From a virus, in IMG/VR virus record IMGVR_UViG_3300040781_000091, positions 1-64,000 of that record: a stretch of 64,000 nucleotides of DNA; one strand, written 5' to 3'. Below the pieces are notes generated by a model. The model saw only the letters and a list, made by a program, of their open reading frames with translations, searched no databases and was not told the DNA's origin. Below are positions 1 to 64,000 of the stretch, piece after piece. Made by a program: the position numbers and the translations under genes. Positions within the stretch are counted from its first letter, which is position 1, and each line of letters opens with the position of its first letter.

Positions 1-1178
1 CCACCGCCCATTCCAAATGCAATATTGCTGATGCTCCACTTGCTCCGAAGCATAAGAGAAACAATTGCTTTTACATCTTCGATGTCGATGCCATCGCCCT
101 GGATAACTCGCACATTATTCAGAACCTTATAACCCGATTTGTTTACAGTATAACCAAACACCTTGCCGAGCTCGCGTACCACTTGCACAGGAGTCTGCAC
201 AGGATCACCACTGTCCGGACGAAATACCCAGGTGGCTCCGCTTGCATCTAATCGATCTTTAAACTTCGGTGCAATTTTACGCACCCAGTTTACCCAGTCG
301 TAGCTATCAATGACAGTCGCAAAGATTGCGCCAGGTTTTGCGTAAGCATCGAACATCTGCGTAATCAGTTGTTCTTCGCCTTCGCGGCCATGCATGGTAG
401 TTGTGCTATGTTCGCTTGCAGGGATACTGAAAGAACTCATCTCACAATTGTAACCAATATTCGCTGCAAGAACAGCAAGAACAGTGTCACTTCCGAGAAA
501 AGAAACTAAGTGGCCGGCGCCAGCGAAAGCGGCTCCTTCGCTCGAAGAAATACCACGGCTACCAAAGTCGTGTAGCTTGAAAGGAATTTCTGCATAGGCA
601 TCGTCTGAGGATCGTTTCAGACCGTCGAGGATTACTTCGCGGATGGCATAGCTCTCTGTAGCAACAGTCGTCGGCGACCATACGCGGACTAATTTAGTTT
701 CGAAGTAGCTAACCAACGAGAACAGACGCTCGTCATCTACTGTGCTTTCCACGGTAATCAACACATTCTTAACGGGAATGAGCAAGCCTTCCTCGGCTGC
801 TCGTATACGAATAGGAAACCACCCGTCGTACTCGTCGACTACTGCGCGAAGTGCAACTTCGAGGTCATCGGTGTGATTACCCATAAAATGTGCTGCTTCG
901 AATGCAACAATGTTGTTCACTTGTTCGTGTGTTAATTGCTGGAGAAAAAATTCTTTGATCAAGAGTTGAAGACCAAAGAACAAAATAGTGTCGTGTTTGC
1001 CGCCACGACTCTCGATGTAAGATACCATTCTCTTGGCACCTTTCGGGTACTGGGCGTGGTGAGTCATTTTATAGGAATCGGTATCGGCGACAGTTCCATA
1101 CTGCTCACGGATAGTTGCCATAATTCCCATTGGATTGAATTTCATCTTCGGTACCGTTTTTACTTTTTGTGCTTTCAT
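1..1178 (-). CDS. nadV: Nicotinamide phosphoribosyltransferase (NadV/Nampt), C-terminus runs off the window
   Basis: Not in the ORF track. Manual translation from ATG 1178 gives MKAQKVK...TDSYKMTHHAQYP, YIESRGG, FFGLQ, HDFGSRG, SIPASEHS, IRPDSGDP, IQGDGI, NIAFGMGG. SD GAGGAG upstream. Confidence 0.93.
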   Translation of the reverse strand, partial: MKAQKVKTVPKMKFNPMGIMATIREQYGTVADTDSYKMTHHAQYPKGAKRMVSYIESRGGKHDTILFFGLQLLIKEFFLQQLTHEQVNNIVAFEAAHFMGNHTDDLEVALRAVVDEYDGWFPIRIRAAEEGLLIPVKNVLITVESTVDDERLFSLVSYFETKLVRVWSPTTVATESYAIREVILDGLKRSSDDAYAEIPFKLHDFGSRGISSSEGAAFAGAGHLVSFLGSDTVLAVLAANIGYNCEMSSFSIPASEHSTTTMHGREGEEQLITQMFDAYAKPGAIFATVIDSYDWVNWVRKIAPKFKDRLDASGATWVFRPDSGDPVQTPVQVVRELGKVFGYTVNKSGYKVLNNVRVIQGDGIDIEDVKAIVSLMLRSKWSISNIAFGMGG

Positions 1179-1220
1179 AATTGAGCTCCTCAATTTTAAC
1201 ATGCCTGTGTCTTTCGCAGG
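1179..1220 (-). promoter_or_regulatory. Two-hairpin leader of nadV
   Basis: CCUGCG-AAAGA-CACAGG, 8-nt spacer, AAUUGAG-GAG-CUCAAUU, AUG. Confidence 0.65.
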
Positions 1221-1239
1221 ACTTCTTGTGTTGTTGTTT

Positions 1240-1267
1240 ATTATAACACCATTGTTATAAATGTCAA
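1240..1267 (-). promoter_or_regulatory. sigma70-type promoter for nadV
   Basis: TTGACA-N16-TATAAT with extended TG. Confidence 0.75.
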
Positions 1268-2391
1268 CTATTTCTTGCTGGGCCAAACGTAGTGGTTATA
1301 TCGTCTGTACCGACAGCATCTGCCACTCTATGGGCAATTTTAGAATAGTTGGCGCCGCATAGTGTGTCTTGGTCGCAGTGAGTTAACACTGCTTTCTTTT
1401 TGTAATCAAACCATGTAAAATACGCCTCGTCGACCATTACATCTCGCTTCATACGCTCGTAATCGAGTGGAGCATATCTTAACGTTTCTTGGAATTCATT
1501 CGGAACGTTTGTATCGTCCTTGAATCCGGGATTAGGCACCTCACCAGGCAACGGCCCGGCGCCGTGTCGAGTTAGGTAGGTTCGAGTAACATAATGAACA
1601 TTAATGTCGGCCTCTGTGCCCTCTAGAAGCATAGCTGGATTTTCTAAGCCAGTACTCGATCGTGTTACAAACGGAAAGTCCTCGCTACGTTGCCCGATAC
1701 GCAAGCCTTGCGCTCCTTCCATTACTATGTTAGTGAATGCAGACATAGCAACCGTGTCTTCCTTCACACCCACATTCATAATAAAGTCAGTAGCATCGCG
1801 TTGAAATATTTCCTGAGCATCTGCAAGAACGGTCAGATTAGGATCTATGCTTAATTCTTCTAACCTCTCCGGCAAATAATTGTTTTCGATCTCTTTGAGC
1901 TTCCAGATCATCTCTTCGGTTTCTTGTAAATCTGCTACAGTAAGAGAATAGCCTCTCTCATGTCGTTCGATTGTTTCGCCTATACCTAAACCACAGCTAC
2001 CGTGTCGTTCTTTTCCTCGGGCACGTTCTATGGCCTGATTAATGAACACATCGTACGGTGTAGTAACAGGACAGTTAGGATCGACGTAGACCCTGGGGAG
2101 ACCGGCTGACAATTTTCCGTACAGATCGAGTGCCTCTCTCCAGAACATAATCGGATTTACTATAAAGAAGCGACTCAGAATAGTTGGAAAACTATCGATG
2201 GTGCCGGCACCGAAGTGATGAAACACATGCCGTCTGCCGTCTGGGAGAACAACAGTGTGTCCTGCTTGGGCGCCACCGTTAAATCTCACAACAGCAGTTC
2301 CTTTGCCTCGTTCGTGTGCTAACCTCTCGGTAGTTGCACCCTTACCTTCGTCGCCGTAGTTAAGTCCGATTACGATATCTACGTTCTGCAT
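1264..2391 (-). CDS. Divergent adenylosuccinate synthetase (PurA)-family ligase
   Basis: GDEGKG, GGAQAGHT, EGAQG, FPFVTRS, TRHGAGP, THCD and C-terminal GP. The Asp-binding loop (GxTTGRxRR) is replaced. Confidence 0.85.
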   Translation of the reverse strand: MQNVDIVIGLNYGDEGKGATTERLAHERGKGTAVVRFNGGAQAGHTVVLPDGRRHVFHHFGAGTIDSFPTILSRFFIVNPIMFWREALDLYGKLSAGLPRVYVDPNCPVTTPYDVFINQAIERARGKERHGSCGLGIGETIERHERGYSLTVADLQETEEMIWKLKEIENNYLPERLEELSIDPNLTVLADAQEIFQRDATDFIMNVGVKEDTVAMSAFTNIVMEGAQGLRIGQRSEDFPFVTRSSTGLENPAMLLEGTEADINVHYVTRTYLTRHGAGPLPGEVPNPGFKDDTNVPNEFQETLRYAPLDYERMKRDVMVDEAYFTWFDYKKKAVLTHCDQDTLCGANYSKIAHRVADAVGTDDITTTFGPARNS

Positions 2392-2405
2392 TCCTATTCC
2401 TCTTG

Positions 2406-3290
2406 TTATTGCCCTGCTCCGTACAGTGCGTACTCGACTGCTTTCTTAGCTCCTGCGCCCTGAGCAGCAGATATAGCATCCTCAGGATCCATTCCTTCGT
2501 TGACCTGAATCACAGCAGTAATAACTTCACTAATGTACTTGTGATCGTTTAGAAAGATTGCTTTCTTTCCTAACACCCTAGTCCAGTTCTTGCGAACCAT
2601 TGCACCGGAGTGCTGAAAGTAGTGTCCTTCTTCAACTACTACGTGAAACACATTGTAGCGTTCTTGCGCTTCTTTCAGATACTCGTCTGCCGTCATATCT
2701 GTCTGGCTGTTGATTCCCATGCTTTCTTTAATCAACTCACGGCTCGCAGTGCGCGGAGGAAGTTCATCACCGATAGTAAACAAGTATCCTTTCTTCCCTC
2801 GCTTGTCAAAGCAATCAATCTTTGTCTTACGGGCAGCGAAAGCCCAAGGTAGGTCATAGCTTTCATAGCTGTTACCACCCCCGCCACCTTCCAGCCACAG
2901 TTCGGTCAACTGATCAGCAATACGTATGTCTGCTTCAAACTGTGTTACCTGTAGTGGCGCACGGTCACACTGAATGTCTCCGATTGCCATCATCATTAAA
3001 TGTGGATCAGTGACTGGCTTAGTGTCTATAATAGACTCAACTAGTGTGCCCAGGCCGTTCTTTGCAATGTGTTCTGCAATAAAGCCCATCGATCCCGTTA
3101 CGTCGAGACCCACAATAATAGCGGTAGACTCTGGATTCTCGTCCGAGTCTACCGACTCTCGAACTGTGATATAACGCGGATCAAACTCTTTGTTAATGCT
3201 CCGCTTTTGGAATACCTGTTCTCGGCTCTTGCCGCTGTAACTAGATGCTCTGGTACTGTATGCTGATCTATCCCATGTTGCATTTCCCAT
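2406..3290 (-). CDS. von Willebrand A (vWA) domain protein
   Basis: MIDAS-like LDVTGSM, GGGGNSYESY, FTIGDE. Confidence 0.85.
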   Translation of the reverse strand: MGNATWDRSAYSTRASSYSGKSREQVFQKRSINKEFDPRYITVRESVDSDENPESTAIIVGLDVTGSMGFIAEHIAKNGLGTLVESIIDTKPVTDPHLMMMAIGDIQCDRAPLQVTQFEADIRIADQLTELWLEGGGGGNSYESYDLPWAFAARKTKIDCFDKRGKKGYLFTIGDELPPRTASRELIKESMGINSQTDMTADEYLKEAQERYNVFHVVVEEGHYFQHSGAMVRKNWTRVLGKKAIFLNDHKYISEVITAVIQVNEGMDPEDAISAAQGAGAKKAVEYALYGAGQ

Positions 3291-3310
3291 TTTACTTCTC
3301 CTTTATTATT

Positions 3311-4024
3311 TTAATTGTTGTCAAAAAAGCCAGACATGTTGCCTTTGCCTTTGCCGTCTTTCATCATGCTCATCATCATCATCATTGGCATCATGTTTTG
3401 CATACCCATGGCGTTCGAGCCGTCACCGTTTGCGCCGAGCTGACTCATAAGCATCATTGGCATGATCTTCTCGAAGTCCATGTCACCGCCCATCATCATC
3501 ATTGGCATTAACATGCCTTGCATATTGCTAAGACCTGCTTTACCATCGGGCAGCATATTCATCAAGCTACGCAACACCATTACGCCACTGTCGAACCCAA
3601 GCATAGAAACCTTGGGTGGAGTCCAGGTATTGCTGACGCCGCCCGGAGTCATCATCTTGAAACGCTTAACCTCGCCTTGCACTACGGTCGCTGGCTCACC
3701 TTCGACAGTCGAAGGCATGGTAGTAGATGCTCCACGCACCACTTCCACTACCCAGCCCTTGAGACTATTGCCCTGGTAGATCAGGTCACCAACTGCAACG
3801 GAATTTAGCGGGGTGTTCTGTGCAAACGCAGGCACTGGCATTCCGAATTGATCCATCAAGTTAATTGCTACTTGTGCATCTTCGCCTTCGCCTTCGATTG
3901 TCACGATGCCGTCGGCAGTCTGAACTCCTACACGGCCAGTGAACATATCCCACACCACGTTGTCAACCTGGCGGAAGAATTGGTTCATCATTTTCTTGCT
4001 AATGTTATTCATATTCATATTCAT
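3311..4024 (-). CDS. Hypothetical protein with Met/Gly-rich low-complexity C-terminus
   Basis: 237 aa ORF, MPMMMM repeats, first gene of the vWA/PurA trio. Confidence 0.8.
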   Translation of the reverse strand: MNMNMNNISKKMMNQFFRQVDNVVWDMFTGRVGVQTADGIVTIEGEGEDAQVAINLMDQFGMPVPAFAQNTPLNSVAVGDLIYQGNSLKGWVVEVVRGASTTMPSTVEGEPATVVQGEVKRFKMMTPGGVSNTWTPPKVSMLGFDSGVMVLRSLMNMLPDGKAGLSNMQGMLMPMMMMGGDMDFEKIMPMMLMSQLGANGDGSNAMGMQNMMPMMMMMSMMKDGKGKGNMSGFFDNN

Positions 4025-4265
4025 TTTCTTTTACTCCTTCTTCGGTTCGTCGTTCTTTGTATTCACCACCGAAAGTTAATACAAAGTTGTGGGCATCATC
4101 TTCGCACTCAAACTCGACGCCCCTTTCTGATCCAATTGCTCGATCTCTCCAGCCACCGGAATCGAATACATGATCACCTCGCAAATTGCTGTCCAGCCAA
4201 TCTTGTACGTCATGGCGGCGAATAGTTTTTACAAAGTGCTTAAACCTAATTGCTAGTGTTTTCAT
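4005..4265 (-). CDS. Hypothetical protein
   Basis: Start reassigned to MKTLAIRF (ATGA overlap with upstream stop, SD GAGGA). Confidence 0.7.
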   Translation of the reverse strand: MKTLAIRFKHFVKTIRRHDVQDWLDSNLRGDHVFDSGGWRDRAIGSERGVEFECEDDAHNFVLTFGGEYKERRTEEGVKENEYEYE

Positions 4266-4447
4266 TTCTGTTTCTCCTCTAGCACTGCTCTTAACGCTGC
4301 GATCTCTGCATTTAGACACGCCATCTCTGCTTGTATCTGTTCTCTGGCATATGCCTTGCCTGCTTCGAAATATGCATCTTTTAGAGCTTCTAGACTATCT
4401 TTTACATTCTTCTCTATTACGATGCGCTCTTCGTCGAGCTTGCTCAT
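4262..4447 (-). CDS. Small coiled-coil hypothetical protein
   Basis: ATGA coupling, SD GGAGG, helical composition. Confidence 0.65.
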   Translation of the reverse strand: MSKLDEERIVIEKNVKDSLEALKDAYFEAGKAYAREQIQAEMACLNAEIAALRAVLEEKQK

Positions 4448-4881
4448 AATTCCTCCATCGCTGTTCCAAACCTTGCGGGCTCGCTGCCTGGCAAAGGTTC
4501 ACGAATTTGGTCAACGTCGTCCTGCCTTCTCAACTCAACTAACTTGTGTACGTTCATGTGAGGGCAAAAGATCATTTCGCCCTGAAACTTAAAGCGTTCC
4601 TCTAGCTCGTGCATCGTTGCAGCCTTTGCAGCATGCCATGCAGTTCGAACTACTTCGCTGTCACACATTGTATCCTGTAGTGGCCAAATACGACAGAACT
4701 GGCGCTCTACTTTTCTCATCCACGGTAGCTTGTCAGCCGACTCGTTATCAAGTGCGTTGAACTGTATCTGCAAGGAATAGTCGCCGTTGCGTTCACGGAT
4801 GACAAATTCAAAGTCTCCACACTCTACTTGCGACAACAATGCGCGAAAGGTGTCTGCATTCTGTAATTTTTTATCGGCCAT
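4444..4881 (-). CDS. Hypothetical protein
   Basis: Start reassigned to MADKKL, SD GGAG. Confidence 0.7.
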   Translation of the reverse strand: MADKKLQNADTFRALLSQVECGDFEFVIRERNGDYSLQIQFNALDNESADKLPWMRKVERQFCRIWPLQDTMCDSEVVRTAWHAAKAATMHELEERFKFQGEMIFCPHMNVHKLVELRRQDDVDQIREPLPGSEPARFGTAMEEL

Positions 4882-5326
4882 TTTCTTTCTCCGGGATATC
4901 AACCCACTCCATGTCCAGCCTGTTTATTACGTCTACTGGTATTGCAATTCTACCAGACTTGTTAATATCCCGGTCTGGTGAATACACAATTTGCAAAGTC
5001 AGATCGTCGGTCTGCTGCACGGGATTTGGTTGCGTCCTGTTCTTTATATTCATCTTCGTAATTTTGAAGATAGTTCCTGCCGGAAAAACAACATCGTATC
5101 TAATGTCGGTATTATGGTTCTGACGATGAATTTGTTTTCCAGTTTTGACATCTGTCCTTCCTGCTACATAATACTGTCCGCGTTCTTTCTCGAGTTCGAC
5201 GAACCCTTTTCGCTCTAAAATCTTTTCTTCTGCTGGACTAGCGCCATACCAGGGCGACAGTGACAAGGTACTGTCAGAAACCAACGCCATTGCTACGCCG
5301 ACTTGCGGAATAAATACCTTATTCAT
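4871..5326 (-). CDS. Hypothetical protein
   Basis: Start reassigned to MNKVFIP, SD GGAG 7 nt upstream. Confidence 0.65.
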   Translation of the reverse strand: MNKVFIPQVGVAMALVSDSTLSLSPWYGASPAEEKILERKGFVELEKERGQYYVAGRTDVKTGKQIHRQNHNTDIRYDVVFPAGTIFKITKMNIKNRTQPNPVQQTDDLTLQIVYSPDRDINKSGRIAIPVDVINRLDMEWVDIPEKENGR

Positions 5327-5849
5327 CGTCATACTCCATTTGTTCGGTTTCGACATCGTTGTAGATAACGTTGCCGTCCTCGTCGTATAGCGTGTCGTTG
5401 TCTACACCCATATTCTGTAACTGTTTGAACAGCTCGTCAACTGTCTGGCCTTCGTCGGCGAGCCCAAAGTCAATTACAGCATTTCCAGGTAAAGAAAAGT
5501 CACCGATCTTCCTTAATTCTCGTAGGATGTGAACATGACATGCACAGTTGTACAAATGACGATCACGATCAGTATCTAACTTTTCAATATCGCCGATGTA
5601 TGGGCCGGACACCATTAGGGCAATAAATGCCAGTGTTGACGGCAATGTAAAAACATCGAGGTGCATAGGATTGTAAACGGAAACCTTGTCAATGTGGTTG
5701 TAAGCAATCGGCCCCCAATAGTCAGTGTCTTCGACAAATTCCATATACGGGAGGACATCGAACTTGCCGGGGTATTGCTCACACAGTTTAACAATCGCTT
5801 TGTCGATTGCATCTTGGTCGATCGGTTTTGTGGGATCTGTTTGTTCCAT
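5319..5849 (-). CDS. Hypothetical acidic protein
   Basis: TAATG coupling to the upstream NadM-Nudix gene. Confidence 0.7.
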   Translation of the reverse strand: MEQTDPTKPIDQDAIDKAIVKLCEQYPGKFDVLPYMEFVEDTDYWGPIAYNHIDKVSVYNPMHLDVFTLPSTLAFIALMVSGPYIGDIEKLDTDRDRHLYNCACHVHILRELRKIGDFSLPGNAVIDFGLADEGQTVDELFKQLQNMGVDNDTLYDEDGNVIYNDVETEQMEYDDE

Positions 5850-6928
5850 TACTTTGCCCTCGCAGTTAACATAGAAATAATGCTGTGATGATCTTCGAAC
5901 AGCTGGTCGCTCATCTCAAGTGCCTCGCTCACCGGAAACCACTTTGCTGCCTCGGCGTCGTCCATCCCTTTTACCTTCGGCAGTTTGCCATCGGGTGGAC
6001 CGGGCAACTCGATAAGAAACGCATTGGTGATAGTTCGCCCTCGCAGGCTACGGTCGGGGTGATCGAAAACCTGCTGATGAGTAATATTTGCCTCGAGCAC
6101 AGGTACCGGCACCTTTACCGCTGTCTCTTCTTTAAGCTCACGGATCATGCCCTGGCGATGCGTTTCTTTCTGATTAAGATACCCGCCGGGCAGAGCCCAT
6201 AGTCCTTTTCCTGGTGCAGACTTGCGCTTAATTAAAAGCACATGGCCGCCCTGAAGAAGAACAGCATCAACCGTACAGAAAGTAACCGGATAGGGTGCAG
6301 CTCTCCATTGCTCTTTGTAACGTTGGATGAAGTTGTACTCTTCGAGTGTATGCTCGAACTCCGGGGAACCGAAGTAGTGCTCAGTCATCCATTGATTTGT
6401 CGGTTCGTGCAGTGCGCCGGCCACAAGTCGATACTGACGATTAAACATCAGGGTGCGTATTTGAGTAGCATCAATTGGGCGCTCGCCCATTTCGACGAAC
6501 TTGTCAGCGTTAACGAAATCGTAGGAAGGAAACCACTTCAGGTAGTAGGTAGTGTGGTCTTTATCGTGACCGACCAAACAGACTTTTGCACCGGTACCGT
6601 GCAGACCCATTTGGTGACAGTTGTCCTGGATGGTCTGTTGCACCTGCTTGATCCACTTGTTATCTTCGTAAAAGTAATCGCGCAGAGGAGCAAACCACAA
6701 CCTTTGATCGGTGTCGTCCTCGAAGTATTGGGGAAGTGCGTTAGTGATCATTTCTTCGCGTTCTTCGTATGTGAAGGGATTGCGAGGATCACGGGCCTGG
6801 AATGCGCTGCCAATTAACACCAAAACATTATCTGCTTGTCTAAATGCTTCGGTAATTAAGGCGTCGTGGCCCAAGTGAAAGGGTTGGAATCGTCCGATGA
6901 CGACGGCAAGTTCATATTTCTTTGGCAT
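5849..6928 (-). CDS. nadM: Bifunctional NMN adenylyltransferase / ADP-ribose pyrophosphatase (NadM-Nudix, NatV-like)
   Basis: GRFQPFHLGH (HxGH), NPFTYEER, Nudix box GGYLNQKETHRQGMIRELKEET. Start reassigned to MPKKY with SD GAGGAG. Confidence 0.93.
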   Translation of the reverse strand: MPKKYELAVVIGRFQPFHLGHDALITEAFRQADNVLVLIGSAFQARDPRNPFTYEEREEMITNALPQYFEDDTDQRLWFAPLRDYFYEDNKWIKQVQQTIQDNCHQMGLHGTGAKVCLVGHDKDHTTYYLKWFPSYDFVNADKFVEMGERPIDATQIRTLMFNRQYRLVAGALHEPTNQWMTEHYFGSPEFEHTLEEYNFIQRYKEQWRAAPYPVTFCTVDAVLLQGGHVLLIKRKSAPGKGLWALPGGYLNQKETHRQGMIRELKEETAVKVPVPVLEANITHQQVFDHPDRSLRGRTITNAFLIELPGPPDGKLPKVKGMDDAEAAKWFPVSEALEMSDQLFEDHHSIISMLTARAK

Positions 6929-6973
6929 TATTGAGCTCCTCAATAAAATTTGGGTGACAAGTCTATCTCGTCA
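6928..6973 (-). promoter_or_regulatory. Two-hairpin leader of nadM-Nudix
   Basis: UGACGAG-AUAGA-CUUGUCA, 8-nt spacer, UUAUUGAG-GAG-CUCAAUAA(UG). Confidence 0.65.
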
Positions 6974-6994
6974 AAGTTATTTATCTATGTGCTT

Positions 6995-7023
6995 ATAATA
7001 ACACCAGATAATTGATTTGTCAA
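6995..7023 (-). promoter_or_regulatory. sigma70-type promoter for the nadM operon
   Basis: TTGACA-N17-TATTAT with extended TG. Confidence 0.75.
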
Positions 7024-7277
7024 GGCCAAGGCGGATTTAATTTGTATAAAATCATCTGCTCTGGGTCAATCTTAACTAAATCGTGTGGATAGAACAATTC
7101 GCTTTTATCGCGCTTGCCGTACTCTACACGTACCATTTTGGGTGTGAAACGAGTAATACGACCTATACCAAACACCCTATCTATCCTACCGGGTTTATTA
7201 ATAACAACATAGTCGTTCAGTTCTATCGGCTGTCCGATAAAATCCGGGAGTTTCTCCGTGCGCTTATCTAGTTCCAC
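7020..7277 (-). CDS. Small SH3/KOW-like hypothetical protein (paralog of 7264-7494)
   Basis: DFIGQPIELNDYVV...GRITRFTPKMVRVEY. Confidence 0.7.
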   Translation of the reverse strand: MELDKRTEKLPDFIGQPIELNDYVVINKPGRIDRVFGIGRITRFTPKMVRVEYGKRDKSELFYPHDLVKIDPEQMILYKLNPPWP

Positions 7278-7494
7278 TTTTCTTTAACCAATACACAATA
7301 GCAACTTCTTCTTCAACAAGTGCTATTTGAGATGTTTGACACAATTTGGTATCGTTTGAGTTAGGTCTATATTCTACCCTACATGCTTTTGGTGTGAATT
7401 TGATAATTTTGCCGACCCGTAGATCCGCGTATCCGGTTTCGTTTGTGACAACCGTGTCGCCTAATTTTAATTCGTTTCCGAGGATGTCTTTCAT
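7264..7494 (-). CDS. Small SH3/KOW-like hypothetical protein (paralog of 7020-7277)
   Basis: DILGNELKLGDTVV...GKIIKFTPKACRVEY; ATGA-coupled start at 7494. Confidence 0.7.
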   Translation of the reverse strand: MKDILGNELKLGDTVVTNETGYADLRVGKIIKFTPKACRVEYRPNSNDTKLCQTSQIALVEEEVAIVYWLKKSGTR

Positions 7495-7856
7495 CCACTT
7501 AGTTCCATGTCGTATAATTCGTTGCATGTGATGCAGCGGTAAGCGGGGGTAAAACGAGGTGCGAATTGGATCATTTCCCATTCGTGTATATGGTCTTTAA
7601 ATTGTTCCAAGACATAACCGTATCCGTAGCAGTTCGGGCATCTACACTTAAAGTGTTTTCCTATGCCGTATTTTCCTAGTTCTAAGTTCCAGCCACCATA
7701 TCCCTTACACTGCTTGCATTCGTGTGTTAAGCGGTCTTTTTTCTCCGGATTTTGGCCAGTTTGCAGCCGGACCATAACTGCTACGTGTGCAGGGCACTCC
7801 TTCTTCTCCATGCCAAGGAAAGCACCGGGATCATCTGGAGTAAGGTATTCGCTCAT
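7491..7856 (-). CDS. Zinc-finger protein with DnaJ-type CxxCxGxG motifs
   Basis: CKQCKGYG, CPNCYGYG, HxH and CxxC. Confidence 0.65.
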   Translation of the reverse strand: MSEYLTPDDPGAFLGMEKKECPAHVAVMVRLQTGQNPEKKDRLTHECKQCKGYGGWNLELGKYGIGKHFKCRCPNCYGYGYVLEQFKDHIHEWEMIQFAPRFTPAYRCITCNELYDMELSG

Positions 7857-8266
7857 TCCTCGTCATCTGATTCGTCTAACTCGATATCGAATCCCAATTC
7901 TTCCAGGAGCTTCAGCGTAACATCTCCGTGTACCTCAGCATCGAGACTGAACATCTTACGCTCTTGCATACCTTGCTCGCTTCCGCCGGCATTGTAAACA
8001 AGGGTTCCGATCTCTTTGTGGTTCGAGATAAAATTGTTTATTGCCTGTTCTATCCCGGCATCCGTGTAGCACAGACCGTACTTGTTTGCGTCAGTGTCGT
8101 GGTATGCATTAATACTTGCATACCAGTCGTCGGGATCAAACGACTTAATCTCGACCTCAAGACGGTTAAACTTAACTACCGTTCCGGGTTCCATGCCATA
8201 GAGACCAGACCCATCAGCTACGCCTTCGAAATCTACAACATAAGTCTTAGTAGTCCAGATATCCAT
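7853..8266 (-). CDS. Hypothetical protein
   Basis: ORF behind the sigma70 promoter at 8297-8324, SD AGGA. Confidence 0.7.
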   Translation of the reverse strand: MDIWTTKTYVVDFEGVADGSGLYGMEPGTVVKFNRLEVEIKSFDPDDWYASINAYHDTDANKYGLCYTDAGIEQAINNFISNHKEIGTLVYNAGGSEQGMQERKMFSLDAEVHGDVTLKLLEELGFDIELDESDDEE

Positions 8267-8296
8267 TTAACTGTCCTGCTTGTTTAAGTTGTGTAT

Positions 8297-8324
8297 ATTA
8301 TACAACTTTTAGCAGAAAAGTCAA
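8297..8324 (-). promoter_or_regulatory. sigma70-type promoter
   Basis: TTGACT-N16-TATAAT. Confidence 0.7.
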
Positions 8325-8330
8325 CCACTC

Positions 8331-8546
8331 TTAAAATTTTGTACTCAGTATATCAGCGGCGTCAGTGATGTTTTCTACTGCTAATCGCAATTCTTCTTCG
8401 GCCCTCTCGCAATCGTCAATTAGTTCGCCGATGTCGCTTTCCATTTGCCTGAGCGAATCTCTGCGCTTAGAGAGTATGCCCATTTCTTTCTCTAGCTGTT
8501 TTGCCATCGACTTTAGTTTACGATCGATTTTGGGTTCAGTTGTCAT
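8331..8546 (-). CDS. Small coiled-coil protein
   Basis: Heptad-like helical sequence. Confidence 0.65.
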   Translation of the reverse strand: MTTEPKIDRKLKSMAKQLEKEMGILSKRRDSLRQMESDIGELIDDCERAEEELRLAVENITDAADILSTKF

Positions 8547-8547
8547 A

Positions 8548-8967
8548 TCATAGTCCTAATTGTAGTATAAGGGTAATTGAGTCTTCTTTACTGAAGTGCA
8601 AACACACCTGCTCGAACCCATGGAATGTATATTCTGCATCAGGATAGTAGTTGTCTATTACTTCCCGCAATAATTTCTGTGCTCTCGTCCATTCTTCGTC
8701 TTTTGCTCTAAATCCAAATTGCAAATAACAATCGAATTTCTGTCGCGGGTGCCCTTTATGTTTTCCTACTTTCGTCTTTAGGAAGATTGGCAAGACGTTG
8801 TGATCTTTCTGCTCATCGTATGGTCGTGGTATAGACGGATATATGTCAGTGATAAATTCACCAGACGGACGAGCGTATATCCAAACACTGTTTGCTTCGA
8901 GCCACGCCAGAATGTCTTCTGTTTTATGCATTCTCGTTAATACGATAGAAATACCGTTGTGTGTCAA
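8548..8967 (-). CDS. Hypothetical protein (start may be ATG 8931)
   Basis: Tiles with its neighbours. Confidence 0.6.
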   Translation of the reverse strand: MTHNGISIVLTRMHKTEDILAWLEANSVWIYARPSGEFITDIYPSIPRPYDEQKDHNVLPIFLKTKVGKHKGHPRQKFDCYLQFGFRAKDEEWTRAQKLLREVIDNYYPDAEYTFHGFEQVCLHFSKEDSITLILQLGL

Positions 8968-9211
8968 CTACGTGGGTCATCGGCAACTTCTGCCAAATCT
9001 TTCCGTCGGGGGACCGTTCTATTACTACTCCGCCGTTTGCAATAGTCTGTATTACAAACGCCGGAGGAATAAGAGTAAACCCTTCGTAATAGTCAACACG
9101 ATTAAACCAGGCTTCCTCGACTGCCTGCCATGGATTATCCATATAGTATGGATCGCCGTCGACCGAAGAAAGAAATGCATTCCATTCGTCAATTTGAACC
9201 TGATTTCTCAT
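8924..9211 (-). CDS. Hypothetical protein
   Basis: Starts 1 nt after the rtcB stop. Confidence 0.6.
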   Translation of the reverse strand: MRNQVQIDEWNAFLSSVDGDPYYMDNPWQAVEEAWFNRVDYYEGFTLIPPAFVIQTIANGGVVIERSPDGKIWQKLPMTHVVDTQRYFYRINENA

Positions 9212-9212
9212 A

Positions 9213-10448
9213 TTACCCCTTTACACACACAACCTGTTTGAGCGTATGAACAATCTCAACTAGGTCTTCTTGCGCCTTCATTACGGCATCGATATCCTTA
9301 TATGCCTTTGGAGACTCGTCGATTACACCGATGTCCTTACGACACTCGACACCCGCCGTTGACTTCTCGTGGTCGTCTAGTGTAAGAACACGCTTCGCTT
9401 CCGAGCGCGACATAACTCGTCCTGCGCCGTGAGAACACGAGCAGAAAGAATCTGCATTACCGAGGCCACGCACAATAAAGGACTTCGCACCCATAGATCC
9501 AGGAATAATGCCAAGGTCTCCTACGCGAGCCCGAACTGCACCCTTGCGAGTAACATGTACGTTAGCACCAAAGTGGTGCTCGGTCGACACATAATTGTGA
9601 TGACAGTTGATCGCCTCTTGGGTGATTGTAAACGCTGGCAACGTAGAGCGCAATGCTGTCAACACCAGTTCCATCATGACCACACGGTTGTGCATCGCAT
9701 AACCCTGGGCCCACTCGACTGCTTCTACATAGTTCTCGTATTGCTCCGAACCATCTACTAAGTATGACAAATCACGGTCAGGCAAAGAAATAAAGTGTCG
9801 CTCCATTTCCTTCTTAGCAGTTGCAATAAAGTGGCGGCCGATCATATTACCTGGGCCACGAGAACCCGAGTGCAATACAACCCATACGTCGTTGTTCTCG
9901 TCTAAGCACAATTCGATGAAATGGTTACCTCCACCCAACGAACCTATTTGGCGATACAACTTTGCGTCTGGCTCTTTTGCAAGCGTTTCGATCACCGGAG
10001 ATTTCGCGACGATACGCTCCCAGCCTCGACGTAAGTCTCGGTTAGCATTGTCTAGCAATTGTGTTGTGTTACGATGCGCTTTGTGAGACAACCGCTGCTC
10101 GTTATGCTCGTCTTGACCAACAGGGACCATACGCTCGATTTCATCACGCACAAGTGCCAGGGACTCTGGCAAGTCTTCTGCAGTCAACGACAATCTAACA
10201 GCATTCATTCCGCAGCCGATATCAACACCAACTGCTGCTGGTATGATAGCGCCTTTGGTTGCAATTACAGAGCCTACCGTTGCGCCGAGTCCTAAGTGGA
10301 CGTCAGGCATTACTGCAACGTGCTGATGTATAAACGGCATAGATGCAATATTCCGCAACTGATCGAGAGCCTGGGATTCCACAGGGACTCCACGTGTCCA
10401 CATTTTGATTAGTGCGTTGTTTGATTTTACTACATCATAGTTTGCCAT
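9213..10448 (-). CDS. rtcB: RtcB RNA ligase (3'-phosphate/5'-OH RNA repair)
   Basis: MPDVH, VGVDIGCG, GGGNHF, LHSGSRG, HHNY, TRKGA, SCSHGAGR, DESPKAYK. Confidence 0.95.
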   Translation of the reverse strand: MANYDVVKSNNALIKMWTRGVPVESQALDQLRNIASMPFIHQHVAVMPDVHLGLGATVGSVIATKGAIIPAAVGVDIGCGMNAVRLSLTAEDLPESLALVRDEIERMVPVGQDEHNEQRLSHKAHRNTTQLLDNANRDLRRGWERIVAKSPVIETLAKEPDAKLYRQIGSLGGGNHFIELCLDENNDVWVVLHSGSRGPGNMIGRHFIATAKKEMERHFISLPDRDLSYLVDGSEQYENYVEAVEWAQGYAMHNRVVMMELVLTALRSTLPAFTITQEAINCHHNYVSTEHHFGANVHVTRKGAVRARVGDLGIIPGSMGAKSFIVRGLGNADSFCSCSHGAGRVMSRSEAKRVLTLDDHEKSTAGVECRKDIGVIDESPKAYKDIDAVMKAQEDLVEIVHTLKQVVCVKG

Positions 10449-10477
10449 TTTCTTTTTCCTCTGTATTGTAGTCCTGT

Positions 10478-10506
10478 ATTATACAGAACACCTTATTTAG
10501 TGTCAA
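10478..10506 (-). promoter_or_regulatory. Consensus sigma70 promoter for rtcB
   Basis: TTGACA-N17-TATAAT, AT-rich UP-like region. Confidence 0.85.
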
Positions 10507-10532
10507 GGAAAAATTAACAACTATTTTTTTGA

Positions 10533-10967
10533 TCAGATGTCGCCGTCTTCTCTTACTTCGGAATGGAAAACATTGAATTCTCCCATGGGATAACGGGTCT
10601 CAAGTTTCTTGATATTCTCGATAATAATTGTCACCGGGTCCATACCGAGCGCAATACATGCATTCATCCAATACCAAATAACATCACCTAGCTCACGCTT
10701 CATGTGGTATACGTTGTCGAAGTTATATGGCTTGCCTTGGAAAAATATCTTCTTAACAATTTCGTTAAACTCGCCGCCTTCTGCGCTAAGTCCGTATCCA
10801 GCAGTAAGTAACCTTGCAGGATCTCCACCTAGCTCGTCTACTGCACGAATACGTGCAATAAATGCTTCGGTGTCTTTGCTTTCTTTGGAAGTTACTCCGT
10901 CTACAAATTTCATGTAGTTATTTAGAAACTCTCTTGCCTGTTGTTCCATTTCAGTTTTTTGTTCCAT
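10533..10967 (-). CDS. mazG: MazG-like nucleotide pyrophosphohydrolase (start may be 10949)
   Basis: GLSAEGGEFNEIVKK...RELGDVIWY...NIKKLETRYP. Confidence 0.88.
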   Translation of the reverse strand: MEQKTEMEQQAREFLNNYMKFVDGVTSKESKDTEAFIARIRAVDELGGDPARLLTAGYGLSAEGGEFNEIVKKIFFQGKPYNFDNVYHMKRELGDVIWYWMNACIALGMDPVTIIIENIKKLETRYPMGEFNVFHSEVREDGDI

Positions 10968-11487
10968 TTAACATTCCCTCATTATAGTTATTATCCATTA
11001 CGTCTAATACTTGTTGCGTAATATCAGAGCCGTCATTGTAAAGTATATTTTCTGCGTTATCGTCTACTGTAATTACAAGACTGAGCTTATTGCGTTTCAT
11101 GACTACCTTAATCGCATAATCTATGTCCTCGCGAATGGCATCTAGTCTAGTTTGATAGTCGGCGTGTATTCTTGAGAAATATTTTTCTCTTTCTTTTAAA
11201 AATCGAAGGCGTAACTTTTCGAATTCTTTTTCTTTTTCTTCTCTAACATTGTCCGGCATCGGTTTAGTGAGTTCCTCTGACAGTGCAATTAATACTCGGG
11301 CAGATGCGTCTAACATATTTGCCGCTGCCTTTTGTTGAGCCTCAATTGGAGTAAGAAGCGCCTGTCCCGCCCATGAATCTTCTACTAATATTTGAGTATT
11401 CACAACTGCGATATTATCAGCATGTGCTAAAGCACCTACTAATAATATTAGTACAAGTGCTAAATTAAAGGTTCGCATAATCTTCAT
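10951..11487 (-). CDS. OmpH/Skp-like periplasmic chaperone
   Basis: Sec signal ending AHA, then IAVVNTQILV, long coiled coil, C-terminal ILY...DITQQVL. Confidence 0.7.
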   Translation of the reverse strand: MKIMRTFNLALVLILLVGALAHADNIAVVNTQILVEDSWAGQALLTPIEAQQKAAANMLDASARVLIALSEELTKPMPDNVREEKEKEFEKLRLRFLKEREKYFSRIHADYQTRLDAIREDIDYAIKVVMKRNKLSLVITVDDNAENILYNDGSDITQQVLDVMDNNYNEGMLNGTKN

Positions 11488-12385
11488 CGCTAAACTCTTC
11501 TCCGTTCCATTCGTCGCATTCCAGTTCCCTGGCTTCGGCGATATCGATAATCATACTAGCAAGTAATTGGTGTGCTCTCGTGTCGCCTTCTTGTCCGGCG
11601 TATCCTGGTATTTGCCACTGGCGGTGTGTTTGCTGCATGAATGAATTTAGTACCTCCATCTGTATTGCATTTTCTACAATAGGATATACTTGTTCCTCGG
11701 TTCCTCCCATCTCAATTGCTGCTTTAATAATCACACGAGCATCCATGACACCACAGCTCTTGTTATACATGTTATCGCACAGAGCTAACGAAATGTGATT
11801 ATCGCGGTCGGGATTGTTTCCGAGTGGGTCAGTCCAACGTTTTAAAATATCGTCCGACTCTAGCGATTCTTTCGCCTTTCTATAAAATACCGGATAATCG
11901 TCTATTATGTCTGCAAACGTAGGCTGGTCGCCGTAAGATCCTTCCTTCCACCAGCATGTTAAATGATTTTCCATGATAGTGTCGAACACATCGCGACGAA
12001 CTTGGAGGTGTTTGATTGGAGTTATAATTTTCTTTTGGCCTACAGAAATTTCCGATTTAAGTCGGTCTTGTCTATCGGCAAGCATGATGCTGTCCCAGGT
12101 AAAACTTTCCGGAACTACTTCGTTTTCGTGGTATTGGTTTTCGCCGGCTTCTACTGGCAAACAACGACTAGACAGAGTAGAAATTATAACAGCGAGCATA
12201 GTTCCGCGTTCGTTTTCTACCTGTCCATAATCGTCGTATCTTCCTTCGCTATAAAAAGGAAATGGGGTTAGATATTTGCGCGGATCTTCGTTGCCCGGTA
12301 CTTCGCTTGTAAAGAATGTAACAACTTCGGTGCCAGCAGTAATTGGCAAATTCGATACTGCACATGTTTGATTCCAACTGCCCAT
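11465..12385 (-). CDS. Hypothetical protein
   Basis: Start reassigned to MGSWNQTCAVSNLPI (SD GAGG); GxYDDYG motif. Confidence 0.75.
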   Translation of the reverse strand: MGSWNQTCAVSNLPITAGTEVVTFFTSEVPGNEDPRKYLTPFPFYSEGRYDDYGQVENERGTMLAVIISTLSSRCLPVEAGENQYHENEVVPESFTWDSIMLADRQDRLKSEISVGQKKIITPIKHLQVRRDVFDTIMENHLTCWWKEGSYGDQPTFADIIDDYPVFYRKAKESLESDDILKRWTDPLGNNPDRDNHISLALCDNMYNKSCGVMDARVIIKAAIEMGGTEEQVYPIVENAIQMEVLNSFMQQTHRQWQIPGYAGQEGDTRAHQLLASMIIDIAEARELECDEWNGEEFSDEDYANL

Positions 12386-12401
12386 AACTCTGCCTCGTTG
12401 T

Positions 12402-12689
12402 TTACCAGTACTCGTTGCCTGCGAGTTTAGCCTTAGTTTCCTGCAAGCTATACTCGTAAAAGATTTTCTCGATCGTGAGCTTTTCGTCTTTGACATCAAC
12501 CGGTACTAGCTCAAAGGTTACTAGCTTGCAACCGTCGTACACATCGCGCCTGGTCTTTTTAAACAGGGCAAGGTGGTTAACCAGCTGTGCTGGTCCTTCC
12601 CAAGACTTGCCTGTCTTGTGAAATCTTGGAAAAGACCCACCCGTAGAAAATAATCCGTCAGATTCTCGTTGTATTTTGTACAGGCGCAT
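12402..12689 (-). CDS. Hypothetical protein
   Basis: YKI..SDGLFSTGG..P.F.K.GK.W pattern typical of small phage proteins. Confidence 0.7.
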   Translation of the reverse strand: MRLYKIQRESDGLFSTGGSFPRFHKTGKSWEGPAQLVNHLALFKKTRRDVYDGCKLVTFELVPVDVKDEKLTIEKIFYEYSLQETKAKLAGNEYW

Positions 12690-12693
12690 GTCT

Positions 12694-13182
12694 TTACCTT
12701 GCGTTAGGGGAGTTCTTGATAAGTTCGATCAGCCGGAATTCGAATTCAGTAAATTCTTCGACTGGTGCCTCCGGCGCGTACAGATCGCCCATGAAGTATG
12801 TTCTGGTGCTCTTATCGAAACGATTGTTGGCGCCGTACAACTTCACCCCGGTGTCCCATATGCGGTCAGGAACAACAATAGCAACACAAGTCAGTGCATT
12901 GTTAAGGGCCGGTTCTTCTTCGTGGAAAAATCCCCAGGGCAAATAAACACCATCTGCCGACAGTAGCCACTGTTTGATTTCCTGTAGTTGCGCCTCGGCG
13001 CCACCGTTCTTACAGATCATCGTCTTGTGGTTATTCAGCCACTCGTGAAACACCGTAGTACTTCCCTCGTAGCAAGTAACAGGATACTTAATTGCCATCT
13101 CGCCCAGGGCGTGTGCCGCCTGGATGCCTTGCTGGATACTCGACAGGTAAAAGTTGCCAAATGTGTAAAGTCTGTATTCCAT
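12694..13182 (-). CDS. Peptidyl-tRNA hydrolase type 2 (Pth2)-like protein
   Basis: LSSIQQGIQAAHA, W..NHKTMIC, FHEEEPALNNALTCVA. Confidence 0.65.
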   Translation of the reverse strand: MEYRLYTFGNFYLSSIQQGIQAAHALGEMAIKYPVTCYEGSTTVFHEWLNNHKTMICKNGGAEAQLQEIKQWLLSADGVYLPWGFFHEEEPALNNALTCVAIVVPDRIWDTGVKLYGANNRFDKSTRTYFMGDLYAPEAPVEEFTEFEFRLIELIKNSPNAR

Positions 13183-13215
13183 TCTTAACCCTCTTAATTG
13201 CTGTAGTAGCGTTCT

Positions 13216-13243
13216 ATTATAACACTAAATCAGTAGATGTCAA
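13216..13243 (-). promoter_or_regulatory. sigma70-type promoter
   Basis: TTGACA-N16-TATAAT. Confidence 0.75.
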
Positions 13244-13545
13244 GAATATAATTTAGCTAGAATTTTGTATGCTTCGTATGCTTCTCGAAGCTCTGGAAAC
13301 TGCCTACGTAAATTTTTCTCGCGCATGACTGTGATAAGGTCGTCTAATACTGCCTTTGATGCTGCATAGGAGTGTGGGCCAAAGGAGACCTCCAGATTTA
13401 AAGAAGTGCCATCGTAGATAGAATGAGACATAGCTGTGCCTGTTAGATAACAGGAATGCGTCTCGTCGATGATTTTAATGTCCTTAACACGACCGCCCAT
13501 CTCTTCGATGATCGACACGATGTTTCTTATCTGTTCGTCGCTCAA
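13240..13545 (-). CDS. Hypothetical protein
   Basis: TTG start overlapping the upstream TGA. Confidence 0.6.
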   Translation of the reverse strand: MSDEQIRNIVSIIEEMGGRVKDIKIIDETHSCYLTGTAMSHSIYDGTSLNLEVSFGPHSYAASKAVLDDLITVMREKNLRRQFPELREAYEAYKILAKLYS

Positions 13546-13721
13546 TGTTCTAGCTCGACTAGTCTCTTTTTTGTATAGTCATGCAAAACTAGATAGCGAG
13601 ACTTTTCTTCGCCGTCGGGCAATTCGTCGACAATTCTTTCATAGTTTTCATTCAGAAGAATAATATCTTCTTTTTCGGATGCATTAATAATTTCAATAAT
13701 TTGTTCGAAATCAATTGTCAT
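13542..13721 (-). CDS. Small hypothetical protein, 59 aa, below the ORF-track cutoff
   Basis: Manual translation MTIDFEQIIEIINASEKEDII...LVELEH; SD GAGG; promoter at 13746-13774. Confidence 0.65.
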   Translation of the reverse strand: MTIDFEQIIEIINASEKEDIILLNENYERIVDELPDGEEKSRYLVLHDYTKKRLVELEH

Positions 13722-13745
13722 GGCAGATACCTCTTGTATGTGTTA

Positions 13746-13774
13746 ATTGTAAGTTGCTTGAACAAAACTGTCAA
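13746..13774 (-). promoter_or_regulatory. sigma70-type promoter
   Basis: TTGACA-N17-TACAAT. Confidence 0.75.
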
Positions 13775-13805
13775 GCACTACCGCTATTTATAAGATACCA
13801 TACTG

Positions 13806-14099
13806 CTATTTTAAATATTTCAACTTAAAATAGACCATATCTTCCTTATTACGAAAGCGCAACCTTGTACCCTTGGTAATCAAATTAAATGCACCTAGCT
13901 GTTTTCTTTCCAGCGAAATTTGTTGCCTAGTAATGTCTAGGTTATCTGCATCGACTTCGTTATGTTCGCCAAACAGATGCCACAGAAGTTGGAACTCGTT
14001 GGTTCTTTGTTCTAGTGTAGGATTTACGGTACCAAATCGGGCCTTGAGTTCTGCATCCGTATAGAACTCCCGTAGGCCCTTTCCTAGCTTCGGCTTCAC
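13806..14099 (-). CDS. Hypothetical protein with C-terminal F-x4-D-x3-FKL motif
   Basis: LRFRNKEDMVYFKLKY. Confidence 0.65.
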   Translation of the reverse strand: MKPKLGKGLREFYTDAELKARFGTVNPTLEQRTNEFQLLWHLFGEHNEVDADNLDITRQQISLERKQLGAFNLITKGTRLRFRNKEDMVYFKLKYLK

Positions 14100-14104
14100 A
14101 GTGA

Positions 14105-14698
14105 CTATCGAGTAAGTTGTACGCTATCTGCCAAACCCTTTTCTACTGTTTCTTGTGCATTCAGCCAGTAGTCTCGATCTAACATAGTAACCATATCTGC
14201 TCGTGTTATAGACGGGTTAGTACAATGCTCCATATAGAGATCCGTTAATTCCTCTTTGAGGCGCAGACCTTCTTTTAGATCAATTTCCATGTCTGTAATT
14301 TTACCACTAGTGCCCCAGCTAGGCTGATGAATCATCATTCTAGCTCTCGGTAGTATGTAACGATGTCCTTTTTCTCCGCCACTCGACAAAAACGAACCCA
14401 TAGAACATGCCTGACCAATTACGTAAGTATGCACCGGACATTTGATGTACCGCATTACGTCATAAATTGCCATGCCAGCAGTAACAGATCCGCCGGGGGA
14501 GTTAATATAGAAATTAACAGGTCGGACCGGGTCTTCTGCTTCTAAAAACAGCAATGATGCAACAATACGATCTGCTTTGTGATCGACAACTTCTCCCGTT
14601 AGGAAAATAAGGCGCTCCTTCAGCAAACGACTATAAATATCAAAAGAGCGTTCGCCCTTTGAAGTTTGCTCAATTACTACTGGTGTTAAATCACTCAT
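14105..14698 (-). CDS. clpP: ClpP protease proteolytic subunit
   Basis: [23 protein letters not shown]; catalytic Ser (ACSMG), His (MIHQP), Asp (DRDYWL). Confidence 0.95.
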
Positions 14699-14716
14699 TT
14701 TTACGTTTCCTTTTTT

Positions 14717-14724
14717 GATAAATA
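14717..14724 (+). promoter_or_regulatory. T4-like late promoter GATAAATA
   Basis: Same octamer as the minus-strand copies; orientation follows the gene. Confidence 0.7.
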
Positions 14725-14729
14725 ATGTT

Positions 14730-15113
14730 ATGAAAATTAAAGATATATTAACTGAAAATACTGCGCCACTTATTATGACTGATCAAACTCAGTTCGACGA
14801 AGAGTTTGACACATTCTATAATCCCCAAGCAGACATGATTGCTAATATGAATCGCGACTACTATAAGAAGTATTTTAAAGAATTCTTTACCGACGGCAGT
14901 GTTCCTGTCTTCACAGAAGCCGACAATTATCCTCCCTCCGAAGACGAAGAAGATTGGACTACTAAGCCCAATCCCGAAGCACCACAATCTGCAGGATACC
15001 GCGGACAACAAAATGCTCTACATAGAGCAGGTGTACCACACGATAAAAATGTCGGTGGGTACGACTCTGGTCCGGTTATTCCGCTCACACCTAAAAACCT
15101 AGATACGATATAA
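14730..15113 (+). CDS. Acidic late protein, candidate internal head protein; the only plus-strand gene
   Basis: GATAAATA 5 nt before ATG; N-terminus MKIKDILTE. Confidence 0.75.
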
Positions 15114-15411
15114 CTAGAAATAACAACACTAGCATCAGTACTGTAGATGTCTTAGTGAAGAATAACATCTGACGTTCAAATGGCAATGCAAATTCTGTAA
15201 CTTTAGCATCTTCTTGCAAGATTAGCAAAGATGCCTCTTCGGGCGTAAAGTACTCGTACCACCCAGCATAGTCGGGGGATCCGATCGGATCCCATTCGCA
15301 GTACCTATAGTAAATTTTACGCAACCATATACGCTTGCCAGACACTAGCTTAACTGGCCAGATTGCAAATCCCTTACGGAGATCTGATTTTGGTAGTTCG
15401 AGGTGACTCAT
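15091..15411 (-). CDS. Hypothetical protein with C-terminal TM helix (paralog of 15408-15653)
   Basis: FAIWPVKLVSGKRIWLRKIYYRYC. Confidence 0.7.
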   Translation of the reverse strand: MSHLELPKSDLRKGFAIWPVKLVSGKRIWLRKIYYRYCEWDPIGSPDYAGWYEYFTPEEASLLILQEDAKVTEFALPFERQMLFFTKTSTVLMLVLLFLVISYLGF

Positions 15412-15653
15412 CTCGAAATAAACATAAACAAATCAGTAAGAGAGGACTGATCAGACATATTCGATCCTTGTAAAATTAGTACCATAGCGTCTGCTTCGTT
15501 GTAACATTCTATCCAACTATACTCGGAGTGTATCAATGATATCGGTATACAGAATCGATAATACACGGGTCTTAACCAAATCCATCTTTTAGAAGTAAGG
15601 CGTACAGGCCACCATGCAAATACTTTACATATGTCGCTGTACTCTGTTTGCAT
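15408..15653 (-). CDS. Hypothetical protein (paralog of 15091-15411)
   Basis: FAWWPVRLTSKRWIWLRPVYYRFC. Confidence 0.7.
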   Translation of the reverse strand: MQTEYSDICKVFAWWPVRLTSKRWIWLRPVYYRFCIPISLIHSEYSWIECYNEADAMVLILQGSNMSDQSSLTDLFMFISR

Positions 15654-16435
15654 TAACTCATCATCTTCTCAAGTGCAATTGCTACGCTTGCAGCAAAGTC
15701 TTTATCGAAATTTTCTTTGGTCTCGTCTAACGAATCCATGTTCGCTAATGCCCACTGCCAGTAGTCGAGCGGAACCTCTTCGAGTCGTTTTCCTTTGTGC
15801 TTACCCATCGGCATAGTTTCGAACACAATAGGCTCGTCTAACCATTCTTGCAATTGTTGTAAATACGGCTCATTTTCTTCGAGTACTTCTTGTTGAATTA
15901 ATACATCAACAAAATGTGATAATAGATATGCAGTTACCAGAGCATCGCTGTCTGCTCTGTGTGCATCGATTTTATGATCTGCAGGGTCGAGTATGTTAAA
16001 CCGGTATCTAAGATAGGGCAAGTTAAACGCAGACACAGTTGGGTCATTTCCGTATAACTTCTTAGCAATACGCATTGTGCATACCCAGGTTTTGTGCGAT
16101 ACATCGTACCTCTCTAACACTTTCATATCGTAGAAACTGTTATGTGCTACAATTGCTGCATCTTGTCCCAGAGCGCCTAACAACATTTTTAGATCATCGA
16201 CACCTTCGTCGAAATTGCGGCAACCAGCGACCATTTTATTAGTGATATTGGTTATCGCCGAAACTTCCGGAGTAATCGGCTCGTTCGGTTTGTACAACTC
16301 AACAAAGCGTTCCCAATTACCATCGTTATACATCACATAGCCGAGTTCGGTAACTTCTGCTTCGTTATAGTCCTTACTTGTGGTTTCTGTATCAAGAATG
16401 AGACAGTTTGTTAGAAATTCTGTTTTACGGTCCAT
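15653..16435 (-). CDS. DnaQ/DEDDh 3'-5' exonuclease, ExoX-like
   Basis: LDTETT, AHNSFYD, AHRADSD; C-terminal MPMGKHKGKRLEEVPLDYWQW module. Confidence 0.88.
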   Translation of the reverse strand: MDRKTEFLTNCLILDTETTSKDYNEAEVTELGYVMYNDGNWERFVELYKPNEPITPEVSAITNITNKMVAGCRNFDEGVDDLKMLLGALGQDAAIVAHNSFYDMKVLERYDVSHKTWVCTMRIAKKLYGNDPTVSAFNLPYLRYRFNILDPADHKIDAHRADSDALVTAYLLSHFVDVLIQQEVLEENEPYLQQLQEWLDEPIVFETMPMGKHKGKRLEEVPLDYWQWALANMDSLDETKENFDKDFAASVAIALEKMMS

Positions 16436-16464
16436 ACGCACCCCGTTATTATGTTATTACAGTA

Positions 16465-16493
16465 ATTGTAACACAACAATAAGGAGACGTCAA
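16465..16493 (-). promoter_or_regulatory. sigma70-type promoter
   Basis: TTGACG-N17-TACAAT. Confidence 0.7.
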
Positions 16494-16499
16494 TCTAAT

Positions 16500-17915
16500 T
16501 TAGCTAATACTAAATGCAATCTTATCTTTGGGGCGCGAGGTTGCGTAATAGTTGGAGCCAGCGTTAAATTCTATCTTACCTTTCACTACTGGCGGATACT
16601 TAACATTGAACCTATCAAATACCAAATCATCACCGGATTTTCTCACGTGACTATGTAACTGTATGAAAGAGATTCTTGCAAGTACCTTCTTAAAAAATGT
16701 AGTTGGCTTCATTGCATTTAAGTGTGCAGAAACTAACCGTGCTAGACCTGCCATAGTGTGAAAGCCTGCAGTATACGCAGGGTGATCTAGTTTAGCGTCA
16801 GGGTATGCTTTTAGTAATTTTTTGATATTTTTAGAATTACCTAAATACTCTTTGTCGCCATTCTTAATTAGATAAACAATTTCCTCAGCATCACTACGAT
16901 CAATCATACCATACATCTGACCTAGCTTCAGCGGTCCGCTTAGACTGGTATTTTCGGAGATAATATTAATTGCATCGATAAGTGGCTTATACTTTGCAAG
17001 GAATTGGTCGTCAAACTCGTGTGTGTTTAAAATGTGAACAATAGATTTCAAGCTAGCAGAAACACCACCTTTAGCTTTCGAGCTAATGCCAATTTTATCG
17101 CCACCACCCGATACGAAAGAGTCGACGAGAGGAGTAGATTGTCCGGGTGGAAATGTAATCCACGATAAATCAGTAAAGCTCTTGTCTACTAATAAATCCC
17201 TTTGTGCTCTTTGCCAATCGCCCGTTAATAAATTTGGAGATTTTAATAAAGCAATCGGACCAGCTATCTCACCGATGTATTTCTCGATAACTTGTCTGTA
17301 CTCTGCTGCGCCAGTAACTGGCTCGGAAGTACCGTTGTACACCTGTAATAAGATATTATATATTATCCCCTTTAGCGGTTCTTTTATATTAGACTGCTTG
17401 ACGACTTTTAGAATTCCGGCGGGCGTTAATCTCTTTCCTCCGATTAAATCACTCGGCTTTACTTTTGCAGTCTCTGAGTGTGTTACTTTAGAATCCTTTA
17501 AGGTGAACCCGTATTCGTTTTTAAACTGTGTATTAGTCCATGCGTTGCCGTGTTGACTAACATCCGTCCTTTGCCCATAACGAACAAATGCAACTCTACG
17601 ATTATCTTCTGTTTTCCAGACGGTCATCATAGCCGCCTTATTAGGGCTGTTAGAGAAGTGTAAATCACTCTTGCGGATTCTTAACTGACGTGCTTTTTCT
17701 AAAACTGCGTTTTGTGCTTTTTCGGCCGCAGTTAATGGCTCCGGCTCGTCGGAAGAATCATCTTCAAACGCACCTGAGTCAGGAAAGTTAAAGATTGCCC
17801 AGAGTGTAATTTCTTGTTTTGTTTTAGGATTAACAAAGACTTGGCCAGGGCGAGTCGAGCCTATTCTACTAGCCTCGTCTATACGCCCTGGCGCAAACAG
17901 TTCTACTAACCGCAT
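16500..17915 (-). CDS. Putative packaged protein with possible PD-(D/E)xK nuclease-like motif
   Basis: N-terminus MRLVELF...IDE; PLVDS...IGISSK. Confidence 0.5.
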   Translation of the reverse strand: MRLVELFAPGRIDEASRIGSTRPGQVFVNPKTKQEITLWAIFNFPDSGAFEDDSSDEPEPLTAAEKAQNAVLEKARQLRIRKSDLHFSNSPNKAAMMTVWKTEDNRRVAFVRYGQRTDVSQHGNAWTNTQFKNEYGFTLKDSKVTHSETAKVKPSDLIGGKRLTPAGILKVVKQSNIKEPLKGIIYNILLQVYNGTSEPVTGAAEYRQVIEKYIGEIAGPIALLKSPNLLTGDWQRAQRDLLVDKSFTDLSWITFPPGQSTPLVDSFVSGGGDKIGISSKAKGGVSASLKSIVHILNTHEFDDQFLAKYKPLIDAINIISENTSLSGPLKLGQMYGMIDRSDAEEIVYLIKNGDKEYLGNSKNIKKLLKAYPDAKLDHPAYTAGFHTMAGLARLVSAHLNAMKPTTFFKKVLARISFIQLHSHVRKSGDDLVFDRFNVKYPPVVKGKIEFNAGSNYYATSRPKDKIAFSIS

Positions 17916-17921
17916 AAAGTA

Positions 17922-18998
17922 TTAACCGAATAGTGCGTTTAGTGCTTTTACCACATCAACGTCTGCACCTTCTTTCAGGGATTCGTCGATGTTATCTTGT
18001 GAGTTAGAAAAGTTAGCGTATGCTTCGCTTTCGTCATCAGCTGCCTGAGTCTGCATTTCGGATTCGCTACCCTCTGGCACCGGACGATAATCGTCGTCAC
18101 TAATTTCTTCGCCGCCCATATCGTAGTCGCTATCGTCGATTTCTTCTGCGTCGAGTTCTTCAACATCATATCCGTCTATTGATTCGCCCACTACTTTGGC
18201 ATGTATGCGCTGAATAAATTCAGGCTTCATTGCCCATAGCTTGTCTGCATCGTAGTAACGATCGCTCATCGAAATACCCATATCTTGCATGTACTGGATT
18301 TTAGCAATAAGATCCCCTATGTCAGTATCTGCATCTGAGTATTTAACTTCGCCTGTAGGCTCAGAAACAACCTCCGGTTCTAGGTCTGGGTCGTCGCCGA
18401 GATCAACAATCGTGTCGTCGACTTCGACTTCATCTTCGTCTTCGACATCCGGCTCTGCTTCTTCTAGGTCTTTATTCATCGATGAATCAGTGAAAGGTGA
18501 ATCTTCGCCATCGGCGTTATCATACTGCTCTCCGATGCCATCTATACCAGCTAATGCTCTAAGCTCTTCCATGTCTGGATCCCATTCTTGCTCCCACTCT
18601 GGAAGTTCGTCGTCGAAGTAGTCTGCATCAGCAGAAGTCCACTCTTCCTCTGGTTCTGAAACAACAACAACCGGTGTTTCGTCTAGCTCGACGTCATCGG
18701 ACTCTGTGTCGGTACCGTCGGTATATTCGTTGTCGTACTCATAATCTTCCGGCTCGTCAATTTCGTCTTCTGCAAGATCGATAACCTGGTCGTAGATTTC
18801 GTTTTCTTCGATAGTAGATTCTGTTACATCGTTAGACGGAAAACAAGACTCGCAATCATAGCTGCCGCATCCGCAACCAGCTTCCTCGAGCTCCTCTGAT
18901 CCTTCTTCTTCCTGATCTGCTAATACTTCTTCTGCATCAGGACCATCTTCGATGATCTTCATCCATTTTTCTAAGTCTTCCATATGTGTTCCACTCAT
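17922..18998 (-). CDS. Highly acidic low-complexity late protein
   Basis: D/E-rich, CGCGSYDCESC cluster, ELRALAGI motif; SD GGAG. Confidence 0.75.
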   Translation of the reverse strand: MSGTHMEDLEKWMKIIEDGPDAEEVLADQEEEGSEELEEAGCGCGSYDCESCFPSNDVTESTIEENEIYDQVIDLAEDEIDEPEDYEYDNEYTDGTDTESDDVELDETPVVVVSEPEEEWTSADADYFDDELPEWEQEWDPDMEELRALAGIDGIGEQYDNADGEDSPFTDSSMNKDLEEAEPDVEDEDEVEVDDTIVDLGDDPDLEPEVVSEPTGEVKYSDADTDIGDLIAKIQYMQDMGISMSDRYYDADKLWAMKPEFIQRIHAKVVGESIDGYDVEELDAEEIDDSDYDMGGEEISDDDYRPVPEGSESEMQTQAADDESEAYANFSNSQDNIDESLKEGADVDVVKALNALFG

Positions 18999-19566
18999 GT
19001 TCTTCTCCTTTAAACTTTATTTCGTCCCGGTTGTCTTCGCCATAAGACATCGGGGATAGTGATCCGTCGTTACCGGTCGAAGCAAAGTTATCTGCTGCTA
19101 GTTCTTCCGGGGCTAGTGTTACGTTAGAAATTGGATATGTACCGTCTTGACTATCGACGTTGCAAATGACGCTCTTACCGTCGAGTGCATATGCAACAAA
19201 AACGCCGAATCCTTCGCCGTTTCCTGCACCGTATATATCGTTGATCTTTACCATGTCGCCGGCTTGGAGCTCCGGCTTATCGAGGAGGGAGTGAACATCG
19301 TTGTCGATCTCGTCGTAACGTTGTTCGTCTGAATTTCCAACATAAAAGCTATCTGCTGAATCAACAACTGCTTCTAAGTCAGAAACGGGATATTCTTGGT
19401 TAGTTCCTTTTACGTCTACAATACACTTACCACTAACAGGAGAAAATCCAACATATCGCCCTACTCCGCCGCCATATTCCTTGCTTATCTGCACAACTTC
19501 ACCTTCTTCAAAAGGTACGGTTTGACCTCCGTTGATTGCAGTTAACCATGTATACATGTCTGACAT
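18937..19566 (-). CDS. Late protein with two SH3/KOW-like repeats
   Basis: FEEGEVVQI...YPVSDL and LQAGDMVKI...YPISNV; late promoter 19596-19603. Confidence 0.7.
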   Translation of the reverse strand: MSDMYTWLTAINGGQTVPFEEGEVVQISKEYGGGVGRYVGFSPVSGKCIVDVKGTNQEYPVSDLEAVVDSADSFYVGNSDEQRYDEIDNDVHSLLDKPELQAGDMVKINDIYGAGNGEGFGVFVAYALDGKSVICNVDSQDGTYPISNVTLAPEELAADNFASTGNDGSLSPMSYGEDNRDEIKFKGEEHEWNTYGRLRKMDEDHRRWS

Positions 19567-19655
19567 TGATAAACACCTTTTTCTTATGTTTCGTGTATTT
19601 ATCAAAGTTATTGGAATTGAGCTGTAAAAGTTTCTCCGGTTAAAAATGTAGGTAG

Positions 19656-20999
19656 TTACTTGATTTTGCTAGAGTGATCTGCTTCTTCTTTATCTTCGCG
19701 CAATTCTACAAAGCGAGGCAAAAACAAGCTATCTACGCCCTGGCGAGATTTGTCCTTGCTTGCAATTCGTTCATTGTACAACACAGTTACTATACGACCC
19801 ATCCATTCTTGGATATTTGCAGTAATCTCATCTCGCAATTCGTCGCTGAATCCACTAATACTAACTTCTAGCATACGATCAGATGATGCACACACAAGAG
19901 AGCCCATTTTATTCTCGTTTTTAGTACCAGGGGTGCCTGGGTTCCAGCCGATTACTTCTAGGTCACAATCATTTTCGGCCTTCATTTTTACAAGGTGCTG
20001 ACTACGCTTATCTTCCCAAGGACTGGTTATGTTCTTGAGCATAATTCCCTCTTCGCCAGCAGCAAGTGCTTCTTCGTAATGCGCCAGGGCCTCGTCGAGG
20101 GATTGCACTATTCTCCACTCTATGAGATGGTACATATCACTTTTCGGAGCATCGTTAATTACTGTCTGTAAATTAGCAAAACGGGTTTTGTACGGAGTAC
20201 TATCTTTAAATTCGAAGAATGCATCGTAATCAATCATATCCCAAATACGCATACGGACCCGGGATGCTTCTGCTTTACTAATTGTTCCCCTTACTGCTTT
20301 GTTAAGGATTCCGTTTCCTTTTTTGCGGGACATAACCGAGCCATCAGTTTCGAGAACAACAAGCTCACCGTCGAAGACAACACTCGATCCCACCGTGTTC
20401 CCAAGAGCAATAAAGTCGACATCAAAACAGTCGTACAAATCAACCAACTTACCAGAGCGGCCCCGTATAGTGATACTCTCCCCATTTCCATCGTTTGCTT
20501 GATAAATGACATTAACACGCATCCCATCGGCCTTAAGTTGACTGTAAGCAGGCCATTGTATTTTTTGAATAGTTTTGTCGTCGTACCCCTTTCCTAGCAA
20601 GCACGGATAGGTAGGAACTAATCCTTTCCATACTTTATTTACCGTGGATTCTTGTACCCCACATCGCAGATCTTTTTTAATAATGCGCTCTGCAACAACA
20701 GCGGAGTCCGGGTCCATATTCGATAGTAGTTCGGTGAGAAGTTTGATTGCGGCATTGCCGGTGACTTTGCGTTCGGAGAATTGGTCTAGGTGAGAGATGA
20801 ACCACGCAACGTCTTTGGTGCCGGTTGCAGTGTATTCTGGAATTTTTCTAATATAAAACTGAATGAACGGGCTGAGTGCGTGATAGATTGCATCCTGCAA
20901 CTGTGTATTAGTTGCATTGTCCTTTAGGATTTCAATCTTGTCATTACGGCCGGAAGTATTTTCCAGCAAGTTCATTACACTATATACTTCGCAAGTCAT
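19656..20999 (-). CDS. ATP-dependent DNA ligase (T4 gp30-like)
   Basis: KADGMR (KxDG), FDGEL, EEGIMLK, KMK, LFLPRFVELREDK. Confidence 0.93.
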   Translation of the reverse strand: MTCEVYSVMNLLENTSGRNDKIEILKDNATNTQLQDAIYHALSPFIQFYIRKIPEYTATGTKDVAWFISHLDQFSERKVTGNAAIKLLTELLSNMDPDSAVVAERIIKKDLRCGVQESTVNKVWKGLVPTYPCLLGKGYDDKTIQKIQWPAYSQLKADGMRVNVIYQANDGNGESITIRGRSGKLVDLYDCFDVDFIALGNTVGSSVVFDGELVVLETDGSVMSRKKGNGILNKAVRGTISKAEASRVRMRIWDMIDYDAFFEFKDSTPYKTRFANLQTVINDAPKSDMYHLIEWRIVQSLDEALAHYEEALAAGEEGIMLKNITSPWEDKRSQHLVKMKAENDCDLEVIGWNPGTPGTKNENKMGSLVCASSDRMLEVSISGFSDELRDEITANIQEWMGRIVTVLYNERIASKDKSRQGVDSLFLPRFVELREDKEEADHSSKIK

Positions 21000-21270
21000 C
21001 CCAATTGTCCTTTATGTGTATAACTCGTTTAAGACGTTCTAACACCATATCATCGACGGAAAGAACACCAAATCCCTCACTTTCACAAACATAGTATACA
21101 TCCATTCTATTAATAATGCTACCTTTTCCTGACAGAAAATTTTCTTCGGCAACTTGCTTGATGTATACCGTTCCTTTTTCCGGCACGAGCGGCCGCGGAC
21201 TAGGAGCACAATATCCGCCCCCACCATCACCATCTAGTTTACAATTTATAAACTTCGGAATTCTTTTCAT
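20980..21270 (-). CDS. Hypothetical protein
   Basis: Tiles in the operon. Confidence 0.55.
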   Translation of the reverse strand: MKRIPKFINCKLDGDGGGGYCAPSPRPLVPEKGTVYIKQVAEENFLSGKGSIINRMDVYYVCESEGFGVLSVDDMVLERLKRVIHIKDNWDDLRSI

Positions 21271-21622
21271 ATGGGCATTGCATGTTGTTTTTTTGCAGAC
21301 ATTCGTAATACTGTAAATCTTTGTTTTCTAACCATTCCCACCCTGACACAGAAAATAGATAACCATTACAGTCTCGACACATTACCTTCACTTCGTCGTC
21401 ATATGCCGGCTCTACATCCTTGGCCCAATCCAACTGCTCGACATCAGGATACAGTATCTTAATCATAGTTGCATCTTCGTCGGTTACTTGATAATACTTT
21501 GCATCACGTATGCCCCACTCTTTATGGGGAGACACTGATCTATACTTACGGTCTTCCATGTAATTATGGAAATTCCTGTGTTCCAGTTTTACGACAGGTG
21601 CCCGGTATCCTAATAATTTCAT
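21239..21622 (-). CDS. Hypothetical protein with Cys motifs
   Basis: CRDC...C...C; TAATG coupling. Confidence 0.6.
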   Translation of the reverse strand: MKLLGYRAPVVKLEHRNFHNYMEDRKYRSVSPHKEWGIRDAKYYQVTDEDATMIKILYPDVEQLDWAKDVEPAYDDEVKVMCRDCNGYLFSVSGWEWLENKDLQYYECLQKNNMQCPYEKNSEVYKL

Positions 21623-21906
21623 TAGTGTATTACCCTCGCAATTTCGTATCCGAGATCAGCAAACAACTCTGAATTCTGTTCATATATCTCTAGGGCCTGC
21701 ATCAACGATTCGTTATCGTCTGGGTCAAACTCAGGAAGAATAATAACCCGAACAATATCATATCCTGCAAACACATCGTCAAAAATTTCAGATCGACTGT
21801 GTTGTGATCCCCGAGGAACAAAGACAGCAATAAAATCATCAAAGCTAATTTTGTCGTCTGCGGGTATAAGGACACAGTTTTCATCAAAAGTAATTATATC
21901 GTTCAT
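21622..21906 (-). CDS. Hypothetical acidic protein
   Basis: ATGA coupling to ftsH. Confidence 0.65.
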   Translation of the reverse strand: MNDIITFDENCVLIPADDKISFDDFIAVFVPRGSQHSRSEIFDDVFAGYDIVRVIILPEFDPDDNESLMQALEIYEQNSELFADLGYEIARVIH

Positions 21907-23684
21907 TTCTCATCCATAATCTGCGAAATAATATCTTCGCCGATTGTTTCGTGTTCAATTAGTGCTGCGGCCATGGCGTCTAATTTGTCACGATTAGCCT
22001 CTAGTATTCTCGTCGCTTGCTTGTAATTTTTCTCCAAAATTTCAGCAATTTGTGACTCGACTTGACCCAAGGTTATACTTGATAGCACACTAGATCCTAC
22101 TTTATCTAATTTACTAAAATTCATGACACCTAGTTCGCTGAATCCCCATTCGGTTACCATCTTACGCGCAATCTCAGTTGCCCTAGCAATATCACTGCTC
22201 GCGCCGGTGGTAACTTTATTAGAACCATACTTCAGCTCTTCTGCAATGCGCCCTCCGAACAAGGAGCAGATAGAACTGTTTAGATATTCGAGGCTATGAC
22301 TGTAGCGTTCCTCTTCTGGTAAAAATTGCGTCACACCCAGGGCGCGGCCCCGGGGAATGATACTGACCTTGTAAACAGGATCATGGTCCGGTGAGAGCCT
22401 ACCGACGATAGCATGACCGGCTTCGTGGTAAGCAGTTTGCTCTAGATCTAGTGGCTTCATTTCCTTAGGACTTTCAGCACCCATCATTACCTTATCCTTA
22501 GACCTTTCTAAATCGGATATAGTAACCTCTGACCGCTGTTCACGTGCAACAAAAATTGCAGCTTCGTTGATTAGCTTTTTAAGTTCGGCGCCGGAGAAGC
22601 CGGGTGTTCCTTTTGCAATTTGCTGCACATCTACAAGGCTAACATCTCGGTTAATTTTCTGAAGGTGTAAATTGAGAATCTTTTCTCTGGCCTGTACGTC
22701 TGGTAGGCTAATATTAATAATACGATCAAATCTACCAGGACGCATCAATGCAGGATCAAGTACATCGGGTCGGTTAGTTGCAGCAATTACCAACACCCCA
22801 TGATCATCTTCGAATCCATCCATCTCTACAAGGAGCTGGTTAAGAGTTTGATCTTGTTCGCGTCCAGAGCCGCTAGCAGCATCTCCGCGAGATCTTCCTA
22901 GGGCATCGATCTCGTCGATAAAAATGATAGAAGGTGCTACCGACTTGGCCTGGGTGAATAAGCTACGCACCCTGCCGGCACCTACACCCACAAACATCTC
23001 AACAAATTCAGACCCAGATACTTCAAAAAACGGAACGCCGGCTTCGCCTGCAATTGCTCTTGCTAGTAGTGTCTTACCGGTTCCCGGCTCTCCGGCTAAT
23101 AGTATTCCTTTAGGAAATTCTGCTTTTGCTTTACGGTAGTCCTCGGGTCTTTTTAGAAAGTCAATTACTTCCTTTGCTTCGTCGTGTTCGCCGGGGTTTG
23201 AAATTACATCGCTAAGGCGTGTTTTATTCTTCTCTGGGTCAATTAAACGGGCTTTTGTCTTTCCGAAGCTAAGAATGCCGTCGCCGTTTTTCTTACCTAA
23301 CCGGACAATAAAGAACACTAGTATAAGCACAGGAATTACACCGAACATTAGCATCCCGAACCAACCAATTGGCTGTGGCGGCAGTTCTGCATTTACTAAT
23401 GCACCGTGAGAAATCGCCTTGTCTACTATATACGCAGGGTCGCCTGCAGACACGGTACGGTATAATTCGGAGTTACCTTTTAGAGTATAAACAATTGTCC
23501 GTTCGTCTGACTCGATGTCAATTTCGTCAACCAACTGAACATTAGTAACGAGGTGCGAATAAGGAGAATTGTTGTAGTCCGGGCCGAAGAACAATGGTTT
23601 GATAATAAACAACCAAGCTAGGCCGCCGATGGCACATAACCAAACTATACCCACAAGGCCATTGCGTGTTTTTGATTCACTCAT
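21903..23684 (-). CDS. ftsH: FtsH membrane AAA+ zinc metalloprotease
   Basis: Two TM helices, [41 protein letters not shown]. Confidence 0.95.
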
Positions 23685-23685
23685 A

Positions 23686-23895
23686 CTATACCTTCCAGGT
23701 TATGCTCGACGTAAGTAACGTGTCGATTTCTTTATTGACAACTCTGTCGATGTCTTCAACAGTAGCAGTCTGATATGCTCGGGGATAGTGTATCTCGCAA
23801 TATGCGGTTCGTATTACAGTGGGGAGTCTACATTCGCATTCTAGGTGGTCGATCCACTGACAGGTCTTGGGGATAAATTCGATTTGATTATTCAT
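23686..23895 (-). CDS. Small protein resembling the GcrA C-terminal zinc domain
   Basis: TCQWI...C...AYCEIHYPRAY; own promoter and SD GGAGG. Confidence 0.55.
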   Translation of the reverse strand: MNNQIEFIPKTCQWIDHLECECRLPTVIRTAYCEIHYPRAYQTATVEDIDRVVNKEIDTLLTSSITWKV

Positions 23896-23914
23896 ACAAC
23901 CTCCGTTTTGTTTT

Positions 23915-23942
23915 ATTATACACTAAAACAGGTCGATGTCAA
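23915..23942 (-). promoter_or_regulatory. sigma70-type promoter for the gcrA-like/ftsH operon
   Basis: TTGACA-N16-TATAAT. Confidence 0.7.
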
Positions 23943-24276
23943 GATCATCCTCTGTTAACAGCTCGATTATGACATATTCATAATCGTGCTCTAAACATAC
24001 ATCAATTATATCCATTAAATCATAATCTATCTCGGTAGTGGCGTGCCAATAAACCTTGAGGGGATCGTTTGCAAATCCGGATAATACTTCTTTCGAATTT
24101 TGTAAATATTCATCAAATGATCGACATTGATTATCGTCGAATACACCGATTGCAGAACGAAGAATATCTTGCTGCTGTATTAATTTAATTTTTCTTATTA
24201 GCACACCGTCTGGGCCGACGATATTATATTCTGTTCCGAGACTGTTTAAATTTTTTGTCCGCATATTATTATCCAA
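23923..24276 (-). CDS. Hypothetical protein
   Basis: Tiles; start may be ATG 24264. Confidence 0.6.
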   Translation of the reverse strand: MDNNMRTKNLNSLGTEYNIVGPDGVLIRKIKLIQQQDILRSAIGVFDDNQCRSFDEYLQNSKEVLSGFANDPLKVYWHATTEIDYDLMDIIDVCLEHDYEYVIIELLTEDDLDIDLF

Positions 24277-25056
24277 TCAATCTTCCATTTTCAAGTGTGC
24301 TTTTGCTTCTGCGATCCACTTTGTAACTTCGTCGTAGTTCTTGATAATTTCTTCTGGTTCGAATTTTTTGGTCGGTTTAGATTTAATAAAATCAAAGTTT
24401 GGTAATACTTCTTTATAATCATCTAATCCCATTTGCTCAAAAAGTACTCCGTAGTTGTCTTTGAAGTCTTCGTAATAAACAACCGAATGATTTACCCAGT
24501 TGTAATAATCTCGCATGTCTTTTAGAAAGAATACTTTTTGATCGATAAAGTCTTTCTTAATTTCGATTGCAGTCCATGTAAACTCTTCCTCATCTTTACC
24601 GAAGTTAAAATTTCTACGATTTGCATCGTGGTGCCACTTATTAGTTTTCGATGCTACAACATGCGACACAACTTGTGCAAGCATATCGCGGCGCTCAATA
24701 AACCCAAAATAGTATCCATTTCTTGCAAGATACTGCATTGTTGCAATGGGCGAAGAACGATAGATAATCTTATTTAGGTAATACTTTCCCTTCTTCGCCT
24801 GGCGATCAATTAATTCTAGGCGACTTGCAATTTCGGCATTAGGTTCGATTTCTTTTTTAATACCCTCTTGTGCAAGTAGTTCGCCGTGTTTAATCTTTGC
24901 CTTAATAAACCCTTTTGTATTTTTTAGTGTCGTGGTACATAAGAATTCGTAGTATGGTGCTCGACTATAATTATATTTATTTACTAGATATTCTTCCATT
25001 AGCTGGCTCGCAAGGAAAGATCCTGAGCGAGGCAGACAACATAATGCATACTTCAT
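24277..25056 (-). CDS. Sulfotransferase-fold protein (Stf0-like)
   Basis: 5'-PSB-like LPRSGS, 3'-PB-like ERRDMLAQVVS, VYYEDF. Confidence 0.7.
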   Translation of the reverse strand: MKYALCCLPRSGSFLASQLMEEYLVNKYNYSRAPYYEFLCTTTLKNTKGFIKAKIKHGELLAQEGIKKEIEPNAEIASRLELIDRQAKKGKYYLNKIIYRSSPIATMQYLARNGYYFGFIERRDMLAQVVSHVVASKTNKWHHDANRRNFNFGKDEEEFTWTAIEIKKDFIDQKVFFLKDMRDYYNWVNHSVVYYEDFKDNYGVLFEQMGLDDYKEVLPNFDFIKSKPTKKFEPEEIIKNYDEVTKWIAEAKAHLKMED

Positions 25057-25090
25057 TTATACTACCTGTGTTGTGTTTGTGTTTAGTATA

Positions 25091-25378
25091 TTAAGTGTTT
25101 TTGGCTTGACGGGCTGCTCGGCGAGCGGCTCTTGCTGCCTTTTGCTCGTCAGTAAGCCCTGCTTCGCGACGGGCCCGGCGGGCTGCTCTTTTTTCTTCTG
25201 GTGTTGCATCTGGATTCTCGATATTAAACCTAACTCGTTCCAACAGTTGCTTAGGAGCGCCGACTCCTCGTCTTACTGTACCATCGCAGGTTGCGGCGTG
25301 TGCGTCGCGCCTTGCTTCAATTAAAAAAGATGCGGCGCAAGCAGGGCAGTCGAATATTTCTGTAAATCTTTGTGGCAT
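25091..25378 (-). CDS. Zinc-ribbon (FmdB-like) protein with Arg/Ala-rich basic tail
   Basis: FDCPAC...CDG..RRGVGAP; repeated T(P/D)E(E/Q)KxAxxARR tail. Confidence 0.55.
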   Translation of the reverse strand: MPQRFTEIFDCPACAASFLIEARRDAHAATCDGTVRRGVGAPKQLLERVRFNIENPDATPEEKRAARRARREAGLTDEQKAARAARRAARQAKNT

Positions 25379-25422
25379 GATAAAAACTCCTAAAATTATA
25401 GTTATATCGTATTTATCGTTAT

Positions 25423-25713
25423 TTAGACATCATAATACGATATTGTAAAATCATTCTCTACGGTAGCACACACACTAGACAATCTTGTTAGTTCTACAGC
25501 GTCAGTCCAACCCGGTGGCCCTTCTTGCCACGATACCTGGGCATCTGCATAATACTGACCCTGTGTTAAGACAGCTCGCTTATCTAATACTCTAATACCG
25601 TTTGGATCGTATCCCTCTTTCTTTGCTATCTCTCTCAGCTGGAATGCTAGATTCTGAGCTGCGTGATAAGATGCTTGCTCTTTGCAGGCTTCCCAGTGTG
25701 CTTTAGTTCTCAT
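25423..25713 (-). CDS. Hypothetical protein
   Basis: SD GAGGGAG; WQEGPPGW motif. Confidence 0.65.
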   Translation of the reverse strand: MRTKAHWEACKEQASYHAAQNLAFQLREIAKKEGYDPNGIRVLDKRAVLTQGQYYADAQVSWQEGPPGWTDAVELTRLSSVCATVENDFTISYYDV

Positions 25714-25753
25714 TATTACTCCCTCTGATTATATGTATACGGAAGTTTGCGTA

Positions 25754-26287
25754 TCAATTTAATCTACTATTTACTACATTCCAGTCTATAATCTTCCAGA
25801 TCTCATTTAAATATGTCTCTTTATCTGGTCCGTAATCTAAATAATAAGAGTGTTCCCACATATCGACAATCAGAGCAACATTTTCTGTAATCTGATGATT
25901 CGGTATCGTTTTAATCTTGCCAGCAGTGTCCATATAACACCACCCAGAGCCCTTTATATCCATAGCTTCTGTGATGAAGCTATGCTTAAAATGCATAAAT
26001 CCGTTATGTGCTGCGTTAATTAGATCTTTAGATTTTCCATGCGGGGTGTTATTCATCCGTTCGGGAAATAATTGCTCGAAGAATAAACGGTGTAGTTCTT
26101 CACCTGCTACTGCAAACGTATTAGATTCGTCTTCTTGTGCCTTTTCTATATAATTTTTATATAGGATATTATAGTGGTAATCTAAATTTTTATTGCTCAG
26201 TACAGAGTTGTCGGATTCTAATATCCGAAGAATAGGCACCGCTTCTGTTTGCTGTGTGGCGTACTTAATAAAATCGTAGTTTGGCAT
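25754..26287 (-). CDS. Fe/Mn superoxide dismutase (short form)
   Basis: YHY..Y, LHRLFF, GSGW, DMWEHSYYLDY, IDW.VVNSRL. Confidence 0.88.
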   Translation of the reverse strand: MPNYDFIKYATQQTEAVPILRILESDNSVLSNKNLDYHYNILYKNYIEKAQEDESNTFAVAGEELHRLFFEQLFPERMNNTPHGKSKDLINAAHNGFMHFKHSFITEAMDIKGSGWCYMDTAGKIKTIPNHQITENVALIVDMWEHSYYLDYGPDKETYLNEIWKIIDWNVVNSRLN

Positions 26288-26291
26288 AGTG

Positions 26292-26609
26292 TTAGTATTT
26301 ATCCGGTAACCACTGAGCTGCTTTTGCGCCCCATGTCGACAATTTAAACTTTAGCAAATCTTCGTCTGCTAAAAAGTAAAAGAATATTTGTGAACCAATA
26401 CCTTCGTTCTGTTCCTTTATTATGATTTCGCTTTCTAGCTGGTCCATCATCCAATAACGACATTCACTAAATTCTGCTGGTTGTATGCCCCTTGGATTGT
26501 ACCTGCCTAACCACGATATATATACCTTGGTGTAGTCATCTAAATTATACCAACGTGCAATTTGTTTATCGTTCTTATAAATTTCGTGGTAGAACCTAAT
26601 AATAGCCAT
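26292..26609 (-). CDS. Hypothetical protein with F-x4-D-x3-FKL motif
   Basis: FLADEDLLKFKLSTW. Confidence 0.6.
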   Translation of the reverse strand: MAIIRFYHEIYKNDKQIARWYNLDDYTKVYISWLGRYNPRGIQPAEFSECRYWMMDQLESEIIIKEQNEGIGSQIFFYFLADEDLLKFKLSTWGAKAAQWLPDKY

Positions 26610-27003
26610 TTTCGGAATCTTGACCTCGTAGCTTGCGAAGTATTTTTAACTGTTTGTCTTTTTTTTCCCGGCGCAATCTTTTTTTGACCTGGTACCATAG
26701 TATATGTCGATCTAATATCCGAAATAATGGAATTATGTCTTCTTTTCCAGATTCGTACCGACTTAAAAATCGGGGACCATTTCCTATCCACAGACAAACT
26801 GTATTCGGACCTTCAAAATCCCATAACCCTTCCTCGAACATACGCTGAACCACTGCATAAGAATATTCGACATCGTCGGGGATGGGCCTTACTTCTCTAG
26901 TCTCTATCCACATAGTGAATTCTGCTCGGCGCCACCATATAGTATCGTCATTGAGCTGGTCATACAGTATTTTATTCTCGTCTGTTAGCAGACAACGGAA
27001 CAT
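26596..27003 (-). CDS. Hypothetical protein
   Basis: Starts 1 nt after the clpS stop. Confidence 0.6.
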   Translation of the reverse strand: MFRCLLTDENKILYDQLNDDTIWWRRAEFTMWIETREVRPIPDDVEYSYAVVQRMFEEGLWDFEGPNTVCLWIGNGPRFLSRYESGKEDIIPLFRILDRHILWYQVKKRLRREKKDKQLKILRKLRGQDSENGYY

Positions 27004-27004
27004 A

Positions 27005-27331
27005 CTATATCTTTTCGTATGTTACTTGGAGGGGGTATCCAGAAGTTCTTGCGAGTCTAATAGCTTCTTCGGTTTTTTCTTCTGCAATCTCTCTAGTATA
27101 TATTCCAGCAATGCCTCTTCCTTTGTGGTGTATCGAGAGTGTTATTTCCGCGGCTTCTTCTAGGTCCTTATGAAATACCATTTGCAATAATGTAATAACA
27201 AAATCTACAGTAGTCTTGTCATCGTTGTGAAGTACTACTCGGAACATATTGGGTTCCTGAGTTTTCTGTTTTTCTTTTTCTTTTTCTATGGACGAAATCT
27301 TTTCTAAGATGTCGAAATCTGTAGTTGCCAT
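27005..27331 (-). CDS. clpS: ClpS N-degron adaptor
   Basis: VVLHNDDKTTVDFV, IHHKGRGIAG, EIAEEK, YPL. Confidence 0.9.
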   Translation of the reverse strand: MATTDFDILEKISSIEKEKEKQKTQEPNMFRVVLHNDDKTTVDFVITLLQMVFHKDLEEAAEITLSIHHKGRGIAGIYTREIAEEKTEEAIRLARTSGYPLQVTYEKI

Positions 27332-27352
27332 CTAACTCTCCGATTTAGAAGC

Positions 27353-27400
27353 CCCCGATAAGAAGCGCAAGTATTTTTTAATTATACGATCTTATCGGGG
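27353..27400. repeat. 11-bp perfect inverted repeat with a 26-nt spacer
   Basis: CCCCGATAAGA ... TCTTATCGGGG between hsp20 and clpS. Confidence 0.8.
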
Positions 27401-27409
27401 TCTAGTCAA
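27381..27409 (-). promoter_or_regulatory. sigma70-type promoter for clpS
   Basis: TTGACT-N17-TATAAT. Confidence 0.75.
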
Positions 27410-27421
27410 CTAAAATTAAAC

Positions 27422-27889
27422 TTAACTATTACCTAATGAAGGTGTACTGTTAATTTCGATTAACTTAGGCTTGGCAGCCTCGGGGATCTCTTGTTCGAGA
27501 ACAATAGTTAAGATACCGTCTTCGAGCTCTGCGCCAGTAACTTCCATATATTCAGCAAGAGTCCAGCTTAACTTAAAGGAGCGCTCTGAAATTCCCTTGT
27601 GGTGGTATTTGAGTTCTGTTCCTTCTGGCGGTGGCGTCTTCTTGCCGGAGATGGTAAGTTTACCCTGATGTTGTTCAATTTCAATTTCGGATTTTTTAAA
27701 CCCTGCAACTGCAATCTCCAGAGAAATTACGCCGTCTTGATTTTTAACGACATTATACGGAGGATAGTTTGAAGTACTAGCATTGGTCCAGCGATTTTCG
27801 ATATCGTGGAAGATATTATCATATCCTAATGCTACGCGGTTTAAGTTATCGAATAAATTTGAGATGTTAGAGGTTCTAATGCTTGTCAT
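27422..27889 (-). CDS. Small heat-shock protein Hsp20 (IbpA-like)
   Basis: NYPPYNV, EIAVAGF, HKGISERSF, AELEDGILTI. Confidence 0.93.
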   Translation of the reverse strand: MTSIRTSNISNLFDNLNRVALGYDNIFHDIENRWTNASTSNYPPYNVVKNQDGVISLEIAVAGFKKSEIEIEQHQGKLTISGKKTPPPEGTELKYHHKGISERSFKLSWTLAEYMEVTGAELEDGILTIVLEQEIPEAAKPKLIEINSTPSLGNS

Positions 27890-27895
27890 GATAGA

Positions 27896-27955
27896 CTCCT
27901 TATATTAAGCAAGTTTATTTAAATTATGTAGGACCTGCCCTTGCAGCATCCTACA
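27896..27955 (-). promoter_or_regulatory. ROSE-like RNA thermometer in the hsp20 leader
   Basis: 5' hairpin UGUAGGA...UCCUACA, then CUUGCUUA-AUA-UAAGGAG pairing the SD. Confidence 0.7.
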
Positions 27956-27999
27956 CGTTTATTTATCATCGTAGTCGTTAAGTACTACTGAAATGTGGC

Positions 28000-28233
28000 T
28001 TACGCCTGGGTCGGCGCGTTCATTTGCTCTAGCTTCTTGAGCCAACGCTTGCGCGCCATTTTCTTCTTTCGTTGCTTCTTCTCGGAAGGTGGCTCATAAT
28101 ACATGCGATCTCTTACTTCTTTTAAGATGCCTGCTTCTTGAACCTTTTTTCCGAATAGTCTAAGTGCTTTGTTAAAGTCACGATCAACTGTAACTGACAA
28201 ACCAGATGGTCTGCTATTATGCCGTCTTGCCAT
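28000..28233 (-). CDS. rpsU: Ribosomal protein bS21
   Basis: ALRLFGKKVQEAGILKEVRDRMYYEPPSEKKQRKK. Confidence 0.88.
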   Translation of the reverse strand: MARRHNSRPSGLSVTVDRDFNKALRLFGKKVQEAGILKEVRDRMYYEPPSEKKQRKKKMARKRWLKKLEQMNAPTQA

Positions 28234-29446
28234 TTTTGTTTACCTGTTTTGATTTTCTTTTGTAAATGTATTTAGGTGTACCCGTTGGATCTACAACAAT
28301 TTTATTTACTCCGGCCTTAGCAAGGTCTGGCAAATTAAACTGTGTCTCTTGTAGAGTCTTTTCAATTATAGCCCGAAGTCCCCGAGCTCCGGTTTTCTTC
28401 TCTAGGCTACTATGTGCAACTCCGTGTATGTACTTATCGTCGAACTCTAGTCGAACACCGTCCAAACTGAACAACTGCTTGAACTGCTGTATGATGTTGT
28501 TCTTTGGTTCGGTTAAAATTTGAACTAACATTTCTTCTGTGAGGTCTCCTAATGTAACTACAACAGGAAAACGGCCAACAAACTCGGGTATAAGCCCGTA
28601 GTGTATAATATCTTGTGGAGACACATCGTGTAACAGCCCTATGTCGGCTGTCTTATCTTGTATAGATGCATTAATACCAATTGACGTAGCTGACTTACCC
28701 TTTCTGATAATTTTGTCTAGTCCGATGAATGCTCCACTAGCAACAAACAAAACATTCGTAGTGTCGAAATCAAACGACTCTGACGAATTTCGACGACTCA
28801 TTTTAATAGTAGTGCCTTCTACTAATTTCAAGAGTGCTTGCTGCACACCCTCCCCTGATACATCACGCGATAAGGTAGAACTTTCGCTACGACGAGATAT
28901 CTTATCGATTTCGTCTATAAAGATTATTCCTCTCTGCGCTTTTTCAATATCATAGTCGGCTTTTTCTAAGAGCATCTCGATTAAATTTTCAACATCGTCG
29001 CCAACATAGCCGGATTCGGTGAGTGTGGTCGCATCGGCAATTACACACGGAGCATCGAATATCGTAGCAACAGTCTTGACAAGTAATGTCTTACCGGAAC
29101 CACTCGGACCGATCATTAACAGATTAGATTTATCAATCTCAATATCCGATGTGTCGAATACACGTTTATAATGATTATATACTGCTACACTTATTGCATA
29201 TTTGGCATCCTCCTGACCGATCACATACTTGTCTAGGTGTGCCTTAATTTCTTTCGGAGTAAATGAAACTTCGTACTCGTCGTCGACTGTTTCGTCGTTG
29301 TCGGTTTCGTGAATAACATCGTAGCTGAAATCTACGCACTGATCACATATATAAATTGTAGACCCTGCAAACTCGGGCCCGGCAATCATTTGTTTGACTC
29401 TGCTTCGTGTTTTGTTACAAAATGAACAGCGTATAGCTTTTGCCAC
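28217..29446 (-). CDS. clpX: ClpX AAA+ unfoldase
   Basis: CSFC..CDQC zinc domain, GPSGSGKT, GYVG, FIDEIDK, RDVSGEGVQQALLK, IGI loop, GARGLR. Confidence 0.95.
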   Translation of the reverse strand: MAKAIRCSFCNKTRSRVKQMIAGPEFAGSTIYICDQCVDFSYDVIHETDNDETVDDEYEVSFTPKEIKAHLDKYVIGQEDAKYAISVAVYNHYKRVFDTSDIEIDKSNLLMIGPSGSGKTLLVKTVATIFDAPCVIADATTLTESGYVGDDVENLIEMLLEKADYDIEKAQRGIIFIDEIDKISRRSESSTLSRDVSGEGVQQALLKLVEGTTIKMSRRNSSESFDFDTTNVLFVASGAFIGLDKIIRKGKSATSIGINASIQDKTADIGLLHDVSPQDIIHYGLIPEFVGRFPVVVTLGDLTEEMLVQILTEPKNNIIQQFKQLFSLDGVRLEFDDKYIHGVAHSSLEKKTGARGLRAIIEKTLQETQFNLPDLAKAGVNKIVVDPTGTPKYIYKRKSKQVNKNGKTA

Positions 29447-29448
29447 AA

Positions 29449-30921
29449 TTAATCCCTCTTATTCCTTATCCAATTCGGTGACCTGACTTTGTCTGGTTCT
29501 ATGCCGTCTTTTATTTTTGCGCTCGGTGGTAGTATCGGTGTTTTATCTTTATTACCGTCCCCTTCTTGTATCTCAGCTGATATGGTTTTGCTCTTACCAC
29601 TATCCGTTTTCCCAGCAGAGCTCCGAGCTTTTTTATCTTTCGCTTTCGTCGTAGTCTTTTTCTGAACACCCTTGTCTTCAATTATTCTCTCTTTACCATC
29701 AACGGGGTGTTTGCGTCGCGCGGGAGCCAGCACGGAGTCAGTTTGTTTTTCTTGTATCTCCGATGGTATGGTTTGGATGGCTCCTGGATTAATTTTTCGA
29801 TCCACCGTCGAATTTCTACGAGATGTTTGTGTTTTTCTTTTTTTGTTAGACGTCCCATTTATTTGCTCGACAGGTACCACGTCTTGCCGTTTCTCGTTCC
29901 GAAGTAAATTGTCTCCCCTTTCCGATACCTCAGCTGATACTGCATAGCCAGCGGCAAGGGACAGACACGCATCTTTTTCTCGATTACTCTTTTTTTGTGC
30001 TGGCGCCGCGATTTTTTCATCTAATAATATCTCGTGTTGCGGGACTTCGTTCGATAGTTCATCACATAGGGTGGTGGCATGCGTGAGGTTACTGTTGGGT
30101 ACTTCCATAACCTTAGGGTCGGCAGTTGCTTCTGTACCGACTTTGGGTTCTTCCACGGCACGTTTTTCTTTTTCATTTCTTGCCCTTAGTAACGACTGGT
30201 TTGCCGCTATTAACAGTAATACAGCAAGTGGGTCAAATACAATCACTAAAATTAATATCACCCAGCGAACAGCATCATCTAATTTATCAGAGGAATCGTC
30301 GTAGATTAACTCTGCAACATACCGAATTGGCCCGACCTCAAGTTCTACCTCCCTTACTGCCGAGCTTAATTCGAATTTTTCGTCTTCTAGTTTGTCTATA
30401 GTTTTTTGCGCTGCATCCACTATAGTCCTTAAAGACTGTCGTTCTTCGTTTTGCGATTTACGTATAGCAATAGCACCGGTACTGCCGCTTATCTTTTCAA
30501 ACTTGATAAGTGTATTTACTGCTTCGTCTAGTTGCGCTACTACTTTTTCGGCATCTTCGATTTCTCGTTGTTCACGTGCTATTCGAAGATCAATTCTTTC
30601 TATCTTCGCAATGTTATTTCCAACTGGACTAGCTTGATCTAGGTGTGCTTTCGATAAGAATCCAAAAATACCCATGCTTGTAATAAACATTAGTATTATA
30701 ACTGATATTGTTAGATATGTTTTTAATAAGAATCCGGTGGTTTTCCAGTTCCGGTACAGCCAGCTAGCTGTTACTAGTTTGCCAACTTCTAATACTGACC
30801 CCATTATTAGTATAGGAATAGTTGATGCCGAAAATATCGACATCAGCCCAATAATTGAAAACCACGCTGCGGTACTAGCAATTGCTAATGCAGTTAATAG
30901 TGTTATTAATGTAAAGAACAT
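29449..30921 (-). CDS. Membrane protein with coiled coil and disordered Lys-rich tail
   Basis: Three N-terminal TM helices, ITSMGIFGFLSKAH, EVGPIRYVA, VFDPLAV TM helix. Confidence 0.75.
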   Translation of the reverse strand: MFFTLITLLTALAIASTAAWFSIIGLMSIFSASTIPILIMGSVLEVGKLVTASWLYRNWKTTGFLLKTYLTISVIILMFITSMGIFGFLSKAHLDQASPVGNNIAKIERIDLRIAREQREIEDAEKVVAQLDEAVNTLIKFEKISGSTGAIAIRKSQNEERQSLRTIVDAAQKTIDKLEDEKFELSSAVREVELEVGPIRYVAELIYDDSSDKLDDAVRWVILILVIVFDPLAVLLLIAANQSLLRARNEKEKRAVEEPKVGTEATADPKVMEVPNSNLTHATTLCDELSNEVPQHEILLDEKIAAPAQKKSNREKDACLSLAAGYAVSAEVSERGDNLLRNEKRQDVVPVEQINGTSNKKRKTQTSRRNSTVDRKINPGAIQTIPSEIQEKQTDSVLAPARRKHPVDGKERIIEDKGVQKKTTTKAKDKKARSSAGKTDSGKSKTISAEIQEGDGNKDKTPILPPSAKIKDGIEPDKVRSPNWIRNKRD

Positions 30922-30933
30922 GTAGTATTTATA

Positions 30934-31191
30934 CTACAAAATGCCCTTCAATCTTAGCACAGTAGCATCCTCGGAGCAGATTGTGTATATGTCCACATCT
31001 GCTCCGATTATAAGTGCCTCAACGCCGGGCGGCAAAACTTTGCTAAGGGCATCCTTAGCACTATTGCGATACGCCTCTGACATCATATCAGTGGTCCTCG
31101 GAACCCGAAATACGAGCACTTCTCCCTTGACTACTGGTATCGTAGCTAAGTCTCCGGCTTTGCCACCAAATCTGTCCGGGACTGATATCAT
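30934..31191 (-). CDS. Hypothetical protein
   Basis: ATGA-coupled start at 31191. Confidence 0.6.
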   Translation of the reverse strand: MISVPDRFGGKAGDLATIPVVKGEVLVFRVPRTTDMMSEAYRNSAKDALSKVLPPGVEALIIGADVDIYTICSEDATVLRLKGIL

Positions 31192-31679
31192 GATTCGTAC
31201 CAAGCTGAGTTCGACGGAGTTTCTCTTACTTCTACTTTACGACAACGAACACCATCATTCGGATAGTTGTCTGGTAGCCAGATTTCATTTAAATAGTCGT
31301 GTAAGAATTTAGCAAGGGCTTCACAGCCAGTAGCTTCTACTGCTACCATCTTTGCTAGTCCCTTGTTATGTAACATTTCAAATGTTGCAAACTCGGGGTC
31401 GTCTAAAGCAACTAACATCGTGTGATCAAATGTTTCTTTCAGGAACTCTTTAAATGTTCTTAAAGAACCGAAATCCACAACCCAGTTTCTTGCATCGAGT
31501 GTTTCGCACTCGAACTCAAACGTAAATCCTAGTGCATACCCATGAAGAGCACAGCACCCCGGTATCTCATCATGAGTATAGACACCGCTCGTCTTACCGC
31601 TTTTACGATCTGCGCGCCACTGTCTATAGCAAACTGCAAAGCCCTCCGAAGGACCGTAATGTTTCGTTGAGACATACAT
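31188..31679 (-). CDS. queD: QueD / 6-pyruvoyl-tetrahydropterin synthase family
   Basis: YRQWRA..C.ALHGY, WVVDFGSL, FDHT, GCE, VEVRETPSNSA. Confidence 0.85.
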   Translation of the reverse strand: MYVSTKHYGPSEGFAVCYRQWRADRKSGKTSGVYTHDEIPGCCALHGYALGFTFEFECETLDARNWVVDFGSLRTFKEFLKETFDHTMLVALDDPEFATFEMLHNKGLAKMVAVEATGCEALAKFLHDYLNEIWLPDNYPNDGVRCRKVEVRETPSNSAWYES

Positions 31680-31680
31680 G

Positions 31681-32391
31681 TTACGCCCCCTTCGCGAGTG
31701 ACATAAATTCTGCGCGAGTTGCTGGATCGTCTTTAAATGCTCCGCCTAGTTTACTTGTAACAGTGTGTGAGTGGTAATCCTGGATACCACGATTCTTAAC
31801 ACAACCATGTTCAGCATCAATCAACACTGCTACGTTCTCAGTTTCGAGAATGAATTGCAAGGCGTGAAAGATCTGTCCAGTGAGACGCTCTTGTACTTGA
31901 GGACGTCTACAGAAATAATCAGTTACACGATTAAGCTTCGACAAACCGAGTACTTTCTCATTCGGAATATATGCAATTGTTGCACTGCCAGTAATAGGCT
32001 GAAAGTGGTGTTCACAAAATGAAGTTACGTTAATAGATTTCTCCATTACCATTTCGTCGTATTGCATTTTGTTATCTACCACAGTACACTTCGGAAAAGT
32101 ATCGGTATCTAAACCATAAAACAATTCTGCCACATACATTTTTGCAACACGATTAGGTGTGTCACACATACTGTCATCGCTCAGGTCTAGTCCCAGAACA
32201 GTCATGATATCTTTCATGTGAGTTTCGATTTGTGCGATTCTCTCTTTAACTGAGAGAGGTCGGTATTCTCCAACTGTACCGCTTATATGCACCTGGTCGG
32301 GCTTTGTCGGAGTATCCATTCCAATTGATTCTAAATATTTTTGAACTCTTAGACCGAGTTCGGGGTCGCACTTGCGTTTGTCTAAGGACAT
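31681..32391 (-). CDS. folE: GTP cyclohydrolase I
   Basis: DTPNRVAKMY, CEHH, GLSKLNR, QVQERLT, HGC; start reassigned to MSLDKRK with SD AGGAGG. Confidence 0.93.
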   Translation of the reverse strand: MSLDKRKCDPELGLRVQKYLESIGMDTPTKPDQVHISGTVGEYRPLSVKERIAQIETHMKDIMTVLGLDLSDDSMCDTPNRVAKMYVAELFYGLDTDTFPKCTVVDNKMQYDEMVMEKSINVTSFCEHHFQPITGSATIAYIPNEKVLGLSKLNRVTDYFCRRPQVQERLTGQIFHALQFILETENVAVLIDAEHGCVKNRGIQDYHSHTVTSKLGGAFKDDPATRAEFMSLAKGA

Positions 32392-32470
32392 GTTTGATAA
32401 CCTCCTGTTATCGTTATTATTATTTTGATACGACACAAACCGCCTGCTTGTGTGTCGTTTGTATTTATTA

Positions 32471-32803
32471 TTAATAGATGCCGTACCGAGCAGATAATGA
32501 ACTGAGCTCGGCTGTCGCTTCGTATGCATTTTTAGTTAACTTAGACAACACAGCGACAACTGTCTTTATTTCTTCTTGACGTTGATATTCGGCCGATTCT
32601 AGTTCTAATATTTTCGATTCAAGGAACTGCACATGACCGGCCAATGCTTCGACTATGTTTGTATGAGAAGTTGACCCTTCGCCCTTTAGGCGAGCAACTA
32701 CACGATGTTCTTCTGCTTCGGCTGATGCTGTTTTTGCTATACTCGAGTTCAAAATGTCGGACAATAACATTAGCTGTTTTTGTTCTTCGTCTGTTATCTT
32801 CAT
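32471..32803 (-). CDS. Coiled-coil hypothetical protein
   Basis: TAATG coupling. Confidence 0.65.
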   Translation of the reverse strand: MKITDEEQKQLMLLSDILNSSIAKTASAEAEEHRVVARLKGEGSTSHTNIVEALAGHVQFLESKILELESAEYQRQEEIKTVVAVLSKLTKNAYEATAELSSLSARYGIY

Positions 32804-33006
32804 TATCGTTTTCCTTTTAGCTTGTCGACTACCATTTGTTGTCTAATCGTTTCCATATGCCTTGCATACTGCAACGCCTCTTCGCTTGTGCCGAATCTTG
32901 CAATTAACGAGTCGTCTTTATATTCTACAGAATAGGGATACCGAGTAAACTTCGACCGATATATCGTAGCAGTGGCATGTTTAGTCCACTCTGTTTTACT
33001 CATCAT
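32803..33006 (-). CDS. Small hypothetical protein
   Basis: Tiles; ends VVDKLKG. Confidence 0.6.
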   Translation of the reverse strand: MMSKTEWTKHATATIYRSKFTRYPYSVEYKDDSLIARFGTSEEALQYARHMETIRQQMVVDKLKGKR

Positions 33007-33220
33007 AGTCGGTTGCCCGATGCTCGAAAATTACATCAGTAGCACAATGCGAGGCAAAGATTCTTGCCTTTTCAAACGAGCTAAAACTTTTACGGGAACT
33101 GCTGTACGAAGACTCATCTAAGACTTCTGACCACCACTTGAACGGGCCGAATCCCCTCCTAATACTAACACGGTATGTGGATTTTTGTGAATCGAACCAA
33201 ACACGAGTTTTTATTGTCAT
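32996..33220 (-). CDS. Small hypothetical protein
   Basis: Start reassigned to MTIKTRV, 1 nt after the thyA stop. Confidence 0.6.
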   Translation of the reverse strand: MTIKTRVWFDSQKSTYRVSIRRGFGPFKWWSEVLDESSYSSSRKSFSSFEKARIFASHCATDVIFEHRATDYDE

Positions 33221-33221
33221 A

Positions 33222-34082
33222 TTATACCGCCATCGGTGGTTTATTTTTGAGGTCAGGTAGAGGATCGTAGCACAGTAACTCGACGTCTGTCCCATATTCT
33301 AGACTCAACAAATCGTCGAATGTGTTTATCGGTCTATGTATTGCTAATATCGGCAGGTCGCCTGGTTCTCTCTGTATTTGTTCTTTGCACATTTCAATTT
33401 GATTTTGGTATATGTGTGCATCCCAGCCAAAGTAAACCAATTCGCCCGGTTCTAGTCCGAGATATTTTGCAAACAAGCAGTTAAGTAATGCATACGACAT
33501 AATGTTAAACGGAAGTCCAAACGGTATATCGTTTGAACGCATTATAAATGAACTGTTCAATTTATTATTAGCAGGATCGATTGTGTACATATGCATCAAG
33601 TGACACGGAGGCAACGGTGTTCCGGCTAGTTGCGTCGGGTTCCAGGCGCTAATTAAATGTCTGCGACTCGTAGGATTATTACGCATGTCGTCGAGCATGT
33701 CTCTTACTTGGTCAACACCATCGAACTTCCCTACGGTCCCGCCGAAGTTTCTCCATTGGTGCGAGTAGCCGGTTCCAATGCTGCCTTCCGGGAGGTGCTG
33801 GAGATTATGTTTGTCTAAAAATTCTCGAGTGGTGTTACCCTTCCATATAGGAATACCTTTCGCTTCGAGTATTTTTGTGTCTGTTTCTCCTCGTAAGAAA
33901 AACATCGTCTCCTCGAACGCAAACCTAAACGGTACACGTCTGGTTGTTAGGGCCGGAAAACCCTTGCTAAGATCCCAACGTAGTGTTGCACCATTAATAA
34001 ATCGAGAACCAATTCCCGTGCGGTCTGGGCGGTCGATGCCGTCGTCTAGAACCTGTCTAATTAGATCTAGATAATTTTTCAT
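33222..34082 (-). CDS. thyA: Thymidylate synthase
   Basis: DRTGIG, SRRHL, LPPCH, RSND, GLPFN, DAHIY. Confidence 0.93.
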   Translation of the reverse strand: MKNYLDLIRQVLDDGIDRPDRTGIGSRFINGATLRWDLSKGFPALTTRRVPFRFAFEETMFFLRGETDTKILEAKGIPIWKGNTTREFLDKHNLQHLPEGSIGTGYSHQWRNFGGTVGKFDGVDQVRDMLDDMRNNPTSRRHLISAWNPTQLAGTPLPPCHLMHMYTIDPANNKLNSSFIMRSNDIPFGLPFNIMSYALLNCLFAKYLGLEPGELVYFGWDAHIYQNQIEMCKEQIQREPGDLPILAIHRPINTFDDLLSLEYGTDVELLCYDPLPDLKNKPPMAV

Positions 34083-34537
34083 TTGCGGGACATACGTCTT
34101 TGTCTAATCACCGGCATTTTCTGTATGCCGCTGGCGGCATGCACCGCGGCCCATTTTTCTTCTAGTTCGGCGAGATGATCATCGACTTCATCCAGCGGCT
34201 CATCTTTTAGTTTAGCAAGTACTCGTTTTACTCTTAAATTTTTGCGGCGGATAGTATATGCTATCCCCCATATAATTCCAACAATAGCAGTTGCTGGCCA
34301 CACTAAAGACAGAATCAATATACTACCAGTGTACAGAAGTACATCCGCAAATATTCCTGCAGGATGACTTCCGGTATTAAATAACCTGCCGTCGAGGACT
34401 ATGTTTGAGTCATCGAAATCATCAATAGGAACACACGTAGCATATTGTTTCAGGAGTTTACAAATCCTAACTACAGCATGGCCAATTAAAATTACAAATA
34501 GAACCGCCATAAATATAATAGCACCAAATTCATACAT
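34079..34537 (-). CDS. Membrane protein
   Basis: 2-3 hydrophobic helices; start reassigned to MYEFG with SD AGGA. Confidence 0.7.
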   Translation of the reverse strand: MYEFGAIIFMAVLFVILIGHAVVRICKLLKQYATCVPIDDFDDSNIVLDGRLFNTGSHPAGIFADVLLYTGSILILSLVWPATAIVGIIWGIAYTIRRKNLRVKRVLAKLKDEPLDEVDDHLAELEEKWAAVHAASGIQKMPVIRQRRMSRK

Positions 34538-35051
34538 CGTCTTGCTTCCTCTTTTTGCGATAAAACTTATGATTACCGTATGTTGTGGTATGTTGCAATC
34601 TATTAATCCATCCTGGTTGTGCAATGTCAGTATTGACAAAATGTGTGGCGCCATCGGTGTTATCGGCTGCAATTTCTGCCATGGTCATAAGTGCAATTAC
34701 TGCTGCGGTTTCAAACGCAGACACTTCCTGCACTATCTCTTTATTGCCCCGATATAATTTTATTTCATTCGGAATGTCGTCGCAATACCAAGAAAACTGA
34801 CAAACGTATCCATTGTCTACTTTTTTAACCTGTCTGACAACATCACAAATTGTGTCAGGATATCTTTTAGAATCAACACGTTGCAATGTCGTGTGTGCTA
34901 CTGCAAATTGCCCAGCAACGGGCTCGCCCCTAGATTCATAATAAACATTCTTAGCAAGACAAAATGCCTCTTCGAGATCAATATTAGAGGCCTCGATGCC
35001 TAATGCATTGTTCTGCAAAATTGTCAGTAGTATGAGTTTAGCAGTAATCAT
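34530..35051 (-). CDS. Cell wall hydrolase, SleB/Hydrolase_2 family
   Basis: CLAKNVYYESRGE, YPDTICDVV, CQFSW, GATHF, GNHKFY. Confidence 0.88.
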   Translation of the reverse strand: MITAKLILLTILQNNALGIEASNIDLEEAFCLAKNVYYESRGEPVAGQFAVAHTTLQRVDSKRYPDTICDVVRQVKKVDNGYVCQFSWYCDDIPNEIKLYRGNKEIVQEVSAFETAAVIALMTMAEIAADNTDGATHFVNTDIAQPGWINRLQHTTTYGNHKFYRKKRKQDDV

Positions 35052-35057
35052 GCAATC

Positions 35058-35086
35058 ATAATAACAGGATACTAGAAAAGAATCAA
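35058..35086 (-). promoter_or_regulatory. sigma70-type promoter; predicted start site at the hydrolase ATG
   Basis: TTGATT-N17-TATTAT. Confidence 0.6.
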
Positions 35087-35436
35087 GTGAAATCTATTAT
35101 CACTACTGTCTTGTCTTGCTTCTTTGCGTGGTTGATAGAGTTTAATGTGCCTCTGCTTTTGCCGTCCCAAAATGCAACTAACTCGTCACACTCGTCGACT
35201 ATCTGTTTGTTCCTGATAAACCCTGCGGCCTTGCCGTGTGTGTCCCAGTCAGCCGGAAAAACTTGTAGGTCTAAGTCGCGATCAACTGCATATTTTTCTG
35301 CTAGACGATCCGCGCCGCGGGCGCCGCCTGAGATAATCTTAATATTATTGTCGTATTCGATGCAATACTCGTCGAGGACAAAGGAAAGCAGGTCATAATC
35401 ACCGAACGACCTACTACCAATTACAGCTAGCTTCAA
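35083..35436 (-). CDS. SLOG-family (DUF2493/YspA-like) protein
   Basis: IGSRSF, SGGARGAD, AAGFIRN, AFWDGKSRGT; TTG start overlapping the upstream TGA. Confidence 0.85.
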   Translation of the reverse strand: MKLAVIGSRSFGDYDLLSFVLDEYCIEYDNNIKIISGGARGADRLAEKYAVDRDLDLQVFPADWDTHGKAAGFIRNKQIVDECDELVAFWDGKSRGTLNSINHAKKQDKTVVIIDFT

Positions 35437-36194
35437 ATATCTAACCAGAAGTTGTGATCGAAACCGAGGTCCTTTTCGTATCCGACATAACCTCGTTGGT
35501 TGGTAACGACATGGGTGTCTCCGAGGAAAGTATTTACAGGACGATGCGTGTGACCAAACAACCAATAATCAATTTTGTAATTGTTGAACAACTCGTCGCA
35601 GTTAGCATGGAAGTACGGATTCACGCTAGAACCTGCAAATTCATCGCACACCAACGATGGAGACGGCGAAAAGTGCGTTACTACTACCGTCTTTCCGTCG
35701 AATTCAGTATCGAGTTCTTTCTTTAAGTAATACATAGCATTAGAGAAGAATGCAACAGTGTCCTCGGGACGGAGTTTTCGATAATTTTCTCCGAGCTTTA
35801 TCTTTACAACACGATAATCGTTAATATTTTTGGCTGCCTGCATAGCAAACCAATCACGGTTGTTCATATCCGACCAAAGCGTAGTTCCAAGAAATCTTAC
35901 ATCGTCGACAATAAGCGTTTCATTATGGAGCACATGCAAGTTATCTATCCTTGCTTCGATATCTTTCCACTGCTGTATTACTTTAAAATACTCGCCGTGA
36001 TAAAACTCGTGATTACCTAATACATAAATTACCTTCCGAAACTGCTTGCAGCAACGTTCGACAAAAATCTCAGCACGAATTTGCTCAGCAATGTCGCCGG
36101 CAAGCACCAGAACACTATCGGCATCACCCGGAAGGGGGTTGATGTGATAGTCGCCTAGTTCTAAATGTAAATCACTGTATAATCTAATCTTCAT
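35433..36194 (-). CDS. Calcineurin-like metallophosphoesterase
   Basis: SDLHLE, LAGDI, GNHE, VTHFSP, FGHTH; start reassigned to MKIRLY. Confidence 0.9.
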   Translation of the reverse strand: MKIRLYSDLHLELGDYHINPLPGDADSVLVLAGDIAEQIRAEIFVERCCKQFRKVIYVLGNHEFYHGEYFKVIQQWKDIEARIDNLHVLHNETLIVDDVRFLGTTLWSDMNNRDWFAMQAAKNINDYRVVKIKLGENYRKLRPEDTVAFFSNAMYYLKKELDTEFDGKTVVVTHFSPSPSLVCDEFAGSSVNPYFHANCDELFNNYKIDYWLFGHTHRPVNTFLGDTHVVTNQRGYVGYEKDLGFDHNFWLDI

Positions 36195-36582
36195 TTGTCG
36201 GCCAATCCACCGGGTACCATCCCATATCATTTAAAGTTCTTAATACCCTAGGCGAAACATTTCCTTCTCGTCCGGCACAATACCAATCTAGGTATTCTTC
36301 TTCTGCGTGGACGCCTGCATTATTGCGTAAGGTTGCGACTATATGCCCTGATCCTCGCCACGACGTAGACCAACAGTCTTTACGCCAATTGAAATCCTCG
36401 GGCACAGAGTATTTGAGTCTATGCAATACACGCTCATCTTCGGACTCTGGCAACTTATACCACATCATATTACACAATGCAGCATATAGTTCTTCAGCAA
36501 AATCCTTGTCTAGAACAAGAGTGGCGATCTTTTTAGAGGAAATCAGCTCATCCTCTAAGTTATATTTGTAAATTTCTTCCAT
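36184..36582 (-). CDS. Hypothetical protein
   Basis: LYAALCN, WSTSWRGSG, YLDWYC; own promoter. Confidence 0.75.
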   Translation of the reverse strand: MEEIYKYNLEDELISSKKIATLVLDKDFAEELYAALCNMMWYKLPESEDERVLHRLKYSVPEDFNWRKDCWSTSWRGSGHIVATLRNNAGVHAEEEYLDWYCAGREGNVSPRVLRTLNDMGWYPVDWPTNED

Positions 36583-36587
36583 GTGGT

Positions 36588-36616
36588 ATTATAACAAACT
36601 ATCAAGTCGTGGTCAA
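36588..36616 (-). promoter_or_regulatory. sigma70-type promoter; predicted start site at the ATG
   Basis: TTGACC-N17-TATAAT. Confidence 0.75.
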
Positions 36617-37392
36617 GTCCAGAGTGAGTGACGAATTTTAATAAGGCGGATCAAGTTTTCGTCGTCTTCGCGGCCCCACGCCTCTTCCTGGACGCGCACT
36701 GCATCGGCCCAGTCCTTTCTAGCTTTATATGCATTAGGATGATCTCGTTTAAATCTGTCAGACATTGTATACAAAATGCCATATTTACTTACACCATCGA
36801 ATTCATCTTCCGGTAGAGGAAGTTCTTCCCGGGCCGGACGAATATCTTTCCACCAAAGATACAGATCGAGTACTTCTCTAGCGACTCGTGCCTGGTGATC
36901 ACTGCGTTCGTGATCATCTAGCTCGGGATCGTCTAAAGTGATTTCCCAGTTTAGATGCTCTATTCCTAATTCACGGCTACGGAAAGTAATATTATTCCAC
37001 GTCCGACGAAAAGGAATGTACCTTTTTAGATGACGAAACGGTGCATTGTCCTCTCGTTCGTTGCTTCCCTTTTGCATCCATGCCTTTTCGATCTCAACAA
37101 AATCAACTAATAGCTGAAAGTTAGCATGAAGCATTTTAGTTTCTAACTCATAATATCCGGGTTTCAATCCGGTGTGAATTACATGATATCGGACAATGCG
37201 ATATCGAACCCAATCTACTATGTTAGTGTATTTCCACGAAACTCTTTTCCAAGAAACATAAGGCAACTTGTGCGTCAAGAAATAACGAACGGGTGCATTA
37301 CTTTTGAATTGGACCTCGAAGTCGACCCATTCGTCGGCTGTGCCTGCAGCGGGCGGGTTATACTTCATCCAACGTTTGAGTTTCGTGTACAT
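36613..37392 (-). CDS. Hypothetical phage protein
   Basis: 259 aa, ends LIRLIKIRHSLWT. Confidence 0.75.
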   Translation of the reverse strand: MYTKLKRWMKYNPPAAGTADEWVDFEVQFKSNAPVRYFLTHKLPYVSWKRVSWKYTNIVDWVRYRIVRYHVIHTGLKPGYYELETKMLHANFQLLVDFVEIEKAWMQKGSNEREDNAPFRHLKRYIPFRRTWNNITFRSRELGIEHLNWEITLDDPELDDHERSDHQARVAREVLDLYLWWKDIRPAREELPLPEDEFDGVSKYGILYTMSDRFKRDHPNAYKARKDWADAVRVQEEAWGREDDENLIRLIKIRHSLWT

Positions 37393-37398
37393 CGCGCA

Positions 37399-37605
37399 TT
37401 ATTTCCCTTCGGTAGATTGCGATACAAATCCATTAAGTTTTTCTGCTTCTGCAAGCACTTCGTCTGTGGTTGGTGCCTTTGTTATTAGTGCAGTAGGAGC
37501 AACGGCTTCTGCTGCACACTCTGCCTCTTTTTGTCCTCTAACAATTCTATATGCTAGTTCAAGCAAATCTAAACGTATTTCGTACGGTGTCTTTCCGTTT
37601 TTCAT
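37399..37605 (-). CDS. Small hypothetical phage protein
   Basis: PYEIRLDLL...PTTDEVLAEAEKLNGFV. Confidence 0.7.
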   Translation of the reverse strand: MKNGKTPYEIRLDLLELAYRIVRGQKEAECAAEAVAPTALITKAPTTDEVLAEAEKLNGFVSQSTEGK

Positions 37606-37641
37606 TATTATTATTCCGTATATATTGTGATTGTGTTTGCA

Positions 37642-37670
37642 ATTATATATTTAAATTATATAAATTGCAA
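37642..37670 (-). promoter_or_regulatory. sigma70-type promoter inside an AT-rich near-palindrome
   Basis: TTGCAA-N17-TATAAT. Confidence 0.6.
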
Positions 37671-37674
37671 GTGT

Positions 37675-37992
37675 TTATGCAATTATCTTTTTAGGTTGTG
37701 GTACTACAAGATCAGATGTTGCAGATGCATATGCAGACTTAACATCTTTTTCTGGTGCGAAGTGCCCGGAGATTCCCGAACGGTATAGAACTACATCTGT
37801 TTTTGGCTCTGCCATCATCATCATCGGACCAAATGCTACTCCTTCTGGAGTCTGCATTAATTGCAAAGGCGCATGAACTACGACCTCCGTGTCGCTGACA
37901 GAAAGCACCTTGCAAATAATTTCTCTACCCGAATTCAATAAAAGGCATACTGTTTCGTTTTCTTTTAACTGTGGTGTGTTTTGTATTAACAT
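37675..37992 (-). CDS. Small Sm-like beta-barrel protein
   Basis: LLLNSGREIICKV...PLQL pattern; TAATG-coupled to nrdB. Confidence 0.55.
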   Translation of the reverse strand: MLIQNTPQLKENETVCLLLNSGREIICKVLSVSDTEVVVHAPLQLMQTPEGVAFGPMMMMAEPKTDVVLYRSGISGHFAPEKDVKSAYASATSDLVVPQPKKIIA

Positions 37993-39128
37993 TATAATTT
38001 TAATCCTGCAAATGTATCGCTACCGATATCGTTATTGATACCCCCGATGAGGTATGATGTGATCTCTTCTTCCTGTGGTGCTACTTGTGTATCTTTTGAA
38101 CTTACCCAGTGCTCTGTCCAGGGCAAGGGGTTAGAGGGCTGATTATACGGTCCCTTTAGCCCTAATGTTCTCATGCGCTTATTAGCGATAAACTGAACAT
38201 ATTCTTTTAGGATATCTGCGTTTAATCCTACAATCGAACCCTTACTAAACAGATACTCTGCCCACTGTTCTTCTTGCAGTACTGCGTCAGCGAACATGTC
38301 ATAAACTTGCGGTTCACATTCTGCTGCAATTTGTGCCATCAGCGGACCTTCGCTACCATCTCTCCACTTCTTCAAAATATGCGAAGTAATGGCTAGGTGT
38401 AAATTCTCGTCCCGGCAGATCATTTTAATGATCTTTGCAGACTTTTCCATGATGTGCATCGACTCAGCGAACGCCCAGGTACATGCAAAGCTCACATAGA
38501 ATCGAACACCCTCTAATATATTAATTGCAACCATCAATAGATACAATTTTGTCTTTAGCTCGTGTTCGTCGACTACAATAGTATCTCCGTTTACTTTGTG
38601 AGTTCCGAATCCTAACATATTATACCAATTAGCATACTCGATAAAGTCGTCGTAATACTTTGTGACTGCTTGGGCTCGTTCGATAATCGGCTCTATGTCT
38701 AATATGCCGTCTAGCATCTTACTAGGATCATTATAAATTCCACGAATAATGTGCGTGTACGAACGAGAATGAATTGTTTCTACAAAGCTCCAGGTTTCGA
38801 TTAATGTTTCTAGCTCCGGCAAGGAACAATGCGGCAACAGTGCAACACTCGGTGCTCTGCCCTGAACACTGTCTAACAATATCTGGTAATACAGATTGCT
38901 AGTAAATATGTGCTGGCCACCTTCCGACAATTGCTTATGGAAGTTTGCAGCATCCTGATTCATTGAAATTTCCTCAGGTACCCAGAAGAAGCTCATTTGC
39001 TTGCGTATTTGCTTCTCAAAGAAGTCATATTTCTGTTTATCGTATCTAGCTACGTTAACGGGTGCCCCGAAGAACATCGGCTCTTTAGTTGCGTCATTTT
39101 TGGCTAAATTAAACGTCTTAAACTTCAT
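37992..39128 (-). CDS. nrdB: Ribonucleotide reductase class Ia beta subunit
   Basis: FFWVPEE, LDSVQ, ETIHSRSY, EGVRFY, RDENLH, QVAPQE. Confidence 0.95.
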   Translation of the reverse strand: MKFKTFNLAKNDATKEPMFFGAPVNVARYDKQKYDFFEKQIRKQMSFFWVPEEISMNQDAANFHKQLSEGGQHIFTSNLYYQILLDSVQGRAPSVALLPHCSLPELETLIETWSFVETIHSRSYTHIIRGIYNDPSKMLDGILDIEPIIERAQAVTKYYDDFIEYANWYNMLGFGTHKVNGDTIVVDEHELKTKLYLLMVAINILEGVRFYVSFACTWAFAESMHIMEKSAKIIKMICRDENLHLAITSHILKKWRDGSEGPLMAQIAAECEPQVYDMFADAVLQEEQWAEYLFSKGSIVGLNADILKEYVQFIANKRMRTLGLKGPYNQPSNPLPWTEHWVSSKDTQVAPQEEEITSYLIGGINNDIGSDTFAGLKL

Positions 39129-41401
39129 AATTTACAGCCTCCGTCCGTGCAATCATCATCGTCATCAAACAGTATTTCGTCTGATTGTCCATCATATGTA
39201 TTGCAGTAATATAATGTTTTGCCGCCGATGCGATAGAAATAGATATCGTCCTGTATCATTTTAGACATAGGAATTTCTTCGCCTGGGAAGTTTTGTGGAT
39301 TGTACCAAGTGTTCGCAGAAATAGTCTGATCAAAGTATTTCTGCGAAATTGCAATCAGGTTTAAGTAACCTGTGGTGTTTGGCATATCCCAGGCTAGCTC
39401 ATACTTGTTCTTCAATCTGGGATATCCGGGCACAACCTGACGTAGTCTTCCTTCGCCGGATCCCTTTACAGTAATAAATCCACGTGGTGGCTCAAATCCG
39501 TTAGTACCATTAGCAATCTGGGCAGAAGTTTCTGCAGGCATGCCTGCTGACAACGTCGAGTTCATCATACCGTGTTCTTTCACTTGCGCTCTTAGCCAAT
39601 CCCAGTCCATTTTTAAATTAGGAGCAACTACTTCTGTGTCTATGTCTCGCTTGTATGTGTCAATTGGCATAATACCCTGACTGTATTTTGTCTCATTAAA
39701 CTTAGGACATGGTGCGCCTCTCTCTTTCGCTACTGTCATGCTAGCCTTAATGAGATAGTACTGGAAAGCTTCCATGACTTCATCCCAATGTGCCACTGCG
39801 CTATTGTCCGAATACTTATAGCCATTCTTTGCTAGCCAATAAGCAAGGTTAAAAATTCCGATACCGAGTGGCCTACGATTAAGCGTTGCGTTTTCTGCTG
39901 CGGCGACTGGATAATGCTGATAGTCCAATAACTCATTTAATGCACGGACTAGCAATTCTAACGGCTTCTCTAGATCAGCTGTTGTTTTCAGTTTGCCTAA
40001 GTTGGCAGCGGCCAATGTACACAATGCAATCTCACCGTTCGGATCGTTAGGATATTCTAACGGCTTAGTTGGTAGCGTAATCTCAGCACACAAATTAGAC
40101 ATTCTAACAGGAGCCACTGCTTCTAAGAAACTGCTGTGGGTGTTTGCATGATCTACATTGAGTTTGTAGATACGACCTGTTTCTTTTCGCTGGGTATGGT
40201 ACAAAGCAAACAACTCTGCTGCTGGAATAGATTTCTTAGTTATGCTTGTTTTTCTTTCATACATCTCATACAGTTCACGAAACTTTGCTTGATCATTGAA
40301 GAACGCCTCGTGCATATCAGTTACTTCGTGCGGACTAAACAATGTAATGTTCTCACCCTTAATCAATCTTTCATACATCAAGCCATTAAACTGAATACCA
40401 TAATCCATATGGCGTACTGCGGTTTCTTCTGTTCTTGTGTTGCTGCGAAGTGTTAAAATGTTTTCGATTTCTAAATGCCACAGAGGAGCATATAGTGTTG
40501 CTGCTCCGCCCCGAACGCCACCTTGGCTACAGGACTTAACTGCTGCCTGGAATAGACGATAGAAAGGCTGAATGCCAGTGTGTCGTGTGTCGCCACCGCG
40601 GATCTCAGAGTCAACTGCTCTAATATGTCCGCCCTCGATGCCAATTCCCGCCTTACGACTAATGTAATCGACGATTGCAGTAGTGGTGGCGTTAATAGAT
40701 CCTAAAGAATCGCCACATTCAATTAACACACAAGAACTAAACTGCTTCACTTTAGTACGCATGCCTGCCATAATAGGAGTTGGCAGAGAAATATCGCCTA
40801 AGCTAAGTGCATCATAAAATTCCTTTACATATTTTAGTCTTGTTTCAGCAGGATAACGATGAAACATTACTGCCGAAATTAGCATATTCAGATACTGGGG
40901 AGTCTCGTATACTTCTTTTGTTACTCTATTCTGTACTAAATATTTGCCATGGAACTGTTCCATGCCTGCAAACGAGTGACTAAAGTCCCTCTGATGATCA
41001 ATGACTGTATCTAAATATTCCCAATCTGCATCCGAGTACCACTCGAACAATTCCGGAGTGTAATACTTTAGTTCGATGTTTCGCTGTATTAGTTTCTTGA
41101 GTGGCCAAGGATCAAATTGCCCTAGTGCTTCTTTTCGTAATTGGAAAAGTCTAAGACGAGCTGCTACCCACTGATAATTTGGCGTGTCCTCGGAGATCAA
41201 CTCATGAGCTGTTGCAATCATTATCTCATGGATCTCGTCGGTAGGTATACCTGGGTATAGCTGAAGTTGTGATTTTGTCTCTATCTGCGAAACCGAAACA
41301 CCACTAACGTCTTCGGTGGCCCAGAAAAGTATTTTATGTATTTTGTCGGGGTCGAATAATTCTTTTTCACCATCCCGCTTGGTTACCAGTATTTGCTTCA
41401 T
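39125..41401 (-). CDS. nrdA: Ribonucleotide reductase class Ia alpha subunit with ATP cone
   Basis: VTKRDG, QFSSCV, SQGGVRGG, SNLCAEI, KTLYY, C-terminal CTDGGC. Confidence 0.96.
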   Translation of the reverse strand: MKQILVTKRDGEKELFDPDKIHKILFWATEDVSGVSVSQIETKSQLQLYPGIPTDEIHEIMIATAHELISEDTPNYQWVAARLRLFQLRKEALGQFDPWPLKKLIQRNIELKYYTPELFEWYSDADWEYLDTVIDHQRDFSHSFAGMEQFHGKYLVQNRVTKEVYETPQYLNMLISAVMFHRYPAETRLKYVKEFYDALSLGDISLPTPIMAGMRTKVKQFSSCVLIECGDSLGSINATTTAIVDYISRKAGIGIEGGHIRAVDSEIRGGDTRHTGIQPFYRLFQAAVKSCSQGGVRGGAATLYAPLWHLEIENILTLRSNTRTEETAVRHMDYGIQFNGLMYERLIKGENITLFSPHEVTDMHEAFFNDQAKFRELYEMYERKTSITKKSIPAAELFALYHTQRKETGRIYKLNVDHANTHSSFLEAVAPVRMSNLCAEITLPTKPLEYPNDPNGEIALCTLAAANLGKLKTTADLEKPLELLVRALNELLDYQHYPVAAAENATLNRRPLGIGIFNLAYWLAKNGYKYSDNSAVAHWDEVMEAFQYYLIKASMTVAKERGAPCPKFNETKYSQGIMPIDTYKRDIDTEVVAPNLKMDWDWLRAQVKEHGMMNSTLSAGMPAETSAQIANGTNGFEPPRGFITVKGSGEGRLRQVVPGYPRLKNKYELAWDMPNTTGYLNLIAISQKYFDQTISANTWYNPQNFPGEEIPMSKMIQDDIYFYRIGGKTLYYCNTYDGQSDEILFDDDDDCTDGGCKL

Positions 41402-41413
41402 TCACTTTCCTTG

Positions 41414-41854
41414 TTATGATATTTTTTTTATTTGTTCGTTGTATTTGCACACAACCTGTGTATTCTTCGAAAGCTCTTGCCATGTACTTATCGCGCCCAA
41501 TTCGTAATTCAAAACATATTGACCGTCTGCTACTACTATCAGAAATCTATCTTCCTTTGTGTCCACTAACCATATTTCTGTTTCTAATTCAAACTGAGGC
41601 AGAAGCACCAATGTATAGTAGATTAAAAGACTAATCGAGTTCTGACAGAATGTTCGGTGGTATAATATTTCCCAAGGATCAGGCCATGATTCCGGAGTAT
41701 AATAATCTAGGCTCCGGCTGCCAATTGGTGTCCTTGCAAAAAATTCTGCAACTCTGTTTAATTGCTCTTGTGTTGTTAGATTTTTTATTTCATCTCTGAA
41801 CGTTTTCCAGAGCGACAAACGTTGCTCCGGAAAAGAAGCTTGATCTGTTAGCAT
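41414..41854 (-). CDS. Hypothetical protein, possible transglutaminase-like fold
   Basis: WPDPWEIL...FC...LIYYTL...VLNY. Confidence 0.45.
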   Translation of the reverse strand: MLTDQASFPEQRLSLWKTFRDEIKNLTTQEQLNRVAEFFARTPIGSRSLDYYTPESWPDPWEILYHRTFCQNSISLLIYYTLVLLPQFELETEIWLVDTKEDRFLIVVADGQYVLNYELGAISTWQELSKNTQVVCKYNEQIKKIS

Positions 41855-41896
41855 GTGCCAACCTTTAACTATGTGTTATGTGTTTGTTGTATTTAG

Positions 41897-42901
41897 TTAA
41901 AAACTTAACCAGCGACGAGTGTTAGTAGTAAAGGTCATCGTCGGCACTGGAAAAGAAGTAATGTATTCTACAGCAAGAGTTGTTCCGCTTACAACTGCAC
42001 GGAATTCAACAGTAATGCTATCTCCGCTAGTATCGATATCTGTGCCAGAATCTATTAAACTAGCAGTCGTACCATCAGTAGTAATATGTAATGTTCCTAC
42101 TTTTGTGTATTCTGTCGGTGCATTTGTGATGTCGTATAGACTATAATCAACTACAAATGCATCTGCAGATGTTAGCTGAAAAGTAAACCCGGAAATCGGT
42201 GTCCATGTAGCTACACTAGGCGGCAACGTAAAACGTATGCCTGGCATAAGAATATTACTATTGTCGCCGCCACCACCACCGCTGACCTGAGTAGTTTCTG
42301 TGTAGATCTCTACGTTTTGTCTTACGGTAACAAGACCCGGACGATTCATCGTTACCGGTTCTTCGAATACAAAGTTCATTACTTCAGCAGCGGCGCCGGC
42401 ATATTGTACTGTATAGATGTTATCATCCATCACTAGAGCAACAGCGCCACTAACGACAACAAACTCATTTGTCGGGTTACCCAAGGGGTCGCCGAACCAA
42501 CGTGCAGGGCCCTGAGTTATTGTTGGAATAGTTCCGGGTGGCGTGAAATAACCAAGAAAGGACATGCCACTAGTAGGAACACCCTGAGTATCGTATTCGT
42601 ATGCAGTAACTACAATGTCGGCACCATATTCGCCGTCTAATACAGGAGTGTTAACATCTGTTAGTGTAACCTGAATAACTTGTGTCTGGGCAACACTATT
42701 CGCATATAGCATTGACTGAGTATCTGGTGTAAAAGTTTCTATAACTGGCGAAATTACGCTGTTAATGTTGTCTGGGTCTGCACCAATAAACAACTGCAAC
42801 GTATCGAGACAGAATCCTAATTCACCCGGCAACAGAGGTTGCGGCAAATCTCTACGTAATCCCCTGCGATTTTCAATTTTAGCAACTATGACATCAGACA
42901 T
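41897..42901 (-). CDS. Virion structural protein
   Basis: N-terminal RRG..DLPQPLLPGELGFCLDT.QLFIG fibre-anchor-like motif; late promoter. Confidence 0.7.
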   Translation of the reverse strand: MSDVIVAKIENRRGLRRDLPQPLLPGELGFCLDTLQLFIGADPDNINSVISPVIETFTPDTQSMLYANSVAQTQVIQVTLTDVNTPVLDGEYGADIVVTAYEYDTQGVPTSGMSFLGYFTPPGTIPTITQGPARWFGDPLGNPTNEFVVVSGAVALVMDDNIYTVQYAGAAAEVMNFVFEEPVTMNRPGLVTVRQNVEIYTETTQVSGGGGGDNSNILMPGIRFTLPPSVATWTPISGFTFQLTSADAFVVDYSLYDITNAPTEYTKVGTLHITTDGTTASLIDSGTDIDTSGDSITVEFRAVVSGTTLAVEYITSFPVPTMTFTTNTRRWLSF

Positions 42902-42931
42902 GTACCTTTCCTCAAACTTTTCATGTATTTA

Positions 42932-43600
42932 TCATAATCCGAACTTCTCGTAATATGTATATAATCGCTCATACCACTTAGTCACGTACGAGTCATATTC
43001 TTCACCTTCGATAATAAACTCCAGGTAGTGTCCGGTATGACATCCCATCATCACTACACCTTTTCGGATATTAGTTCCGAACATTTGATTATGGGATTCG
43101 CCGTATGCTGCTAATTGGCAGAAATAATCTTCAACCCACGCTCTTTGCTTATATTTACGTGAGTTTTTAAAATCCATTATGGCCGGAGTGCCTTTGTGTA
43201 CACCTACGAGATCTGTTGTTCCTGCGTACAGCTCGGAAGAATACAGTCCCACCTCTGTTCCCCATACTTCGTCGACATTACACAGACCACGTTTAATAAC
43301 GAGATCAGTAAGGATGCGCGTCAACATATTGCCCTTTGCCTTTGCACCGGTCAAGATATACTGTTCCAAGTTATCGTGTAGCTGATTTCCGATTGTAGTT
43401 GCTTGTTCTACAATTTTGTTTGCTTCTTCCTCGCCAATGCTGTCTCTCCATTTTACTAGGAAAGACTTGTCTGCGGTTTCACCGAGGATAGTTGTTACGC
43501 TTGGAAGAGAACGAGCCTCGCCGACGTCATAATGTCGTATGCCGTTTGGTAGTGTTGTTCTCCCGTATTCTTTATAGTTATAGGGATTAGTTAGAATCAT
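42932..43600 (-). CDS. PD-(D/E)xK exonuclease (RecB/Cas4-like)
   Basis: PSVTTIL, G..LH, E, YAGTTDL, IMDFK, CQLAAY. Confidence 0.85.
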   Translation of the reverse strand: MILTNPYNYKEYGRTTLPNGIRHYDVGEARSLPSVTTILGETADKSFLVKWRDSIGEEEANKIVEQATTIGNQLHDNLEQYILTGAKAKGNMLTRILTDLVIKRGLCNVDEVWGTEVGLYSSELYAGTTDLVGVHKGTPAIMDFKNSRKYKQRAWVEDYFCQLAAYGESHNQMFGTNIRKGVVMMGCHTGHYLEFIIEGEEYDSYVTKWYERLYTYYEKFGL

Positions 43601-43606
43601 TGCAGC

Positions 43607-43635
43607 ATTATATAATAAAAACTCGGAAAAGTCAA
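43607..43635 (-). promoter_or_regulatory. sigma70-type promoter; predicted start site at the exonuclease ATG
   Basis: TTGACT-N17-TATAAT. Confidence 0.75.
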
Positions 43636-43648
43636 GTCAATATTTATA

Positions 43649-44803
43649 TCAGCACCAGCAGATTTCCCACTCGATTGTTCCATTCTCAGTAGGTCTAACC
43701 TGAATCATATATCCGAGATTAGTAAAGTATGCCAGTACCTGCTCTATTTGATCTTTTATGTTGCAATCGTCTAATTCGCCCATAACAACAAGATAATACG
43801 CATATGGGTCAGTCCCATACGGATTAGAATTCACAACTACATCAACTGTTGCGCCGTTTCCGCTCGAAGTCGGCGCAGGTATTACTGCTGCTGTTGTAGT
43901 GTCATCGTAGTTTGCTCCTGCGCTCACTACTTCGACACTTAAAAGTTCACCAGTGAGATCATCTACAGTAGGTAGCGCAACTGCGCCTGTGCCGAATCCG
44001 GTAATCTCAATGTAAGGAAGAATTGGACTGTAGAGTATTCCACCGTCCTGTACCGATACACCGGTAATTGCACCGGTCCCATCTACAGCCACTTCGCCAA
44101 CAAATCCCTGTCCTACGGGATGATTGATTGCTATCTGTGCTGTAATCGGTTGATAGTTTTCTCCACCGTCGCTAACGCCAACTGTTAAGATTTCGCCCCC
44201 GCTACCAACAGACTGAATAAACAAGGACGCGCCTGTACCGTCCGGATGTGTTACTGTTATAGGTGATGCAGTAGTATAGTTGAAACCCGGATTAACAACA
44301 ACTACGTCTGTTATTGCACCTGTAATGCTATCAACAACTAACGAAAGAACTGCTGTAGTGGACCCTGGCTGCCCTACGACTGCTTGTGCTAAAATAGGAT
44401 CATACCCAGTACCACCTGCTGTTACTGTGATACTTTCTATTACCCCGCTCGGATACACAACAACATCTGCCGTTGCTCCTGTGCCTGGCGCGCCAGTAGG
44501 TCCGGTAAAGGTAGCTGTAGCAATTACAGGAAAGTAATCTATCCCAGGAGCAGTTACATTAATTGCAGTAACTCCTGCTGCCCAAGTCATCGGGGTGGCT
44601 CCACTCATTGTAACACAGAACGCGCCGTTCTTTCTTACACAAGTCATTGTGTTGGTATCTAGTTCGCAGTTTGGAGTAGTTGCCGCTAAGATTCCTTGCT
44701 GTATCGCACAAACCTCAGAAAAGATAATCTTGTTATCTCTCGCTAAGAGTTTGGCAGTACTTGCGTCTGGAAATGTAACACTACTATTGCAATTCGTTGC
44801 CAT
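43649..44803 (-). CDS. Virion protein with about six beta repeats
   Basis: Repeats ending PGIDY, GGTGY, PGFNY, GGENY, GGILY, AGANY. Confidence 0.7.
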   Translation of the reverse strand: MATNCNSSVTFPDASTAKLLARDNKIIFSEVCAIQQGILAATTPNCELDTNTMTCVRKNGAFCVTMSGATPMTWAAGVTAINVTAPGIDYFPVIATATFTGPTGAPGTGATADVVVYPSGVIESITVTAGGTGYDPILAQAVVGQPGSTTAVLSLVVDSITGAITDVVVVNPGFNYTTASPITVTHPDGTGASLFIQSVGSGGEILTVGVSDGGENYQPITAQIAINHPVGQGFVGEVAVDGTGAITGVSVQDGGILYSPILPYIEITGFGTGAVALPTVDDLTGELLSVEVVSAGANYDDTTTAAVIPAPTSSGNGATVDVVVNSNPYGTDPYAYYLVVMGELDDCNIKDQIEQVLAYFTNLGYMIQVRPTENGTIEWEICWC

Positions 44804-44826
44804 CTACTCTTATCCCCTAACTGTTT

Positions 44827-45150
44827 TTAAATATCAACTGCGTCTTGCGCCATCTGCGAGACTCTTTCTTTATTTTCTTCTTCTGCTTCTCTATCGCCGC
44901 TTTGTGCTGCTACATCGTCTGGCTTTAAATTCACTTGTTCGGGTGTTGCTGTTTGAACAAACGGATTGCCATTTAAAATGGTCATAATTGAATTATTATT
45001 TACATTGTGTCCCATAGCCTGAAGTTGAGTTACCAATAACTCCGTAGGTACATCAGACATGCCACGGCCTTTGGCCGCAGCAAGTAGGTCTTGTAAATCA
45101 ACTTCTAGCTGTTCGCCATAGCCCTCAACTAGAATTTCAATTGCTCTCAT
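44827..45150 (-). CDS. Putative head/core protein
   Basis: MRAIEILVE N-terminus; head-gene cluster. Confidence 0.6.
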   Translation of the reverse strand: MRAIEILVEGYGEQLEVDLQDLLAAAKGRGMSDVPTELLVTQLQAMGHNVNNNSIMTILNGNPFVQTATPEQVNLKPDDVAAQSGDREAEEENKERVSQMAQDAVDI

Positions 45151-46481
45151 TACGCAGTTTCTTTTAACGCCTTTGCACTAGCAAGAAGCTTTTTCATTTC
45201 TGCAATTTTCTTCTTCATGTTCTCTGCAGATTCTTTCTTAGCGCGGCCAAGTGGCTCGTCGTCTGGGCCACTCGCTGCTGGGTCGCCACCGAATTCATCT
45301 TCTATATCTAGATCAATTTCTGCATCGCCTAGATCTGAATCTAGGTCGCCGCCTAGTTCTGCTCCGAGGTCACCTGCAAGTTCATCGCCTGCAATTTCGG
45401 TGTCCATGTCCACGTCGGCAGCTAAGTCGCCAGCGCCGCTTGCCATCTTAGTGACGGTAGCATCGACTTCGTCTTTCGACTGATAAAGCGAATCCATAAC
45501 TGTCTGAAGTGCAGCATTTGTGGTGTTTTGAAAATTAGATGCAATATTAGGACCGTACGTATCACGTACTTGATCTGACAAAGGAGGAAGATCTTCGTTC
45601 TGTAGGCGACCAATCTTCTCAATCATATCTTGAATAGTCTTGCCAATGCCTTTTACAGCAATAATAATCTCTGCTTCGTCAACTTCCGACTCTAACAAAG
45701 CTCGTAGCTGTCTTACAAAATTTTCTCTCATTTCGGTCTTCCTCTTTGGTATTTGTTTGCTTCTTGCTATTTTTTGTCTGTTATATGCAGTCTGACCTTG
45801 CATAGTTTCTATGCCTTGGTCTCTGTCGTCATCCGCCATTGATAATGTACTACCGTCTAGATAGCTATCAACTGCACTCTGACCCTTAGGTACCATTTTG
45901 GCACGACCGGACTTATCGAGTAGATCGTCCCATGCACTTTCATCGAATTCTGCTTCGGTTTCTGTATCGATCATACAATCGCTAGATTCGAAAGCATGTT
46001 CCCGTTGGCCTACCTTTTCGATTGCCTTAGCACGACAATCAAAACGTACAGCTTCGTCTGGAAAACGCCACTTACTAGAACGATATTCTTTCATTGCTTG
46101 GTCACATGCATCTTCGATGTCATCACCTAACTCTAAGTTCTGTGCAACAAAATCAGACAACCAATCAATAACACGACGGTATGGACCAGAGGATGAAAAA
46201 TCCTGTCTTAGCTCGTCTAAGCGTTTGTTCTCAATGAGCGACTCAACGCACTCTAGAATAAGTAAGTTTTTTGATAATTCTGGGCAAGTTCTAGATACGC
46301 TACCGTTGATTTTGAGTTGCTGAACTGTTTCAAACACCTCATCTCTGGCTTGTTCTAATTTGCGCTGCGAAGTCTTCGGGGATATCGTTATACCATAGCG
46401 TTCGCCTAGCATACGATTTATCCGCTTAAATCGCTTAGAACTATCCTTTTTAAATTCTTCTAAAAGCATAGTAAGATCCAT
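45150..46481 (-). CDS. Putative prohead core/scaffold-like protein
   Basis: Helical, acidic, LLE/KKE sites, late promoter 46503-46510. Confidence 0.55.
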   Translation of the reverse strand: MDLTMLLEEFKKDSSKRFKRINRMLGERYGITISPKTSQRKLEQARDEVFETVQQLKINGSVSRTCPELSKNLLILECVESLIENKRLDELRQDFSSSGPYRRVIDWLSDFVAQNLELGDDIEDACDQAMKEYRSSKWRFPDEAVRFDCRAKAIEKVGQREHAFESSDCMIDTETEAEFDESAWDDLLDKSGRAKMVPKGQSAVDSYLDGSTLSMADDDRDQGIETMQGQTAYNRQKIARSKQIPKRKTEMRENFVRQLRALLESEVDEAEIIIAVKGIGKTIQDMIEKIGRLQNEDLPPLSDQVRDTYGPNIASNFQNTTNAALQTVMDSLYQSKDEVDATVTKMASGAGDLAADVDMDTEIAGDELAGDLGAELGGDLDSDLGDAEIDLDIEDEFGGDPAASGPDDEPLGRAKKESAENMKKKIAEMKKLLASAKALKETA

Positions 46482-46508
46482 TCCTTTATTGTGATTTTCT
46501 ATTATTTA

Positions 46509-46970
46509 TCATTTTCTTGACAAACCGTCGTACATTTTCCGTATCTTAAGTTTGACATCTTTAGCATACAATCTAGCATTTTCATATCTAGATTGCTGAA
46601 TAGACATTTTATCGTAATCACCTATTGCTTTAGCATGTTTGTACGAATGTGAGAAATATGTCATATCGGTATACTGTGCAGTATACGCAGACTCTAACTT
46701 CAATACTGTTTTAACACGCTCGTGATTCTTTAATTGATGATATTTAGCTAATAAAAGTGCCGCCTCAATTAAATAAAGATCGTCGTATAGTGTTGCCCTA
46801 GTATTTTTATCTAATACACAATATACTTTATCTTTCTTTGCTACTACTAAATTGCCTATGACCATTTCCTTTTTGCTGTTCGCAAGAGGGGACATTTTGT
46901 CGCGGGCAGAGATAATTACGTTATCTAATATTTTAGAAAAATTAGTTTTTAAGTTTTGAGTTGTGCTCAT
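46509..46970 (-). CDS. Hypothetical late protein
   Basis: ATGA coupling. Confidence 0.7.
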   Translation of the reverse strand: MSTTQNLKTNFSKILDNVIISARDKMSPLANSKKEMVIGNLVVAKKDKVYCVLDKNTRATLYDDLYLIEAALLLAKYHQLKNHERVKTVLKLESAYTAQYTDMTYFSHSYKHAKAIGDYDKMSIQQSRYENARLYAKDVKLKIRKMYDGLSRK

Positions 46971-47716
46971 TTCTTTTTCTTCTCTTTCTCTCTGCGTAAT
47001 CTAGCTCGCAGTCGGTCAGTGGGTCGATGTGCTGTATTTCCTACTACAGACGGTGCGGAGGCAATTGCTCCTGCTCCTGTACTTCCAGCAGAAGCAGTTT
47101 CCTCTATTCCTGCTAGCTCTTGTAGCCGCCTAATCTCGTCGTGCTCTGCAGAGTTCTTCATAGAAACTTTCTTCGAGGCAGCAAATTGCTTACCCTTATT
47201 TACACCGCGCATAGCTGCATTCTTTACAGTACCTAAAAACGATGCGGTTTTATCTACAATACTTTTATCTTTAAGCTCGCCGGGGCCCATCATTTTATCA
47301 ACTGGAACTTTAAATCTCTGGCCGTCTTCTGTCTCGACCTCGAACTCGTTGCCGATCCTGCGCTTAATTGTGACTCCGGCTTCGTTTCCTGCTGCTGTTG
47401 TAGTATATGCAGTGGTTCCGGTTTTTGCTTTTGCAGGATTAAACTTTCCAGTAACTGGGTCAAAAGGACTGTTTGGATCTGGTGCGGTTGCTGCTTTGTT
47501 TGATTTTGCGTTTGCAGGCTCCTTGCCGGGCGTAGTGTCTACGTGATTGGTATTCATATCGATCGAAGCCTCACGTAGCTTTACATATTCAGCAAAGCTA
47601 AGATTCTTTGCAATGTCTCTTGCTTCGCTCAAAGAAACACCCCGCTCGCCCATAATAAGCGTCTCAATCTTTTCCTGCATCTGTGCATTAATTTTACTTG
47701 CCAAATTATCTAACAT
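46967..47716 (-). CDS. Putative head core protein
   Basis: RLQELAGI and ETASAGSTGAGAIA motifs. Confidence 0.55.
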   Translation of the reverse strand: MLDNLASKINAQMQEKIETLIMGERGVSLSEARDIAKNLSFAEYVKLREASIDMNTNHVDTTPGKEPANAKSNKAATAPDPNSPFDPVTGKFNPAKAKTGTTAYTTTAAGNEAGVTIKRRIGNEFEVETEDGQRFKVPVDKMMGPGELKDKSIVDKTASFLGTVKNAAMRGVNKGKQFAASKKVSMKNSAEHDEIRRLQELAGIEETASAGSTGAGAIASAPSVVGNTAHRPTDRLRARLRREKEKKKK

Positions 47717-48003
47717 TACGAACTCCTATTTAATCGTTGCACACGCTTAGACGCAGGATTAAACCGCTTTGTCTTACGAGCTTTCTTGGCCATTCTAAAT
47801 CCCTTAGATGCCCTAGTCTTTTTCATAGTCCGACTTTTCTTCATGTTCTTAGGCTTGCTACATTGCGCTGGATCAGATACAACACGACCCTTTCTCGGAC
47901 CAGACATGCAACGTGTCTTACGTATGACTTTGTTGCCTGACTTAGCCCATACCCGTTTTTCGAGTAATGTATCAAAATCTAATGTGATCTCTTCTATTAA
48001 CAT
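47716..48003 (-). CDS. Small basic prohead-core-like protein
   Basis: LLE then K/R-rich; RCMSGPRKGRVVSDPAQC. Confidence 0.55.
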   Translation of the reverse strand: MLIEEITLDFDTLLEKRVWAKSGNKVIRKTRCMSGPRKGRVVSDPAQCSKPKNMKKSRTMKKTRASKGFRMAKKARKTKRFNPASKRVQRLNRSS

Positions 48004-48498
48004 TTATATCTGAGACACCATGACAAATTCCATGTTCTGTGGGTTGCCAGACGGACTACCGGGTACGGTTGTAATTCTCACTCCACTGTCTATAATTACA
48101 CCATCAATTTCCTTTACTAGTAACCCAACTGGATCTCTAGTCTTAAAATCTTCCCACGTATCAGGTCGCTCACATGCAAACTTCCACACAAAGCCCTCGC
48201 CCACTAATGTTGGCGCACCTTCTGCTTCGAGGCTAGGCACTGCTACGGGATTGTTCATGATTGTAGGAACGGCTCTTAGGCCGATTGATTGGAAAAATAT
48301 TTCAAAATTCTTCTGGCTCTGATCTTGTATTTCTTCTGTAACCTGAATATTTACTTGACGTATTTGCTCTTCTGGCTCAGGCGGATTTGGGTTAGGGTCA
48401 GTGTATGCGCCAGGGGACAGGGCGTATGCAATATAAAATTGCAAATCGCCTGTGAGGTTTTGCATCGCAGACGATGTTCCGTTTATTTGTGCAGTCAT
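48004..48498 (-). CDS. Virion protein, MTxxVNG paralog family
   Basis: MTAQINGTSSAMQNLTGDLQFY; late promoter. Confidence 0.65.
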   Translation of the reverse strand: MTAQINGTSSAMQNLTGDLQFYIAYALSPGAYTDPNPNPPEPEEQIRQVNIQVTEEIQDQSQKNFEIFFQSIGLRAVPTIMNNPVAVPSLEAEGAPTLVGEGFVWKFACERPDTWEDFKTRDPVGLLVKEIDGVIIDSGVRITTVPGSPSGNPQNMEFVMVSQI

Positions 48499-48546
48499 TG
48501 GCCATCTCCTATTTTATACTATTTATCACGGAGACAGCCTCTACCT

Positions 48547-49509
48547 TTAATTTACTGTCTGCTCTCTAAACAGTTCCATAATAACAGATAAGTTCCAGTT
48601 AGAGTTAGAATTATTTACACACTTAACCCTAACAAAATAACCCGGCGGAACTTCGGCAGTTTCGTCCGAGGACATTGTAAAATAGTTAGATGTCGAACCG
48701 AAACACGGTATCTTATTAATATACTTACTAACAGCATATTCTTGTTCACAAATGAGGTATTCGCCTGTGCCAGTAAAATTCGGAACTAAGCCATCTGTCT
48801 CATTATAATCCCAATCGCCGTCTTTAGTGCGCAATCTCGGAATAAGTATAGGATTTGCAGCGAATCCGTGTGTACCTGTGCCGGGGCCGCTAGGAGAATA
48901 TTTAACGAAGTTAACACCGAGACGTTCTTCTAAAACTAGATCAAGACTAGCAACCTGTTGTAACGGTGTCGGATTAGACATAATGTATGCACTTACGTAA
49001 TCGCCTATTCCGCCGTTTGCAAATTTCAAGTAAGCTTCGTGTATCCATACGCGACCAAATGCAGCATGGTTAAATATTACATCTTTAATTTCAAACGGCT
49101 TGCCGATGGTCAACTGGAACTGTAACAAATCACCACCGCCTACGATATTAGGATCAGGAGAATCGCCCGAGCCGGACCAAACTGCATACACGTGACTACC
49201 CTCAACATCTGGTTTACTGCTGCTATGTACAGATACCTTACCACCGAGGTCGGGGTTCATCTGGGTAATTGTCACCATCTTTATATCGTTGATAACATGA
49301 TCCCATGCATCAATCGGATCTAAAATATCTATTAGTCCGTTATTGATGATAATATCACCCGAAGATACATCCTGGAAGAATTTCACATCTTTAGAAAATC
49401 CAGACACCTCAGATGGCGACAACGAATACGTCTCTGCATCTAGTATTGTTTGCCCAGCATATGTTTTGTTTATGCCGGATATGTTTTTAATATTGATTAC
49501 TTTTGCCAT
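48547..49509 (-). CDS. Putative virion/fibre-associated protein
   Basis: N-terminal IKNISG domain weakly like that of 50307-53432; beta-rich. Confidence 0.6.
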   Translation of the reverse strand: MAKVINIKNISGINKTYAGQTILDAETYSLSPSEVSGFSKDVKFFQDVSSGDIIINNGLIDILDPIDAWDHVINDIKMVTITQMNPDLGGKVSVHSSSKPDVEGSHVYAVWSGSGDSPDPNIVGGGDLLQFQLTIGKPFEIKDVIFNHAAFGRVWIHEAYLKFANGGIGDYVSAYIMSNPTPLQQVASLDLVLEERLGVNFVKYSPSGPGTGTHGFAANPILIPRLRTKDGDWDYNETDGLVPNFTGTGEYLICEQEYAVSKYINKIPCFGSTSNYFTMSSDETAEVPPGYFVRVKCVNNSNSNWNLSVIMELFREQTVN

Positions 49510-49527
49510 GTGTTATCTACCTATTGT

Positions 49528-50307
49528 TTATGCGAAGTCATCCGTAAAGGAATCTGATTTATTATTTGTCGTACCCGATATCACCATGAACGTTAGTTGA
49601 ACTAGGGGGTGGTCCAGCTTGTCGCCGTCGATGTACACGGCAGCATAATCCCCTGCGCTGAATAATACATCGGCCGGGCCAAAGTTTTGCTCGACTGCTG
49701 AACGTGCATTAGATATGTTTAAAGTATATACCAATTCTTTATTTGCTTTAGGTTCGTAACTATATTCTGTTTTCCAGAGTTCCACCGATGTACTTATATC
49801 ATCGGATGCATTTATGAAGGTTATAGAAATAAGCCTACTATCCCAAGGAATAACAAAGGGCACTCTATTCGACGACTGGCCGGTATCTGCTGTTTGCTGG
49901 GACAACCACATCCTCGATGCCTTATTTGAATTAGCTGCAAACCCCACATCAAACGTTTTTCCTACTAAGCTAACTATCCCTGTGGCAATATTACTAATCT
50001 CGGAATCTACGTACTCTGCAATTTTACTCGAAGACCATATACCGTCTGGTGCAGTGGTATTGTCGTCTATTACTGCATCTTCTAACAAACTTACGGTCGG
50101 TATAGGCGGACAGGTCCAGCTTGCCAACATAGAATCTAATTCTGATTCTTCTGTCGGTGAAAGATTACTGTCGAATTCGAATATTACATCTGGGCCCTCG
50201 GCATTAATCAGCTGGATTAAATTAGAAGAAATTCCAGCATTTTCTGTTATAGCCGTAAACAAATCGCCTAAGCATTCGGTTGTAAATGTTCTTGTATAGT
50301 ATGCCAT
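49528..50307 (-). CDS. Putative fibre-associated protein
   Basis: IDD...WSSSKI fibre motif; beta-sandwich-like C-terminus. Confidence 0.6.
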   Translation of the reverse strand: MAYYTRTFTTECLGDLFTAITENAGISSNLIQLINAEGPDVIFEFDSNLSPTEESELDSMLASWTCPPIPTVSLLEDAVIDDNTTAPDGIWSSSKIAEYVDSEISNIATGIVSLVGKTFDVGFAANSNKASRMWLSQQTADTGQSSNRVPFVIPWDSRLISITFINASDDISTSVELWKTEYSYEPKANKELVYTLNISNARSAVEQNFGPADVLFSAGDYAAVYIDGDKLDHPLVQLTFMVISGTTNNKSDSFTDDFA

Positions 50308-53300
50308 TATGATGGATTATCCAGTTCTTGTATTGTTAGTCTGCATGCCTGTGGGAGAGTGGACATTGTGCCACCATTTATTAGTCCCTGCGAATAAAGT
50401 GTCTGACCCGAAGTCATATTGACAACAGCGGACGTGGCTACCGTGTTTCTACCGTCGCTCGTGTTTCTGTGGTAACCGTAAGCAAGCGTTCCAGGGACTT
50501 CTACTCCGCTCCTCATTATTCGTGTAGTAGATGTTGCTCTGTTATTCTGACCTTCGTAGCTATTTTCTACTGTTATTCTAAACCAACCGGTTTTATTAAC
50601 AGTGACCACTCCTGCACTGTAAGAATATATAGTGTCGGCCCTGACAATAGTGTTAGGCTGGATAGTTACAAACGTTGTTCCAATTGTCTGCGTACTAGCT
50701 CCGTTGTGGGAATTAAACACTTGCTTAGCCGGAGCGCCGCCTGGAACATTAATTATTGCTGTTCCTGCTGAACCGGTTGCTGTGACACCTGCGCCCGTGA
50801 AATTCAAGGTAGTAAACGGACCGTTTGGTACAGTTACACCTTCGTCTCTTACTAAAATAGAAGACCCCACACCCGGAATACCCTGATCACCTTTGTCGCC
50901 TTTGGTCCCTTGCAACTTTTTGACTGTCATGATGGTGCCAGCTAACATAAACTCAGCGTCGGTGATAGTATCTACCTGGAAGGTAAGGAAATCACCAGCA
51001 GTTAAGTTAGCAAGAACAGCAACAGTTCCCTGTGTCTGGATCTGGTTTACATCAGCCTTGTCGCCCACCTCTTTTAAGGAGCCAGGGATAACTGTAGTAT
51101 CGTTTATTCGTATGCGGCCGTCGAATTCGTCGTCGGCTACGCCGTTATATGTAATCTCGTATAACCCGGTTTCCTTAATAAGAACTCTGTCTGCATTAAC
51201 CGGATCCCATTCTATTACGCTTGTATTATTTTGTAAATCGACAGTATCGAAGACAAAATCAGTCCAAGTAGTCGGCAGCGGATTAAGCTCAGTCGACCGT
51301 CTAATCTGCAATGCTGGTAGGGGACTAGCGGGCGCAGTAGTCGACGCAATTGTAATTGTGTTTCCAGCTCTAGTAGTTGTTATTCCGGCTCCAGCAGCAA
51401 GAGTTAATGTATCTGTCGGCGATGCTGCTGTTGCAGTGCCGCCGGTTGTTGCTGCTACGTTGAGGAATAAATTCTGTGGACCAGTTGCTCCATCGGCCAC
51501 GTTTAGTATAGTACGAACCTGTGCTGCTGTTAGGTCAGTAGGAGCACCTGTTCCTGCACCAGATGCTCTACCTTTAATCGTGGACTGTACCATGTCTGCA
51601 AGTTTTGCATTGGTAATTGCAGCGTCGGTTACTTGTGCAGTTACTACCTGAGTTGCTACTATATTTGCACCCTGACGACCCAACACAGTGTTTGTGCCTA
51701 TAGTTAGATCTGTAGGAACGCCCGTTGTTGCTTGGTTTCTAACCTTGACTGTATTAGCAGCCATATTTGCGAGTTTTGCATTAGTCACAGCACCATTTGA
51801 AATTGTTGCAACCTGCGAACCGGTTCCTGGTCCTGCTGTCACGTCGCCAGTTAACTGATTTAATCCTGCCTGCGATGCTGTAATATAGCCTGCGTCATTG
51901 ACGAATACAGATACATTATCACCTGCACTCGTGTAGTTTGCATCGTTGACCAATTCACTTACATTGTCACCCGGCTGTAATGCGGTGTCGGCCAATGCGC
52001 CTTGTGCGGTTGTTGCATAGAAGGCACTGTAATCACTACCCTGCGCTACGACTGCTCCAGTTCTACCGAACACCGAATCAACTGGCGCGGGCGGCGCAGT
52101 CGATGCAATAGTAATCGTGTCGCCTGCTCGCGTCGTGCTTATTCCTGTTCCGCCTGCGAGTGTTAATGTATCAGTTAATGAATTTGCTGTCGCAGTACCG
52201 CCAATATCTGCTGTTATGTTTAGCCATAGATTTTGTGCTGCTGCTGCGCCGTCTGCCACATTAAGTAACGTGCGGACCTGTGCTGCTGTCAAGTCAGTGG
52301 GAGAGCCAGTTCCGGCTGTTACTCTACCTTTAATTGTTCCTGTTGTTACATTTGCTAATTTATTATTTGTAACGACACCATTAGCAATCGTAGCTACCTG
52401 CGAGCCGTCACCTGGCCCGGCTGTTACATCACCGGTTAGTTGATTTATTCCGCTGACACCCAACACATTAAACAGTAACACCACGCTGCAAACCTGATTA
52501 TTTCCGGGCACAGGACCGGCAGCCGAATCAACACTAACATTAATTGTATGCCATCCGGTGTTGTCTATTACTGATACTACTGTAAATAGAATAGCAGATG
52601 CAGCATTGCTGGTTTCTTGAATATATAACTTGTCGCCGACACCCAACGAACTGAGGAGCGTCGAGGCGTCGACGCCCGAGTCTGATGTATTGTTTATATA
52701 AATTGCCGAAACCGAAGCGGCTGATGCATTATTATATTTAAATGTTTTGTTTCCGGGGTCGGACGCAGTAGTTGACGTGCTAAATCTCCACTGAAGCTGA
52801 AAGGAACCTGCGCCGCCAATAGTCGACGATTCCACATTTACCCAGTTTGTTCCGTTATACTGAAGAACTTGACCTGCAGTGGCAGGAGCAGAAGTAACGT
52901 CACTTAGATCGTTGATACTTTCTGACTCGATGTTTGTTAAGTAACCAACATCATTAATTAAGTCGCTTATATTGTCACCCGGCTGGACGGCAGTATCTGC
53001 CATATCACCCTGAGTAATAGAAGCGTAAGTACTATCAAGATTGATTGCCCCAGACGACCCATCTACTGTAGTTACAACCGGAGACGGTACCATAGTAGCC
53101 GAACTCCATACAAGTGCTTGGCCATCTATAATTCCCGTTAAGTCTACGTCGTTTAGTTGAGTGAGGGCTCCGCCGAATATTCTATAATTCGGCGCATTAG
53201 CATTAGCAATAACCTGAAGACCATCCGAAATACTAAGCGGTGTAGAATCGTCAAGGGGGTCTAATACTACAATAGAACTTGCCGATACTAGTGCCGGCAA

Positions 53301-53432
53301 GTCCTCACTTATTGCAATATCCTGACCTGCTTCTTGATTCAGATTTGCTTCGTCGCCCGGGTTGATTAACTCGATTCCGAGATCGTCAACTGTTACGGGT
53401 CCCGCGGATATATTCCTAATTATAAAACCCAT
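50307..53432 (-). CDS. Long fibre protein with internal duplications, a short collagen stretch and two C1q/TNF-like domains
   Basis: L.DL.DV repeats, SVFGRTG, duplicated NQLTGDVTAGPG unit, GTKGDKGDQGIPG, two xGxYxIT-type beta domains. Confidence 0.75.
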   Translation of the reverse strand: MGFIIRNISAGPVTVDDLGIELINPGDEANLNQEAGQDIAISEDLPALVSASSIVVLDPLDDSTPLSISDGLQVIANANAPNYRIFGGALTQLNDVDLTGIIDGQALVWSSATMVPSPVVTTVDGSSGAINLDSTYASITQGDMADTAVQPGDNISDLINDVGYLTNIESESINDLSDVTSAPATAGQVLQYNGTNWVNVESSTIGGAGSFQLQWRFSTSTTASDPGNKTFKYNNASAASVSAIYINNTSDSGVDASTLLSSLGVGDKLYIQETSNAASAILFTVVSVIDNTGWHTINVSVDSAAGPVPGNNQVCSVVLLFNVLGVSGINQLTGDVTAGPGDGSQVATIANGVVTNNKLANVTTGTIKGRVTAGTGSPTDLTAAQVRTLLNVADGAAAAQNLWLNITADIGGTATANSLTDTLTLAGGTGISTTRAGDTITIASTAPPAPVDSVFGRTGAVVAQGSDYSAFYATTAQGALADTALQPGDNVSELVNDANYTSAGDNVSVFVNDAGYITASQAGLNQLTGDVTAGPGTGSQVATISNGAVTNAKLANMAANTVKVRNQATTGVPTDLTIGTNTVLGRQGANIVATQVVTAQVTDAAITNAKLADMVQSTIKGRASGAGTGAPTDLTAAQVRTILNVADGATGPQNLFLNVAATTGGTATAASPTDTLTLAAGAGITTTRAGNTITIASTTAPASPLPALQIRRSTELNPLPTTWTDFVFDTVDLQNNTSVIEWDPVNADRVLIKETGLYEITYNGVADDEFDGRIRINDTTVIPGSLKEVGDKADVNQIQTQGTVAVLANLTAGDFLTFQVDTITDAEFMLAGTIMTVKKLQGTKGDKGDQGIPGVGSSILVRDEGVTVPNGPFTTLNFTGAGVTATGSAGTAIINVPGGAPAKQVFNSHNGASTQTIGTTFVTIQPNTIVRADTIYSYSAGVVTVNKTGWFRITVENSYEGQNNRATSTTRIMRSGVEVPGTLAYGYHRNTSDGRNTVATSAVVNMTSGQTLYSQGLINGGTMSTLPQACRLTIQELDNPS

Positions 53433-53440
53433 TTAGATTT

Positions 53441-56350
53441 TTACGCCCCTCTCCATTTAACCCATAGTGTAACAACAACATCTTCGATAAATCCACCAGT
53501 AGATGCGCCACGTAGTTGTAGTTTTTCGCCTGCGGCAACATCGATATTTAGTGTAGTGTCGCTATATGTGTTTTCGCCGTTTACGGCCGGGTTGAAGTCG
53601 ACAATCCCTGCGGTAGTCGATACACCATCTATGTAGAGATCGATTGCCTTGGTGTTGTTGTTGTCGTCTGCTGTTTGTGCAGTAACCATAACAATTGTTG
53701 CGTCCAACGGCATAATATAACCGGACGTCGAATCAACCGCTGAGCCGATCTGTAACCATTCATTATTGCCGAGTCTATTCTCAGACCATGTAAGATCGGT
53801 TGATTCAACTGACAACACTTTGTTCGAGCGGGTAGAATCGATTAACGTAAGAACATTCTGGCCGCCAATTGTAGTAACTGCTAGGCCACCTGGTAGACTA
53901 ATTAAGTTAGAAATACCATCTGCAAGTTCCTGACCAGTCATCTTCTCATTAGCAGAAGCCGAGGCATTGTAAACAATAATTTCGTCAGTAGCTGCAAGAT
54001 TTTCGCCTGCTGCTGCTGTGCCAGTGATATCTAATCCAATGGTTGGATTTCCAGCTTGGCCATCGCCATTAGTAATTGTTAGGCCGGCCTCGGCGCCTGC
54101 TCCACTCACTGCAATATCTACTGCTGTGATATTACCCGAACCGTCGGCTACTAATAGACCCGTTGCTGATCCAATACCTGTAGCAATATCAAAGTCTTCG
54201 ATGACATCTGCAAAGGTATATTTTAGAGTTGCTGTGCCATCATACACTGCAATGGTATCAGTCGATACAAGTGTCTCGGCGCCTGCGGTCAAACCGTTAA
54301 CATCAAGTGCAAAACTAACTGCTGCATTGGTTCCAGCTGTTGCAGTGATCGTAATACCTGTGCCGGTGAATGCTACAGTATCTGCAGGCGAATCCGCTGT
54401 AGCAGTACCAGTATCACCTGTAATCACACCAAACGCATTCGCTGCGCCAGCATTTGCAATTTCACTTACAGTGTAGTATTCGTTTGCACCCGAAGTAACA
54501 TTGTAAACTGCTAGTCTATCAGCAAGATCAACTGCATCACTGCGTACAGGAAGTCCATTGATATCTAAACCAATAGTTGGGTTGCCTGCTGTTCCGTCTG
54601 CATTAGCAATTGCCAAACCATCTAGTGCCCCAGCGCCATCGACTGCAATTTCTACTGTAGAATATGTGCCGCCATTGTTGATAACAATACCGTCTGTGGT
54701 AACCCCATTAGGAATGTCTAATGCAGTTAGTAAATCATCGATCGTAGTGCTGCGAGTTGTGTTTGTTGCACTTACGTCATTAAATGCAATTTCGTCAGCA
54801 CCTGTAATCGTAGCGGATGTTAGGTTGTCTATGTCTAAGCTGAATACCGAACCATTTAATGCTAAACCCGAACCAGCAGTATAGGAAGAACTCTCCGAGA
54901 ACTGAACCCAAACAATCGGGTCGACGTTTAGGGTTAGTACACCATTACCCTGTAGCACCCAGCCAGATGTAGCAAGAGTGGTACCGTTCTCAACGAATGT
55001 ATAGTTGCCGCCGGATACCTCTGCTGCTGGATCACCGTTTTGGTCTGGAGCACGCTCTAACGCGCCGCTGGCACCTGCTGTCGTAACAACATAGATACCG
55101 TTCTGTACATCACTCGATGTAAGGTCGAGTGTGGCTCCTGCTCCTGCTGTGCTATCTGTTGTTGTAGCAACTGGGTTAGCAGGAAGTACAGTGTAGTCGC
55201 CTGGATCAGTTAAAGAAATAGCTGTAATTACGCCGGAGCCGTCTACAGCATCTACATTAAATGTTGCTGCTGTTGTAAACGTGCCGCCTGACACAGTAAG
55301 TGTGTCGCCTACTTCGTAATCTGCGCCGCCACTGTTAATTTCGCCGGCGGATACTGAACCAAACTGATTCTTAATAAGTATTCTGTCGCCAACTACAAAT
55401 GCATCTATAGCCGGAACACCGTCGAAGATTACGTTTGATGTTAGGTCAACGCCCGTGAACCCGCCCGTTCCTGCTGTGCCGCCTGCTGGATTGTAAACTC
55501 CGCCGACACCAGTTACTGTGCCAGCTTTAACCGATTCCTTTGGATCTAGACCAGATGCAACACTATCGACATATTCTTTGTTGGCTGCATCTGTAGGATT
55601 AACGGGTTGGTCTGCAATTGTTAGTGTTGCGCCAGATGAAACTGCGATTGCCGCGCCGGATGCAATTGTTAATGTACCAGAGTCTAACGTATCGCCTGTG
55701 TTACGTAAAAATACATCGTCAACGTTGACTTGCATGGTGCCAGCGGCATCACTATAAACAAATGTTGTATCGGTACCATCTGTAAATGCGGCGCCAATAA
55801 TATCTTCTACTGCTTCGATGACGTCGGTGTCAGTTGAAAAATCAACTACTACTAAGTCAGTGCCATCGCCTTTGTATATGTAAGGTACGCCATTGGTGTG
55901 AGCTGTGCCGTCAATTACATCACTCAAATCGTCGAGTGAAATATCAGAAGCTATTGTAGACGGATCTACCGGAACATATTCGGTGCCTACTAATTGTAAT
56001 ACCTGACCAGCTGTTGGAGCAGTGGAAGACACATCGTCCAAATCGGACATCTTTGCACCCTGGATACCATAGTGCAGGTCGTTTGTAGACTGAATTGCTG
56101 TTAAGCTATCTGCTTGACTAAGGTTGCCAGTATAGCCTACACGAGGGTCTACTACCACAAGCTCCGGAACAGAAAACGGTGCAGTACCGTTAATCGCGGC
56201 TTCTAGGTCGCCTCCGACTGCCGAAAGATAGATATTATTTGCTTGTTCGTCTGTTAGATTATAAACGGTACCTAAAAGACCAGTAATTGTAATACCAAGG
56301 TCGTTTAATTCTACCGCGTCGTTTGTTAATTTATATAACTGAATACTCAT
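53441..56350 (-). CDS. Long fibre/surface protein
   Basis: DAANKEYVD, GDRILIKNQ..QNGIY, GNPTIGLDI repeats; C-terminal domain shared with 56367-59243. Confidence 0.75.
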   Translation of the reverse strand: MSIQLYKLTNDAVELNDLGITITGLLGTVYNLTDEQANNIYLSAVGGDLEAAINGTAPFSVPELVVVDPRVGYTGNLSQADSLTAIQSTNDLHYGIQGAKMSDLDDVSSTAPTAGQVLQLVGTEYVPVDPSTIASDISLDDLSDVIDGTAHTNGVPYIYKGDGTDLVVVDFSTDTDVIEAVEDIIGAAFTDGTDTTFVYSDAAGTMQVNVDDVFLRNTGDTLDSGTLTIASGAAIAVSSGATLTIADQPVNPTDAANKEYVDSVASGLDPKESVKAGTVTGVGGVYNPAGGTAGTGGFTGVDLTSNVIFDGVPAIDAFVVGDRILIKNQFGSVSAGEINSGGADYEVGDTLTVSGGTFTTAATFNVDAVDGSGVITAISLTDPGDYTVLPANPVATTTDSTAGAGATLDLTSSDVQNGIYVVTTAGASGALERAPDQNGDPAAEVSGGNYTFVENGTTLATSGWVLQGNGVLTLNVDPIVWVQFSESSSYTAGSGLALNGSVFSLDIDNLTSATITGADEIAFNDVSATNTTRSTTIDDLLTALDIPNGVTTDGIVINNGGTYSTVEIAVDGAGALDGLAIANADGTAGNPTIGLDINGLPVRSDAVDLADRLAVYNVTSGANEYYTVSEIANAGAANAFGVITGDTGTATADSPADTVAFTGTGITITATAGTNAAVSFALDVNGLTAGAETLVSTDTIAVYDGTATLKYTFADVIEDFDIATGIGSATGLLVADGSGNITAVDIAVSGAGAEAGLTITNGDGQAGNPTIGLDITGTAAAGENLAATDEIIVYNASASANEKMTGQELADGISNLISLPGGLAVTTIGGQNVLTLIDSTRSNKVLSVESTDLTWSENRLGNNEWLQIGSAVDSTSGYIMPLDATIVMVTAQTADDNNNTKAIDLYIDGVSTTAGIVDFNPAVNGENTYSDTTLNIDVAAGEKLQLRGASTGGFIEDVVVTLWVKWRGA

Positions 56351-56366
56351 TTTTTAATCTCCTAAT

Positions 56367-59243
56367 TTATGATCGCCACTTTAGCACTAACTTTATTACG
56401 GTATCCTTTATCTTGCCAGGAATACCGTCAGCGGCTCTTAATCGAATTTTATCGCCTTGGTTGAAGTCGATATCTAGTGTTGTATTTATAAAGGAAGCAT
56501 CGGTTCCGCCGGACAATAGTCCAATCGGGCCGAGGTCCGTATCGTTTATGTATAGGTGTATATTTTTAGTTGCAAGACCAGTATCAACACAATATGCAGA
56601 AGCATATGTAAGTGTTCCGTCGAACTCCGATATGTATCCACTATTTGCATTGATTGTGTTACCTATTCTTATCCATTGTAAATTGTCTAGCCTGCTATCG
56701 GAAAATACAACGGGATTCTCCGAAACAGATAATGTCTTCGATCGTACTGTATCTAAAAATACGATCGTAGGTTGTCCGTTTATAACTTCGTTAAATGTTG
56801 GGGTACTAGTAATATAGCCAGCATCATTAACCAACTCGCTTACATTATCGCCTGGTTGCAAGGCAGTGTCTGCCAACGCACCCTGAGCAGTTGTTGCATA
56901 GAAGGCTGCATAGTCGCCTGCTTCCGCAGTGACATCACCAGTTCTTCCGAATACAGAACTAACATCACCGCCTGTTCCGGAGTTTAATGTATATACATTT
57001 GTATCTCTCCAGTCGACGTAATCGTTACCCTCGTCTGTGCTCTGAAAACTTACTTTTGGTGTATTGGTATATGTATCTCTAGTCTCAAGTATAACTGTTG
57101 CAATTGGTGTAAATTCTTGAAAAGGCAATCCGAACAGTGAGTTGATTTCTGTTTGGGCGTTTTCTTGTGCGGCAGTTTTACTATTATAGTTTTCAATTCC
57201 CTGTATCGCTACGACAGGATTTAGTACATCATTTGTTGCAAAATAATGAACTAATATAAACGAGTTGTTTGCTGCTTCTGTTAGCTGCCAAGTTAATCCG
57301 GTAAACTGGTTATACGGTGGGCGGCCATTTGCACCAATAAAAACAATACTGTCGCTAAAAATAAAAGGAAAACTGCTTGCTTCTTTTTTACTCCAATCGC
57401 CGAGAGCCCCTGTTCTAAACCATACAGGTATCTGAGCAACAGGAGACAGATTTTGCCTCAAATCGTAATTGTTAATAACAGGTGCATTATTATCTAATAT
57501 TAAATGCCCTAAATCTTCATCACGTATGTAACCATTCTCTACAATAAACTGTGCGTCTGCATTCGTAGGATTTGCAGGGTCGACACTCATATTCAATAGT
57601 GCTAGGCCGGAAATATACTGAGCACCGAATGACTCATGAAAATGTATATGCGTCGCGGAATCCATTGTGATTCCGTGTCTTTCGTCGCCTAACGTCACAA
57701 GCCCTGTTGTTCCGGCTGCTGGGGTATCGTTCCACGTTAAGTTGGCCACATACGAGTTATCTACTAGTATAGTAGTAAAATCTGGATTTAATGTTGCCTG
57801 CAATGTTACAGTGTCGTCTAAATAGAAGAAATATGTTCCTGTTGTATCGGGTATAGTAACTGACAGCGGGGCCGAGACTGTATACTTAACTCCGTGAATA
57901 TAGTAATCGAAGCTTGTCGCAGGAGCTAATGGCTCTACTGTAAATGTTCTGGTCGCAATTACAAAAGAAAATGTAGAATCAGTTCTATTAAGGAATCCAG
58001 TTGGTTCGTCTGTATCTTCGGCAATTTCACTCGCAAGCGAAGTGACGAACTCAACTGCATCTCCTGCAGAGTTAACCTGAAGGACTTTTCCTTCCGCACC
58101 GGTATAACTAGCGGGTGTATCAGTTAGCCCGATGAATGTTGTAGAGCCTGTTGTCTTGTTTCCAGGGACAAACTCCGTACCGTTCCATTCGATGATCTGC
58201 CCAGTCGTAATTCCTGTTATGTCTACATCTGATAAATCGCCAATCGACTGCGCTGATATCGTAGTCAGATACCCTGCATCATTAACTAATTCGCTTACAT
58301 TATCGCCGGGTGCTAGTGTGTTTGCTAGAAGCCAGTCGAGTGCATCTGAGACAGAGACACCAGTTACACCGCTTACGTTGGTTATTTGATCGGAATCATA
58401 ATCACCCACTTCTGCAACAACAACTCCGGTCCTACCGAACACAGAATCAACTGCACCAGTTCCTCCGGTGCCGGGTTCCCATTCGCCACTGACCGAATTA
58501 TACGTCAGTACATTGCCATTCGCTGCACCGGTTGTATCGACATCGATTAGATCGCCTAGTGCTAGATTAGCAAGAGTATTCTCTATGTTAGTAATATCGG
58601 TGGTGTTAGTATCGACTAGTGCATCTAATTCGTCTATTGCTGCCTGAACATCTGTTGCCGATAAACCACTTATAGTGCTATCATAGTCAACTTGTATTGC
58701 ATCGTAATCGCCTGCTTCTGCGACAACCACACCCACACGACCGAAAACACTAGTTACTGCTCCTGTACCGCCGCCGGGTACAAATATCAACCCGTCTTCG
58801 GTGGCATTTACAACAACCGTCTGACCAGCAAAGCCGGCATAAGACGCGGGAGTGTCAGTTAACTCTATAAACTGAGTAACACCGGATCCGAGGGGTATCA
58901 AATTATAATAAACCTGTTCGACTGTGACGTTAGACACATCGACTTGATCGACACCGATTGTTCCAAGTGATCGTACTAAAATTTCAATTTCTGCTGCTGT
59001 CCAATCTGCTCGGTTTGTCTCTAATGCAAAGGACATACCAAGCGGGTTAGTAATCGGATTCATAATCGAAATTGTTGCCCGATCAGACAACAGTGTATAG
59101 ATAATCTCAGCAGCCGATCCCTGAACAGGCTGACCATACATGTCAACTGCCCCAGAGAAGTCGGCCCCGATTATCCTAAAATGTTGTAACGAGCCTGTAA
59201 GTACTTGATCACAGAATCCCCCGCCGTTAACCCTAACTGGCAT
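56367..59243 (-). CDS. Long fibre protein with an N-terminal xxVNG domain
   Basis: MPVRVNGG, LTDTPASY x2, SVFGR x3, PGDNVSELVNDAGY x2. Confidence 0.75.
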   Translation of the reverse strand: MPVRVNGGGFCDQVLTGSLQHFRIIGADFSGAVDMYGQPVQGSAAEIIYTLLSDRATISIMNPITNPLGMSFALETNRADWTAAEIEILVRSLGTIGVDQVDVSNVTVEQVYYNLIPLGSGVTQFIELTDTPASYAGFAGQTVVVNATEDGLIFVPGGGTGAVTSVFGRVGVVVAEAGDYDAIQVDYDSTISGLSATDVQAAIDELDALVDTNTTDITNIENTLANLALGDLIDVDTTGAANGNVLTYNSVSGEWEPGTGGTGAVDSVFGRTGVVVAEVGDYDSDQITNVSGVTGVSVSDALDWLLANTLAPGDNVSELVNDAGYLTTISAQSIGDLSDVDITGITTGQIIEWNGTEFVPGNKTTGSTTFIGLTDTPASYTGAEGKVLQVNSAGDAVEFVTSLASEIAEDTDEPTGFLNRTDSTFSFVIATRTFTVEPLAPATSFDYYIHGVKYTVSAPLSVTIPDTTGTYFFYLDDTVTLQATLNPDFTTILVDNSYVANLTWNDTPAAGTTGLVTLGDERHGITMDSATHIHFHESFGAQYISGLALLNMSVDPANPTNADAQFIVENGYIRDEDLGHLILDNNAPVINNYDLRQNLSPVAQIPVWFRTGALGDWSKKEASSFPFIFSDSIVFIGANGRPPYNQFTGLTWQLTEAANNSFILVHYFATNDVLNPVVAIQGIENYNSKTAAQENAQTEINSLFGLPFQEFTPIATVILETRDTYTNTPKVSFQSTDEGNDYVDWRDTNVYTLNSGTGGDVSSVFGRTGDVTAEAGDYAAFYATTAQGALADTALQPGDNVSELVNDAGYITSTPTFNEVINGQPTIVFLDTVRSKTLSVSENPVVFSDSRLDNLQWIRIGNTINANSGYISEFDGTLTYASAYCVDTGLATKNIHLYINDTDLGPIGLLSGGTDASFINTTLDIDFNQGDKIRLRAADGIPGKIKDTVIKLVLKWRS

Positions 59244-59254
59244 AGGTTACTCCT

Positions 59255-59758
59255 TTAAGCTAATTCGAACGGTACTTGTGTAATTGCAACTGTAGTTGAT
59301 ACGTTAGCTGTGACCGGTGGTGCGCCTGCTGCGCCTGCTGATACTGGCACTGTTAGTGTTGCTCCAATAGCAGCAATAGCATCCTGCATAGCAACAACAT
59401 CCACATCGCCGCCAGTTCCATCTGGTAGTACCGGTGTAATCCATCCAAATGCCGTTCCGTCTACGGAAAAGTCGATTTCGGTTTCTGCGCCTGGCGCACC
59501 AATTACACCAATATCTACAACGGTGCATTTCTCCATAATTGCTTCTAATGCCCAGTTAGCTAGAGAACCTGGTACTGGGCGATCCTCGCCAACAGTAAAA
59601 TATGTTGTAGCAGGAGTTGCGCCGCCAGTTACAGGCGAGTCAAGTGTTACTGTACCATCACTAACAGTCCAAGCAAAGGCCCCTGTCATCTTAAAGTATA
59701 GTAATTTGCCAGCAAGCATTTGGTCTGTAATGATGCCACCGTTTACTTGTGTTGTCAT
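59255..59758 (-). CDS. Virion protein, MTxxVNG family
   Basis: MTTQVNGG; own late promoter, SD GGAG. Confidence 0.7.
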   Translation of the reverse strand: MTTQVNGGIITDQMLAGKLLYFKMTGAFAWTVSDGTVTLDSPVTGGATPATTYFTVGEDRPVPGSLANWALEAIMEKCTVVDIGVIGAPGAETEIDFSVDGTAFGWITPVLPDGTGGDVDVVAMQDAIAAIGATLTVPVSAGAAGAPPVTANVSTTVAITQVPFELA

Positions 59759-59824
59759 GTTAATTCTCCATAATGAAAATGTTTCTTGTATTTATCAATA
59801 AAGTCAAACCTTTCGTGCAGTCAC

Positions 59825-59850
59825 AAAAAAGCAGCCCTAAGGCTGCTTTT
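59825..59850 (-). terminator. Intrinsic terminator, probably bidirectional
   Basis: GCAGCC-TTAG-GGCTGC followed by T6. Confidence 0.85.
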
Positions 59851-59867
59851 AAGCAAATATCAATTCC

Positions 59868-60374
59868 TTACGGTGTAGGTACTGGTGCTGGGGAATCAAC
59901 CGGGACTACAACAAATCCGCCGCCAATTGAAATCTCAAGAGTTGATCCTGGGTAAGGATAGCCAGTTAGTATCTGAACTATGAACTCGCTCAAGATAGGG
60001 TCGTCGCCGACTAAAGTAGGAGGATCGCCGATTACTGCGGCTGCTGTTCCTTTTACTGTTGTTCCTTCGATGAATTCTCCTGCTGCATACCCATAAGAAA
60101 CGTAAAGGTTAGCGCCGGTTCCGTCTTGTACTGGTGATTCGTCGTTGTTCATGCCGATGATTGTTCCGCGCTGCTCTAATACATTTATAACTTTCTGAGT
60201 GTAACCTTCTGTGGTCCACGGTGTTCCAAATGCGTTAAGAAACGGTGCGTCGGTTATATATGCACTAATAATCATCCATGCTACTTTCTTCTCGTTCCAG
60301 AAGCCGGGACGTGGCGCTGTTGCTGCATTAGGTGCAACATTGACAGTGTTTGGGTTGTTTGGTAAGAATGCCAT
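59868..60374 (-). CDS. Virion protein, paralog of 60484-60885
   Basis: GFWNEK / QKVINVLEQRGTIIG; start reassigned to MAFLP with SD GGAG. Confidence 0.7.
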   Translation of the reverse strand: MAFLPNNPNTVNVAPNAATAPRPGFWNEKKVAWMIISAYITDAPFLNAFGTPWTTEGYTQKVINVLEQRGTIIGMNNDESPVQDGTGANLYVSYGYAAGEFIEGTTVKGTAAAVIGDPPTLVGDDPILSEFIVQILTGYPYPGSTLEISIGGGFVVVPVDSPAPVPTP

Positions 60375-60435
60375 ATTAAATTTCTCCATAAGAAAATATG
60401 TTTTGTATATTTATCCATTATCAGAAAATCTAGTC

Positions 60436-60463
60436 AAAAAAAAGCAGCCCGGAGGCTGCTTTT
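60436..60463 (-). terminator. Intrinsic terminator, probably bidirectional
   Basis: GCAGCC-TCCG-GGCTGC followed by T8. Confidence 0.85.
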
Positions 60464-60483
60464 CGAATCCTACTGCTACTCTA

Positions 60484-60885
60484 TTAAGGAGTGAAAGGAG
60501 GATCAGGCTGTACGTGAGTAACAACTGCAGGAGTTGCGCCAGCGAAGCCTTCGAATACAGTGATTGTACAAGTGCTGCTAGTAGCTGCATCGATTGCAAC
60601 TTGTAGCTCGTCGATAACAGTGTTAACGCCGCTTGGTACAGAACCGTCTGGTACAAGCTCTTCCCATGCGCCAGCAGATGTGCCGAATAGGTAGTTTGCT
60701 TCTGTAGCAGAAACAACAGTGTAACCAATTACAGTACCACGAGTCTGTAGGATATTCATAACTTGCTGGTTTACACCGTTGATGGTGTCAGCTGTTAGAT
60801 CAACAAGACCAGTGATGTTTAAGATTGATGTATCTTTCTCGTACCAAGAACCTTGGTAAAGCATTCCATTAACTTTTTGTGTCAT
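60484..60885 (-). CDS. Virion protein, MTxxVNG family
   Basis: MTQKVNG..GSWYEK..QQVMNILQTRGTVIG; promoter, 5' hairpin, SD and terminator. Confidence 0.75.
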   Translation of the reverse strand: MTQKVNGMLYQGSWYEKDTSILNITGLVDLTADTINGVNQQVMNILQTRGTVIGYTVVSATEANYLFGTSAGAWEELVPDGSVPSGVNTVIDELQVAIDAATSSTCTITVFEGFAGATPAVVTHVQPDPPFTP

Positions 60886-60938
60886 TTTATTTCTCCTAAA
60901 AATTCTTTTAGCAAATCCTTATGATCTGCTGTTAAGTT

Positions 60939-60946
60939 TATTTATC
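60939..60946 (-). promoter_or_regulatory. T4-like late promoter GATAAATA (other copies at 6978, 19596, 25410, 26296, 27960, 42926, 46503, 48520, 59789, 60408; TATAAATA at 30926, 43641)
   Basis: Recurrent octamer just upstream of genes, matching T4 TATAAATA. Confidence 0.75.
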
Positions 60947-60958
60947 AAAATTATCGAA

Positions 60959-61249
60959 TTATTTGCTAATAGATAACTCTAAATCGTATATATGTCCGTC
61001 GTCTAACTCTACTTTAGCATAATACCCGTCTGCCTTAGCGTTTAGCTCGTGAAATTTAACGAAATGTGGGTTCTTTTTAAGTTCGTTATAAAAAGCAAAG
61101 CCCGAGGTGCCGTAAGACGATGGCTCCTGTTTTTCATCATAAATGCTAGCACGTTTGTTCATTTTGCCGGTACTATGACCGATAGTAGCGATATTTCCGG
61201 CTCCGGTTGCACCCATACTAGCAGATTCTTTTATGTCTTTAATTCTCAT
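60959..61249 (-). CDS. Candidate internal head protein
   Basis: MRIKDIKE|SASMGATGAGNIA. Confidence 0.6.
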   Translation of the reverse strand: MRIKDIKESASMGATGAGNIATIGHSTGKMNKRASIYDEKQEPSSYGTSGFAFYNELKKNPHFVKFHELNAKADGYYAKVELDDGHIYDLELSISK

Positions 61250-61512
61250 CGGAAAGGCGCCTCTTCATCTCTTGCCGGAGCAGATGGGTAATCACTCTGG
61301 AGTGTTGCAAGATCGTCGATTGTTGATCGAGTGCCATTTTTCTTTAATTGCTTTCCAGCTACTCTTAATAGATCAGCAAGTTCTTTATCGGATGGTTCGC
61401 CATCTAGGAAATCATTCACTATAGTTTTCACCATACTTCTAAGCGCACTCGGAGAGGACAACCCGATTGGGCTCTCGTCGAGACTTTCGTTTGTAATATC
61501 TTTAAACTTCAT
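61246..61512 (-). CDS. Candidate internal head protein
   Basis: Start reassigned to MKFKDITNESLDE. Confidence 0.6.
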   Translation of the reverse strand: MKFKDITNESLDESPIGLSSPSALRSMVKTIVNDFLDGEPSDKELADLLRVAGKQLKKNGTRSTIDDLATLQSDYPSAPARDEEAPFR

Positions 61513-61807
61513 GCTTCTTCTCTCTCCAAATATCGCCAAGTACTTTTATGTCCGACTTGCGTATATTTAGCATTAATTGAAGTAGCTGATTCGTAGTTTC
61601 TTGATTTGTACGAGAACTAAGAGAGTACTTAGATTTTATCTGACTAATTAGTGATTGCATTTCCTTTTCTCGTGCAACTGCTCCACGAAAAACACGATCG
61701 ATAGTCTCGAAGTCGACGTCGGCATATCGTTTACGTAACTCGGAAGCGGCTGCCGATTCGTCGTAGTTTACACCGATATCTCGTTTTGTCACTTCGTCGA
61801 GTTTCAT
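61502..61807 (-). CDS. Candidate internal head protein
   Basis: MKLDEV N-terminus; ATGA coupling. Confidence 0.6.
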   Translation of the reverse strand: MKLDEVTKRDIGVNYDESAAASELRKRYADVDFETIDRVFRGAVAREKEMQSLISQIKSKYSLSSRTNQETTNQLLQLMLNIRKSDIKVLGDIWREKKHEV

Positions 61808-62820
61808 CCTACAAACCTCTGCCCTTTAAGATAACCCTCGGGCTTAGTTTGCATAGTTGCATATCGTCCGCCAGCACTATCCTTCTGATCGTCTTCTTGC
61901 AATTGGACATCACGTGGAACCTCTTCTTTAGAGATCACACCCGACTTTAGCGCCATTGAATAAATTCTTTCTACCATCGGATGCTTACGCATAACAGGAG
62001 CCTGATCTATATAAAAAGACAGGTTTTCAATCTCATCAGCAAGACGATCGGCAAATATAGCAACTTCTTCATATTGATATTCGGCTTCGTCGTGGTCACC
62101 GGCTTGTCCCCACATCTCACTTACCTTCTTAAGGTCTTTAATTATCCCTGCAAGATCGGGGTTCTCCATAGCGGTGTCTTCTTCTAGCTCCCCGGTGACT
62201 TCCCCTATAATGGTATGTGCGTCTTCGCTTCTAAGCCACGTTGCAACAGTTTTGTTATTAGCCGAATATATAGTATTGGGTTCACTCGGACGACCCGCTA
62301 CACGCCATGGTAGGGGATATTCTTCTGTCGGGCCGAATGTGGCGGCGTCTACTCCGTCGCCTATGCCAGCGAAGCCTTTTGCTTTAAATTCTGCATCGCG
62401 CTCTCGGCTTCTCTGGTGTAGTGCTTTTAGGGTCGGAGACTCTCTGCCTTCTTTGTCGCCTTCCTCTTGCAAACTTTCGTTCTTCTTATTCTCTCGATTC
62501 CAGGCAGTCGAATACAATACACGCTCCCAGTCCTTTCCGTATCGAGCTTTGAACTCAGGCTTGCGCTTTTTAATCCATTCTTCCTGACCGGGCGGAGCAA
62601 CCTCATTAACGGCCCACGAACTATATGTTCCAGGGCGAACCGCATGGCGGCGCTCTTGTTCTTTAGCAATATCCAATGCAGACTTTCCACGGAAGCGAGG
62701 ATCTGCTGCTAATTCCTCAAATCTTTTACGCAGCTCTTCGTTAGACATTGCAGCGAGCTTTTGCTTTTGTTTAGCAACTACCGACGGCATGCCTTCGTTT
62801 AATATATCATTAATTTTCAT
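61804..62820 (-). CDS. Candidate internal head polyprotein
   Basis: MKINDILNE; internal VNE, LQE, LEE, LQE sites between modules. Confidence 0.6.
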   Translation of the reverse strand: MKINDILNEGMPSVVAKQKQKLAAMSNEELRKRFEELAADPRFRGKSALDIAKEQERRHAVRPGTYSSWAVNEVAPPGQEEWIKKRKPEFKARYGKDWERVLYSTAWNRENKKNESLQEEGDKEGRESPTLKALHQRSRERDAEFKAKGFAGIGDGVDAATFGPTEEYPLPWRVAGRPSEPNTIYSANNKTVATWLRSEDAHTIIGEVTGELEEDTAMENPDLAGIIKDLKKVSEMWGQAGDHDEAEYQYEEVAIFADRLADEIENLSFYIDQAPVMRKHPMVERIYSMALKSGVISKEEVPRDVQLQEDDQKDSAGGRYATMQTKPEGYLKGQRFVG

Positions 62821-62829
62821 AGTGTGTCC

Positions 62830-63228
62830 TTATACCGTTAGTTTAGGATTGCTGGTCATGAAATTCGGTTTACGCATCACTGTCTTAGCAATCAGTTCAA
62901 ACATTTTTCTACGTGGATTCCAGTTTAATACAAAGGGCGAATTAAGCTTACTTCCCACGTCATTTATAACAGCCTGTGCCTTATCTCCCATGTCTGCTAT
63001 TTGTTTTCCGTACTTTTGTTCGGCCTTTCCGAACATTTTAAATAATTCGCCTGTAGTAATCTGCTTTCTGTTACGCTGATCGTTTACGCGGTCAAGAAAG
63101 TGGCGAGTAAATTCTAGGTCGATGTCGTCCCTATTATACAAAGCATCTAGATATTTTTCAAGTGAATCTAGATCTTGCTGAGTAACAGGTTCGTCGGGCG
63201 AAGTTGATGTAAATTCGTATAATCTCAT
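62830..63228 (-). CDS. Candidate packaged protein, possibly RelE/BECR-like fold
   Basis: MRLYEF; FTRHFLDRVND.RN...LIAKTVMRK. Confidence 0.5.
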   Translation of the reverse strand: MRLYEFTSTSPDEPVTQQDLDSLEKYLDALYNRDDIDLEFTRHFLDRVNDQRNRKQITTGELFKMFGKAEQKYGKQIADMGDKAQAVINDVGSKLNSPFVLNWNPRRKMFELIAKTVMRKPNFMTSNPKLTV

Positions 63229-64000
63229 GCCGCCCCCATATACTGTGCAATTTCCGGTGGGTAATCGTATTCACGTTTACCGATGTCGTGATGTTGTGAG
63301 AAATTCTTTGCCATCTGTTTAAATATTTCTTCTTGTGTTGCTTTATCGAACGATTTCTTTACGGCTTCGACAATTGATTCTGCGCTGTTCAAAACATTTG
63401 CTCCTGCTTTTCCGATGAATAATATCTTAGCGATATCTTCTGCTTTTTTGTAGGGCTTCCCTAAAATTACTTCGTCCTGCTTCTGGAGCCATTTCCCAGT
63501 CTTGGCGTTTTTTCTACTAGTACGTTTTACTTTTATTAATCCGTCGTTCGGTGACCACTTCCATCTAATTGTTTCTATCGGTCTTCCTTGATCGTCGACT
63601 TCTTTACTGGTTGCTCTATCTGTAAATCCTGCAAGGGTAGACAATGCAATATTACGGTGTGTTCCTTTTAATTTAGACTCGGTTTCGCTAGGAGAGTGCA
63701 GATATAATTTCAACCAATCTCTGTCGCCAAACATATAATCAACCTGCACATATCCTGTTCGAGGATGTCTAGCATCGTGCGCTGGGTTAAAGTTTTGTAT
63801 AGGCACCTTTGTCGTAAGTAGTTTACCTATCTTACGTACATTTACATCACCGAATGTCTTTCTTAGATCTGAGATAAATTGATCCATCTCTTCTTTGGTC
63901 TTCGGTTCTACTGCAAGATCAATGTCACCGCTGTATTCTTTTTTGCCAACCGAACCTAGCACACGGCCACCGATATCCTCGAGGTTAGTTTTTTTAGCAA
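63225..64000 (-). CDS. Pol-beta superfamily nucleotidyltransferase, N-terminus outside the window
   Basis: LGSVGKKEYSGDIDL and VQVDYM; frame open to the window edge. Confidence 0.75.
   Translation of the reverse strand, partial: AKKTNLEDIGGRVLGSVGKKEYSGDIDLAVEPKTKEEMDQFISDLRKTFGDVNVRKIGKLLTTKVPIQNFNPAHDARHPRTGYVQVDYMFGDRDWLKLYLHSPSETESKLKGTHRNIALSTLAGFTDRATSKEVDDQGRPIETIRWKWSPNDGLIKVKRTSRKNAKTGKWLQKQDEVILGKPYKKAEDIAKILFIGKAGANVLNSAESIVEAVKKSFDKATQEEIFKQMAKNFSQHHDIGKREYDYPPEIAQYMGAA

Follow-up and report, generated by a model that had tools for sequence, protein, structure and literature searches.

The leaders of nadV and nadM-Nudix in the window, the whole 64,000-nt stretch of phage DNA analysed here, are two copies of a widespread, uncatalogued cis-acting 5′ leader RNA family of the nadM-nadV module. 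In phages and bacteria, the leader RNA is almost confined to the starts of nadM and nadV, and it probably controls their translation. As judged from the sequences, it could best be explained as a poised translational operator of the NAD-salvage module, most likely read by NadM-Nudix, a reading that we hold tentatively (probability about 0.45).

The window is a jumbo-phage fragment that encodes both genes of the NARP2 pair (Nampt and NMN adenylyltransferase; bioRxiv 10.1101/2024.02.11.579819), with enzyme activities predicted from Pfam and NCBIfam matches. The nadV product matches NAMPT_N and NAPRTase (Pfam; PRK09198 in NCBIfam, 404 bits), and that of nadM-Nudix matches CTP_transf_like and NUDIX (Pfam; NF003786 in NCBIfam, 375 bits), upholding the gene identities given in the original prediction. 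A megablast of positions 1–8000 against a phage collection returned zero matches, indicating that the source phage has no close relative among cultured phages. The features of the two loci, all on the minus strand, are as follows.

3..1178 (−): nadV, nicotinamide phosphoribosyltransferase; start ATG at 1178..1176; 3′ end lost at the contig start
1179..1195 (−): nadV hairpin 2; 7-bp stem (A + AUUGAG / CUCAAU + U) with a GAG triloop; contains the Shine–Dalgarno (SD) sequence AGGAG; AUG directly after
1196..1203 (−): nadV linker, 8 nt, CAUGUUAA
1204..1220 (−): nadV hairpin 1, CCUGCG-AAAGA-CACAGG; pentaloop closed by G-C; one C.A mismatch; aligns to hairpin 1 of the covariance model R1
1240..1267 (−): nadV promoter-like site, TTGACA, 16 nt, TG-n-TATAAT; 12/12, consensus match only
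5849..6928 (−): nadM-Nudix, bifunctional NMN adenylyltransferase / ADP-ribose pyrophosphatase, 359 aa; AUG at 6928
6928..6946 (−): nadM hairpin 2; 8-bp stem with a GAG triloop; contains the SD AGGAG; the A of the AUG takes part in the last pair
6947..6954 (−): nadM linker, 8 nt, CCCAAAUU
6955..6973 (−): nadM hairpin 1, UGACGAG-AUAGA-CUUGUCA; 7 bp including one G.U; pentaloop closed by G-C
6995..7023 (−): nadM promoter-like site, TTGACA, 17 nt, TG-n-TATTAT; 11/12, consensus match only

The two promoter-like sites are the best sigma-70 matches in positions 1–8000, and each has an extended −10 TG, in agreement with the earlier view that nadV and nadM are separately promoted. Transcripts are predicted to start at about 1233 and 6988, giving both genes leaders of about 55–60 nt. 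The 15-mer ATTGAGGAGCTCAAT lies 1 nt before each ATG and occurs exactly twice in the 74,178-bp record (1194..1180 and 6944..6930). As predicted, the pair flanking it differs in a compensatory manner, A1195-U1179 in nadV and U6945-A6929 in nadM, where U6946-A6928 is added. The hairpin 1 stems are unrelated, whereas both loops read A(A/U)AGA and are closed by G-C (G-AAAGA-C at 1215..1209 in nadV, G-AUAGA-C at 6967..6961 in nadM), and the gap between the hairpins is exactly 8 nt in both leaders when maximal stems are taken. The identity of the 15-mers is nevertheless a local peculiarity, as the hairpin 2 stems of nadV and nadM differ within one genome in relatives.

The hairpin 2 structures have folding energies of −4.6 kcal/mol (nadV) and −5.7 kcal/mol (nadM). 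In each, the A and G of the SD AGGAG are paired in the stem, while the GAG forms the triloop. The SD thus lies inside the hairpin, but the claim that it is buried there was too strong, since it is only partly paired and the hairpin over it is only marginally stable. The whole nadM leader folds better than its shuffled versions (z −2.55), and that of nadV no better (z −0.39). The mean folding energies of the start region (−28..+6) were −4.5 kcal/mol for nadM and −3.7 kcal/mol for nadV, as compared to −3.1 kcal/mol for 157 control genes (p 1e-7).

Two covariance models of the family were used, R1, which was built from the leaders of other phages, and a second model, R2. With filters off, R1 detected the nadM leader in the 64-kb window with 42 bits (E 2e-6; the seed includes L003, an identical copy) and the nadV leader, which is absent from the seed, with 34.6 bits (E 7e-5). 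The next best match had 16 bits (E 0.34); with only two R1 hits above noise, the observation that no other leader of the window has the two-hairpin element was borne out. The R2 search of the source record retrieved the nadM copy only, and its loose first pass seems to have missed nadV. On 554 kb of phage loci, R1 gave 87 hits: 37 at nadV, 33 at nadM and 17 before nadA or small phage genes, mostly at the head of a nadM operon. Bacterial nadM-nadV loci contributed 75 further copies at the same two positions.

The phage alignment of R1 strongly supports the two hairpins. Pairing was found in 92.1% of the cells, versus 35–45% in slid controls, and both sides had changed in 414 cells, versus 118 ± 9 in shuffles. 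Covariation was detected at 13 of the 14 pairs, and a separate regex parse of the leaders showed the same pattern. Compensatory changes are thus abundant in relatives; at 39–65% protein identity, their nadV and nadM leaders have different stems and the same loops. Apart from the A-n-A-G-A of loop 1 and the ribosome-binding site, no sequence is conserved, and the stems are free to vary. The pentaloop of hairpin 1, located 36–44 nt before the AUG, is AUAGA in 53 of the 85 distinct copies, and minority types carry GGA (ACGGA, AUGGA, GUGGA). Its positions 2–3 are variable, and its closing pair, usually G-C, alternates with C-G. The stem of hairpin 2 comprises 5–9 bp and is topped by the SD (aAGGAg); the AUG overlaps the 3′ arm or follows it after 0–4 nt. 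The window leaders resemble the family in loop 1, in the SD hairpin, in model score and in their sense-strand position before nadM and nadV. Many nadM and nadV leaders retain hairpin 2 with a different or missing hairpin 1, implying that hairpin 2 may have a role of its own. The family consensus contains no conserved junction or internal loop. Inspection by eye of loop 1 against the linker, the 3′ arm of hairpin 2 and the coding start revealed no consistent pseudoknot partner, with a single-case pairing possible in LucasX.

All 162 model hits in the phage and bacterial loci are on the sense strand of the gene, and hairpin 2 is closed most often by a G.U pair (49 of 85). Together with the differing stems within a genome, these data indicate that the element acts at the level of RNA and not of DNA. 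Thus, it is highly improbable that the palindrome ATTGAG-GAG-CTCAAT is a DNA operator to which a transcription factor dimer, for example NrtR, binds, even though an inverted repeat lies downstream of each promoter and NrtR regulates nadM-nadV in Synechocystis (PMC2330246). The pairing is conserved and the palindrome sequence is not, and within one genome the palindrome of nadM differs from that of nadV. An NrtR-type operator was disfavored on the same grounds of unconserved stems, common G.U pairs and hits confined to the sense strand. An Rfam 15 scan of positions 1–9000 with E up to 10 gave only noise, with no match at the leaders, as did a scan of seven related loci. Our literature searches on nadV or nadM with riboswitches, on NAD+ riboswitches with Nampt and on the PyrR binding loop retrieved no description of the element.

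The element is shared by phages and bacteria. It is present in the cultured phages LucasX (Xanthomonas), BUCT-ZZ01 (Synechococcus) and SCTP-2, at nadM and nadV of Xanthomonas, Stenotrophomonas, Lysobacter, Pseudoalteromonas, Budvicia and other bacteria, and, as a weak copy, in a cyanobacterial MAG. In phage loci carrying nadM, it also precedes unrelated genes, namely nadA and members of several PHROG families. Structure scans of a complete 359.5-kb phage genome (G003) singled out nadM and nadV, and R1 gave one extra weak hit there, before a gene with no assigned function. In ten whole bacterial genomes, all significant hits are at the start of nadM or nadV, and each cistron of the bacterial nadM-nadV operon is preceded by its own copy.

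The distribution of the element points to NadM. We found no element on nadV in four Gammaproteobacteria lacking NadM, nor in five complete phage genomes that have NadV and lack NadM-Nudix. The absence from these nine genomes is distribution evidence for a NadM link; the identical pattern would be expected of a riboswitch that acts in cis and is passed on with the operon. The presence of NadM does not require the element, as one genome (G080) encodes unlinked NadM and NadV and the element was not found in it. In all five checked genomes with the element on nadM, nadV is adjacent, which also leaves NadV as a candidate reader. The loop 1 type tends to match between the two leaders of a genome, whereas their stems are unrelated. 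Given the exceptions (L049 and L065) and shared ancestry, this agreement is only suggestive of a co-evolving protein. A comparison of NadM from loci with and without the element revealed no residues or basic insertions separating them, in a negative set that held duplicates and sub-threshold copies.

Of the predicted translational operator or riboswitch, what stands is a conserved RNA element on the translation start of both NAD-salvage genes. On its own, hairpin 2 would probably not keep the ribosome out, which suggests that the leader is poised for a reader. Such a reader would bind hairpin 1, in the docking zone of the 30S subunit, and perhaps also contact the similar A-A-G-G-A apex of hairpin 2. 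Once bound, it would clamp the structure or occlude the site, and thereby set the output of both enzymes. With NadM-Nudix as the likeliest reader, this would create feedback on the whole nadM-nadV module, and the ligands of the enzyme (NAD+, NMN, ATP or ADP-ribose) might modulate it. Counted against this operator are the genome with both enzymes and no element, the lack of a distinguishing residue in the NadM comparison and the window nadV fold, which is close to shuffles. Moreover, we know of no RNA-binding domain in NadM-Nudix, which counts against NadM as the reader.

A new small riboswitch, in which NAD+, NMN, nicotinamide, ADP-ribose or PRPP binds in a pocket made by the hairpins and linker and thereby stabilizes or opens the SD hairpin, is a plausible alternative that we consider unlikely. 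It would need no shared protein to account for the regulon-like spread over nadV, nadM, nadA and neighboring genes in very different phages and bacteria, and the separate copy for each cistron of the bacterial operon and the strong covariation with few invariant nucleotides are compatible with it. The guanidine-II riboswitch, composed of two small hairpins and a variable linker, provides a precedent. However, only four loop nucleotides are conserved beyond the ribosome-binding site, loop positions 2–3 and the orientation of the closing pair vary, and the consensus offers neither a conserved junction or internal loop nor, by inspection, a consistent pseudoknot partner for loop 1. A metabolite sensor would also not predict that nadV lacks the element in the nine genomes without NadM. 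It is quite unlikely that the leader acts independently of a ligand, with hairpin 2 throttling or tuning translation and hairpin 1 stabilizing or marking the mRNA (5′ protection, operon processing). The weakness of the hairpins would fit such a role, as would the occurrence of hairpin 2 without hairpin 1 or with a different one in Astolliot, XacN1, Muenster and phT4A, and hairpin 1 of G003 begins at the conserved end of the promoter consensus, a likely transcript start. This leaves unexplained the invariant A-n-A-G-A loop over unrelated stems and the restriction to one module among the hundreds of genes in each genome.

It is very unlikely that the leader is read by a general RNA-binding protein of the host, such as a dimer of the CsrA/RsmA type that would bridge two A-N-G-G-A-like hairpin loops, including the one on the SD. 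Each leader presents two apical A-N-R-G-A motifs, one over the SD, with loop starts 25–32 nt apart in most copies, and GGA is present in a minority of the loops. CsrA binding requires a G at the position that is A in AUAGA, the loop of 53 of the 85 distinct copies. CsrA, named as a candidate in the original prediction, is therefore a poor fit, as most copies have no GGA in loop 1. A Synechococcus phage carries the element too, and the cyanobacterial MAG has its weak copy; to our knowledge, such hosts have no CsrA. Genome-wide hits are confined to NAD genes, unlike a global regulon.

Depleting NAD+ is one of the main ways in which bacteria defend themselves against phages, and phages can counter it with NARP2. 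We found no description of expression control of this pathway in the literature, and a conserved, covarying 50-nt RNA before both enzymes provides a handle for testing it, in uncultured jumbo phages, in the cultured LucasX and BUCT-ZZ01 and in the tractable Xanthomonas and Stenotrophomonas. If NadM-Nudix is the reader, it would be a novel case of a NAD-pathway enzyme with a second function in repressing translation through RNA binding. If the leader is a riboswitch, a minimal class common to phages and bacteria would be new; a phage would read the NAD state of the cell it infects directly through RNA, and would turn on its NAD-rebuilding counter-defence when host immunity depletes NAD+. The element also flags uncharacterized phage genes of PHROG 1843, 12218, 33851 and 37251 as probable members of a NAD-related regulon.

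Among known systems, the PyrR binding loop (RF00515) has the consensus ARUCCAGAGAGGYU and is read by an enzyme-like protein. It is likewise a hairpin with a purine-rich pentaloop; the exact C-AGAGA-G occurs in a minority of the NAD leaders, and the hairpin base in nadV-type copies reads GUCC...GGC and may contain a bulged U. On the other hand, most loops here read AUAGA within a G-C closing pair, and the upper stem has 3–5 bp more. The element also lies on the SD and AUG of NAD genes, whereas PyrR attenuates the transcription of pyrimidine genes. Even the AGAGA-type loci gave no Rfam match to a PyrR site with E up to 10. CsrA/RsmA leaders similarly carry two A-N-R-G-A motifs at hairpin apices, one on the SD, at a spacing that a dimer can bridge, whereas loop 1 of the NAD leader is mostly AGA, not GGA, and only one gene module carries the element. 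Site assignment calls for GGA in at least two loops, and the window leaders have AGGAG in hairpin 2 and AGA in both copies of hairpin 1.

The NAD+-I (nadA motif) and NAD+-II (pnuC motif) riboswitches also reside in the 5′ leaders of NAD-metabolism genes, and NAD+-II likewise acts on the SD (PMC10085692). The present element differs in its gene set, nadM and nadV, and in its architecture of two plain hairpins, which lacks a bulged domain, a triple helix and a long-range pseudoknot. Consistent with the predicted dissimilarity, no Rfam 15 model matched at either leader, and membership in both classes was rejected. NrtR is a Nudix-related transcriptional repressor of NAD genes (PMC2330246). Its regulon resembles that of the NAD leader in the co-regulation of nadM-nadV and nadA, and NrtR derives from the ADP-ribose-binding Nudix fold that NadM carries; its winged helix, absent in NadM, binds conserved DNA palindromes, whereas here it is a sense-strand RNA structure that is conserved.

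The E. coli thrS operator of ThrRS, the T4 gene 43 operator and the MS2 replicase hairpin bound by the coat protein are autogenous operators. The NAD leader differs from them in serving at least two separately translated pathway genes, in phages and bacteria, in a loop sequence that resembles none of theirs and in a protein reader that is, as yet, proposed. It is like them in being a small hairpin with a sequence-specific loop at or over the ribosome-binding site and stems free to covary, and in the proposed control of the reader's own synthesis at translation initiation.

The window covers bases 1-64,000 of an IMG/VR virus record that is 74,178 bp long and about 21% complete (CheckV), which identifies it as a fragment of a jumbo phage. 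A second IMG/VR contig (L003, IMGVR_UViG_3300040801_001740; 6.8 kb) has a nadM whose protein is the same throughout, preceded by the same 200 nt of leader and promoter sequence, so this phage or one very close to it was sampled twice. Nearly all genes of the window lie on the minus strand. Judged by their sequences, nadV and nadM-Nudix are a NARP2 pair, the combination of Nampt with an NMN adenylyltransferase (bioRxiv 10.1101/2024.02.11.579819). The original prediction gave each gene its own promoter, and the top two sigma-70-type matches of the first 8 kb do lie directly before nadV and nadM, giving predicted leader lengths of ~55 and ~60 nt, respectively. The features of the two genes are as follows.

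ATG at 1178, minus strand: nadV, 3' part beyond the contig start (Pfam NAMPT_N and NAPRTase; NCBIfam PRK09198)
6928..5849, minus strand: nadM-Nudix (Pfam cytidylyltransferase-like and NUDIX; NCBIfam NF003786)
1267..1240, minus strand: predicted sigma-70-type promoter of nadV, 12/12 match, extended -10 TG
7023..6995, minus strand: predicted sigma-70-type promoter of nadM, 11/12 match, extended -10 TG
1220..1204, minus strand: nadV hairpin 1, CCUGCG-AAAGA-CACAGG
6973..6955, minus strand: nadM hairpin 1, UGACGAG-AUAGA-CUUGUCA
Minus strand, 8 nt in nadV and 8 nt in nadM: linker from hairpin 1 to hairpin 2, read from the sequence
Minus strand: nadV hairpin 2, shared 15-mer plus flanking pair A-U, AUG directly after
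Minus strand: nadM hairpin 2, shared 15-mer plus flanking pairs U-A and U-A, the last pair using the A of AUG

A divergent adenylosuccinate-synthetase homologue (1264-2391, minus strand) lies directly downstream of the nadV promoter region. Although the PHROG family that it matches, 1211, is annotated as the PurZ-type enzyme, it scores far under the curated cut-offs for both PurA (115 vs 402 bits) and PurZ (51 vs 300 bits).

The two-hairpin leader claimed for both NAD genes is present on the minus strand, and folding recovered both hairpins in each case. The other details of the claim also held: the 8-nt spacing, the compensatory flanking pair (A-U in nadV, U-A in nadM), and the common 15-mer, the core of hairpin 2, which occurs at only these two sites in the whole record. 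Hairpin 2 has little stability (-4.6 kcal/mol in nadV, -5.7 kcal/mol in nadM). Overall, the nadV leader is no more stable than its shuffles (z -0.39), and the nadM leader is more stable (z -2.55). Because the folding is weak, thermodynamics alone is insufficient, and the claim is carried by the comparative evidence.

The nadV relatives on other viral contigs (39-65% identity) have a Shine-Dalgarno (SD) hairpin with quite different stems, often preceded by a hairpin with the same loop, and the same is true of their nadM genes. In G003, a complete phage genome of 359.5 kb, the hairpin 1 loops at the two NAD genes are AUAGA and AAAGA, and the hairpin 2 stems of nadM and nadV differ. Both genes also carry the leader in the cultured Xanthomonas phage LucasX and Synechococcus phage BUCT-ZZ01. 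A variant with a 3-bp hairpin 1, GGC-GA(A/U)AGA-GCC followed by AAAC, was found in Salicola phage SCTP-2 (L042; GGC-GAUAGA-GCC) and in loci L011-L013; in SCTP-2 it makes up a block of 35 nt that is almost the same ahead of nadM as ahead of nadV. This type is scored poorly by the models, so the family is wider than they show.

When 80 further viral loci were parsed with a strict pattern, 44 of 89 distinct nadM leaders had both hairpins, as did 29 of 66 nadV leaders, all with different stems. From 25 of the parsed leaders, a covariance model (alignment A2, model R1) was built, which located 87 copies in 554 kb of phage loci, every one on the gene strand. The original prediction looked to covariation in homologous leaders, and it is pronounced: in the R1-hit alignment, which is fitted to R1 and therefore biased toward the model, covariation is seen at 13 of 14 pairs, the share of paired cells is 92.1% (35-45% with slid partners) and both sides have changed in 414 cells (118 +/- 9 in shuffles), the same pattern being given by the model-free parse. 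Near-invariance is confined to A-n-A-G-A in loop 1, the pentaloop of hairpin 1, and to aAGGAg in hairpin 2. GAUAGAC occurs in 53 of 85 distinct copies, other forms being CAGAGAG, CAGUGAG and GACAGAC, and loop 1 lies 36-44 nt from the AUG.

These data rule out a common DNA operator of the NrtR-box kind: the 162 model hits, from phage and bacterial loci together, are all on the sense strand, hairpin 2 is most often closed by G.U, and the palindromes are unlike between the two NAD genes of one genome. The leader is also retained across different predicted promoter classes, the same NAD genes having sigma-70-type promoters in the window's phage and a T4-late-like consensus in G003. That consensus, aAUAAAUAuuCCUGU, precedes many G003 genes, including nadV and nadM (e.g. 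175444 and 162251, minus strand; loci L021-L038).

The open reading frames downstream of the 87 phage copies are nadV in 37 cases, nadM in 33 and others in 17. In one phage locus (L061), the leader (L061:868-916) precedes a quinolinate synthase gene, nadA (L061:914-1804; Pfam NadA, 1e-83), so that nadA, of de novo NAD synthesis, and nadV bear the same leader. It also precedes genes of four PHROG families, all without assigned function.

L111:1673-1996: PHROG 12218, leader upstream
L091:1631-2005: PHROG 33851, leader upstream
L121:1645-1998: PHROG 37251, leader upstream
L104:1326-1970: PHROG 1843, leader upstream

Three small proteins of these families are encoded directly upstream of nadM, and the leader therefore heads an operon there. 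All four may have roles related to NAD or to counter-defence. In the window, the motif is not equally common before unrelated genes: the model finds the NAD genes only, the next match having E 0.34. In G003, R1 finds nadV, nadM and a weak third copy (20.9 bits, E 0.41) between them, at 168036-168088 on the minus strand (L029:8036-8088); it has a 10-bp hairpin 1 with an AUAGA loop and then a U run, and precedes a 287-aa Met/Ala-rich protein without assigned function. Elsewhere in the window, a clean SD-in-loop hairpin, GAUAAC-AGGAG-GUUAUC (32396-32412, minus strand), stands 4 nt upstream of the ATG of a 236-aa ORF (31681-32391), with no hairpin 1 and no match to the leader model.

In most of 80 bacterial NadM-Nudix loci, the leader lies just before nadM, the nadV that follows, or both. 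The bacteria include Xanthomonas, Stenotrophomonas, Lysobacter, Dyella, Pseudoalteromonas, Budvicia, Caulobacter, Oceanospirillales and a cyanobacterial MAG. R2, a new version of the model made with bacterial as well as phage copies, gave significant matches only at nadM or nadV in ten whole bacterial genomes. Among 151 sampled Gammaproteobacteria, 3 have NadM-Nudix and 7 have NadV; two of the three with both enzymes carry the leader, each on both genes, and it is absent from nadV in all four NadM-less genomes. One genome with neither enzyme detected (G162) gave a weak 24-bit match. Likewise, no copy precedes nadV in five complete NadV-positive phage genomes without NadM-Nudix (Staphylococcus phage 812, a Felixounavirus, ICP1, Bacillus phage PPIsBest and Acinetobacter phage Acj61); the single 17.7-bit match in ICP1 is inside the coding region. 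With 0 of 9 NadV-only genomes carrying it, the leader follows NadM-Nudix, or the nadM-nadV pair, and not NadV per se. In five genomes searched for the leader on nadM without nadV, nadV was adjacent in all five.

Compared with 157 other genes from these loci (mean -3.1 kcal/mol), nadM and nadV have start regions with a little more structure (means -4.5 and -3.7 kcal/mol), a small but significant difference (p 1e-7), and the second of the two covarying hairpins sits on the SD and AUG. Going by what de Smit and van Duin reportedly established for SD hairpins, a hairpin 2 of about -5 kcal/mol would not be enough alone to shut off initiation; being this weak, it makes the leader look poised. A reader that binds the conserved loop 1, within the 30S docking zone, could clamp or occlude the site. 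Since the leader occurs in unrelated phages and bacteria, such a reader must be a metabolite, a universal factor or something encoded alongside the leader.

We tentatively favour NadM-Nudix itself as the reader (probability about 0.45), because the leader depends on NadM-Nudix and has spread to other genes in nadM loci. Direct sensing by a riboswitch is a less probable possibility; it fits less well given the few conserved nucleotides, the lack of a conserved junction and the fact that NadV-only genomes do not have the leader. Somewhat less probable still is a passive structural leader, which would leave the invariant loop unexplained. CsrA-type control is very unlikely, being contradicted by AGA where GGA is expected and by the copy in a cyanophage.

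The leader matched no family in Rfam 15, whether NAD+-I, NAD+-II, the PyrR site or any other, in line with the original view that it is neither NAD+ riboswitch, and no description was found in the literature searched. It comes closest to translational operators read by proteins and, in looks, to the PyrR binding loop; the leader is a new family of an already known type of element.

Follow-up and report, generated by a model that had tools for sequence, protein, structure and literature searches.

A PurA paralogue without the aspartate site is paired with a vWA protein with a putative MIDAS in phage and bacterial cassettes with links to NAD metabolism

The PurA fold has been repurposed in phages before. 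PurZ and PurZ0 are phage deoxyguanylosuccinate or 2-aminoadenylosuccinate synthetases. In PurZ, the catalytic Asp of the P-loop is replaced, the aspartate site is kept and the product is resolved by the host PurB. There, an entirely new chemistry of DNA goes back to a small change in the PurA fold. The PurA-like protein studied here is likewise a phage-borne PurA paralogue with apparently changed substrate use, for which PurZ and PurZ0 (6FM1, 7ODX, 7VF6) are the precedent, but it differs from PurZ in having retained the P-loop Asp and lost the aspartate site.

Canonical PurA (EC 6.3.4.4; 1ADE, 1CG0-1CG4) shares with the PurA-like protein the full-length fold and the GDEGKG, AGHT, EGAQG and TRxGxGP motifs. 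However, the PurA-like protein has no equivalents of R131, T301 and R303-R305, and its contacts to the IMP 5′-phosphate are altered. Its gene moreover adjoins that of a von Willebrand A (vWA) protein, and bacteria have it in addition to a canonical purA.

Nucleotide-using proteins with vWA partners are known among the MoxR-type NTPases, as in the CbbQ-CbbO, NorQ-NorD, RavA-ViaA and BchI-BchD/CobS-CobT pairs, where the vWA protein is thought to grip an acidic residue of its partner via the MIDAS. The present pair would resemble them in that a nucleotide-using protein has an obligate vWA partner with a putative MIDAS. It would differ in that the former has the PurA fold and a complete active site for small molecules and is not an AAA+ ring.

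Bacteria very commonly stop phages by depleting NAD, and the ways in which phages reconstitute it (NARP1-3) are under active study. NARP2 consists of two genes, phage NadV/Nampt and NadM/Nmnat-Nudix, and works without the trio described here (bioRxiv 10.1101/2024.02.11.579819). Both genes flank the trio in our window, and the cassette co-occurs with NARP2 genes in a Clostridium operon and in many phages, within or beside the NAD-salvage genes. Neither vWA nor PurA-like genes are mentioned in that preprint.

The bacterial cassettes share with the NrtR regulon (Rodionov et al. 2008, PMC2330246) a divergent Nudix-wHTH regulator of the NrtR type and promoter palindromes, whereas the phage copy has no such regulator. 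The text of that paper mentions none of adenylosuccinate, purA, von Willebrand and DnaJ. No description of the vWA/PurA-like module was found in the literature, including the work on NARP1/2, NARP3 and NrtR (2008), an oral-microbiome kinase survey and the study of viral NAD/ADPr systems by Iyer et al. 2022.

The window is a stretch of 64,000 nucleotides of viral DNA (IMGVR_UViG_3300040781_000091:1-64000), and its first 7 kb gave no megablast match to phage records. The ORF calls agree with the original prediction of a tightly linked trio between nadM and nadV, with gaps of only 20 and 14 bases inside it (Table 1). The NadV ORF extends past the window start. Among the small ORFs between nadM and the Met-rich gene, one matches phrog_1540 (unknown function), which is their sole match in Pfam and PHROG.

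Sigma-70-like promoters are predicted upstream of NadM-Nudix and before NadV, and none directly upstream of 4024. The nadM promoter probably drives transcription of the small ORFs together with the trio, and judging by the promoter position the true start codon of NadV probably lies 3′ of its own. Auxiliary and repair genes are numerous in the region (NadM, NadV, RtcB, MazG). Pfam and PHROG searches showed no Z-genome genes in the vicinity of the trio. As had been noted for the window, PurB/Lyase_1 is absent, here from the whole 74-kb contig, which is only ~21% of the genome.

Table 1. Features around the trio, in window coordinates
Feature	Position	Strand	Basis or remark
NadV (nicotinamide phosphoribosyltransferase)	3..1286	-	PF04095 + PF18127; downstream of trio
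Predicted sigma-70-like promoter	1267-1240		before NadV; 12/12, extended -10
PurA-like putative ligase, 375 aa	1264..2391	-	PF00709 137.8 bits; PurA fold
vWA protein with putative MIDAS, 294 aa	2406..3290	-	fold match (AF2, Foldseek), family invariants
Met-rich protein, 237 aa	3311..4024	-	family alignment; clade-specific third gene
Small ORFs, four or five, no assigned function	4005..5849	-	between nadM and Met-rich gene
NadM-Nudix (NMN adenylyltransferase + Nudix)	5849..6943	-	PF01467 + PF00293; upstream of trio
Predicted sigma-70-like promoter	7023-6995		upstream of NadM-Nudix

The AF2 model of the PurA-like protein has a pLDDT of 92.8. Its top Foldseek matches are full-length to PurA (TM 0.75-0.80), and the best 42 are all PurA or PurZ (TM 0.6-0.8), the structure being nearer to the long bacterial PurA than to PurZ. 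The PF00709 match spans profile positions 1-278 only, of 416.

Residue-by-residue alignment with the E. coli and Yersinia PurA confirms that GDEGKG (13-18), AGHT (43-46), EGAQG (225-229) and TRxGxGP (as TRHGAGP, 274-280) are all kept. The PurA residues compared were Asp13 and Lys16 of GDEGKG, His41 of AGHT, Gln224 of EGAQG, and TRxGxGP, and these catalytic and GTP motifs are invariant in 63 relatives. THCD (337-340), predicted to replace TKLD, does stand at the expected place in the family alignment and the full-length fold match, but by position only, as the profile alignment ended before it. Asp340 is on this basis the putative guanine-specifying Asp. The AGHT motif of one viral contig is interrupted by an intein precisely between H and T, and inteins favour such sites in functional proteins.

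Because the P-loop, Asp14, His45 and Gln228 are intact and Asp340 appears to be retained, the enzyme would still bind GTP and Mg2+ and phosphorylate O6 of a hypoxanthine-type nucleotide. It is improbable that the cassette works without such catalysis, either as a GTP-driven switch or remodelling partner of the vWA protein, by analogy with the MoxR-vWA pairs, or as a bacterial conflict system borrowed by phages. NTPase and vWA pairs are a recurrent design. Bacterial loci, and many phage ones, usually have a J-domain pseudokinase upstream of vWA, whose kinase fold is degenerate (no HRD Asp, no DFG) and whose J domain suggests Hsp70 recruitment and protein remodelling. However, all the residues for phosphoryl transfer to the purine O6 are invariant, beyond the GTP-binding ones, and PurA is not a mechanical ATPase. 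Against a conflict system, the genes that flank the bacterial cassettes are variable and of ordinary kinds, with no recognisable defence islands, and PADLOC models match none of the PurA-like, vWA and Met-rich proteins.

The acceptor side is rebuilt. The loop DDTNVPNEFQETLRY (292-306) aligns by hhalign with the canonical N-E-x-G-A-T-T-G-R-R-R-R, and HGSC (130-133) aligns by phmmer with IGTT of the E. coli and Yersinia PurA, so both predicted replacements hold. Opposite PurA T301, R303, R304 and R305, hhalign places Q301, T303, a gap and L304, with a register of +/-1 within the Arg run, and PurA R131 is L135 in the phmmer alignment. Thus the L-aspartate site (Thr300/Thr301, Arg303 and Arg305 of the loop, and Arg131) is not preserved, and every one of its arginines is absent. 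The new loop has its own invariant pattern of D-x-T-N-x-x-N-x-x-Q (D292, T294, N295, N298 and Q301).

The changes recur in the relatives. Among 135 vWA-linked PurA-like ORFs, GDEGKG is found in 127, TRHGxG in 130 and the N..QG.LR-type loop in 127, and TTG[RK] occurs anywhere in just 3. By these motif counts, the replacements are family-wide and not a matter of chance. The long PurA-like ORFs of GC-rich bacteria were set aside as ORF-calling artefacts.

Pfam and PHROG file the protein with PurA/PurZ-type synthetases, and public records annotate it likewise. Nonetheless, an ordinary adenylosuccinate synthetase that boosts the phage AMP synthesis is very improbable. The protein falls far below the curated PurA equivalog cut-offs (NF002223/TIGR00184; 115.1 vs 402 and 110.2 vs 395.55 bits), the aspartate-binding arginines are absent family-wide and the vWA linkage is obligatory. 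Besides, the host bacteria keep a separate full-length purA, present in all five cassette-bearing bacterial genomes examined and scoring 561-639 bits vs 137-177 for the paralogue. The PurZ model NF038379 gives only 50.8 bits vs its cut-off of 300, and GDEGKG is kept. These results support that the enzyme is neither PurZ nor ordinary PurA, and it probably no longer does what its annotated name says.

With the equivalents of R131, R303, R304 and R305 lost and the D-x-T-N-x-x-N-x-x-Q loop in their place, the activated C6 may pass to an amine other than L-aspartate. As the acceptor pocket is rebuilt, this reading of the residues, also proposed originally, appears the most economical one. We favour, at a probability of about 0.55, a ligase that uses GTP to couple a 6-oxopurine nucleotide to a non-aspartate amine, works with the vWA partner and serves NAD/ADP-ribose metabolism. 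Identifying its product would either fill a gap in the recycling of NAD, ADP-ribose or adenylate or bring to light a new conjugate of a nucleotide with an amine, possibly with a protein. Hundreds of annotations as 'adenylosuccinate synthetase' or '2-aminooxy adenylosuccinate synthetase' would be corrected as well.

The nucleotide side is changed as well. Among the IMP 5′-phosphate contacts, N38 is replaced by Q42, T129 by C133 and R143 of the other subunit by G147, and T239 (T243 in the PurA-like protein) is the only one kept. The nucleotide may accordingly differ from IMP in carrying a bulkier or otherwise different 5′ group. Cys133 was considered as a catalytic residue and ruled out because 25 of 132 relatives have Val or Thr in its place.

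A small-molecule salvage enzyme would re-aminate IMP, inosine-diphosphate-ribose or deamino-NAD with ammonia or a simple amine and restore adenine nucleotides without PurB, the vWA and third proteins only regulating or localising it. PurB is indeed absent from all five complete phage genomes with the cassette that were examined, and ADP-ribose and NAD recycling genes adjoin. The activation machinery is kept without the aspartate site, and the loss of R143 with the altered phosphate contacts could leave room for a larger 5′ substituent. We nevertheless regard such salvage as distinctly unlikely. It leaves unexplained the obligatory vWA protein, the N-terminal glycine of the latter and the J-domain protein, and no glutaminase or ammonia-delivering partner is present. 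Cassette bacteria have canonical purA already, and the conserved polar residues of the new loop suggest a larger and more specific acceptor than ammonia.

The vWA protein has no Pfam match at E 0.01 or better. Its fold, as predicted, is shown by the AF2 model (pLDDT 86), which Foldseek matches with a probability of 1.0 to integrin I domains, the bacterial vWA 4FX5 and the Ku80 vWA. The MIDAS-like DVTGS ... TIGDE residues (D63-V-T65-G-S67 and G174-D175-E176, the middle Thr not being placed) are invariant in the family. U-box E3 domains, themselves a module for protein modification, occur in fusion with relatives of this vWA subfamily.

The N-terminus of the vWA family is characterised by an invariant Met-Gly start and an aromatic residue at position 6. 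Met-Gly stands at the true vWA start in 142 of 156 loci and in a 35% identical mycobacteriophage homologue. The first ~35 residues form a low-confidence, flexible tail in the AF2 model, with N-terminal pLDDT values of 52-66. As an obligate partner in the favoured ligase reaction, the vWA protein might present the acceptor or target via its MIDAS or feed its own N-terminal tail to the enzyme.

The latter idea leads to a protein ligase, in which a GTP-activated hypoxanthine nucleotide is joined via C6 to the alpha-amine of vWA Gly2 or to a MIDAS-held client. The conserved start and the flexible tail would suit it, and so would the strict one-to-one co-occurrence of vWA and PurA-like and the U-box fusions of the relatives. 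The three lost arginines are those that hold the carboxylates of aspartate in PurA, and their replacement by Asn, Gln, Thr and Asp fits a peptide backbone. However, a modification of this kind has no precedent, and the conserved tail is explained equally by a docking peptide. We consider this protein ligase unlikely, and the same applies to its product, an N6-linked AMP-type tag deployed during NAD breakdown in bacteria and phages. If true, it would be a previously unknown nucleotide tag on protein.

Fused ORF calls bear on the same question. In all three vWA-PurA-like fusions, vWA is N-terminal to PurA-like, the order compatible with the protein ligase. In two other fused calls, a kinase-like part precedes the vWA Met-Gly, which speaks against a free Gly2, although the linkers are junk-like. 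Unfused members occur in the 90% clusters of the fused calls too, so that read-through may have produced the fusions artefactually. For this reason, and since some linkers look out-of-frame, the fusions were set aside as Rosetta-stone evidence.

The cassette is widespread. In a sample of 160 loci (80 viral from IMG/VR and 80 bacterial), vWA and then PurA-like are adjacent on the same strand in 156, with the four exceptions at contig ends. The predicted linkage to vWA is hence conserved, and the suggestion that similar purA-vWA neighbourhoods exist in bacteria is substantiated by more than 588 bacterial species genomes with the cassette. PurA-like is found in 217 records of a phage collection and vWA in 216, all from the same three groups. 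Owing to the relatedness among the phage loci, the counts overstate independence.

The window has all the cassette-defining features, namely vWA followed by PurA-like, the N..QG.LR-type loop, and the vWA Met-Gly with the aromatic position 6, and its vWA is placed within the family tree. The trio can be seen as the phage variant, with the Met-rich protein, of a widespread and uncharacterised cassette, in which the order of a vWA protein with a putative MIDAS and then a PurA paralogue is the invariant core.

In bacteria, an NrtR-type repressor gene occurs in 31 of the 80 loci, mostly divergent and directly upstream, and operator-like palindromic sites lie in the intergenic region that it shares with the cassette. 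The regulator scores 132 bits vs the NCBIfam equivalog cut-off of 400. Most of the sampled bacterial loci have no NrtR within 8 kb, ORF calling being poor in GC-rich DNA. One Clostridium operon has the order of NrtR, Prs-like, PncA, NadV, PARG, J-pseudokinase, vWA and PurA-like. The bacterial cassette would then serve NAD/ADP-ribose turnover under the ADP-ribose-sensing repressor.

In phages, NadV and/or NadM are within 8 kb in 10 of the 17 viral loci of the Met-rich type and in several others. All seven complete jumbo phages with the cassette have a NadV-type gene somewhere in the genome; according to a published survey, 33% of jumbo phages generally have one. The link is not universal, because three complete cassette phages (Va1, RHph_Y65 and MoMoMixon) are without PF04095 NadV. 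The independent phage and bacterial contexts together support a tie of the cassette to NAD/ADP-ribose metabolism. Inside the nadM-to-nadV block, the phage cassette may operate together with NAD reconstitution upon NAD depletion by the host.

It had been proposed that the enzyme might reverse the deaminase defences, which would mean draining or reversing their inosine nucleotides, the ITP/dITP of RADAR or the dITP of Kongming. The chemistry would fit a 6-oxopurine-activating enzyme, and the location in the phage is among auxiliary and repair genes. Yet PurA-type enzymes bind monophosphates, whereas the RADAR toxic product and the Kongming signal are triphosphates. Bacterial chromosomes carry the cassette no less often than phages do, and no association with deaminase systems or paper on one was found, PADLOC again giving no match. 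Given the ADP-ribose-sensing repressor over bacterial copies, NAD turnover is favoured over the deaminase defences, for which a role of the cassette now seems decidedly improbable.

The linkage of the Met-rich protein held in the window and not as a universal feature. Its gene is immediately upstream of vWA in 17 of the 80 viral loci and in none of the 80 bacterial ones. The family also occurs in other phages without vWA or PurA-like, beside HIRAN-like genes, so the protein may be a neighbour and not a component. In the favoured ligase cassette, the third gene would be an exchangeable adaptor, either the J-domain pseudokinase in bacteria and many phages or the Met-rich protein in the window.

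The Met-rich protein has no match in Pfam, PDB or PHROG, and its family profile has no Pfam match below E 0.03 and no PDB-sequence match. Relatives in the ESM Atlas are only in viral clusters without names. Met makes up 16.5% of the protein and 30% of its last 90 residues. The family alignment has a conserved beta-rich N-terminal domain, the Met-rich tail and a C-terminal FFD(N) tip. An SSB-like identity was considered and not adopted, as it had only this layout (OB-like domain, flexible linker, aromatic-acidic tip) and the HIRAN-like neighbours. In the vWA tree, the partners of the Met-rich protein form one phage-only clade, to which the window belongs and in which this protein fills the position of the J-domain pseudokinase.

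The PurA-like protein of the window keeps GDEGKG with the catalytic Asp, AGHT with the catalytic His, EGAQG and TRHGAGP, while its PF00709 match (137.8 bits) is limited to profile positions 1–278 of 416. Its AlphaFold2 model, made from an alignment of 63 relatives with a mean pLDDT of 92.8, is best matched by bacterial PurA (TM 0.75–0.80), and PurZ0 and PurZ rank after it. The NCBIfam scores are far below the cut-offs for both PurA (115 bits vs 402) and PurZ (51 bits vs 300). Throughout the family alignment, no PurA catalytic residue varies, and Asp340, which specifies guanine, is nearly invariant. The protein is a variant of the PurA kind, encoded within an undescribed and widespread cassette.

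In a related phage (IMGVR_UViG_3300035181_001311; locus L016:3403-5925), an intein of ~435 aa splits the AGHT motif of the PurA-like protein exactly at its His–Thr junction. The N-extein ends with AGH, the intein begins with Cys and ends with His-Asn, and Thr comes next. This position fits a functionally important site.

Both substrate pockets are rebuilt. Residues were mapped by alignment with the E. coli and Yersinia PurA and by profile alignment with the Salmonella PurA. From the PurA structural literature, we take N38, T128-T129 and R143 to be the IMP 5′-phosphate pocket, and R131, T301, R303, R304 and R305 to be the aspartate pocket. In the former, N38 is changed to Q42, T128-T129 to S132-C133 and R143 to G147. 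In the latter, R131 is changed to L135, T301 to Q301 and R303 to T303, while R304 is deleted and R305 is changed to L304, the register being uncertain by one within the Arg run. PDB entries for the K16Q, R143L and R303L mutants of PurA are among the structural matches.

The loop D292-x-T294-N295-x-x-N298-x-x-Q301-x-x-L-R305 is new and shows little or no variation across the family. Among 135 full-length PurA-like relatives adjoining a vWA gene, it is present in 127, GDEGKG also in 127 and TRHGxG in 130, and TTG[RK] occurs anywhere in the sequence of only three. From the motif mapping, this census and the NCBIfam scores below cut-off, the original prediction was therefore correct, and family-wide, in describing a PurA-like enzyme with the catalytic motifs kept and the aspartate loop lost.

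The PurA-like gene is tightly linked to the vWA gene. In tblastn searches of phage records, the former was found in 201 Mycobacterium (Bxz1-type), 10 Rhizobium and 6 Vibrio records and the latter in 200, 10 and 6, respectively, and the two were adjacent in all three records inspected. With the vWA alignment as query, we sampled 80 IMG/VR loci of 295 matches and 80 bacterial loci from matches in at least 588 species genomes. In 156 of the 160 loci, the PurA-like gene lies downstream of the vWA gene and shares its strand; the remaining four loci are truncated by a contig edge. One T4-like phage group departs from this tight pairing, with structural genes, those for the T4-type neck protein and the gp15 tail-sheath stabiliser, lying between the two (contigs L034, L036, L042, L045, L048, L050, L056 and L059).

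The gene upstream of the pair varies. When 2647 neighbouring ORFs were clustered de novo, the gene immediately upstream of vWA proved in 77 loci to encode a protein of ~350 aa. A J domain with an invariant HPD, weakly matching PF00226, forms its N-terminal part, and it also has a kinase-like fold, for which the Bxz1-type copy matches PF00069 (2.7e-8). The HRD Asp is missing and GGWWY takes the place of DFG, so it is a pseudokinase. The Met-rich protein is instead upstream in 17/80 viral and 0/80 bacterial loci.

In a tree of 136 vWA proteins, all the Met-rich-linked copies, including those of the window, Va1 and the Rhizobium phage, fall in one phage-only clade (SH-aLRT 96), nested among pseudokinase-linked bacterial sequences. 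In its sole exception, the contig ends within the upstream region. Another phage clade, of 20 vWA proteins, has neither partner. From these counts and the tree, therefore, vWA and PurA-like make up the invariant core of the cassette, and the third gene can be exchanged.

In the Met-rich family, the N-terminal domain is conserved, and its V-W-D, P-A-F and G-W motifs are invariant. The family also shares two segments rich in Met, of the MPMMLMSQ and MMQMMMMM types, and a C-terminal tip of F-F-D, or P-F in some members. Met makes up 30% of the last 90 residues in the window protein; among the 17 locus copies, the share is 14–27% in 16 and 8% in one. No match was found in Pfam, PDB or the named Atlas clusters. 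Homologues of the same layout and Met-rich tail occur in Roseobacter phage RDJL3 (L008:4965-6376) and Ralstonia phage RP13 (L009:4950-6046), which carry no vWA or PurA-like gene; the Met-rich gene is therefore a less certain member of the system than the vWA and PurA-like genes. Its product may act as an adaptor in place of the J-domain protein, or the gene may be a small module of its own that accompanies the cassette in one clade. In both phages the next gene is HIRAN-like by motifs alone, which hints at a distinct Met-rich/HIRAN pair connected with DNA transactions.

The vWA protein matches no Pfam, NCBIfam or PADLOC model, and its AF2 model (pLDDT 86) matches vWA and integrin I domains in Foldseek with a probability of 1.0. 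The family is unusually conserved, with a mean column identity of 58%. The invariant motifs are the MIDAS-like D63-V-T-G-S67 and T-I-G-D175-E, and R-E-S-x-D-S, P-L-Q-V-T-Q-F-E and G-G-G-G-N-x-E-S-Y. Model confidence is low over the N-terminal ~35 residues, in which an initial Met-Gly is followed by Trp or Phe at position 6. This Met-Gly marks the true start in 142/156 loci, often with stop codons just upstream, and likewise in a mycobacteriophage homologue of 35% identity.

Some relatives of the vWA subfamily carry further regions. Three metagenome proteins of 518–549 aa (P0245, P0247 and P0248), 32–33% identical to the query over ~90–97%, have C-terminal U-box/zf-Nse E3-ligase domains, and the one sequence examined has the same MG start motif. 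Two others (P0246 and P0249, metagenome/NCBI proteins) have a beta-sandwich region after vWA that is TerD-like by eye and without a Pfam match, and the ORF of P0249 then continues into a PurA-like domain. In a subset of Bxz1-type phages, among the mycobacteriophage cluster C1 records (H104-H120), the vWA homologue matches only at residues 43–172 and some records annotate an HNH endonuclease at its place, suggesting a homing-endonuclease insertion or a split gene.

The cassette is not ordinary purine synthesis. All five cassette-bearing bacterial genomes also encode a canonical full-length PurA (561–639 bits over the whole profile) besides the PurA-like paralogue (137–177 bits, from position 1 to ~280–314), and none of the five complete cassette-bearing phage genomes has a Lyase_1/PurB match.

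Several independent contexts agree on a link to NAD/ADP-ribose. The window has the trio between nadM and nadV. NadV and/or NadM lie within 8 kb in 10 of the 17 Met-rich-type viral loci and also in several pseudokinase-type phage loci, and Rhizobium phages have Nudix/NMN-adenylyltransferase and phosphoribosyltransferase-like genes 3–5 kb upstream of the cassette. Among the bacterial loci, 31/80 have an NrtR-type Nudix-wHTH regulator (PF21906, 1.7e-18; 132 bits, below the cut-off of 400, for the NCBIfam 'ADPR responsive transcriptional repressor'). In most cases the regulator gene adjoins the cassette operon in divergent orientation, with palindromic operator-like sites in the shared intergenic region, e.g. 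TTATTTG-N7-CAAATAA in Competibacteraceae. One Clostridium operon has, in this order, NrtR, Prs-like, isochorismatase (PncA-type), NadV, microbial PARG, J-pseudokinase, vWA and PurA-like genes.

At the genome level, all seven complete cassette-bearing jumbo phages (343–608 kb) have a NadV-type gene, often >100 kb distant, compared with 33% of jumbo phages in a published survey (PMC9503650), the phage samples not being independent. PF04095 found no match in three smaller cassette phages, Va1, RHph_Y65 and MoMoMixon, so that the link, though strong, is not universal.

The original prediction went on to propose that a different amine is joined to an inosine nucleotide, perhaps for anti-defence or NAD/ADP-ribose rescue, and this interpretation is supported only in part. 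The invariant catalytic residues and nearly invariant Asp340 predict a GTP-dependent phosphoryl transfer to O6 of a purine nucleotide, and an amine carrying no carboxylates would attack in the second step. The polar Asn/Gln/Thr/Asp loop suggests an acceptor that is specific and hydrogen-bonded rather than ammonia. We favour, at a probability of roughly 55%, a rewired ligase that works with the vWA partner in NAD/ADP-ribose turnover.

The obligatory vWA partner, whose N-terminal glycine is invariant, free and borne on a flexible tail, is the most striking feature left unexplained. Because of it, a protein or peptide acceptor is a serious possibility, if an improbable one. Weak hints at such an acceptor are that vWA is N-terminal to PurA-like in 3/3 fused ORF calls and that vWA-subfamily relatives are fused to U-box E3 domains, where the fusions may be artefacts.

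Our literature search found no published description of the vWA/PurA-like module. Public records name the PurA-like protein 'adenylosuccinate synthetase' or '2-aminooxy adenylosuccinate synthetase' and leave the vWA and Met-rich genes hypothetical. New here are the residue-level map of the lost aspartate site in this protein, the tracing of the Met-rich variant to a single clade, the genome-level co-occurrence of nadV and the purA and purB controls.

In ORF calling, every gene in window positions 1–7000 is on the minus strand, and the trio genes are separated by 20 and 14 bases. Sigma-70-like promoters of consensus type with extended −10 were predicted before nadM and nadV and none directly before the trio, which is therefore probably transcribed from the nadM promoter.

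Features of the window in and beside the NAD block, in transcription order
Feature	Position	Strand	Remark
MazG-like pyrophosphohydrolase	10533-10967	minus	
RtcB RNA ligase	9213-10448	minus	PF01139, 1.9e-130
Small protein	7491-7856	minus	weak DnaJ-type CXXCXGXG zinc-finger match
Promoter before nadM	7023-6995	minus	11/12 matches, near-perfect
nadM-Nudix	5849-6943	minus	first of the block
Small unknown ORFs, four or five	between nadM-Nudix and Met-rich gene	minus	
Met-rich protein gene	3311-4024	minus	
vWA protein gene	2406-3290	minus	294 aa
PurA-like protein gene	1264-2391	minus	375 aa
Promoter before nadV	1267-1240	minus	12/12 matches
nadV	~1286 to window edge	minus	last of the block

The window belongs to a 74-kb IMG/VR contig that is estimated to cover 21% of the genome of a jumbo phage. 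The RtcB, MazG-like and putative zinc-finger genes immediately precede the NAD block, and Skp/OmpH and ClpP genes come after this group.
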